Shown: piece by piece, positions 1-36,152 of the stretch
Numbering within the stretch: the stretch's first letter is position 1
Layout: each line of letters opens with the position of its first letter
NCBI GenBank assembly: GCA_943704425.1
Contig: CALSCP010002666.1
Coordinates: 1-36,152, forward strand
DNA length: 36,152 nt
DNA from: Ministeria vibrans ATCC 50519
Taxonomy: Eukaryota; Protista; Filasterea
Direction: 5' to 3'
The notes under the pieces: model-generated
Told to the model about the DNA's origin: nothing
The model's input: the letters and a program-made list of their open reading frames with translations, nothing else
Database searches by the model: none
Made by a program: the position numbers and the translations under genes

Positions 1-101
<101 letters not shown>

Positions 102-122
102 AATCTCTTTTTCTGATTGTAG

Positions 123-1191
123 TCTTGTGTCGACTTCGCTGTTTTGGTCAACGCTCATTGGAGGAGTGGGCGAAAGGGGACCTCATCTGCGCGTGAGACC
201 CAAACACCAAAAGCCCCTCTACAATGTTCTCGTCAAGTTTGTCTGGTTCGTTTCTGGTGGCAAATTTGTGTATGAGCCTTTACAGCCTCTGCTCTGGGAA
301 CTGTTCAGTTCCCTTTTGTCATTGTACCTTATCGGATTTTTTGCGTACACGGCGACGCTGGGCTGTCTGGTAATTGGGGACAGTCCCTCGGGTCTGCTGC
401 AGGGTGTGAGTATTGCCTACTGTGTGGTGGGTCACGGACTGCTGGACTGTCTCTACATTGCACTTTTTATTGCGTGTCTTCATCGCCTGTTTGTGTGTCC
501 CCGTGCTCCCTCTATTCCCGGTGGCATCCACGACCGGCGTCTCGTCGACCAAACGTTTTCTGTGACGAGTGTCGAAATGGACACACGCGTCCTCAACCAC
601 GTGTATACCCACGAGGGCCCACTACCTCTGCCTCCGCCGCCCGACCTCCCTCCCCCACCACCAGGCACGAGTGCGACAACGACCTCATCAACAGAGTTAG
701 ACGCAGCCAGTCTCCCGGTTCCTTCGCGCCTTCCCCCGCTGGTTCCACCGCCCCTTGAGCCTCCACCACCTCCGCCGGGGTTCACCGTCGCAGGACTGCT
801 TTCGAGACCAAAGTCGACGCTCAACGCTCAATCGCCACCTCCAACTGAGCCCGACACCTTACAGCGTGCCAAGTCGGCACATCAATTCACGGGCTCCTCC
901 GCGCGCCCACCACACTCTCCTTTACCTCCACCTCCCCCCATCTTGTCGCCCCCACCACGTCGCGCATCTCTTCCTCCCGCACTTCCTCCTCCTGACCTCA
1001 CCAGCGAGGCACGCGACAAGCTCAAGGAGGAGCTCATCGACCTTGAAGGAAAGCTCCAAAAACTCGTCGAAGTCGATGCGGTTCTCATGTCTGCGGGAAG
1101 ACGGCCAAGTGCCAAGGCGGCCGCTGCTCGTGAGAGCGCCCTTGAGAAACGCCAGAGTATTTTGTCACTTTTAGAAGGAGTGCAACAATGA
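123..1191 (+). CDS. Last exon of an unidentified multi-pass membrane protein with a proline-rich tail and C-terminal coiled coil (5' partial)
   Basis: Open frame from the splice acceptor to TGA at 1189-1191. Several hydrophobic segments, multiple PPPPP tracts, then heptad-like DKLKEELIDLEGKLQKL. Confidence 0.7.
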
Positions 1192-3323
1192 GTGTGATGT
1201 ACAACGAAGATTGATTTAATTTTGATGTTTACTATAATACTATTATTATTATTATTATGTTCGGAGTATACTTTTGACTTCATCTCCTCGTACATGCATT
1301 AGTCATTTTCTTCTATTCTTCTTCGTTCTTCGGTGACTGTATCATTAATAAATGGGTTGTATTATTCTTCTAATAAATCTTGAAAGTGAAGCGACCTGTG
1401 CCGTGCAGGAGAGGTGAGAGCCTCACTGCCTGACTGACAGGTGTTGGAAGTCGAGCTCAGTAGTCAGAAATAACTTCAGGCAGCGGCCGTGCGCCCGTGC
1501 TGGGTATTTTATGTAGGCCGGGAGATCCAGCTATGACTCAGTTCACAAAAGTAAAAAGATAACTTTTTCGTCTCTTTCTTTCCCGAGCAAGAGCGGTGGA
1601 ATGAGTAGTGAAATCGCAATCCTTTTGGGTGTCCCTGGCAAGATCTGGGCTGGTATCTCTCTTTACTTTAAGACGACAAAGCCCATCCTCGACCATCAGG
1701 CGGGGATGATCGAAACGGAGTCAGCCAAGCACCGTTCCGAGGGACACTCCGACGTATGTGCGGGCGTTCAAGCAGCAGACGTCTTGGGCCTCATCGACGG
1801 GAACCCTCGCACGGTCATTCAGATGGGCGGCGGGTGCAAGAAGTGCGGCATTTGAATGAAGAGTGTGTCAGTGTATTTATCAATCAGTAGTGTCTCCAAC
1901 GCGTCTTCATTGCATGACTGACGGTTCGACAGCCGGTCCAGAGGTCACATTTTACGGCGTCTTTGACAATGGCGATGTCAGGTGGCATCTCAACACGCAC
2001 AATTCCTCACAACATCGTTGGTGCCTTTGCAGTTCCGCAACAAGAATAAAAGCGAAAATTTTGTCAACAATCCCGACCTCGATCTAGCTCGACGACCGGG
2101 CACGACCCCGTGCCGCGCACTTCCATCATCAACACCACCGCTCTAGAATCACTGCGCGGAGCTTTTCACTGGCTTTGTATATCCGAGACGCTCGGCACTC
2201 CCACTTCTCCTTGTTGGCGAGAGCGGGGGCACCTCCCGGGGCCTTGGCCCCTCGAGAAGGGCGGCCTTTCTGCCACGTTGAGCCGCCCCTTCACAGACAT
2301 GGGGGCTGGGGCAGACAAAGACTCACGGCAACGGCAGGAAGTAACGCAAAAGCCAATGAGACACTGGCGAGAGGGGATGCCTGTCTGTCACATATTGAAC
2401 TGGCGACGCTCTCGCACCTGGCCTTCCACGAGAGCGAACAAAAGACCTTTGACGATGTGTGGAAGGCACACATGAATCATGATGGAGCCCAAGGACATTG
2501 CCATGTGTTCTACCGTTGAGCTGCACGACCACGAGATCATCTTCAAGTCGCACTCGGGGATGAATCGGGGATGAACCGCTGGGCCATGGTCGTGTACGAC
2601 CCCACCATATAATAACAATAAAATTATTGGGCGGAAAAGTCCTATCGGTCCATGGCTTTATGACAATGATCACGCGGAAGCAAAGCATTGTTTGTGTTAC
2701 GCAAATCGTCACTAGCGACGTCGATTGACGTCAGTGACAAGCGATCTCTGATAAAAGACTTCGGGTGCATCGTGTGCATAGATCAGTCACTCACTCATCA
2801 GTGTATTCCACTATTCCAGCGTCCGTATTTGCAAAGTAGCAAGTTCGTTGCAAGCAACCGTTACTCTTTAATATAAAAGTTATGGTGGGTAATTTTATAG
2901 TAGTTAAGAATTTACATACAAGTCGACCCGAGAGCCCGCCCGGTAAGGCTCCAGATTACTATGTAAAATTAATTGGGTAGTAAATGCACTAAATGGTAAT
3001 TATTCATGTAAATTCACTGTTACTCAGAATATATTTGAGAATTTTCATATTTATTCACGCGATCTTGGCAAAGAAAATTATCGCCAAAGAGAGCAAATTC
3101 ACTTCGTTTTTCCTTATTTTGCCTGATCTGTACACTCCGCTGCAGTGACTGCACTGCAAAGAGACCCCAATCACTGTACTTGTCTGCTAATAGCAGTTAT
3201 AACAAGTATAACTGTATTTATTTTCTCAAAAACAAATGATCACAATTACTTTATATTTGTGTACACACAGTCACACACATTAGTGACACATATTTGTTGA
3301 CCTCATCTCCATTAAATAGTGCT

Positions 3324-4113
3324 ATGGCGTCATCTCCGACCGTAGTGCTGCCTGGCGACGTCGTCCTGGACCTGTCGAGCCAGTCTTCCAAAATCAAAGT
3401 GGGGCCGGGCATTCAGCTCAACGGCGCATCGCTCGTTGCGACCAAGGCGGGCATCCTCCGGGGGGTCGATCACTCCGACGACGATGGCACAGTACAGATC
3501 CCGCGTGGCAAAGTCTGGCTTGCCCACACACATCGCCGAGTATCCCTTTTTTTTGCGTCTTTATTTTAATCTGGTTTTCACGTTTCTGATCTTTGCTCTT
3601 TTCTTTCAGTATGTGCCGGCACTCGGCGAGAGTGTCGTGGGCATAGTCGTGGACAAGGTTGGGGAGAACTTCCGAGTGAACATTGGCTCGAGCAGTGCGG
3701 CGACGCTGCCGGGGCTGGCCTTTGAAGGGGCGACCAAGCGCAATCGGCCGAGTCTCGCGTCGGGCGCCGTCGTCTACGCCCGCCTGACCGTCGCCAACAA
3801 GGACATGGATCCGGAACTGTCGTGTGTGGCGGCCAGCGGCAAGGCCGAGGGATTCGGCGAACTCGAACAGGGATTCATAGTGCACGTTGGATTGGCACAT
3901 GCCCGCCGCTTGCGTGCGCGCGACTGCGCTGTTCTGGCGGCTCTCGGGCGTCACGTCGCCTTCGAAATCACTGTGGGCACCAATGGCATGGTGTGGATCA
4001 AGACAGGCGCACCCATACACACTATTCTGGTGGCCAATGCCGTCGAGTCGTCCGAGCAGATGAGTGACGATCAAAGTGTACGAATGGTACGCGAATTACT
4101 CTCGCGCGTCTAA
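3324..4113 (+). CDS. RRP40: Exosome complex component RRP40 (EXOSC3); exons 3324-3539 and 3610-4113; 239 aa
   Basis: VVLPGD N-terminus, RR|YVP across the intron, LAFEGATKRNRP, S1-like VYARL...DMDPELSC and KH-like FEITVGTNGMVWI. Intron 3540-3609 is GT-AG, phase 0. Confidence 0.95.
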
Positions 4114-4197
4114 GGAAAACAAATTTTAAACACAATGTATTGCAATAAAACCCCCCCCTTCATGACTGTATTAATCATACATGCACACACGCACATG

Positions 4198-5810
4198 TTA
4201 AAGAGCTGCGTCGTGACTGTCGTGCACTGTCTGCGCGCGTCCACTCGGATCCGCACTGCAGCCCCACTCCGTACGGGGCACCCACAGCGAGACGGTCTCA
4301 GCCGCAGCCTTCTGTGGAAAGTGCTCCTCAAACAGCTCGCGGTAGCGATAGGCCTCCTTGGTCTGGGGCGTGTTGAGCGGGTACGTCTCTGCGGCCTTTG
4401 CCATCTGTGCGTCTGTCACACTGTCCTCGGCACTCGAGCGCAGCGAATCAATCCACGAGAAGCCGACACCGTCACTAAACTGCTCCTTCTGTCGCCACAG
4501 CACGGAGGGAGGCAGATAAGGGTCGTCGGGATCGTCAAAGGCAGCTCTGAGAATGTGCTTCTCAATGCGGCGCGTGCCATCCTTGCCGCGCGTGTGGGCC
4601 TTCATGGCGCCCGGGATGGACATGGCGACGTCGATGAAGTCAGCGTCCAGAAAGGGCACACGCGCCTCCACACCCCACGCCATCGTGGATTTGTCTGCAC
4701 GCAGGCAATCCGACAAGTGCAGCTATTGTGCATGTGTGCCATACGAGAGTAGTGTTACGAGTGGCTGAGAATTGTATTTTTTTTTTTGCATGTCCTTACG
4801 TTGAGCACACGTGAGACACACTCGCGGTGGAAATCGTCGTTGGACGGGCTTTGAGCAAAGTAGAGGTAACCACCAAAGAGCTCGTCGCTGCCCTCGCCCG
4901 AAAGCACGCACTTGCACCCGCCCACCTTGATCTTACGTGCAAGCAAGTACATGGGTGTGCTTGCGCGCACAGTCGTCACATCGTATGTCTATTACATGTA
5001 CAAAGAAAGCGAGAGACAAGACGTGGAGAGTGAGCCCAGACGGAGAGAAGTGCACGTGTACCTCCAAGTGACGAATGACGTCGCTAATGGCATCCAGGCC
5101 CTCTTGTACGGTAAAGGTAAGCTCATGATGGACGGTACCAATGAAGGCGGCGACGTCCCGTGCTGCAGCCAGGTCGGGCGAACCCGGCAGGCCAATGCAG
5201 TAGCTGTGCAGACGCGGGTACCATGCCGCCTCTGTGCCTCCAGACTACGCATCGCACATGTTTTATCGCTCAGTATATGCGTGTGTGTGTGTCTTGGCCA
5301 TTCGCTGTTTTCAATTTGTTTTACCTCCACTCGGCGCTTGGTCATTCGTGCGGCAATGGCGGCAACGAGACTCGAGTCGAGTCCGCCGCTCAGGAGCACG
5401 CCGTACGGTACGTCGCACATGAGTCGACGTCGCACTGCCTCGGTAAGTGCATCGTGCACACGCGTCTTCCATGTGTCCTCCGAGGCATCCTGAAGTGTCG
5501 GCAGTTGCGTTGCCCAGCTTGGGTTGTAGTAGCGGACCGGCTTGCCCTGCTTGTCACCGTACTGCGTCGCGCCTGTCGACGCCAGCAAATGACTTCCCGG
5601 CGGGAACGGCTCGATGCGCTCGCACACGTCTACCAGTGCCTTGAGCTCGCTCGACACCCAGTAAGAGCCGTCGGAGCCCCAGCCCTGGTACAACGATGCA
5701 ATGCCAATGGGATCGCGCACGACCAGGTACAGTTCTTTGGTCATGTCGTAGAGCACAAAGGCAAATTGTCCTCGAAGCAAGTGCACAAAGTCAGCGCCGT
5801 ACTTGAGGTA
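4198..5810 (-). CDS. ASNS: Asparagine synthetase (glutamine-hydrolysing, AsnB type), 5' incomplete; exons 5810-5325, 5244-5062, 4988-4800, 4722-4198 (460 aa visible)
   Basis: [94 protein letters not shown]. All introns are GT-AG, phase 0. Confidence 0.93.
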
Positions 5811-5957
5811 CTACGCACACGTTCACAATGAGTTGACAACACAAGGAATCGGGGGAGAAAAAAAAAAAAAAAAAAAAAAAAAAAAACATCTAAGGTACAA
5901 TCACAATCTGCACAACACAATCATCGCATTCAATTAGATATATATATATAATAATAT

Positions 5958-7197
5958 TCAGACACACACGCGATGTACTAACTCGCTATCTTCGTCGAGG
6001 AGAGGCGCAAACGACGAACTGGAAACGGACTCGAATGACAGAGGACGCGACGACGACGACCAACGCAATGAAGAGCCTGGTCGCGAATTACGGCTGGCGC
6101 TATTGCGGAAGGTACCCGAGGCAAGAAGGGCGCGTCCATGTGCAGCTTGCTGGCGAAGCGCACCAGATGAACCGATGACTGGTGGCGCGCCAGAGCCATC
6201 AACAGGTTCGAGCGATGAGGTGCTGGGTTGAGCAGACGCACTTGCATGTGCTCCGTCTGTTGTGGTGGTGGATAATGTGCTTGAGGGACGGTCCTGTGCG
6301 TTTTTCCAGGAGGGCTGCGGCAATACGCTCGATATGGTTGAGCCGGCGCGCGACGACTGCCCGTGTTGCTCCTTGACTTTATCGACGGTCATCAGCTCAC
6401 GATTCACCCTGTCTCTGATGCCCCTGTCTTTGAGCACGTTGTTCAGCAGCGGCACCGACATGAGTGCAAAGTCAAACGCGAGCGTCAGGTACAAGTAACA
6501 CAAGAGAATCATGCTCATAACTGTCAAAATAGAAACATAATAAGAGGAAATATAATATTCGTCAGAACTTACTGAAGAGCGTGTCCGGTGGCCATGCATC
6601 GAAGCGACATGCACTCGCAAGCTTGAACCATGTCGGATCTGTAGTGCGCCACACGATGCCCCAAGTGAAGGAACTGAAAACGAGCAGATGCGTGAATGCT
6701 GTGCTGTAGACCAGCGCCACCGTGAACAGTCGACGTTGTCCCGTCCACATGTGATGGAAAAGATCCTTGTCGACAATGCACAGGGCTGCGATCCATGCGA
6801 AGGTGCTCCAGCTCCTCTTCATATCACCGTCCCAGTAGTAGTCGATGAATTGCCTCATTTCACTCTCCGTGGCTCGCTCTCGCTCGAGTTGGCGGTACTC
6901 CTTCCCCACGACCGATTTGAGTTCGGTGTCTCCCGCCGCTGCTGACGTGTTTCTCTGTCGCAGCTGGAACACACGAAAGAGCAATGACAGCGGGTACAAC
7001 ATGAGGAGAGAGAAGCTGGAACACAGAGCCTGCAGCAGCGCCGAGGACATGAAATATTGCACCCAACGACCGCGGCCGTAGAGCTCCGCAACAAACGGCG
7101 CAAGACGTGCAGTGTCCTTCAAGGAGGTCTCCGGAACGCCCTCGTCTTCAGATCCGCTCTCATCGTCGTCCACCGCTCCATGCCAGTTTGAGACCAT
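5958..7197 (-). CDS. Unidentified multi-pass membrane protein with Ser-rich C-terminal tail; exons 7197-6573 and 6520-5958; 395 aa
   Basis: Two overlapping ORFs joined in frame by a GTAAGT...ttgacAG intron (6572-6521); about four hydrophobic segments. Confidence 0.75.
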
Positions 7198-9602
7198 TTT
7201 CTGAGTGTGACTGTGCGAGAGAGTTGATTAGCCTGCGCGAGTTGTAGTAAGTCGCACGCCTATATACAGTGAACAATTTCGAACCAATTTATTATACGAT
7301 TGTCGTTGGGGGGGCGGGGCATGGATATGCAGACAGAAAAAATATATATATCGCGACCACTTTGTGACGGCAAACACGAAGACAGCAGCTTAGTAGACGT
7401 TTTATACAATGCCGTAGATGCTACTCTGCGGGTCTGTCTGTCTCTGCCAACTCAGGCTAGATGACAATCATTGCTTAGTTCTTTGATTGTCAGCATTGCA
7501 GGCACAAATTGTACCCGACAAACCCGAGTGACGGTGTTCAAACGGCACACCAGCTGTCGGTGCCTCGGTGGTCATCTCACGTGAAAGTGCGTTAGGACTT
7601 GGGCAATTGTAAATTGAAAGGGAATCGAAAATCATTGCGCTCAAAAAGAATGTGAGAAACCAGTGATCCACCCTTGGTAACAGACACCACGAACACCGTA
7701 CACTCTACACTGCACAACCCATACACGTACTGCTCGGCTTTGTGTAGTCGCAGAAGGCGGCACACTGAGAACTTAGAAAAAGCAGTGGGTAGGTCAGTAG
7801 GAGATGGAGCAGACTCAGCAGATCCGTTTGATCGTGACCTTTAAGTCGCCAAGATGACTTCAATTCACTGCTCTCGCCCCCACCGACGACGGTTGTCCCG
7901 TGGCGGCCAGTTGTCCTCTTTCGTCTTCACCGCAGTGTAGAGAGAAAAAAGTTCCAAAATCGTCAGGTTGTCAAAGAGGGGACCGAGGGCGAGCAAAGTA
8001 CTCCGTTATTTGTAAATGGTACGAAATCTGTAACTTTTCTATTTACCGCGTTCCGGGACCTCACCGTCTGATCAGTTCTTTCTCTCTCTTTGGACTGTGT
8101 TAGGAATGAATGTACGGATGGTGTAGATGTGTGTTGGGGGTTGGTTGTCGTATGCATTTTTGGTTTTGTGGGATGTCGAGAAAAACAAAACAGTCAACCA
8201 AGCTCCTTCTCCGCTAAAGAAAAAAATGCGCACTCTCCACGACCCGAAACTGCCTTTAGAGGGCTTGAAGTAGTTTGTTGAGTGGTGTAGTAACCGTTTT
8301 TTCATGTAGATGGACTCGGACGACGCAGACGGCAATGTCGCAGAAATGATCACAACGAAATCACAACAACGCAAACTTCACACGAACATCAAAAAAAAAG
8401 GCAGACTATATGAGAGAATACAACGTTCGAACGGGACGGGTGACTCAGCTTGCAGGGTCTCGGCAATGACCGCAAGCTTGGCATTGGCACCGATGGCATT
8501 GGTGACTGGAACGCGTGCGTATCTGCACCCGCGCTCCTCCAAGGTGCCGAATACATGGCAGGAGAACCAGGTGGATCACGTTCTCGTGACACTGGAAGAG
8601 TACAAAACAATTTCAATTATAGGCTCGAGAGTGAAATACAGAGAAAAAGCAAGACAAGTGATATGGATTACTACCTTGTCTACAGGCGGTATCCTCTCAA
8701 GCAAGGGAAAAGAGAAAAAAAGAGTATTGTCAGTCAGAAACTCTCTCCAAACACACATGAGACACAGCACTGACAGCACCTGTTTAGTTATTCAGTCTGT
8801 CGTCACATTTCAGACATGGTGCGACGTGCAAACGAACGATGCCCAGCCCAGCCAGGGGGACAGCGAGGGGACAGTCAGAAAAAAACGAAAAAATATCCCC
8901 TTTTCGTCCAAATCCTCTTCCTCTTCGTCTCGTTCGACTCAGAGATACGTTTATATGAAAAAACAGCCAAATAACACATACATCACCCAGTCCCCTGTAA
9001 GAATACCCTGCGATTTGCAGCGAAGCGACCCCCTTTTTCCATCGATGGGGAATACCAAAGGAAACCCCGCTTCACAAGAGACTACTTAGCCGGACAAGCA
9101 CACACCCAACTACGCAGCCTAAATATGACCGACACACGTACTTTTTGTATTAGAAAGTGTTCAACTCAAAACAAACTTTCTCAACAAAAAAAGAAGAGAA
9201 AAATGAATGGATAAAATAATTGTAAAATGGGGGACTGGGTATCCCTCTAGTTATTCTCTGTCTGTCTGTCTGTCTGTTGCTGTGTTGGACTGCACGACCA
9301 TGATGTCTTCTTTGTTCCAAGCGACGAAAAATTTCGTCAAAAGCTCGTCATTTTCTTGTTTCAAACGCGCAATCATTTTTTTTCTTTTTTCAGATTCTCA
9401 AATTGAGATGATGCAGAATGCCGACAATGTTGTACAGAAGAGTATCACCTGGCTTTATGAGTGGAAGTCGCCAGCACATAGCAAACGGCGTTGACAAACG
9501 AGATGAGCAATGCAATTGAAGATCTCCGTAGTTTTATCGGACAATACGAAGCTGACTGCCTGGGGGGTTAGCACAGTACACCACTAAACGAAACGCTTTG
9601 TA

Positions 9603-10346
9603 TTACATTTTCTTCATAGCCGCTCTGACTGCTTGGTCGTCGCACACAAGGAAGCCCTTCATCATGGAATGAATCTGTCGTGCAATATGGTCGTCATCGG
9701 ACTGCGAACCCCTTAGAATGGCTCGTAACGCGTCTAAATTACTCTCTGCAATGAGCTTGAGGTGCTTGTCGTCTTGCTGTATGAGGTCGAGCATGTTGCG
9801 TCGATCGAGTCCCATCGCGAGATAGGTGATCACCTTGTCGTCGGAGAACATCGGCTCCAGTTGCCCTTCAAAGTCAACCAAGCCAAACTTGCGCGCCGAC
9901 TTAAGATAACCAATCACCGCAGCATACTTGTCTTGCAGAACTTCAAAATGAGGGTCGCGAAGTGCGACCGCAATATTGACACACTTGAGCTCCTTGAAGG
10001 TGAATGACTCGTCGAGTGATTGCATGCGCACAAGCTCACCCACGTCCGAAATGAAAGCCAACATGTTGAGCACAGTGGCAAATTGACCTGGGAGCGCTCG
10101 GTCCATTGCTCTCTGTGTTGGCTTGCCCTTCTTAAAGAAGTCCTCGCCCGCCTCGCTCTTGGCCAGTTCGTAATGTTCCTCCTGACCAATGTACACCTTC
10201 GGATCTGCTAGGGGGTTTCGACGACGCAGTGCCATCTCTGTCGAGATACGTCGATTGTGCTCGTCGATCAAGGAGTGAATTTCGCGCGTGCTTGCGTCGA
10301 CCCCCTCACTCGACTGACTCGAGTCCGCGCTCCGTCCGAACGACAT
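9603..10346 (-). CDS. Costars-domain protein resembling ABRA/STARS (actin-binding Rho-activating protein); 3' end may splice onward to about 9560
   Basis: VIGYLKSARKFGLVDFEGQL...DDKVITYL resembles the ABRA C-terminus as I recall it (VVGILMRARKHGLVDFEGEML...DDHVVITL). A possible intron GTAATA...ctaac...cAG overlaps the stop codon. Confidence 0.7.
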   Translation of the reverse strand: MSFGRSADSSQSSEGVDASTREIHSLIDEHNRRISTEMALRRRNPLADPKVYIGQEEHYELAKSEAGEDFFKKGKPTQRAMDRALPGQFATVLNMLAFISDVGELVRMQSLDESFTFKELKCVNIAVALRDPHFEVLQDKYAAVIGYLKSARKFGLVDFEGQLEPMFSDDKVITYLAMGLDRRNMLDLIQQDDKHLKLIAESNLDALRAILRGSQSDDDHIARQIHSMMKGFLVCDDQAVRAAMKKM

Positions 10347-10611
10347 CTCTCACGCCCAATGGTCAAACGACAAGATTATTACTGTCTCCCATTTCCCAAG
10401 TGAGAAGTGTCAAGTCCCAATTTCCAAAGAAAGCAGAATTATTCCTGGGGGAAGTGCGACTTTTTCAAGTTCGAAGTGCGAGAAAAATCGAAGTGCGACG
10501 AACCGATTCTGATTTGCCACCACTGCACGGTTTGTTTCTCTGCGACATCGCCGCGGGCTTGCCGTCGACAACCACACACAGTGAGTGACACACTTCAAGC
10601 ACGGCAGGTAG

Positions 10612-10695
10612 ACAGAGCCGACGGTGAGCCTGTGGTTGTGCTCTCCGTAGACGACCACACACCTCACAGAGCCGACGGTGAGCCTGTGGTTGTGC
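10612..10695 (+). repeat. 30-bp direct repeat, two copies (ACAGAGCCGACGGTGAGCCTGTGGTTGTGC)
   Basis: Identical copies at 10612-10641 and 10666-10695. Confidence 0.9.
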
Positions 10696-10746
10696 ATGGT
10701 GGCGATGGCCTGTGAACAGTGTGTGACTGTGTGTGGACTTTCGCAC

Positions 10747-11252
10747 CTGCTCTGTTTTAATCAGCGTACGTATGCGCATGAGTATGCGCTTGTTGTCTGA
10801 TCTGTCTCCTGTGTAGAACAAACTTCGTCTGATACGAGGGTCGAGTGGCTGCAGACGACGACACAACTCAATCGCAGACAGCACCGTCTCACCCTGTACA
10901 AACACCATATGTTCCGGTCCCAGCGCCGCTACCAGCAGCTCCGTCAGCTTCGTCTCAGACTCGTCCGCGTACGACCGTGCATCCCCCTTGGGAGCGCAGC
11001 CGTGATCATCTGCCGCCCATGACCCAGCACAGGCGCACCATGTCGTGTCATGGTCAGCTTCTGCTCCACCCGCAGTACACCCACACTGCAAGAGTCACAC
11101 ACCACAAGCACATTGCACCCGCGCCAGTCAATCTCGTCCTGAAGGATTTGGTGGAGTGATGAGGGGGAGAAGCGAGACATTCTACCCCCAACTGTCATCC
11201 GTGCATCCCTCAGCAGCAGTCTGCCTTTCGAGTCCACCGCTCTAATTTCCAC
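10747..11252 (-). pseudogene. Frameshifted coding-like segment, possibly a caspase-like (clan CD/C14) fragment
   Basis: ORF 10944-11252 (CNVLVVCDSCSVG...RQMITAA) appears to continue after a frameshift near 10995 into ORF 10465-11091 (SETKLTELLVAAL...LSAIELCRRL). No HG motif seen. Confidence 0.3.
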
Positions 11253-11406
11253 GTCTAGCTGCCCCTCTCAGCTCTCAGCTCTTAAAACTTCAAAGAAAAA
11301 AGAGGTTTACAAAACTTCGAAGTTGTATTACGATTATTTAATATTTACGTGACGCTCACTAATCACTATCTTTCTACCTTCTCCCCCTCCTTTGCTTCTC
11401 GTTGAC

Positions 11407-12696
11407 ATGGACACCCCTGGGGCAGCACCATCGGTGTATCATAAGCGCCACTTCTTCGGTGATCGTCGCAATGCCAATCCAGCTTCATCACCGCGCAGTG
11501 GCATTCCGCGCTATGCAGGCGCCGAAAGCGGTGAATACGGCGACCGCTCCGGGACGAGTCCCCATCCGGGGCGTACGCCCAGCCGCGCATATGGCCAACA
11601 GGCACCGTCTGCAGCCAACGCCGCCTCAGCGACCCTCTCGGGTTTGCCTCTGCACTCCATCTACGACTCAAGACCGGCAGGCGTCGCGGCGCCCACTCCC
11701 ACACGTCCCCACGACCATTATCCATCCCAGATGCCGACTCCCAGCGCTCCAGCGGCCGTTGGCGAACTGGAAATCGCCACTCCGTTTCAGTCGTCTCGCG
11801 GTGCATTTGCTTCTCCGCTTGTGTCGCGCACTGTCGAGCGAGATCCTGCTGCCTATCATCACCAACAGCAACACCAGCATTATGAGGATTCTCTGCAAGT
11901 AGGCTCGCCCGCCCAGCGAGACCCTTTCTGCCAACAAGGGTATAACGAACCAGTTTTCAAAAAAAAAAGAAAACCTGATCGACTCTTTTTCCTGTAGCTT
12001 AAGTTTGCACCCTTCCAGCCGCCTGGACAGTCGCTGGGTTACCATCTTTGGGTTTCCACGCGACGCCACGACATACGTGATCAAAGAGTTCCAGTCCTAC
12101 GGCGAGATTGTCGAGCAGGTTGTGTCGGACCAGGGCAACTGGATGCACGTCAAGTATGCGTACGCCCTGCAGGCGCAGCAGGCGCTGGGAAAGACGGGAA
12201 AGGTCTTTGCCGGGGGGACCCTGATGCTTGGAGTGGCACCGTGTATCGACATTGGGGTGATGGAAGGCGTTCGTGACGCAGACACAGTGTCGAGGTCGAC
12301 TGTTCGACTTGACGACACGCACATGTCAAGCCCCCCTGCTTCTTCGGGCGTGCCTCCACAGTCGCTGCCACGACCTCGTGCGACACCGCGTGCACTTCGT
12401 TCAGCTTATGCTAACGCGAACAGGTACTGCTGGCGACTCTTTCGCTCCTTCTCTCTTCCCATCACTTTTGGTTGTCACTTTCTCTCTCGTTTCTTTTCCT
12501 CTCTCTCACTCTCTCACTCTATCGCTTTGTTTATCTCTCTGCCACTTTGTTTCTTTCCCTTTTCTTTTTCAAACACACTGATCCATGTTTAATTTTGTGT
12601 GTTCTTAGTGAAACTGAAGTTGTTCCGCCTGCCATCGACAGTGCCCAGAGGAGTGGAGTTGTGGCGAAGACGTTTGAGTATCTGTTCGGGTGGTGA
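11407..12696 (+). CDS. NUP35: Nucleoporin Nup35/Nup53; exons 11407-11939, 11998-12423, 12609-12696; 348 aa
   Basis: DPFCQQG...LDSRWVTIFGFP RRM (MPPN) domain, GNWMHVKY, ALGKTGKVF, GVAPCID and C-terminal amphipathic KTFEYLFGW. Exon phases are consistent. Confidence 0.93.
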
Positions 12697-13001
12697 TACT
12701 GTATTGTTTTCTGTAGTGTACCATACGCATTTGTTTCGCATCAAAGCAAATGAGTAATTAATGATGACAAATTAGAAAATATATAAAATGACAGAGAGAC
12801 GGCAGCACATCGTGCTGCTGCACCGTCGAGTGTAACACATTAAATCGCACAGTACTAAGTGTGATTGGTCCAATTGGATTGATATCGAACAAAGCAAAGC
12901 GAATAGGTACAAATAATGTCTTCGATGTACACACAGTTGCCTCATAATTAGTGATTTTATTAGCACATGGAATATACGTCACAGTGTTTTTATATAGTTG
13001 G

Positions 13002-14332
13002 TCAGTTGCAATTAAGACGATCGACGGCATCGTGGAGAGATTGGGGATAGGCCAAGCGGGCACGTAGCAGATGGGAGTATGCGGTCTGGGCACATGCTTC
13101 GACGCGCCCAAGATCCTCTGCAAGCACCCGCACAGCACGCACCAGCGCCTGAAAGTCATTGAGAGGCACAAAGTGCACTGCTGCGTTGCGTTCGTAGAGG
13201 TCGTCGAGGCCAGGGTCGCGGGAGCGTTCACTGACGACGCACTTGCCGCGAGCATGGGCTCCATCGATGCGGTGTGTCTCGAGGCCCGCTTCAACGTAGA
13301 AGTGGACGTTGACGATGACGCGCGCACGGGCTACGCAGTCAGCCTGCGTCACGGGATCCAAGTGGCCCATCACTACCCGCATTCCAGACTGCCACACAAC
13401 CATATTATTAGTTCGTTCACGTATATATTGTTCTTAATTATGATTATTATGACTATTATGATTACAAAAACAAACAAACACAACAGTGATAAAAAATTAG
13501 TTAGTCATACCTCATTGAAGAGCTTCACCATTTGCTTGCGTCGCTCGTTCATGAAGCCGTAAAAGCACGCATGAAGAAAGTTATCTTGGCGCTCCTCTGG
13601 GTAGTTTGGTCGCAATTGTGAGAGTGTGTCTGTGACTGGTGCGTCTGGTCGTCCAAACTCCTCCCATGTCATTTGGTTGTACATGGCTACAAGAGAGCCC
13701 TCAATGCCAAAGCGTCTCTTCCACTCGTTCAAGTGCATTTCTGAAAAGTCCCACACTGCACATTTACGAGCCTCTCTCATTGCACGCAGCCGTCCCTCCG
13801 TGTCCACCGTCTGTTCTAATTGATAGATAATCGCTTTCTCGCGAGGGGGCGTCACGCGCGCATTGCCCAGCAGGAAGATGGAGAAGCCGCTGATCTTGTC
13901 GCGGTTGCTCAGTCGCGCCAGCTGTGCCTCCAGTCCTTTGACCGACGGAATGAATAGAGTGTCGCCGTCGCCGCGCACCACTCGACACGGATTCGGCCAG
14001 GGAGCGCTGACTGGCACTGGGATGAGACCCTCTGCTGCGTCCGTTTCCACTGCAGATGAGTTCGCAATCGGAGGATATATCAAGGGGTTGCTCGGTGAAT
14101 GGTCGGTGGCCACAAATGCGTCGGCGGGCTTGGCCAGCGAGTGCGATCCGACCGAGTCACTGCGCAGGAAGACGACAGAGCCGACGAAGAGCAGCACGGC
14201 CAGCACGAGACTGCCACCAAAGACAACGCTCTTCATGTTCACGCCCGTCCCTTTCACACTCGTGCTGGCTATCAACGCCGCTCCTTCTCGTGGCCGAGGC
14301 ACCTCCGCTTGACCCTCTTCCATCCGCTCCAT
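13002..14332 (-). CDS. Type II membrane glycosyltransferase-like protein (GT-B-type C-terminal domain); exons 14332-13511 and 13388-13002; 402 aa
   Basis: One N-terminal TM (LVLAVLLFVGSVVFL), then VWDFS, FYGFMNERR, ARVIVNVHFY, LETHRI, GKCVVSERS. Intron 13510-13389 is phase 0. Confidence 0.7.
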
Positions 14333-14550
14333 GTTCAATCCGGTGTAAACAAAATAATTCCGTTCGAAAAAGACTCTGCACGAACCCTGACGCAAGATCA
14401 CAAAGAAGTATCGTAGCACTACTGCTAGGACTATCAATAACCGGTTGGGTCAGGGCAATGTTCAAAAAAAGAACAAAGCCAAACTGAATTTACTGTATAT
14501 TTTTGTCATCGGGTTATCAAACTAATAATCAATTTATTTTTCATTTTTCG

Positions 14551-15566
14551 ATGTCTCGCAGGCACGATGCGTGGGACGAAATTTGCGTGGGCTACTGGGA
14601 CCGGGTTGGTTTAGGAAAGGTGGTGGGGCGTCCTCGCTGCAGTGGCCTGCACATTCTGCGCGGAGAGTAAGACAGCACTTTGGGAGTCGAGTCAATCGTG
14701 AGGCATTCCATTCCATCTTTTGCACACAGCCACAACGACATTCAGGAGGCGCTCCGTACCCAAGACACCAAACGAGCGCCTGCAGTGACCAATGGGCCTA
14801 GCATCACCATCGTGTCGTCGAGCCGTTTGGCCAGGCAGGCAGTGGAAAAGGCGGCGTCGGACGACAGTGCGGGCGAACACCAGTCTGTCGAGGAGGCCAT
14901 CAACGACGCCGACGCGATGCCGTGGCTGGAGAGCTGCGTCGGCATTACTGTGCAGACTGCTCAGGCACGACGTGAAGGTCGCCCTGGACACATGTATGGA
15001 CTCCAGCGCGTCATAGCGGACGCGTCACTGCCCGACAAAACGCTGACCTACGAGCCGGTGTAAGACACACGTCTTTTTTTAGTGACACGACGGAGATGGC
15101 TGTTGATGATTCGCACCGTGATACGCATGTTTGTGTATGTTGATGATTCGCACCGTGATACGCATGTTTGTGTATGTTGATGATTCGCACCGTGATACGC
15201 ATGTTTGTGTATGTTGATGATTCGCACCGTGATACGCATGTTTGTGTATGTTGATGATTCGCACCGTGATACGCATGTTTGTATAGAATTGTGCGGGTGA
15301 GCTCGACGCTCGAGCACACGACGCCTCATGTCGAGGTGGGCACAGCTGTGTCAGGACTTCAAAAGGCGCTTTCGAAACTGCAGGACCCTACTGAGCGTGC
15401 GGAGATTCATGCACGAGGACTGGTGTTTGCCAGCAAGATGAAAGTGTCGGCGCTCAAGACGCTGGATGTTGTACAGCAAGGCGTCGCCTTTCGCGACGTT
15501 GCCAATTTTTCCGGCTTTGTTGTCAGTCAGTGCTCCAAGTTACTTTCAGACCTGTTGGGTCGTTAA
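14551..15566 (+). CDS. Hypothetical protein; exons 14551-14666, 14730-15059, 15287-15566; 241 aa
   Basis: Both introns have GTAAGA donors and phase-2 junctions that give one continuous frame from ATG to TAA. Divergent from the glycosyltransferase gene. Confidence 0.65.
15101..15283 (+). repeat. 37-bp minisatellite, about 5 copies (TGTTGATGATTCGCACCGTGATACGCATGTTTGTGTA), inside an intron
   Basis: Contiguous identical units starting at 15101, 15138, 15175, 15212 and 15249, with no spacers. Confidence 0.95.
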
Positions 15567-16060
15567 AGAAAGTTGCGGTGTATATTCCATAGTCGTATTG
15601 TAAAATGTAGCAAAATAATATTGATATAATTCAAATTTAATACTAACTAATAGATTGCAAACTGTTACGTACAATTATTATGCCTCACTGGATAGCGACG
15701 GTGCACCACTCTAACCTGCCACTGTTTCAGTTTCCCCAATGTTATACCTCTTCTTTCTTATTATTATTTAATGGCCGACCATTAATCCCTCAAAAAATAT
15801 ATATTTCCAAAAAAAAAAAGTTTTCGAGTTGATTAAAATTGAAACGCAAAGAGCTATTGTCTGTACTCAAGAATCAAGATTATGATCACTGGCAAAAATC
15901 AAAAGTCAAAAAAAAGTGTTACAAGACAATAGTGATTAGTGAAGTCACATGCATGTACAGAAGAAAAAGAATCGCAAATAAATAATAAAAAATATAAGAC
16001 AATACAATACAACTCTTTCCTTCTTTCACTTCTCTGAGGTCTTTAAAATATACATACTGC

Positions 16061-17425
16061 ATGGGCTGCGGATCGTCAAAGTCGCTTGTGCCACCGCCGG
16101 TGACGGCACAGACGAAGCCCCAGACAAAGAAGAGTCGCGCCAAGGCCCTTCACACGGCCGTCACCAACAGCAAAGAAATTGTCAAGGCAGGCCGTAAGCA
16201 AATGGCATTAGAGAACTCCGCCAAGGGTCATTTACAGTTGTGGGCAAAGGTACAGCGTGTCATAATGGGCCGGTTGCCATTGGTTACAAGCCAGCAAAAA
16301 AAAATAACGTATCTGTAGAACGAGGACGACGTCATCAAAGACGCCGTAAAGGTCTGGTCCGAGTATCATCATGAGCTGGAGGAGATGCAGAAGAAGTATT
16401 GGGACGGCTATCAGGCGTTTGTGACGGCTCTTGACGGAGTTGCGACTTCTCATAAAGTATCCGCCCATAATATCTCCCCCCTGCGCGCGCCCTTGCAATG
16501 TTCCCTCATGGTGACCAATACACTCTTGTTGTCTTCCATGTAGACAGTGGATGCGGCAGTGAAGAGACGAGAGGACCTCCAGAAGCAGCTGAACAAGAGC
16601 AAGGCAAAGTTGGAGCGTGTGCGTCTGCATGCACGACAGGCGGGAAACGAAGAGTCGTCCGTCGACGTGTTTCAGACCGATGCGACCGTCACACAACAAA
16701 CGGCGGCACTCAAGCTGGCCGACGAGCAGGTGCGCGAGGCACAGCAAGAATACACGGCGTACAAGGTGCGCACCATGCGCTCGGGTCTGATTTCGCTGGT
16801 GGGAGCACATGAGGCACTGCTTCGTGGTTCCCTCGCAGAAACAGGCGCTCGTGCTGTCCAGGCTATGCACGCACTTCCCAGCGAGCCCAAGATGCCAATG
16901 GCTGCACCATCGTCGTGGGTCGACGAAGACGCATTTGTAGACGAGAGCAAAAGCCAGGCAGCTGTCAGTGAGCACGGGCGGACAGCGGGCGCTGGTGCTT
17001 CCACTGTGCCAACCTCCTATGCAGCCAGCAGCGTGACCCCAAGCCAGCCACGCAGCAATACCTCCAAGAGCTCCGTGTCTAACAAGAGCCCCGTACCCCC
17101 CTTCGAAAGTGCACAAAATTTACATGGTATGGCGGATTATGAGTCCACCGCATCGGGTGCAGACACAGCTGCTGTCAGCTCGGGTGTACATGTGCGGGTC
17201 ACATCGGCAACCACAAAGAACAGCGACACGGATCGGATTGGAGAAGATGCGTTGTCGTCCCCATCGTCAACCAACGACGGCGACGGCGACAATCGTGATG
17301 GTCTGGGGCATCATGAGCGTGACATGGAGGACGACGAGGGAGTCGAATTGGAGTCGGAAACTGTGGTTGTGGAAAAAACTGTGAGGAATACCGAGGAGCT
17401 ATATGACGTTGAAAATGACTATTGA
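16061..17425 (+). CDS. N-myristoylated/palmitoylated BAR-like protein resembling eisosome Pil1/Lsp1; exons 16061-16249, 16319-16456, 16544-17425; 402 aa
   Basis: MGCGSSK start. Spliced helical region HLQLWAKNEDDVIKD...ELEEMQKKYWDGYQAF...VKRREDLQKQL, followed by a disordered acidic tail. All introns phase 0. Confidence 0.7.
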
Positions 17426-17718
17426 TAAAAATAATAAAAGATTAATCATGCTGTTGTCGCTTTTCTAGTTTTCCTTAATAATGGGTTGTATTCTTCTTCT
17501 TCTAATAACTCGTTAGACAGCTGTTACAGCTTGTCAGAGCCCTAAGCCTCCTCTGGGGGTATGGCGTACCATTACGATTACCTCACTGGATAGCGATTGC
17601 ACTTGTGCTTTTGTTGTAGATCTGGTGACTGTAATGAATAAATGGGTTGTATTCTTCTTCTAATAAATAATATTAATATCGTTATTTAACACTTATTTTT
17701 ATTTATTAGTGGCTTACA

Positions 17719-19506
17719 ATGTACCTGACCGCATCAATCGTTGCGCCACTGGTGCTGCTGCTGTGCCACGCGTCGTTGGGCAAGGAGCACAAAGCAGGTT
17801 TGAAAGCACTCTCGCCTCACACCACTCTCGCCTCACACCACTCTCGCCGCCTTCTCCTGCAAGGCCACATGCAGCCGTTTGGCTCGCACCGTCCAGCCGA
17901 CGGCCCCATCGACTATCTTGACGAGCCGCCGACCCCCGAGGTGTTCTGGAGCGAGTACGTCCTTCGCGGTCGCGCAGTGGTCATTCGCGGTCTGGCCAAG
18001 AACATGCCCGCCGCCGCAATGTGGACGCCCGAGTTTGTCAAGGACAAGTACGGCGACCAAATTGTCCAGCTCGAGCGCAAGCGTGAGGACAGCTCGCTGG
18101 GACGCTCCAAGGCGACCTTTAGCGAGTTCTACGAACAGCTCACCGACGACGCGTACATTGTGTCGCAGTTGCCCGAAGCCATGGCAAACGAAACACTCGT
18201 GCCGCCCGTCATCATGTGCGGCCCTATTATTGATGAGCTCGTCGAGGTGAACCTGTGGATGAGCACGGGAAACACCAAGTCGCTCATTCACAAGGACTCC
18301 CTCAACCAGCTCAACTGCCTCTACGACGGCATCAAAAACTGGACCATCATCCCCGTCGATCACACCTCCGATGTTCACCTTACCTGGGAAGGGGGTGAAA
18401 ACCCCAAATATGCCTCCTCTGGCTCCTCTGCGTACCAATAGACAAGAGAGCAACGCCACTCTGTATTCATTTCGACGTTGTTTTGTTTTGTTTAGTCTGA
18501 ATGTGGACGCTGTTGATCTGGACCAGTATCCTCGCATCTCAAACGTACACTACAATCACAGCCAGCTGTTTGCCGGCGACTGTCTGTACCTACCGGGCGG
18601 TCTGCTGCACCAGGTAAACTCACTGGAAGGGCGCAATCTGGCCATCTCGATTCTCTTTACGGGTCCCTCCGCCATCAACGCTCACTACCACCCGGCCGAG
18701 ACTCTCAAGCGATGGGGCGCATTCAAATCGAATGTGCCATGCGAGGGCAAGTACGCACCCGTCTCGACTGTCGACGTTGCGTGGATGTACAAGGGCGACG
18801 GCATCCACACCATGGGCTTTTTGAACCCCAAAGTTATCCGAACCGCCTTGCGCGAGTTTTTCTCTCCCTGTAATCTCTCATATACTATGTGTATCATTAT
18901 TGTCATTGCCATACTCATTGTTGGGTCTGCGTAGCTGTCAAGCGTTTGTCGCGCGTTGACCTGGCGCGACATGTCGTGTCACATCTGTCCGAGTTCATTG
19001 GCACCTCGCCGGTTTTTCCGGTCGACGACTTCGACATGATTGCAGACGTAACCCCGTCCCTTTCTTGCCCATGCAACTCACTCACTCGCTCACTTATTCC
19101 TTCTATTTGGCAGGCACTAACGTTCATTGACAAGCGGCCGCGCTCGGAATGGCAGGACATGCTCCAGTACTCGAGCACCGGCCAGAACGCACAGATTCCC
19201 GGACTGCGCCTGAAGTTGCTCAAGGAGGCACGCGATCAAGCGTACGCCTTTTTCGACTCATATGCTGAGAGCGAAGATGGCAGCGTTGACGGCGAGCGCT
19301 TTTTGACTCTGGACATTGTCAACGGACTGCGACAGCGACAAATCCAAGACTCACTCATCATCTTCATTGTTGTTGACCAAATCACGTCGTGCTTCCCCTT
19401 TGCGCGTGGCGGACCTGGTGGGTCACAACAGTCCGGTGACGATGAGGGCGACGAGGAGGGTGAGGAGGAAGAGGGTGATGACGACTATGGTCGCGACGAC
19501 CTGTGA
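17719..19506 (+). CDS. Secretory-pathway JmjC (cupin-8-type) 2OG/Fe(II) oxygenase; exons 17719-18431, 18496-18851, 18935-19047, 19114-19506; about 524 aa
   Basis: Signal peptide, FWSEYV..GRAVVIRG, NLWM...HKD...NCLYDGIKNW, GDCLYLPGGLLHQV (HxD...H triad), acidic tail ending RDDL. Confidence 0.85.
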
Positions 19507-19688
19507 CGCGAGCAGAAGTAATAATGCATTCAAATTCATAATAATAATAATAATTTTAAAAAAAATTATGATAATAAATTTATTATTATAATAACAAGAC
19601 GTATTAATATAATAATAATTAAAAGGTTGTGTGCTCTCTTTACTCCTCCTACTCTCTCCCTCTCCTTCTCTTTCTCTCGGCCGCGCTC

Positions 19689-22297
19689 TCACTTGCCCTT
19701 CATTTGCGCACGCTTCTTCATGAGCTCCTGCATAAAGCCAGAGGTGGGCGCGGCAGCTTCGCTCTCATCGTCACCGCCGGGCGGTGGGGGCGGCGGGGGC
19801 GGACCACCCGCCCCAGACGGAGGTGGCGGCGGGGCGCCGGCATCGGAGGGACCGGGCGGTGGCGGTGGGGGAGGAGGACCGCCCACGCCGCCAGGAGGTG
19901 GGGGCGGAGGAGGTGCAGGGGCCCCTCCAGCGTTGCCTCCGGGTGGCGGTGGAGGTGCCGGGCCACCGCCAGAGCTCGATGGTGCCATGGGCGCAGATGC
20001 AGTTACAGTTGTCTTCTTCAGCAGTGGCGCCGCTCCCATCATCTTAGGCTCGACCTTCTTACGTGCACCTGCTGGTCCCACGCTACACACAAAGAAAAAG
20101 ACACAACAACAGAAGTGAGACAAGGCCAGACGTGAGGCGAGACGTGACGACGTACCCAAAGGCACGGTTCATGACGCTGTCCTTGGATCCGGCTGCATTG
20201 TGCGTGACTCGCCACAGAAAGTAGGCGTTGAGGTCGATCGGCTGAAAGTACTTGCTAAAATAATGTGCTCGTACTTTCAAAACCTAAACAAAAAAACATA
20301 TTAATTTTATTGTTATTGTTACGTCTTATTAAATTTTTCCTATTTTTGTTGTTGTTAATGATAATGTACCTCAAACTCGCGACGCTTCTTGTTGAGTCTG
20401 CGCATGCCATACTTGTCGATAATCTCGGCGAGTCCGCCCTGGAACACTTCGTCGTTGTCAAAGTCGTATACGTGAAACTCGCGAAATGCCTTCTCTTGCT
20501 CGGGCGTGAACGATGGGCGCTGTCCGCCCTGCGTCGTCGCTCCGCCCCACGCACCCGACTTCATGGCAAATGACCCCGTTGCCATGCCACCCGCCTGCGG
20601 TCCGTACGACGCTGCAAACGACTGCCCCATCGCCGCCGGTGTCATCCCCGCTGCACCTGGCGGCATAATCGACCCGGCTCCCGGTCGCATCATAGACTGC
20701 ATGCCGGGCATTGTTGTCGTTTGCATGAACGACCCACCTCCCATCATTCCCATCTGTTGTTGTTGTTGCTGCAATTGTTGTTGTTGCATCATCTGTTGTT
20801 GCTGTTGTTGCATTTGTTGCTGTTGCATCATTTGTTGTTGCTGCATCATCTGTTGTTGTTGTTGCTGTTGTGGGTGCATAAACGATCCCTGCGGCATCAT
20901 TCCCATTTGTGGCATCATCTGTTGCTGTGGATGCTGCATCATCATCGAACCACCACCCATCATCATCTGTTGTGACGTCGGTTGCATCATGCTACCCATG
21001 CCTTGACCACCACCTGCTCCTCCCATGCCCATGCCTGGCTGCATCATACCCATGCCCGATTGCATCGTGTCCATGCCTGGCTGCACCATGCCCATGCCCG
21101 ACTGCATCGTACCCATGCCTGGCTGCATCGTACCCATGCCTGACTGCATCGTACCCATGCCTGACTGCATCGATCCCATGCCCATTGAGGCGCCCCGGTC
21201 CATCATTCCCTGCTGAGGTTGATGTTGATGTTGCTGCTGGTGCTGGTGCTGGTGCATCGGTGGTCTCTGTTGCATGGGTGGTGATGACATTGCCTGGGGA
21301 TCGGGGCGGCGCGTTGACGTGGCCGCTGGCGGAGGATTCTTCTGCTTGCCCTTCTTCGTCGACTGTTTCTTGCCCTGGAACATGTGCTCTTGGAGCTGTG
21401 CATCAAACAGCACGATGAGCTCGTCGGGGTCCTCGCATTGCACAATGTGCACCAGCGTCTTGTCCGTCATGGTGTCGTGCGTCATAAAGGCAACCAGGTT
21501 GCGGAACTGCGGAAAGCGCGCATCCTCGGGCAGTTGGCTCACAAACGACACATGGTCCATGCTGTAGGCCGCCATCACATGCTTGTCAAATGCATCCAGT
21601 ACCTCTATCGCCGACGACGAGACCGTCAGAAACACTTTGGTCGGCTGCGCACCAAACGAGAGAGAACACACAGTTGGTGAGTATTTCATCGGCGCTGTTT
21701 CAGTGCGACACCAGCACGCCATTCCAACGCGCACGACACACAGCAGTAAACGGACAAGGGTCGCCCCCCACCCCTATCCACCTGCTCCATCGCGACCACA
21801 TATCGCCTTCCGATGATCGGACGTCAAACGTAAAAAAAAATCCAAAGTGGACAGTTTGCGCACGACTCTAGCGACATGCAGGGCCGGCGCTCGCTCCACA
21901 GCACTATACGGCCGTATATAAACCGCTTGGCATCGCGCGCAAAGTTTCAAAAGACGCTCTTATCGTGAGCTGTTTTTAGAAGTGAGAACTTGAATCGCGA
22001 TAAAAAAAAAAAAAAAAAAGGGGNNNNNNNNNNCTCAGTGGCTGAGCTGGAAGCTGTAGCTCAAAAAAGCCGGGGTTGAAAAAAGGGAGAGAGAGAGCGA
22101 AAAAGAGAAAGAAAGAACCCCTCGAAAATAGCAGTGCCACACGGGGTGGTGGGATGGCGTACCGGGACTTGGCGAGCGCGGATCTGCTCGAAGCCAAGCA
22201 GCGCCGTCTCCAGCAGATGACTGTCCGGCACCTCAGCCGTTCCCAGATGCCGCACAAGAAAGCAGCCAGCATCGTCCTTTGAGCCTTTGCCACCCAT
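19689..22297 (-). CDS. PTB-cluster paralogue A: myristoylation signal, PTB-like domain, Q/M-rich region, shared helical domain, LKKT motif, polyproline, FAB-like C-terminus; exons 22297-22163, 21644-20370, 20283-20156, 20082-19689; 643 aa
   Basis: MGGKGS start; FLVRHLGTAEV...VFLTVSSSAIEV...VSFVS...LVAFMT...VHIVQC; FREFHVYDFDNDEVFQGG...KVRAHYFSKYFQPIDLNAYFLW; GFMQELMKKR. Phases consistent, but the first intron spans an N gap. Confidence 0.8.
21025..21180 (-). repeat. Coding 21-bp tandem repeat encoding (MGxMQ[S/P]G)n, next to a poly-Q tract at about 20755-20870
   Basis: About 7 degenerate units visible in both DNA and translation. Confidence 0.85.
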
Positions 22298-22443
22298 GTC
22301 AATGCCTGATACTACTGATTGATTCTTCGATCGACAATGATAAGAAAATTTAAAATTATGACTATTTCTATATTCGACAATATCGCCGATCATTTGAGAA
22401 CTTTGAAGTCATTAATTGTTGTTCACACTTCACAGTTTTGTTG
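22298..22443. promoter_or_regulatory. Putative compact bidirectional promoter/5' UTR region between PTB paralogues A and B
   Basis: Head-to-head ATGs separated by only 146 bp of AT-rich DNA. Confidence 0.55.
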
Positions 22444-23902
22444 ATGGGACAGGGACAGGGGAAGCATGCGTCAATGACGTCACAGTCCAAGGGCTACTTG
22501 GGCACGGTGGACGTGGAGTATTTGGGTGCGGCCCAGGTGAAAGGCGAGCCAACGTCGCTCGATGCGCTTGTCGGTGCCTTTTACGAAATTTCGCGCGCTC
22601 GCATCGCCGCGCGTCCCGTGCGCATTGCCCTGCCGACAACCCGAGAATCTGTGTGCTTCCTGGACGTCGCGGCACGCACGGAACTCATGAAGCTCGACCG
22701 TACAACGCTGCTGTGTGCCGTTGAACTTCCCCCCGCCAAGTTTGCATCGGCCGCCGCGCAGGGCATCGTCCTGCTCTCCACCGTCGACCGCCTCCAAAAG
22801 GTGGCCATGTGCCACGCACTCGTCTGCGGCGGCAAGGCTGCCGAGCTCGTCGACATTGTGAGCGACCTGGTGCGTCTTGAATCGGGCGGAGGCACACGCC
22901 CGTCGCACACGCCAGACGCCGCCGGAATGGCCATAGACCGCATGAAACAACAGCAGGGTCAACGGATGGCTGCCTACGAGTCCAAGCAACACCAAATGAG
23001 ACTCCAGCAGCAACAACAGGAGCAGCTTCGTCGAATCGCTCACCTTGCGCACACCAACGCCATGATGGGCGACGCAGCAGCCTCCGCCATGCCCCAGGAA
23101 CCCTCCTACGAGCTGTTCGAGTCCACAGCGACTCCTCAGGTGGCACCCGGCCAACTTCTGTCGCCGTACACTCTCAACGAAGACGAGCGCGCCAAGGAGG
23201 AGCTGGAGCGAGCCAAGGCCAAAGATGCGGCACTTGCTCTCGAGAAAAAGAACCTCGTCTTCGATCCGTACGCCGAGGACGGCAGTGCCCCTCTTACACC
23301 CAAGATGCAGGATAAGTTTGTGCGTTTCCACACGTACGATTGGAAGAAGGACAAAAAGTACGAGCAGGGCACCCAGGCGGTCGTCCACAAGTACAACCTC
23401 GACGCCCTCCCGCCTGCCCGCTTTCAGGAGGAGCTCGTCAAGATTCGCGCCCATTATTACAACAAATTCATCGAGTCCTTTGATCTTGAAGCTTACCGCC
23501 AGTGGCTTGCAGGCTCGCAGTAAGGACCCCGCGCAACACACCACATCGTACTGACTCAGACCTTCTCTTTGTAGACAACCATTCCAAGGCACCGCAGCCC
23601 CTACTGGTGGAGCTGCTGGAGGCGTACCCGCCCCAATGGGTGGAACACTCAGCGGATCAATGGGAGCAGGCATGGGCGGTATGGGTGGCACAGGTGTGGG
23701 TATGGGCATGGGCATGGCGCCGACCGGTGTGTACGGCACAATGCCGATGCAGTCCATGCAGATGATGCAGCAGCCGATGATGTTGCCCATGCAGTCCATG
23801 CAGATGCAGGCTCCTCAGGCCATGCCGCAAATGTACATGCAACCTCAGCAGCAGCAGCAGCAGTACCCGTGGAACGGCGGGAATGGATCCATGATGTGGT
23901 GA
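22444..23902 (+). CDS. PTB-cluster paralogue B: MG start, PTB-like domain, Q-rich coil, shared helical domain, M/G/Q-rich tail; exons 22444-23519 and 23575-23902; 467 aa
   Basis: MGQGQG; VDVEYLGAAQV...CHALVC; FVRFHTYDWKKDKKYEQG...KIRAHYYNKFIESFDLEAYRQW. A GTAAGG...tttgtAG intron joins ORF 23636-23902 in frame. Confidence 0.82.
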
Positions 23903-24209
23903 TCTTTCTCTTGTGTTGTAATGAATAATGAATAATGAATAATCCAAAAAAAATAATAATTATTATTATTATTATTATTATTTGAGTTCGTGTGGGTTTC
24001 GTTCTCACGTTCTGCATCGCTGTGCCTACGTATCCATCCTTGGTGGCGTGTAGTCGTGTACTAGGCTTTGTCGCCCACGCACCTCTTGGCTCCCACGACA
24101 CTCAGCACGAACAACACACACAAAAAAAAAAGAAAAAAAAAAGGAGGCTTTTTATAGAAGCTCTCGCAGTTGGCGCACAAGACTTGCTTGGGGACCTTCT
24201 CACGCGACC

Positions 24210-27200
24210 ATGGGCAACCAGCTTGGGCGGGAGAACATCGCCGAGGGCGACTTCTTTCCCGTCACCTATCTGGGCAGCAGCTACGTCGAGACGCGCACCA
24301 ACCTCGATGCAGCCATGGAGGCGCTTGCGGCCGTCCTCTCGCGAACGCCGGTGCACCGACGCATGGTGGTGTACGTCAGCGGCCATGGCATGTCGCTGAT
24401 AGCGGCCGAGACCGAGAAGGAAGTCGCGCGCTATCCGTTTGCCCGCATTGCACTGTGCACCCAACTGCCAAACAGCCCGCAAATGCCCCTCTACAACAAC
24501 CTCCTTGCCATCATTGCACTCGACAGCCTCAGCGGCGCCAACAACTGCCACATCTTCCAGGCGCAGTCGCCCTTCGAGGTCGTCCAGTCCTTTGACATGT
24601 ACCTCCACTCGGCCATTAGCCAAGTGGGCGGCGGTCCCGGTGCCGCCGCTGCTGCTGCTGCTGCTGCAAACGCCGGCAGAAGATTTCGCCTGCAAGACGA
24701 CGACACGTCCTTCCTTGACGACGACGACGACGATGATGATGATGACAACCTCTATCGTCCTGCCGCTCACTCACATCACGGTGAGAGACACGCTCACTTT
24801 GCCGACGAAGATCCCTCGGGCATCCTCCGTCGTGGCTACGGCACCCCCTCCGCCGCGACCAATGCCGAGCGATTTGCCCAACCTCGCGTACTCTACGTTG
24901 ACGCCGAACGAGACGCTGCCTATCGCGAATTTCACACCTACAACTTCACCGGTGACGACGTCTTCATGACGGGCGTCGTCGAGGTGGTGGACGCCCTCAA
25001 AATCGACACAATCCAGGACGAACTGGAACGCGACTTTGAAATTATGAAAATCAAGGCGCACTACTTCTCGCGCTACTTTGCCGACGTCGACCTCAACGAA
25101 TACTACCAGTGGCGCGTCGGTCGCGACGCCAACGGCTATCCTCTAGGCAAGGGTCCCGACCGTCCCTCGCGAGAAAACTCTACCGTGGCATCCGTCGCTC
25201 GCGCCGACACTATCCACAGCACAGGCGGTGGTGGTGCTCCTCCTCCACCTCCTCCTTCTGGTCCCGACGATGGTGGTGCACCCGCACCCCCTCCTCCTCC
25301 CCCACCCGGTGGTGGTCCCGATGTGCCGGGTCCCCCCCCACCGCCCCCTCCCGGTATGATGGGCGGTATGATGGGTGCAGGCGGGGCAGGCGGATTTGCC
25401 GCCATGATTGCCGGTGCCAAACTGAAAAAGTCAGCTGGCGAAGGCGGTGGCGGCAGTGGTAGTGGCGCTGGCGCTGGCGCTGGCTCGGACTCTCAAAAGG
25501 GCCTCGGAGGTGCCTCGATGATGGAGGAAGTGCTGCGCCGACGTGAAGAAATGCGCAAAAAGGGTGCAGGTCTTATCAGCGACAAGGCATCGCTCGAGAA
25601 GGGCGGCAACCGCACACCGGCTGAGGACCCGCTCTTGGCGGCTCGTGCACGTCTCAAAAACCGCACCGGAGGCGTCTCCACCGGCGCCAACACAAACCTC
25701 GATGCAGACGCACCTCCTCCACCCCCTCCACCCGGTGGCAGTTCCAGTGCACGCAACAACAACCACAGCGACGACTTTGCGCCGCCACCGCCACCACCGG
25801 GTCTCTTTGCCGCCGCTGCCTTCAGCAAGACCTCCAAATCCACATCGGCAACGTCGACGACAAATGCCTCTTCGTCCTTCTCTCCACCTCCTCCGCCTCC
25901 TCCGTCGGCCCTCGCTTCGGACGCACCCCCTCCGCCACCGCTTGCTGCTGCCACCTCGGTAGCGGCTGCCAAGGCCAAGTCGCCTCCTGCAGGTGCCGTC
26001 AACGTCATGGCCAGCCGGGATCCCGTCGTCGTTCAGCGCTCAGACTCGATGAAGGCCGTGCCGCCCTCTTCCGCGACCGTCGATTCCCCACCGCCGCCAC
26101 CACCGGCAGCGACGGGACGTGCGCCGCCCATTTCACGCTCTGGAAGCATTGCGGACCAGCTCAGACCAAAGGGTGGTGCGGGTGTGCAGCGCAGCAACAC
26201 AATGAAGCCGGGCGTCGACGTGGACTGGCGACCCGACATGTCCGAGTTTGACGTGGTCTTTCTGGGAGCAACTGAAATTTCGCGGGTGGACCGCACCACA
26301 TGCAACCTTGCACGCGATAAGGTGCTCACGGCCACAATCCAGGCCAAGCCCATGTTGGTCGTGTTCCAAGACAAGGGCATCTCCGTGACAGACAAGTCCA
26401 AGTCGCGCACATTTGTGCAGGTCGACCTGGCTCTCATTGGCTACTCGGCCATCCTAACGCGCTTCAACGAGAACATGGGCTGCTTCTGTGTGGTCGCGCA
26501 GGATGTGGGCGATCGCAATCCTCTCTGCTTGCTCTTCAAGACGGAAGATCCCGAATGGGTCATGCAAACCTTCTTTAAGAAGTCGCGCGAGTTCAAGACG
26601 CGCATGAAGATTGATCTGGGCAAAAAGGAAGACCGCACGCGCAAGATGGGCAAGCAGCCCAAGACTCAGCAAATGCACGTCGCCGAAGATGGCTCGCTGG
26701 AGCGTGGGCCCTCGTCGGCCCAAGACAAGGCACCCGCGGCGAAATTGGCGCAGAACGCTCGTTCGAGCACTCGCGAGCGCGAAGAGCGCTTTCCCTCGCC
26801 TGCAGCCGCACTCAGTGGCGTCACCGAAGAGGCCGAACCCGCATCACCTGCGCCCGTACGTGCCCCCCCTTCTATCACCACGTCGCCTCCACTGCCCGAT
26901 CCCAGTGCCTCCTCTCCCGCCAACGTATCGCCACCGTCGACGCGCGTGAACATTGTCAAATCAGCCACGGTCGACTCGGTGACACCGCCCGACGAGCTGC
27001 CCTCACAAGCGGCCCTCGACCGCATGCAAGAGGAGCGCGACATGGCCGCAAACTTGGCAGCCGCCGCGGCCATTGATGCAGCGCTTGCGGGCCAGGAATC
27101 TTCCACGTCGCTTGCCAAGGCGAACGGCAAGGGCGATTCACCTTTTGGCATGCCGCCGGCCATCGCGGAGGAGACAGAACCTGAGGCCAAGACGCCCGAC

Positions 27201-27770
27201 GTCACCTCGTCGTTGGCTCCGCCACCCGCAACAAGCATGTTCAGCAACGATCCGACCTTTGAGGACAACCGTTCTATCGGATCAACGGGCTCGCCCAAGG
27301 TGAAACGGAAGGAAGAGAAGGAGCGTGCAAAGAGAGAGGCGCGCGAGGCAAAAGAGCGCGAAAAGGAAGCCAAGGAGCGCGAGAAGGAGGCGCTCAAGGC
27401 GAAGAAGGACGCCGACAGGAAGCGAAAGAAGCACGCTCCCAAATCGCCGGCAGCCTCCATCCGCAGCACTGTCTCCAGCAACGGCGGCGGTGGCGGCGGT
27501 GGTGGATTCATGAAGCCTCCGTCGGCAACGCGCGCCTGGGGCGACGACAGCGACGAAGAAGACCAGGTCATGGCCAATGTGCACGAGACGAAGCGCCTGC
27601 AAGCGGAAATGCTGCGCGAGAAGAGCGTCCTCAAGGGTTACATCTCCCTCATGAAGATGGCCAAGAAAGGCTCCAAGGAACGCTACAATGCCGAGCAGCT
27701 CGTGGCCGCGTCCGAGGCCAAGATTGAGCGTCTCAAGCGCGATCTCACGCAAGTGTCCAGTGGCTGGTGA
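24210..27770 (+). CDS. PTB-cluster paralogue C: MG start, PTB-like domain, shared helical domain, polyproline, VASP-like GAB-FAB, polyproline, second PTB-like domain, coiled coils; single exon; 1186 aa
   Basis: Uninterrupted ORF. FPVTYLGSSYV...CHIFQA; YREFHTYNFTGDDVF...KIKAHYFSRYFADVDLNEYYQW; GFAAMIAGAKLKKS...SMMEEVLRRR; FDVVFLGATEI...CLLFKT. Confidence 0.88.
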   Translation: MGNQLGRENIAEGDFFPVTYLGSSYVETRTNLDAAMEALAAVLSRTPVHRRMVVYVSGHGMSLIAAETEKEVARYPFARIALCTQLPNSPQMPLYNNLLAIIALDSLSGANNCHIFQAQSPFEVVQSFDMYLHSAISQVGGGPGAAAAAAAAANAGRRFRLQDDDTSFLDDDDDDDDDDNLYRPAAHSHHGERHAHFADEDPSGILRRGYGTPSAATNAERFAQPRVLYVDAERDAAYREFHTYNFTGDDVFMTGVVEVVDALKIDTIQDELERDFEIMKIKAHYFSRYFADVDLNEYYQWRVGRDANGYPLGKGPDRPSRENSTVASVARADTIHSTGGGGAPPPPPPSGPDDGGAPAPPPPPPPGGGPDVPGPPPPPPPGMMGGMMGAGGAGGFAAMIAGAKLKKSAGEGGGGSGSGAGAGAGSDSQKGLGGASMMEEVLRRREEMRKKGAGLISDKASLEKGGNRTPAEDPLLAARARLKNRTGGVSTGANTNLDADAPPPPPPPGGSSSARNNNHSDDFAPPPPPPGLFAAAAFSKTSKSTSATSTTNASSSFSPPPPPPPSALASDAPPPPPLAAATSVAAAKAKSPPAGAVNVMASRDPVVVQRSDSMKAVPPSSATVDSPPPPPPAATGRAPPISRSGSIADQLRPKGGAGVQRSNTMKPGVDVDWRPDMSEFDVVFLGATEISRVDRTTCNLARDKVLTATIQAKPMLVVFQDKGISVTDKSKSRTFVQVDLALIGYSAILTRFNENMGCFCVVAQDVGDRNPLCLLFKTEDPEWVMQTFFKKSREFKTRMKIDLGKKEDRTRKMGKQPKTQQMHVAEDGSLERGPSSAQDKAPAAKLAQNARSSTREREERFPSPAAALSGVTEEAEPASPAPVRAPPSITTSPPLPDPSASSPANVSPPSTRVNIVKSATVDSVTPPDELPSQAALDRMQEERDMAANLAAAAAIDAALAGQESSTSLAKANGKGDSPFGMPPAIAEETEPEAKTPDVTSSLAPPPATSMFSNDPTFEDNRSIGSTGSPKVKRKEEKERAKREAREAKEREKEAKEREKEALKAKKDADRKRKKHAPKSPAASIRSTVSSNGGGGGGGGFMKPPSATRAWGDDSDEEDQVMANVHETKRLQAEMLREKSVLKGYISLMKMAKKGSKERYNAEQLVAASEAKIERLKRDLTQVSSGW

Positions 27771-28269
27771 ATGAAACCAGAGCTTGTGATACGGAGTGAC
27801 GGTGAGCGGTCACGAAAGAAAGTGCGGCGAGTGAGTGAGGGTAGCATTGAGAGTGTATCAGTTCTCAAAGGAATTTTAAGTTGATTTTTTGAGTGATTGG
27901 ATGTGATGAGTACGTACGAAGTACGGCGTAGTGGATCTCAAAACTTTATCAAGGTGCGTTTTTGTATCTGAAAGACTTCGTGGTTTAATATTTTCAATTG
28001 GACTCTCAGAAAACTGAAAAGTCAGTCATTTTAGATTTTTAGTTCAAGACTTATTTTCCCGACTGATAATCCTTCTCAAAAAGTAGCTCAACTTGCCGCT
28101 ACAATAGAAACTGGGTATGGCGAGTGAGGGAGCGGGGTTTTTTAAATCATGTCCTTTTTCTTTGGGACGAAAAGGGGATAATTTGTAACGTTGACTCACT
28201 AGAGGGATTGCCCATCACTTGTGACAACGCTGACCCGTGCGGCACCATTGCGTGTGACGTGGGNNNNNN

Positions 28270-28346
28270 TGAGTTGCGCAGACGACACAAACAAGTCCAA
28301 ATGTTGGTCGAACACACAAACGACGCCATTGCGACCCCCACAGGAC
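28270..28346 (-). repeat. Inverted partial copy of the 161-bp repeat at 35.5-35.8 kb
   Basis: GAGTTGCGCAGACGACACAAACAAGTCCAAATG...CCCCACAGGAC is the reverse complement of about 35744-35819 and abuts the N gap at 28264-28269. Confidence 0.9.
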
Positions 28347-28829
28347 ACATTTCGCGCATCTTGCCATTATAAACGCCACTACACACCGATCCACCACACC
28401 ACATGCGCCATGTTGCTGCACCCGTCAGCGTTATCACAAGTGAGTCGACAAAGCAAAACAATTATCTTTTTTCTTTTTCGACTTTTCGTCCCAAAGTCCG
28501 ATTGAAAAGCAAACCCCGTTCCCTCACTCTCTCCACGCAATTGAACCCCAAATATTGCGTCAACGTCACGGAGGAGCTGACGGCGTTGAGAGCAATTGAG
28601 AATATGTCAAATGGAAACAGAAGAAATGAAAGAAGGATTGGCGTATGCTCCCGAAAGATCACGGGGCAAGCAGCTCAGCAAGCTTACCGCTCACCAAATG
28701 ACAGAAAGTATTTTTTGTGAACGAGTTGACGTAAATGTCTAATGATAAAAAATTATTCATTAGATCTTTCGACTTTGTGTTTATTGTTGAGTCACACAAA
28801 GATAAATTCATCATGTCAAATTAATTGAG

Positions 28830-29700
28830 GTGATTGACGACGCCACAGACGCGACCTCTGCGCTCCTGGCTGTACTTGTCAAGACGCGCTCCTTCACGGA
28901 CGACCTCGTGCGCAACGGAGACGACGAATCCCCACCTTGTCGAGGCGCAAGGAGTAGCGCACCCATGAGGGCTCCATGAGGGCTCCATGTCCCATGAGGG
29001 CTCCATGAGGGCTCCATGTCCCATGAGGGCTCCATGAGGGCTCCATGTCCCATGAGGGCTCCATGAGGGCTCCATGAGCCCGCGGCAAGAATTGGTGCTC
29101 CTGTGGCGCGAACGACACTGATCTCCGGCCGTGTGTCCACGTCCTGTGGGTTGTCCACATCCACCGCATGCTCGACGGCGGCATATCCAGTCTGTTGCTG
29201 ACTGGAAGTCTCCGAACTCTCGGCGCTGGCGACTATCAGCATGCTCACAGCTCCGGCTACATCATTGCTGCAGCCAGTCGACAGCGTGTGCCCACCGTCG
29301 TGGATAACGATTGACGCGCCTTTGGAGCGGTTGCCGCGTGACCTCCACGTGACCTGCAGCAGGTTGTCACCCATCGCGTGCCGCAAGTCGACCCACGCGC
29401 GCAGGCACGATATGGCACGACGCACGCACAAATTGGCAACAAGAACTCCCGTGTGCGTTCCACGGGTGAGCCTGGGACATGCTTGAGATCGCGAGAGACA
29501 CATGAAGACAAGCGACGTAGCGGTACGTCTCCAGCTGCGACAATGTGTCGCTGCAAGCGCCGACAAGACGACTCTCTCCAAAGAAACGACCAAAGCCAGT
29601 TGCAGATGAGGACACGGACGACGCAAGTGGATCAGGGAGCGAAGAAGAAGCGCAGGTGCAAGCAATGCAAGGAGTTCGGCCACTACTAAGCTACCTGTGT
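28830..29700 (+). mobile_element. Decayed MULE/Mutator-like transposase C-terminal fragment (SWIM finger plus CCHC zinc knuckle)
   Basis: WCSCGANDTDLRPCVHVLW (SWIM CxCxnCxH, 29093-29149) and KKRRCKQCKEFGHY*ATC (CCHC with in-frame TAA, about 29645-29698). Stops and a repeat insertion interrupt the frame. Confidence 0.65.
28963..29078 (+). repeat. 29-bp tandem repeat, 4 copies, built from CCATGAGGGCT subunits
   Basis: CCATGAGGGCTCCATGAGGGCTCCATGTC at 28963, 28992 and 29021, and a near-identical unit at 29050. Confidence 0.95.
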
Positions 29701-29727
29701 CAACGACAAGACCGACGATCTGTGATT

Positions 29728-29738
29728 GTGTGTGTGTG

Positions 29739-29785
<47 letters not shown>
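29728..29785. repeat. (TG)n microsatellite
   Basis: Direct inspection; one short interruption. Confidence 0.9.
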
Positions 29786-29786
<1 letters not shown>

Positions 29787-29905
29787 ACTGTATGAGTGAC
29801 TGATGATGTGTGATCACTGTGTGATTATGTGTGTTTGAGTGAATGAAACTACTCTGCAAATGAATATTCATTTTTCCTCCAATCTCTCTCTTCACCACAA
29901 CTCCA

Positions 29906-31303
29906 ATGCGGCACGTTCTTATCTGCCTAGTTTTGCTTGCTGCCACGTACTTCCACACGGCGGAGGCGCGCGAGGAGACCAATGAGGGTCGTGTGAACAC
30001 TTTGCAGCGAACTTTACTCTCTCCCACTCTCTACCCGTATGCGCGTTGTCTTGACGGCTCTCCCTCCGGCTACTACATCAACCGAGGCGACCCCACGCGC
30101 TGGGTTGTCTTCCTCCAGGGAGGCGGTCTTTGTTTCACCAAGAAGAGCTGTGAAGGTATTCACAACACCGTCTCTCCTTTTGTCTCTGTCTCACTCGCTC
30201 TCCTCGCTCGCTTCGACTCGCAGGGCGCACTAAGAATGACCTGGGCACGTCACACCACTGGTCTCTGACCAAGGAGGGCAGCAACCTGTTCTCCAGCAGC
30301 GCCAAGGCGAACCCCGACTTTGCCAGTTGGACTCATGTGTTTGTGCCTTACTGTGGCGGTGACCTGCACAGCGGACGGCGCACCGAGAAGCACCCTACCT
30401 TTGACGTGTACTTCTCGGGTCACCTAACGCTGGAGGCGATTGCTGACGAGCTGTGGGGCGAGGCGAGTGTACGATCGCAGCTGAGAGAGGTTCTCCTCAC
30501 AGGCGATTCCGCCGGCGGAATCGGCGCGTTTGAGCACACCAACTGGCTGCACAACCTGTTCAACAACAACACTGCAGCGCCGCCTGTTGCAGTCGCGTCC
30601 ACTCCGCAAGGCGGCATGTTCATCCCGGACGTCACGCCATACCCTGCATGGGTGCTCGGCAAGCACATCGAGCTCGCTAACCTAACGGTACTCAACAGGC
30701 TCTACGACTCCTTCATCGATCCCGTCTGTGAACAGCATCATCCAACAGACCGTTCTTACTGTGGTCCAGCCAAGGTAGCACATCTTCACGCGACGAGCCG
30801 GATTTTGTTTTGTCTCAACAGACGCGGTTTGTTTGTTTGTTTGGGGGGGGGGGGGGGGGGTTTAGGTGAACTGGCTTTTGCCATACATTCAAGCGCGCAC
30901 TTTCCCCGCACAAAACCGCTTTGACACATCGCAACTGAGTTTTATGCTGTGGAAGGCGGGTGAGCCACGCGCACAGGAGTACCTGGAGTACTTTGGCAAC
31001 GGGTTGCGTGCGAGTGCTCAGCAGTTGGTCACACTGCCCACACACAGTCAAAATGGGATCATCTTCTTTTCGTGTGAGATGCACACGGGCAATTTGGGTT
31101 CGGGAGTGTATCCCCAGGTTCAGAATGCGTCTTACTTTGACGCACTGGGCTCGTGGTACTTCAATCGCACGACTGTCCCGCAGAAGTTTCTCTTTGACGA
31201 CTGCGGTTCGCTCCCGTGCAATCCTCATTGCAAGTCAAGTGGTGGAGCGCTCGACGAGGCACTCTTGTTTCCAGAGGGTGATTTTGATCAATGGGGATCT
31301 TAA
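29906..31303 (+). CDS. Secreted pectin acetylesterase/Notum-family serine esterase; exons 29906-30155, 30224-30774, 30866-31303; 412 aa
   Basis: Signal peptide; ARCLDGSPSGYY, WVVFLQGGGLC, NPDFASWTHVFVPYC, LLTGDSAGG nucleophile, NRFD, SCEMH, CNPHC. Confidence 0.9.
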
Positions 31304-31481
31304 TTCATATGATTTCTTCCAAGTAAATTGCCAAGAGAGAAAGAGTAACCAACGAAAATACAAAACAACGAGTAACATTCTTCCGCCGATGAGAAGTAAG
31401 AGTACCTATGCCATTCTTTGTAATAGAAGAACAATGATCAATTTGGAATCATTTTCTTTTTGAGCGCCCCATATTTTGACG

Positions 31482-31935
31482 ATGCTCAGCCTAGCACTTG
31501 TACTGGTCTGCGTGGCGTGGCGATCTAACGCGGAGAGAGCGTCCCCGGCGCATCCGAATGTGCTGCTGATCGCGACGGACGACTTCCGCCCTCAGCTCCC
31601 CATGTACGGCTTTCCCGCCATCCACGCGCCGAATCTGGAAGCCCTGGCTCAGAAGAGTCTTGTCTTCAAGAAGGCCTACTGCAATCAAGCAGTGTGCAGT
31701 CCTTCACGTACGAAACCTCAAACGACTGATTGTTTGTTGTTTTGAAAGGGTCAAGTGCCAACAGAAACGCCCTTTGTGGCCCTCTCTCTGCGTGTATGCC
31801 GGCAAGCATTCTATGCCATTGATGCACACTCCATGCAGCTTGACACTCACCCATTGGTTGTCGCGTTTCTTCATCTCACACTTTATTTGTCTTCATATGA
31901 ACAACAATTTCTCTTTGTGTTAGCATGACGTTATC

Positions 31936-31992
<57 letters not shown>

Positions 31993-32014
31993 TAGTTGGA
32001 AATGTCTTCTTCCA

Positions 32015-32056
<42 letters not shown>

Positions 32057-33930
32057 ACAACTCTCTAGTGAGTCTAGGTTTCTGTTAATAATTATTACTA
32101 TTTTCTTAATAATAGGAAATAAAATTCTTGAATAATAATTTATTATTAAACTTACGGCGGAAATCTATAATATTTTGTTGTATATTGTCTTGCATTCTCG
32201 ATTCTCTATTTATTTTCTTATTATAATATTTTTGCGTGTGTAGGCAACTCCTTCATGACAGGCCGTCGTCCCGACCATACGCGTATCTGGAACTTTAAAG
32301 GTTCATTCCGAACGAAAGGCATTGACTCAACCGACCGTCCCGGCTCAAACTGGACGTCGCTCCCTCAGGCGTTCAAACACGCTGGCTATCTGACTAGTGG
32401 TGGGGGAAAGGTACGTAACACTGTTTACATAATGTATTGTGTGTCATTGATTCGCTGTGGTCAGCTCTTCCACCCAGGATCACCACCCAATAACGACGAA
32501 CCCTACTCGTGGTCTCCCGAGTACAACTACTACCAACCAGACGCACAGATCAAAGAGTGCGCCACCAATGACGCACACCCGTCCGTCTGTGCTCTCCCCG
32601 AAGACAAATGCACCGACAAATGGATCTCGGACTTTGCCATTCAGCGTCTAAGTACCAAACTTAACCAAACAGGGGGAAAGTAAGTGTCACTTACTTACGC
32701 ATAATATTTTGTTGTTTTAGCGCAACTGTCCAACGACTCAAAGCGGACGGGAAAGCCGTTTTTTTTTGGTGCGGGATTCCACAAGCCGCATCCGGACTGG
32801 GCACTGCCGCAGGAGTATCTGGACATGTACCTCAACCACTCACTGCCCCTGCGCCGCAATGCGCCCAATGATGCTCCTCCGCCGGCCTTTTACGGATGTG
32901 CGTATATTCAGAGAGAGAGAGGAGAAAGGAGAGTGATTGAGGGGATCGTTTTTCGTGTTGTGTGTGTTTGTGTTGTGAGTCGATTGTGTCATCTCATGTA
33001 TTTTTGTGTTGTTTTACGTCTTTTTGCCAATTATTTTTTTGTTGCTTTGCGTCTTTTTTTGTGTCATCTTCAATGAGATCATAACATATTTTTTTGTATT
33101 GCTTTTTATAAGTATTATTAGTATTTCTGTTGGTGGTGACTGTACACTGTTTGCCACTCTCACTCTTCACAAACATCATTCCTTCAAATCATTCACTCAC
33201 TTTTACGACTGATTTTAGGTGACTACTTGAGCTCGCACAGTGACGTGAGTGGTTCTGGCGAGTACATTACGCCCAACAGTCCACTCTCAGACCAACTCAC
33301 TCGCAAAATCCGGTCAGCGTATTTTGGCGGAATCACTTTCACAGACAAACAAATTGGACGTGTTTTGGATACACTGAGTGCATTGGGACACAGTGAGGAT
33401 ACAATTGTGGTGTTTTTAGCGGACCATGGATGGGCATTGGGTGAGCTGAACATGTGGTGTAAACAGGCGAATTACGAACTGCAGACGCATGTGCCGTTGA
33501 TTGTACATGTGCCGTGGTTGCAGCAGAGCCACGGCAGGAGCACCGATGCACTCGTGGAATTGGTGGTATGCGTTCGTATTGACTTGTTTTGACTGTGTGT
33601 ATGTGTGTATGTGTACGATGTGCGCGTGTGTTGATTCAATCTATGCCTTTCTCTCTGAACTCTGGGGTGCGTGTGTATGTGTGGTCTTAATCTGTCATTC
33701 TCTCTTTGATTTCTATCTGTGTATTATGGCGATATTATTTTGTAGTCTTTCTCGTGTGCTTGCATTGTTTGTTTATGTGTATAATATTTTGCTGTTTTTT
33801 GTTGTGTGGGTATTATTATATAACTCTGTATGTCTGTGTTTTGCACTTTTAGATAGTATCTCTTTTGTAGACTGTTTCTATCTTCTCTTATGTTTTCTTT
33901 GTTGGATAATTAATTGGATTATTCTTTTAA

Positions 33931-34004
<74 letters not shown>

Positions 34005-34778
34005 GTTCATATTTTCACATAATTATGTTGTGTAGGATGTATTTCCAACTTTGAGTGCGTTGGCGAAAATTCAAACAACCTTTCCGGATATGCTTGATGG
34101 AAACTCACTGGTTCCCATCCTGAATTCACCCGACTCGATTCCCTCTAACTGGAAGACAGGTTAGAACACCGAATCTGAACCGAATCTTTAACTCAGACTT
34201 TAATTCAAACACTCTACTCTAACTCCAATGATTATTCCACGGGATTTCCTCAATATTTCCCATAAATTATCCATCTCCTTCCTCCTTCACTCTCAGCTGT
34301 CTTCCAACAGTACCCGCGCTGTCTCAACTCGACCCTCATGTTTGAGCCGCCCTTCTACGCCACAAAAGACGCGTGCACGGGAATCCCGGAAAACGAATTC
34401 ACTGTACCGACTCAGGATCATCCACCCACCCACACACGTATTGACTCCCTCTGTGTGATTAGACAATGGGCTATGCAATGCGCACGAGTGAGTATCGGTA
34501 TGTGGAGTGGCGCGAGTGGCCGGGCCATCTGCCGACGGGCGCACACGAGTGGGGCCGACTGGAAGGGGTGGAGCTGTACGCGCACTCTGCGGCTGAAGGG
34601 GATATTATGGAGACCGAAACTAACAACGTTGCGTATTTGATGAAGAACCAGAAGACGGTGAGTGCTCTGCGTTATTTTGTTGTGTCTTGACTAACTGTTA
34701 TTGTTTTAGGTAAACCATTTTGCGGGAATTTTGAAGCAATGCTTTTTGACACCTGCGGATTGTCCGGCGCGGAAATAA
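31482..34778 (+). CDS. Iduronate-2-sulfatase-like formylglycine sulfatase; 9 exons (31482-31707, 32244-32410, 32465-32651, 32721-32897, 33219-33565, 34036-34159, 34297-34403, 34463-34657, 34710-34778); 532 aa
   Basis: Signal peptide; PNVLLIATDDFRP, CSPSRNSFMTGRRPD (CxPxR), GKLFHP, GFHKPH, ADHGW.LGE...WCK, VELVDVFPTL, QYPRC, MGYAMRT. All phases consistent. Confidence 0.92.
31937..32053. repeat. (ATT)n microsatellites in sulfatase intron 1
   Basis: Two runs, about 31937-31993 and 32015-32053. Confidence 0.9.
33935..34003. repeat. (ATT)n microsatellite in sulfatase intron 5
   Basis: Direct inspection; explains the spurious poly-Leu ORF. Confidence 0.9.
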
Positions 34779-35480
34779 TTACAATGGAGAGAATTTGCAG
34801 ATTTGAAAACACATAACATAATTATTTAAATTTTATAGGAAATTTAAGTTGATGAAGTGACTATTATTAGAAGAAAAGAATTTAAAGAAAGAAAATATAA
34901 TGATTGATGATTGATACATGATACATAGAAAGTAATAATTGATATAATGATAATAACAATAATATTAATAAGAATACTTGAGAACACGTTTCGTAATAAA
35001 TAAAGCAAAAAGTTTACTCAAGGAGAAGAAATTCAACTAAGAGAGTAAAAAGTAATTCAATGCTTCACAGTGTGTCTACTGTCTGAGTTGTCTCATGTTT
35101 GTCTTATTACTCTTGAATAAATAATGCTCAGTTCTATTTTCTGTGTGATCACTCATTGGGAAATTGAAAATGGGAATGCAATATTATTTCCTGTTGTTGA
35201 TTGGAAGTAGCTCCGTTGGTCACTGGTCAGCTCCTTAGGTGCATCTGTCGAAAGATACGTCAGATTAAATGTTTTTCTAAATTTTTTTCCGACTCTCCAT
35301 TCTTTAGTTTGTTTTTCTGTTCACAAAAGAGTGAAAGTCACGACTCACGCCACTCTATCAATCGTACACACGCCTACCACGTAGAAGAAGACACATTAGG
35401 TTCGATATGGTACACAGAGAGAGTGCGGGAAAGGGATCTTTGTGCTGTTCTTTGCGAGACGAGTTTCACTCATTTGTTTC

Positions 35481-35825
35481 TGTCGACTGCGCAACTCATC
35501 CGACGCAAATGGCTCGCTTTGCATTGCATTGCAGAGTGGGGTGTGTGGTGTGTATGGTGATGCATGGCACAGCGTGTGTGTCGTTCTGTGGGGGTCGCAA
35601 TGGCGTCGTTTGTGTGTTCGACCAACATTTGGACTTGTTTGTGTCGTCTGCGCAACTCATCCGACGCAAGTGGCTCGCTTTGCATTGCATTGCAGAGTGG
35701 AGTGTGTGGTGTGTATGGTGATGCATGGCACAGCGTGTGTGTCGTCCTGTGGGGGTCGCAATGGCGTCGTTTGTGTGTTCGACCAACATTTGGACTTGTT
35801 TGTGTCGTCTGCGCAACTCTTCCGA
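35481..35825 (+). repeat. 161-bp tandem repeat, about 2.1 copies
   Basis: CTGCGCAACTC recurs at 35487, 35648 and 35809 with near-identical intervening units. Confidence 0.92.
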
Positions 35826-36152
35826 TGATGCGCTCTCGTTGTTTGATCAGTCGTTGTTTGTGAGTCAGTTTGTTTTGGTTTGTTTGAAAGGGACTTTGAG
35901 TGGAGAGACAGAGAGTTCTCATTGGTTGGCACTCAGTTGATCGCTGAGGCCTCATAGAACCACGTTCCCTTGTGTGTGTGCCTCTGTTTGCTGTGATCCA
36001 GTTGTCACTCCTCACTCCTCTCTCTCGTGTCGTAGAACATGGCATTTGCTCAGAAGGGAAAGACAGTCGCATTTGTGCATAAGAATGAAGTTGCGCTCTT
36101 TCGGAAGTGCGAAGAGGGAACACAGCACATTGCGCACTCCATTGCGACGGTG

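Follow-up and report, generated by a model that had tools for sequence, protein, structure and literature searches.

Structure of the A/B/C locus

Three neighbouring genes, A, B and C, lie at positions 19689-27770 of contig CALSCP010002666.1 of the marine protist Ministeria vibrans; all coordinates refer to the window, that is, the whole stretch of 36,152 nucleotides that was analysed. Gene A, on the minus strand, has four exons, and B and C, both on the plus strand, have two and one; these numbers, given in the initial annotation, were borne out by spliced RNA contigs for A and B and by the open reading frame for C. Exon 1 of A (22163..22297, minus, 135 nt) encodes the MGGKGSK start and the first strand and helix of a PTB domain, and is supported by RNA contigs and by a family PTB profile (8.1e-13). 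Exon 2 (20370..21644, minus; RNA contigs) encodes the rest of the PTB domain (about 21390-21644, minus; Pfam PID 2.8e-6), a Q/M/G-rich region and the first half of a helical domain, X/HTH_76, whose second half (20185-20283) lies in exon 3 (20156..20283, minus), flanked by introns seen in RNA contigs. In exon 4 (19689..20082, minus) a motif scan identified an LLKKT motif, a series of polyproline runs and a FAB-like C-terminus, after which the stop codon follows. Intron 1 (21645..22162, minus, GT..AG) is defined by the joint 21644/22163 in RNA runs X1, X5 and X17, and introns 2 and 3 (20283/4-20368/9 and 20083-20155, minus) by RNA contigs; in spliced contigs of the three runs, the joints run from 22163 to 21644, from 20369/70 to 20282/3 and from 20156 to 20082.

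Intron 1 of A contains an assembly gap (22024-22033) beside a long T run, so that its real length may differ from the 518 nt assembled. Contigs of the DNA run X19, which is colinear with the window, end at 21992 and resume at 22034. Since the gap is intronic and exon 2 begins in frame, the frame of A is intact; a disruption of the frame by the gap is ruled out, because the gap is spliced out in three runs. The start codons of A and B diverge across a 146-bp spacer (22298..22443) with an RNA depth of about zero, which is probably a shared bidirectional promoter. Exon 1 of B (22444..23519, plus; RNA contigs) encodes the MGQGQGK start, a PTB domain, a Q-rich and coiled linker and X/HTH_76; a 55-nt intron (23520..23574, plus, GT..AG; joint 23519/23575 in RNA runs X1 and X17) separates it from exon 2 (23575..23902, plus), a G/M/Q-rich low-complexity tail with the stop. 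Gene C (24210..27770, plus) is a single uninterrupted open reading frame of 1186 codons starting with MGNQLGR. Between 22400 and 25400, 0.92 of the sampled words were present in the RNA runs, and the RNA evidence rules out that A, B or C is a pseudogene or a mis-assembly. The co-regulation proposed in the initial annotation is hinted at by the divergent A/B spacer and by the joint presence of the genes in the RNA runs, and by nothing beyond these; the idea that the three products form a hetero-oligomeric scaffold found no support.

N-terminal myristoylation-type context and PTB domains

The MG starts of all three genes were confirmed by an upstream-start check and RNA depth. No earlier start lies in frame with that of B or C, and for C the preceding 52 open codons contain no ATG, GTG or TTG; in gene A an in-frame ATG lies upstream at 22393, yet RNA coverage falls to about zero beyond about 22318. 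The N-myristoylation pattern PROSITE PS00008, G-{EDRKHPFYW}-x(2)-[STAGCN]-{P}, is fitted by GGKGSK (A), GQGQGK (B), GNQLGR (C) and GGQISK (the orthologue P0003), and an NMT gene is present in the genome. A, B and C are predicted to carry myristoylation sites, in a myristoylation-type context directly before the PTB domain.

The N-terminal domains of A, B and C are PTB domains of the Numb/Dab class. Pfam recognised the domain of C (24261..24614, plus; PF08416, 5.5e-9; 36.6 bits, cut-off 27) and that of A (PF00640, 2.8e-6; 27.9 bits, cut-off 20.9), and B alone had no Pfam match. The domain of B (about 22492-22881, plus) was placed by family alignment and by an AF2 model searched with Foldseek: it aligns from end to end with A, C and P0003, and the family profile built from these four sequences recovered PTB sequences of known structure with E-values between 4.5e-9 (AIDA-1) and 1e-5, those of Numb (6e-8), X11 and Shc among them. 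The model of B (pLDDT 62.7) has a strand, a helix, six strands and a helix, which is the PTB order of a PH-like beta sandwich with a helix after strand 1 and a capping helix at the C-terminus. Each of its best 50 Foldseek matches was a PTB domain, with a probability of 1.00 and E about 1e-6; Numb, Fe65 and APPL1 were matched at this level, and TM values of 0.66/0.75 were obtained with PTB structures. The protein-atlas neighbours of the N-terminal PTB domain of C were all PID proteins. The solved PTB domains closest to those of A, B and C are Numb, AIDA-1, X11, Shc, GULP and ARH, and the Pfam model of the IRS-type PTB was unmatched in all three. Pfam for A and C, the family profile for all three and Foldseek for B point to a PTB domain directly after the MG start, as had been claimed from the letters. 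Searches for relatives with exon 1 of B and with residues 1-330 of C, in which low-complexity words swamped the queries at a limit of 8000 candidates, returned nothing and missed P0003 too; with residues 1-145 of C nothing was found among 441 candidates, and P0003 was likewise missed, so that these blanks carry little weight.

A shared helical domain related to region X of PEX39

A helical domain is common to A, B and C, as noted initially, with significant pairwise BLASTP matches (C/B 2e-10, C/A 4e-9, B/A 2e-6). In C it spans 24894..25130 (plus; residues 229-307 by hmmsearch), supported by profile search, a Pfam scan of the matches and AF2. A and B were searched exon by exon: the X profile matched B at 23287-23519 (plus; 2.0e-23) and the two halves in A at 20370-20519 (minus; 3.1e-8) and 20185-20283 (minus; 1.1e-6). 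The domain is not peculiar to the cluster; it is the 'region X' of PEX39 orthologues, HTH_76, described as an extra N-terminal helical region of PEX39 in fungi, invertebrates and fishes (PMC12339391). An exhaustive X-profile search gave 100 matches, among them ECH_2 proteins of fungi and the long forms of PEX39 (KPWE/DUF5572), in which region X is N-terminal. A Pfam scan of these matches found KPWE_dom in 56, ECH_2 in 21 and a PTB domain in the C orthologue alone; X also occurs on Cyt-b5 proteins, and 26 of the matched proteins carry tandem X pairs. HTH_76 (PF25871) is the precomputed Pfam label of the orthologues P0002, P0003 and P0007; the isolated X domains gave no Pfam match at E<=10, the copy of Pfam used being without the HTH_76 model of a newer release. 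In the whole genome, the X-profile search found the domain only in A, B, C and a PEX39-like gene located elsewhere (C2042).

The AF2 model of the X domain of C consists of four helices (pLDDT 87.6). It had no Foldseek PDB match at E<=0.001, and a wide VIA-align search gave a best Z of 4.0, so that no known fold is recognised, which does not imply that the fold is new. A complex prediction for two copies of the domain of C scored 0.01, which speaks neither for nor against pairing. The matches and the model show X as a predicted four-helix domain, autonomous and portable, on PEX39, ECH_2 enzymes and PTB adaptors. Because tandem pairs are frequent in other proteins, our best guess for X is a role in docking or pairing between proteins. 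To our knowledge, the peroxisome, through PEX39, is the only functional context known for it.

In a tree of X domains, in which that of A was represented by the intron-free orthologue P0002 and P0001, a duplicate of B, was omitted, the X domains of PTB proteins fall into a single clade (SH-aLRT 97). In addition, orthologues of A and C coexist in the metagenome of one other species. Both observations support the old duplication proposed in the initial annotation, and A, B and C are true, old, expressed paralogues in a tandem array. The PTB plus X architecture was found here and in two environmental relatives and nowhere else, and no described protein with the whole combination turned up, as had been suspected. 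The domain combination is real, unusual and so far undescribed, and is built of known parts: what is new is the joining of PTB, X and actin motifs, and the X domain itself is already known from PEX39.

Ena/VASP-type motifs and the distal part of gene C

C contains, at the motif level, an EVH2-like module (25239..25568, plus) made up of three polyproline runs (25239-25352, plus; residues 344-381), the GAB-like motif GFAAMIAGAKLKKS (25389-25436, plus; residues 394-409) and a FAB-like motif (25500-25568, plus; residues 431-453). Between GFAAMIAGAKLKKS and the human VASP GAB GLAAAIAGAKLRKV, 10 of 14 positions are identical, and MMEEV..LRRR of C is similar to LMEEM..LARRRK of the VASP FAB, the VASP peptides being quoted in PMC3034019 and PMC10340426. 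The GAB-FAB linker of C has about 25 residues, within the reported range of 18-40 (PMC3034019). This likeness to VASP consists of short motifs, about 14-20 residues in all; the module is kept in P0003, amid otherwise low-complexity sequence. A second proline-rich region with five polyproline runs follows (25713..26105, plus). In A, all on the minus strand, the motif scan found the WH2-like LLKKT motif (about 20010-20024), which has no obvious amphipathic helix ahead of it, five polyproline runs (about 19779-19955) and a FAB-like basic C-terminal helix (19692-19742) that recurs in P0007, from another species. The scan bore out the LKKT/LKKS motifs, and B had no actin motif. The polyproline and actin-binding-like motifs first noticed in A and C were both recovered, the latter less clearly in A, and composition bears out the Q/M-rich regions of A (about 20445-21254, minus; Q 24%, M 20%, G 18%) and, in its second exon, of B (G 21%, M 20%, Q 17%). 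A phmmer search of the GAB/FAB region of C against the PDB gave only designer PPR repeats, which are spurious; against its own genome the GAB-FAB module had only a weak match, likewise spurious, which lies in an unrelated gene but not in its reading frame, and residues 335-480 gave nothing usable in the protein atlas. VASP_tetra (PF08776) was unmatched in the whole genome at E<=1. These motifs suggest that C, and less clearly A, carry Ena/VASP-type actin-binding elements.

Further downstream, C has a conserved domain (26232..26609, plus) that is 67% identical to P0003. It is possibly a second PTB domain, as the initial annotation had it: the conserved domain is there, and its PTB identity has weak signals from Pfam (PID 0.043, PTB 0.12) and from an hhalign comparison with the profile of the N-terminal PTB domains (E 0.04, 117 columns in register), with no PDB sequence match. 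A Lys/Glu-rich stretch and a helical-looking C-terminal tail (27297..27767, plus), seen in the sequence only, complete the protein.

Three observations from the rest of the genome concern the same components. The subfamily has a fourth MG-PTB member, a paralogue in which the PTB domain is joined to filamin repeats, at least 9 in number; this gives the PTB subfamily a second, independent link to the actin cortex. The genome has three integrin beta genes, one with a tail that carries two NPLF motifs after the transmembrane segment, and WH1 genes occur separately.

Discussion

The toolkit of animal cell adhesion and signalling has parts that are older than animals, among them PTB adaptors, adhesion through integrins and actin assembly of the Ena/VASP type. 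We propose, with a probability of about one half, that A, B and C act as adaptors anchored in the membrane and couple NPxF/Y tails to the elongation of actin. Lipid anchor and PTB domain together would hold them on the inner side of the plasma membrane, where the PTB domain could dock on NPxY/F tails, with the NPLF-bearing integrin beta as a candidate, and/or on phosphoinositides. The polyproline runs and GAB/FAB motifs of C and A would recruit profilin-actin and elongate filaments at the membrane, and B, which has no actin module, may act as a competitor or regulator at the same sites. That GAB, FAB and WH2 are short motifs, that B has no actin motif, that the WH2-like motif of A has no obvious amphipathic helix ahead of it and that X is otherwise peroxisomal count against this mechanism. 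Ena/VASP-type elongation requires oligomers, and the missing VASP_tetra therefore counts against an elongator.

The same N-termini would suit a generic PTB docking protein or scaffold of the FRS2, Numb or Dab type in tyrosine-kinase or endocytic signalling, with proline-rich parts that serve as SH3, WW or EVH1 ligands, as polyproline commonly does, and a likeness to VASP that arose by chance. The myristoyl-PTB layout is that of FRS2 (PMC7260276), and the nearest solved PTB domains are those of Numb, AIDA-1, X11, Shc, GULP and ARH; the account is rather doubtful, however, in view of a GAB-like motif matching VASP at 10 of 14 positions, a FAB-like motif at the right distance, the conservation of both in an orthologue, and GPPPPP-type runs directly upstream, which is the Ena/VASP profilin-recruiting layout. 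C might also be the Ena/VASP orthologue of the lineage, its diverged EVH1 misread as a PTB domain, since EVH1 and PTB share a PH-like fold and the order of targeting domain, proline-rich region, GAB, FAB and C-terminal helix is the same. A plain Ena/VASP orthologue is rejected for the lack of WH1 and VASP_tetra matches, and the misread form is highly improbable: the N-terminal domain matches PTB/PID and no WH1 model, its strands 1 and 2 are separated by the helix that is specific to PTB domains, WH1 genes exist separately, and A and B share the PTB domain without the EVH2-like module.

The X domain invites a peroxisomal reading, in which A, B and C act with PTS2/PEX7 import or tether peroxisomes to the membrane or to actin. 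More than half of the X matches (56 of 100) are PEX39-type KPWE_dom proteins, and the domain is also present in the PEX39-like gene of this genome. The PEX7-binding KPWE element (PMC12339391) is nevertheless absent from A, B and C, both as KPWE_dom and as [KR]PW[EQD]; human PEX39 is without X, so that X is dispensable for the core function; X is a portable module found on ECH_2 and Cyt-b5 proteins too; and the PTB, polyproline and GAB parts suggest the cortex. We regard this reading as very unlikely. Within the proposal of membrane-anchored adaptors, it is tempting, if unlikely, to see an undescribed class of lipid-anchored actin elongators, in which a PTB domain that reads integrin-type NPxF tails replaces EVH1, and X/HTH_76 supplies the oligomerisation or partner docking for which VASP has its tetramerisation coil; if true, a first function would thereby be assigned to the orphan 'region X'. 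In any case, X, found on proteins of three unrelated types and without a look-alike among solved structures, now poses a defined, testable question of function. The union of lipid anchor, PTB domain and EVH2-like motifs, and elsewhere of PTB and filamin, points to modules freely shuffled in a unicellular relative of animals, and A, B and C offer a compact natural construct for tests of the coupling of receptor tails to actin growth.

Comparison with known systems

Among known proteins, Numb, Dab, ARH, GULP, AIDA-1 and X11 give the best sequence and fold matches to the PTB domains of A, B and C, at 12-16% identity. Dab-like, phosphotyrosine-independent PTB adaptors bind NPxY/F tails and often phosphoinositides, and we know of no Numb/Dab-like adaptor with a lipid anchor, HTH_76 and EVH2-like motifs. 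With the long forms of PEX39, A, B and C share the homologous region X (PMC12339391), about 75 residues with the pattern F..F..YDF..D..FQ.G ... K.K.FYYS.F....D...Y..W. In PEX39 this region is N-terminal, whereas in A, B and C it lies mid-protein after the PTB domain, forms its own clade and is without the KPWE part: KPWE_dom/DUF5572 (PF17733) was unmatched in A, B and C and [KR]PW[EQD] occurs in no exon, (R/K)PWE of DUF5572 being the PEX7-binding element of PEX39 (PMC12339391). FRS2 and FRS3 (SNT) have an N-terminal myristoylation signal, directly after it a PTB domain, and then a tail that is long and mostly disordered (PMC7260276), and thus the same MG-PTB-long tail layout; the PTB domain of FRS2 is, however, IRS-type and its tail carries tyrosine docking sites, whereas A, B and C have Numb/Dab-like PTB domains and tails with X, low-complexity regions and actin motifs. 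Ena/VASP proteins are targeted by EVH1 and possess a tetramerisation coil, whereas A and C have a PTB domain with predicted myristoylation, and C has no VASP_tetra and no WH1 match (Pfam, E<=1) and contains X and a second PTB-like domain in addition. In A the elements LKKT, polyproline and FAB-like end stand in a rearranged order, and C shares with Ena/VASP the order of a proline-rich region, a GAB-like motif and, after about 25 residues, a FAB-like motif.

Gene models, expression and N-termini

Three clustered, expressed paralogues, A (minus strand, 22297-19689), B (plus strand, 22444-23902) and C (plus strand, 24210-27770), each combine an MG start, a phosphotyrosine-binding-type (PTB) domain and a shared helical domain, X. 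The window is eukaryotic-looking: its coding sequence is GC-rich, and its spacers are short and AT-rich. A spacer of 146 bp separates the divergent starts of A and B, and 307 bp lie between B and C. Contigs from public runs were compared with window positions 19600-24100. Spliced forms were detected in the RNA runs X1, X5 and X17 (the last a poly-A run), and contigs of the DNA run X19 were colinear with the window. In gene A the first joint (22163 to 21644, minus strand) skips 518 nt bounded by CT..AC on the plus strand, equivalent to GT..AG on the minus strand, and RNA contigs placed the other two joints at 20369/70 to 20282/3 and 20156 to 20082, also on the minus strand. Gene A consists of four exons (22297-22163, 21644-20370, 20283-20156 and 20082-19689; about 643 codons), gene B of two (22444-23519 and 23575-23902; about 467 codons), joined in RNA contigs at 23519 to 23575 across a GT..AG intron on the plus strand, and gene C of one 1186-codon open reading frame (ORF). 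The exon counts of 4, 2 and 1 proposed in the initial annotation were confirmed by spliced RNA contigs for A and B and by the single ORF for C. Since the RNA runs contain 0.92 of the sampled words from 22400-25400, the first 1.2 kb of C is indirectly covered by RNA.

An assembly gap at 22024-22033 lies inside the first intron of A, and therefore only the intron length is affected; exon 1 is 135 nt long and exon 2 starts in frame (...RARQVP / PTKVFL...). The X19 DNA contigs are also interrupted there, at 21992 and 22034, beside a long T run. A second short gap is present at 28264-28269, outside the cluster. Many contigs of all runs break or jump within CAG/ATG-rich repeats of A (20750-20880 and 21230-21260), where the Q/M-rich region may vary in exact length or be mis-assembled. 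In an X1 RNA contig over B, the 30 letters ahead of 22475 differ from the window sequence; this point lies 31 nt inside the coding sequence, with no AG acceptor, and X5 is colinear from 22427. Either a chimeric contig or an alternative 5' end may account for the mismatch. Single-base differences between runs at 19885, 20532, 20859, 22305, 22648, 23229 and 23697 look like strain variation.

As had been claimed, A, B and C start with MG (MGGKGSK, MGQGQGK and MGNQLGR, respectively), and an environmental C orthologue starts with MGGQISK. All four starts fit the PROSITE PS00008 N-myristoylation pattern, a predicted signal, and an NMT gene is present in the genome. No upstream in-frame alternative start was found for B or C. 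A has an upstream in-frame ATG at 22393, and RNA depth is essentially nil upstream of about 22318.

PTB domains and candidate ligands

All searches were performed with single exons of A and B. In Pfam, C exceeded the cut-off with PF08416 (5.5e-9) and A matched PF00640 at 2.8e-6; B alone had no Pfam match. An alignment of B with A, C and the environmental C orthologue P0003 spans the full length of B and shows the common pattern FLV.YLG.A.V ... QLP ... CH..QC...ELV..F. When these four N-terminal domains were combined into a profile and compared with solved PTB sequences, the matches were AIDA-1 (4.5e-9) and Numb (6e-8), followed by X11, Shc, GULP1 and ARH. The AlphaFold model of B (pLDDT 62.7) has its elements in PTB order, and its Foldseek matches were all PTB domains (Numb, Fe65-PTB2, APPL1, GULP1 and CCM2; E about 1e-6, TM 0.66/0.75); in a language-model atlas, the neighbours of C residues 1-330 were PID (PTB-type) proteins. 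Pfam for A and C, the family profile, and the model and Foldseek matches of B thus uphold the proposed N-terminal PTB fold, and none of them pointed to a non-PTB fold. A second PTB had been assigned to C; a second, strongly conserved domain does exist at 26232-26609 (67% identical to P0003), and from its sequence a PTB nature is weakly indicated.

The PTB profile identified a fourth subfamily member on another contig of this genome (G000:C1214:41480-46499; 4990-10000 of the stretch examined, L019). Its first exon encodes MGVVTNS, an intron interrupts its PTB close to where intron 1 lies in A, and the PTB is followed by at least nine filamin/ABP280 repeats (Pfam 1e-111) in an ORF that extends past that stretch; no X domain was found in this paralogue. 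Contig C390 encodes a further, internal PID that is more distantly related. NPxF/Y tails of the integrin beta type are classical ligands of Dab/Numb-type PTB domains. The genome contains three integrin beta genes, on contigs C2390 (L023), C376 (L021) and C749 (L022); that on C2390 encodes a transmembrane segment and, after it, a cytoplasmic tail in which NPLF occurs twice, and that on C376 has an exon ending in NPIY. Judged by sequence, these tails are candidate ligands of the A, B and C PTB domains.

Identity and origin of the X domain

The shared helical domain aligns significantly among the three proteins, as initially proposed (BLASTP: C/B 2e-10, C/A 4e-9, B/A 2e-6). When a profile built from the X copies of A, B and C was run exhaustively with HMMER against 1.84 billion cluster representatives, 100 matches were obtained at E<=1e-3. 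A Pfam scan of all 100 detected PF17733 KPWE_dom in 56, typically of 130-250 residues with X N-terminal and KPWE C-terminal; 21 were fungal ECH_2 proteins with two N-terminal X copies each, two carried Cyt-b5, and PTB was present in P0003 only. Named matches came from early-diverging fungi, molluscs and one choanoflagellate, all labelled 'hypothetical'. The shared domain is region X of PEX39. The precomputed Pfam label on the environmental relatives P0002, P0003 and P0007 is PF25871 HTH_76, and Pfam scans of the isolated X domains were empty because the Pfam copy used lacked this model. Modelled from a 55-sequence alignment, X forms four helices (pLDDT 87.6), for which no convincing look-alike was found among the solved structures compared. 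Two X copies occur in 26 proteins, and this frequent tandem duplication elsewhere suggests that X may be a pairing or docking module.

A broad X profile detected in this genome only A, B, C and one PEX39-like gene (G000:C2042:2207-2605; L005 ORF 1495-2364, minus strand), in which X (8.4e-8) is followed by KPWE_dom (1.2e-9). This gene is free-standing with a KPWQ-type motif at its end, the opisthokont-type layout of PEX39 (PMC12339391). The main alternative is that A, B and C, sharing region X with PEX39, have a peroxisomal role; we consider this unlikely, since the element that binds PEX7 is absent, no KPWE-like motif having been found in any of the three.

A fast maximum-likelihood tree was built from 113 X copies, leaving out P0001 (a duplicate of B) and the split A copy (replaced by P0002); in it the PTB-linked copies formed one clade (SH-aLRT 97). 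We read this clade as X having probably been fused a single time to a PTB protein, with duplication afterwards. P0002 is an orthologue of A and P0003 of C, the latter with its parts in the same order as C (MG start, PTB, X, polyproline, G-actin- and F-actin-site-like motifs (GAB/FAB), second domain). The two orthologues were recovered from a single JGI metagenome; the A/C duplication is therefore older than that species split, in agreement with the old duplication claimed. In a third source, the GC-rich Logan contig L018, X comes after a PTB-like region (hhalign 1.1e-5) and is followed by polyproline and a C-terminal motif resembling that of A. No further PTB + X proteins were found among the 100 matches, and this combination appears restricted to the present lineage.

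Actin-related modules and comparison with Ena/VASP

The extra modules claimed, polyproline and actin-type motifs in A and C and Q/M-rich regions in A and B, were recovered, the latter regions being Q/M/G-rich. C contains three polyproline runs (residues 344-381) and a GAB-like motif, GFAAMIAGAKLKKS (residues 394-409), identical at 10 of 14 positions, including the critical KL[KR]K, to the G-actin-binding peptide of human VASP, GLAAAIAGAKLRKVSK (PMC3034019; PMC10340426). About 25 residues further on, GGASMMEEVLRRREEMRKK resembles the VASP F-actin site (PMC10340426), a spacing within the 18-40 residues reported for linkers of Ena/VASP (PMC3034019). Both motifs are conserved in P0003. In its last exon A carries the WH2-like motif LLKKT together with five polyproline runs, and the basic helix at its C-terminus, GFMQELMKKRAQ, is found again in P0007.

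Elsewhere in the genome, a WH1/EVH1 gene (2.1e-11) lies at a contig end (G000:C1228:34869-35030; L012); behind its domain comes a long region rich in proline and alanine that contains LRK-type motifs. This gene may represent the genome's canonical Ena/VASP or WASP-family member. A 246-codon ORF with the actin-associated Costars domain (PF14705, 2.4e-5) is located at window 9603-10343 (minus strand), about 9 kb from the cluster.

We favour a reading in which A, B and C are predicted myristoyl-anchored adaptors that would read NPxF/Y tails or lipids, with C and A promoting actin assembly and B possibly acting as a modulator. The literature searched contained no description of the PTB, X and Ena/VASP-like combination, consistent with the undescribed architecture claimed, nor of region X outside PEX39. 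No EVH1 domain was found in C by Pfam, and no VASP_tetra match in the whole genome, both at E<=1; A, B and C are therefore not Ena/VASP family members. The individual parts, namely PTB, HTH_76/region X and Ena/VASP-like motifs, all belong to known kinds, and compared with Ena/VASP proteins the three would act like part of Ena/VASP at most.

Follow-up and report, generated by a model that had tools for sequence, protein, structure and literature searches.

A candidate membrane-anchored double-PTB adaptor with VASP-like actin motifs in Ministeria vibrans

Gene C and its transcript

The window analyzed here covers positions 1–36,152 of contig CALSCP010002666.1 of the filasterean Ministeria vibrans ATCC 50519. 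Gene C occupies positions 24210–27770 of the forward strand as an intronless open reading frame of 1186 aa (stop included). Comparison with RNA-type contigs showed that they span 24150–27896 without a joint, and the contig end at 27896, which is followed by a loose run of A, defines a 3′ UTR at 27771–27896 (+) up to the poly(A) addition site. Fragments of gene C were also found in a genuine polyA RNA-seq run of marine origin. Gene C is a real, expressed and polyadenylated gene.

The original prediction for this DNA had placed an Ena/VASP-like EVH2 actin-polymerase module on a PTB protein. All of the motif strings on which it drew were recovered in one frame, within the single 1186-aa ORF at 24210–27770 (+); the reading frame falls at 25224, one base ahead of the start first given (25225). 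The module corresponds to residues 343–486, in which three polyproline tracts precede GGFAAMIAGAKLKKS; a Gly-rich linker then leads to MMEEVLRRREEM, and a weaker motif of the LK type comes last.

The N-terminus and the PTB domains

The protein begins with the candidate N-myristoylation signal MGNQLGRE (24210–24233, +), which has Gly2 and a small residue at position 6. No in-frame start lies upstream of this MG start in the ORF list. An MG start is found in 4/4 family members, namely gene C, its metagenome ortholog P0001 (MGGQISKE), paralogue A (MGGKGSKD) and paralogue B (MGQGQGKH). This start suits N-myristoylation, is common to the ortholog and both paralogues and supports the lipid anchor proposed in the original prediction; the gene C protein would accordingly be acylated with myristate at its N-terminus.

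PTB domain 1 (24261–24569, +; aa 18–120) matches Pfam PF08416 with an E-value of 5.5e-9 and a score of 36.6 bits against a cut-off of 27, in agreement with the N-terminal PTB domain predicted earlier; the same Pfam model also covers tensin and Eps8. It is followed by a helical domain (24918–25127, +; aa 237–306) that P0001 and the two paralogues also have and that is near-invariant in the family alignment. Its matches in the same genome lie at 23314–23520 and 20188–20286.

A second, central PTB domain, new here and absent from the original prediction, is predicted at 26244–26591 (+; about aa 679–794). Pfam does not detect this domain, and its assignment comes from an AF2 model of modest confidence (mean pLDDT 57.6) with PH-superfold topology. 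The top Foldseek matches listed are the PTB domains of APPL1, ICAP1, X11, GULP1, Numb, EPS8 and ARH, with E-values from 1.5e-6 to 6e-5, and the domain is 67% identical to its counterpart in P0001. Its signature reads MGCFCVVAQD.GDRNPLCLLFK. Domain 1 is thus a PTB domain by sequence model and domain 2 by fold, the latter resembling the NPxY-binding Dab/Numb/ICAP1/EPS8 class.

Relatives of gene C

The sole relative found among billions of proteins is P0001, which is 46% identical to gene C. Word-based protein searches with aa 1–500 and with aa 670–860 returned P0001 as the only family member, one metagenome scan with the PTB2 alignment and another with that of the module returned nothing, and the ESM Atlas gave no usable match. 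In an exact look-up in the protein collection, neither the gene C product nor the protein of a neighboring contig was present. The gene C adaptor is very rare and, in the favored reading, lineage-restricted. A weak match to the module on another contig of the genome (C2822) was rejected as Gly-rich noise.

The motifs of the module

The disordered region between the PTB domains starts its module with three polyproline tracts (25236–25355, +), P6, P7 and P7, at aa 344–349, 360–366 and 375–381. They are kept in P0001 and are candidate profilin-binding sites; by analogy with VASP and formins, they would bind profilin, which the genome encodes on contig C2121. Directly downstream lies the GAB-like or WH2-like motif GGFAAMIAGAKLKKS (25389–25433, +; aa 394–408), which was assigned from its identity to VASP, its conservation and a complex model. 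A Gly/Ser/Ala-rich linker of about 24 residues (25434–25499, +), poorly kept and with indels relative to P0001, leads to the FAB-like amphipathic basic helix GLGGASMMEEVLRRREEMRKK (25500–25562, +; aa 431–451), the top-conserved stretch of the disordered region. A third LK-type motif, DPLLAARARLKNRT (25626–25667, +; aa 473–486), is a weak candidate read from the sequence: only L475, R479, L482, K483 and R485 are kept in P0001, and its spacing is shorter than that of a canonical WH2. Five additional polyproline tracts follow in the disordered region (25713–26105, +; aa 502–632) and are partly kept in P0001.

Database statistics for these motifs are poor. The only actin-binding peptide matched by the module in the PDB is the VASP peptide 2pbd_V, aligned over polyproline and GAB in one stretch (query 36–71 to chain 1–37), and none of its E-values is significant: 0.038 with the polyproline included, 0.17 for the family profile and 0.49 for the GAB alone, the last being equal to that of an unrelated mycobacterial antigen. 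Pfam WH2 (PF02205) does not match aa 339–497 or aa 391–497 at E-values up to 10, and Pfam searches of the module yield noise only (Serglycin, E above 1). The FAB-like motif has no database support from the module profile or the PDB. It matches designer repeat proteins only, and these pentatricopeptide matches (PDB, E down to 2e-21) were rejected as an artifact in which many 5-bit matches are summed over an idealized repeat. The PDB searches likewise gave no support for reading the FAB-like helix as a WASP C helix or a formin DAD. The GAB-like motif is also rich in Ala and Gly, and such a composition makes a fortuitous resemblance more probable.

These results would fit a reading in which the conserved stretches are short linear motifs that bind something other than actin. 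Gene C would then encode a PTB signaling adaptor with no direct actin activity. Calmodulin, a kinase or membrane might be the target of the basic amphipathic helices, SH3, WW or EVH1 domains might dock on the polyproline tracts, and the likeness to VASP would come by chance from the Ala/Gly/Lys-rich composition. Other conserved islands, QRS[DE]SM and R..TM.PG, resemble kinase sites and are consistent with such a role. If the motifs do not bind actin, gene C would represent a new orphan family of double-PTB adaptors.

Conservation gives a different answer. We scanned the disordered region of about 350 residues (aa 312–659) against P0001 in unbiased 12-residue windows; as this is one ortholog pair, all values refer to that pair. 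Over a background identity of 12.7% outside Pro/Gly columns, the best two windows are MMEEVLRRREEM with 12/12 and AAMIAGAKLKKS with 9/12 identical residues, and the binomial P values are 5e-10 for MMEEVLRRREEM, 7e-7 for AAMIAGAKLKKS and 0.008 for the third motif. The GAB-like and FAB-like motifs therefore exceed chance by conservation, although not by database statistics alone.

Parts of the module also recur in paralogue A. Its last exon (19689–20099, −; splice sites read from the sequence) carries APLLKKT, four polyproline tracts and, immediately before the stop, SGFMQELMKKRAQMKGK, which is related to the FAB-like helix. These are the parts of the gene C module in a rearranged order. For paralogue A, as for the downstream part of P0001, the exons were read one by one and left unjoined. 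Queried against the PDB, the helix that ends paralogue A returned noise only.

Predicted complex with actin

Since the conventional actin of the genome is interrupted by an assembly gap, the full-length database actin P0115, which is 96% identical to the genomic actin fragment, was used as the partner in complex prediction. The GAB-like region of gene C and actin gave an ipSAE of 0.65, compared with 0.01 for the best control; among 78 solved complexes, 51 attain the ipSAE mark applied, as do 2 of 108 mismatched pairs. The runs share at least 65% of contacts, and the pLDDT of the partner is at least 57. In the predicted interface, residues 393–409 face actin residues 21–29, 144–150, 168–169 and 342–352, which is the canonical WH2 site in the barbed-end cleft. 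F396, A397, M399, I400 and A401 are modeled against actin 144–150, 168–169 and 345–352, and L405, K406 and K407 against actin 24–26 and 342–346. In silico, the motif is placed like a WH2, its amphipathic helix and LKK[TVS] occupying the cleft that separates actin subdomains 1 and 3. The model is in line with the engagement of G-actin proposed in the original prediction for the GAB-like motif, but the result may reflect memory of solved VASP-GAB or WH2–actin complexes, and it shows likeness rather than binding.

The model nevertheless argues against partners other than actin, as the residues it seats in the WH2 cleft are precisely those that are conserved, with controls at 0.01. The retention of LKKT, polyproline and helix in paralogue A despite the rearrangement points in the same direction, as does the agreement with Ena/VASP in the order and spacing of polyproline, GAB-like motif, linker and FAB-like motif. 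We consider an adaptor with no direct actin activity unlikely.

Comparison with Ena/VASP proteins

The human VASP strings quoted in the original prediction proved to be correct: the GAB is 223-APGLAAAIAGAKLRKVS-239 and the FAB comprises residues 259–278 (PMC10340426), as is also seen in the alignment of PDB 2pbd_V. The GAB-like motif of gene C is identical to human VASP 225–237 at 10/13 positions without a gap, and its predicted mode in the actin cleft is that of a GAB. As in Ena/VASP, a proline-rich region with putative GPn-type profilin sites is present, here P6, P7 and P7 at aa 344–381. The GAB-like motif comes next, then a Gly-rich linker and a FAB-like helix that is basic and amphipathic. 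At about 24 residues, the linker is inside the 18–40 residues of Ena/VASP GAB–FAB linkers (PMC3034019). A PH-superfold targeting domain is N-terminal in gene C also. In the helix, GGASMMEEVLRRR can be aligned with the human VASP FAB only with a gap of 3–4 residues. Of the VASP-like order and spacing predicted earlier, the polyproline with the conserved GAB-like motif and the conserved FAB-like helix are supported; the Pfam WH2 and VASP tetramerization models find no match.

Instead of EVH1, gene C has two PTB domains, together with the N-myristoylation signal, and it has five more polyproline tracts beyond the module. A genome-wide search for EVH1 (WH1) gave matches on other contigs only and none in the window. 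The VASP tetramerization domain PF08776 has no match anywhere in the genome at E-values up to 1. In place of a tetramerization coil, gene C has a two-helix hairpin about 600 residues downstream. An HMM of the module searched against 1.84 billion representatives found only P0001 and no Ena/VASP protein. Because EVH1, the VASP tetramerization domain and a profile match to Ena/VASP are all absent, gene C is not a true member of the family, and calling its module an EVH2 in the sense of homology is not supported by the profile search. A significant profile match to GAB, FAB or WH2 was likewise not obtained with the module profile, Pfam WH2 or the PDB (E 0.04–0.5).

It could still be imagined that shuffling in the filasterean lineage joined a fragment of an Ena/VASP gene to a PTB gene, which would make the module a true EVH2 homolog. 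The 10/13 identity to a metazoan-type GAB (AAxIAGAKL[KR]K) and the similar polyproline–GAB and GAB–FAB spacings would fit such an origin. So would the host, as Ena/VASP is restricted to Amorphea (PMC3748353), and the lineage has Ena/VASP, here as a separate, genuine Ena-type gene with an EVH1. However, the GAB-like stretch of that gene, AVTAAALSASRLRKS, differs from that of gene C, and BLASTP of the module against its GAB exon gives an E-value of only 0.32, so the claim that the module was grafted from Ena/VASP is not borne out. Given also the missing tetramerization domain, a profile search that recovers no Ena/VASP and motifs too short to tell shuffling from convergence, we regard EVH2 homology as very unlikely. 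Old shared ancestry, motif shuffling or convergence may each account for the likeness.

The predicted C-terminal hairpin

The coiled coil (EAKIERLKRDL) that had been proposed as a possible oligomerization element lies within the final 25 residues of the protein. The C-terminus is indeed helical, but AF2 predicts an antiparallel two-helix hairpin, 600 residues away from the module, and not a tetramerization coil of the VASP type. This conserved hairpin (27549–27761, +; aa 1114–1184), new here, was modeled from a single sequence with a pLDDT of 83.8, the helices covering model residues 20–56 and 62–90, and it is kept in the downstream exons of the P0001 locus. It has no sequence match in the PDB, and Foldseek returned generic fold matches only and nothing specific; it is a candidate oligomerization element. 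A Lys/Glu-rich charged stretch was read from the sequence at 27297–27431 (+; aa 1030–1074).

Comparison with other actin regulators and PTB adaptors

Like the WH2 regulators thymosin beta4, WIP/verprolin, the WASP/WAVE V region and MIM, gene C has a short amphipathic helix followed by LKK[ST], and its motif is modeled in the same cleft at actin subdomains 1 and 3. Polyproline often precedes the motif in those proteins (WASP, WIP), as it does here, and with thymosin beta4 the motif shares its KLKK core (PMC10340426). The helix is of the Ala-rich VASP type, not LLxxI, and PF02205 does not match. Lacking C and A regions with a Trp after the motif, gene C does not qualify as a WASP-type Arp2/3 activator. 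Nothing acidic of the VCA kind follows the FAB-like helix of gene C, and paralogue A ends right after its helix. A conserved WGDDSDEED is found 660 residues downstream, in reversed order.

The three LK-type motifs within 95 residues also recall Spire, Cobl and VopL/VopF, in which several such motifs follow one another in a disordered region. Gene C might accordingly be a tandem-WH2 nucleator or monomer-delivery factor, with two or three WH2-like motifs aligning actin monomers to form a seed at the membrane in place of tracking and elongating barbed ends. The absence of a VASP-type tetramerization domain would suit this function, and the VASP FAB is itself seen as WH2-like (PMC3034019). In silico modeling covers the first motif only, however, and that is the one well-supported motif of the series; the third is poorly conserved with non-canonical spacing. 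The linkers, each of some 24 residues, vary in sequence, are rich in Gly and, like the flanking domains, are unrelated to those of the nucleators, and KIND, FYVE and other features of those families are missing. Polyproline just upstream is moreover typical of profilin-actin hand-over to the barbed end. A nucleator appears clearly unlikely.

PTB adaptors with links to actin are known. Fe65 (APBB1), itself a double-PTB protein, recruits Mena, and in Eps8 a PTB domain is combined with an actin-binding region at the C-terminus. Eps8, Fe65/APBB1, Dab, Numb and ICAP1 are not known to have either a polyPro-GAB-FAB-like module flanked by PTB domains or a signal for N-myristoylation.

Proposed function of the gene C protein

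With a membrane anchor, proline tracts and an actin-monomer motif close to that of VASP, gene C probably feeds actin to filaments at the membrane. We believe, with a probability of roughly 0.5, that it is a myristoylated scaffold with two PTB domains, recruiting profilin-actin and G-actin so that filaments grow locally, and following a VASP-like logic without being Ena/VASP. The N-terminal myristoyl-glycine would hold the protein on the membrane, and the two PTB domains, whose fold is that of NPxY-type binders of receptor tails, would direct it to ligands of that type. The disordered stretch between them would serve as the actin-loading module, in which the polyproline tracts capture profilin-actin, the WH2-like motif (F396, I400 and L405-K406-K407) holds a monomer by its barbed-end cleft, and, after about 24 more residues, the conserved helix, basic and amphipathic, touches the filament or a second monomer. 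Clustering of the module on the membrane might then speed local barbed-end growth, for instance in the organism's filopodial arms. A WH2 motif and a FAB, once clustered at a surface, suffice to elongate filaments processively (PMC3034019).

A bolder and rather unlikely version of this scaffold is an independent second actin polymerase of the VASP kind, myristoylated and docked through two PTB domains to NPxY tails such as that of integrin beta, whose polyPro-GAB-FAB-like module drives processive filament growth at the membrane and helps to build the filopodial arms. To our knowledge, Ena/VASP is held to be the sole family that unites the recruitment of profilin with a WH2-like site for monomers and a site for filaments in one actin polymerase. 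If true, the module would have been rebuilt on another chassis, a lipid anchor with two PTB domains, and would be portable or have evolved more than once. [quoted passage not shown] Profilin, actin and the genuine Ena-type gene are all encoded in the same genome.

Gene C encodes a VASP-like module between two PTB domains

Gene C is a single open frame of 1186 codons on the plus strand (24210-27770), starting with MGNQLGRE. The interval 24150-27896 is spanned without a joint by contigs from four runs of one organism, and at 27896 one of these contigs stops in a loose stretch of A residues. Pieces of the interval also occur in a true polyA RNA-seq run of marine origin, at 24150-24316, 24809-24996 and 25492-25735; the third piece takes in the FAB-like motif. 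Therefore gene C is intronless, transcribed and polyadenylated. It is an expressed orphan gene, and its sole relative in all collections searched is P0001, a metagenome ortholog of 991 aa encoded on a 3.3-kb contig and 46% identical overall.

The first PTB domain (PTB1, aa 18-120) is clear in Pfam (E 5.5e-9). It is followed by a helical domain (aa 237-306) common to both neighbouring paralogues, A and B. A highly conserved block at aa 660-811 contains PTB2, which was missed by Pfam. In its model (pLDDT 57.6), seven strands are accompanied by two helices, one lying between strands 1 and 2 and the other at the C-terminus, and the best Foldseek matches listed are PTB domains (APPL1, ICAP1, X11, GULP1, Numb, EPS8, ARH). 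Gene C thus has two PTB domains, and because aa 660-811 folds as the second, the actin-like module lies between them. No description of a double-PTB protein with a VASP-like module was found in the literature searched, though polyproline with WH2-like motifs is a common, portable module.

The module comprises three polyproline tracts (aa 344-381), the GAB-like motif GGFAAMIAGAKLKKS (aa 394-408), a Gly/Ser/Ala linker, the FAB-like motif GLGGASMMEEVLRRREEMRKK (aa 431-451) and a third motif DPLLAARARLKNRT (aa 473-486), all in the plus-strand frame, which ends in a helical C-terminus. All the strings quoted in the original prediction occur in gene C. The codon frame starts at 25224, one base ahead of the 25225 that it gave. 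Its versions of the VASP motifs agree with the print of PMC10340426 and with the PDB alignment of 2pbd_V. The GAB-like motif is identical to human VASP GAB at 10 of 13 positions, ungapped. The spacing is VASP-like as claimed, since the linker of about 24 residues falls within the 18-40 residues of Ena/VASP GAB-to-FAB linkers (PMC3034019).

Database statistics and conservation of the module

By database statistics alone, the likeness of the module to VASP does not exceed chance. The VASP polyproline-GAB peptide 2pbd_V was the sole actin-binding peptide matched in the PDB search, with E values of 0.038 (with polyproline), 0.49 (GAB stretch alone) and 0.17 (two-sequence profile). Strong-looking PDB matches to designer pentatricopeptide proteins were rejected as artefacts, since their scores add up some ten separate matches of 5 bits each to one idealised repeat. 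Pfam saw no WH2 in the module, and the module profile returned only P0001 from 1.84 billion representative proteins, so no significant profile match to GAB, FAB or WH2 was obtained. The databases contain almost no relatives.

Conservation was scored against the disordered region aa 312-659 without Pro and Gly-Gly columns and without the three motif blocks, where identity to P0001 is 12.7%. In an unbiased scan of aa 312-659, the best 12-residue windows were MMEEVLRRREEM (12/12, binomial P 5e-10) and AAMIAGAKLKKS (9/12, P 7e-7). Two motifs of the disordered region are thus sharply conserved in sequence. The third is weakly conserved (P 0.008); that the protein is a tandem-WH2 nucleator is unlikely. 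The linkers between motifs carry indels and diverge freely. Functional short linear motifs behave in this way, kept while their linkers vary, and by conservation the motifs exceed chance, both as judged from a single sequence pair. Such motifs could also serve a partner other than actin, a doubtful but possible reading to be set beside the actin model below.

Two further conserved islands of the disordered region, QRS[DE]SM (26034-26051) and R[SR]xTM.PG directly before PTB2 (26190-26204), resemble basophilic kinase sites. In the P0001 locus (L007 2900-3331) the database gene call of P0001 enters an intron, which gives the called protein a Cys-rich tail read from microsatellite sequence. The conserved C-terminal region lies in two more exons further downstream, and the contig ends before the stop.

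A complex model places the GAB-like motif in actin's WH2 site

Residues 383-420 were modelled with P0115, a full-length database actin (376 aa, 96% identical to the genomic fragment), because an assembly gap interrupts the host's own conventional actin. The complex scored 0.65 against 0.01 for the best control. Of 78 solved complexes 51 reach that mark, and of 108 mismatched pairs 2 do. Between runs at least 65% of contacts agree, with a partner pLDDT of at least 57. Confident contacts join actin 21-29, 144-150, 168-169 and 342-352 with gene C residues 393-409. In the model, I400 occupies the hydrophobic cleft and L405-K407 run along actin residues 24-26 and 342-346, which places the GAB-like motif in the WH2/GAB site between actin subdomains 1 and 3. 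The model supports actin binding, in line with the original prediction. Actin complexes with VASP GAB and many WH2 motifs are already solved, so the pass may reflect memorised structures; it shows likeness, not binding by the gene C copy.

The host conventional actin shares 96-99% identity with cytoplasmic actins of animals. After residue 337 or so, its gene is interrupted by a CT microsatellite and the assembly gap (C932 L001, C2000 L004, C1139 L005), and two other contigs carry the C-terminal third at their ends.

Relation to Ena/VASP

The host assembly searched (29.7 Mb, 2860 contigs), whose observed features fit a holozoan or amorphean origin, encodes a genuine Ena/Mena-type EVH1 domain, split over C1888:7447-7617 (L017 448-618) and C1228:34857-35021 (L016 4358-4522; minus strand). 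The two parts match the Mena EVH1 domain in PDB with E values of 9e-18 and 2e-14, and the contig break probably falls in an intron. After the C1228 part lies an exon with the GAB-like AVTAAALSASRLRKS and DELQKKLKAKRDAA. BLASTP of the AVTAAALSASRLRKS exon against the gene C module gave only E 0.32, so there is no sign of a recent graft from the resident Ena/VASP gene. True EVH2 homology through shuffling is quite improbable. The host genome further encodes profilin and a WASP homologue. The WASP-like gene on C2642 (L010/L012) has WH1 pieces, a CRIB-like IGKPSDFRHIGHIG, long polyproline tracts and a canonical WH2 (GGLLEEIQRGRKLNHV).

The last 70 residues of gene C form two long helices in a high-confidence model, a hairpin kept in the downstream exons of the P0001 locus. 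VASP_tetra had no match anywhere in the host genome, and neither this search nor the PDB sequence and Foldseek searches linked the hairpin to the VASP tetramerisation coil. Membership in Ena/VASP, as the term EVH2 module would have it, does not hold, since EVH1, the VASP tetramerisation domain and any significant similarity are all lacking. The likeness to the central and EVH2 parts is one of logic. Just upstream of the hairpin, WGDDSDEED (27537-27563; GWGDDSDEEE in the ortholog) may represent a cluster of casein-kinase-type sites or else an acidic-Trp motif like those that bind Arp2/3 or adaptor proteins.

Proposed function and paralogues

All four family members (gene C, P0001, paralogues A and B) have an MG start and a small residue at position 6, which fits N-myristoylation. 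We propose that the gene C protein, by analogy with the central and EVH2 portions of Ena/VASP, may be myristoylated and cluster on the membrane, where its polyproline tracts would bind profilin, its FAB-like motif would bind the filament and barbed ends would be elongated. A WH2 motif with FAB suffices for processive elongation if clustered on a surface (PMC3034019), which supports the logic of this mechanism.

Paralogue A (19689-22393, minus strand) is multi-exon, with an MGGKGSKD start, a PTB, a long Q/M/G-rich region and an intron-split helical domain. In its last exon, APLLKKT is followed by four polyproline tracts and then by SGFMQELMKKRAQMKGK and the stop. This actin-type module has the three kinds of part seen in gene C, ordered differently, which argues that polyproline, LKK and helix parts work together. 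Paralogue B (22444-23941, plus strand) has no polyproline or LKK module. Its 55-nt GT..AG intron (23520-23574) is confirmed by spliced contigs from two runs, and its second exon encodes a Q/M/G-rich tail. At C1214:41818-42105, an open frame of 1816 aa contains another PTB-like stretch, a distant match to PTB1 (E 1.4e-6).
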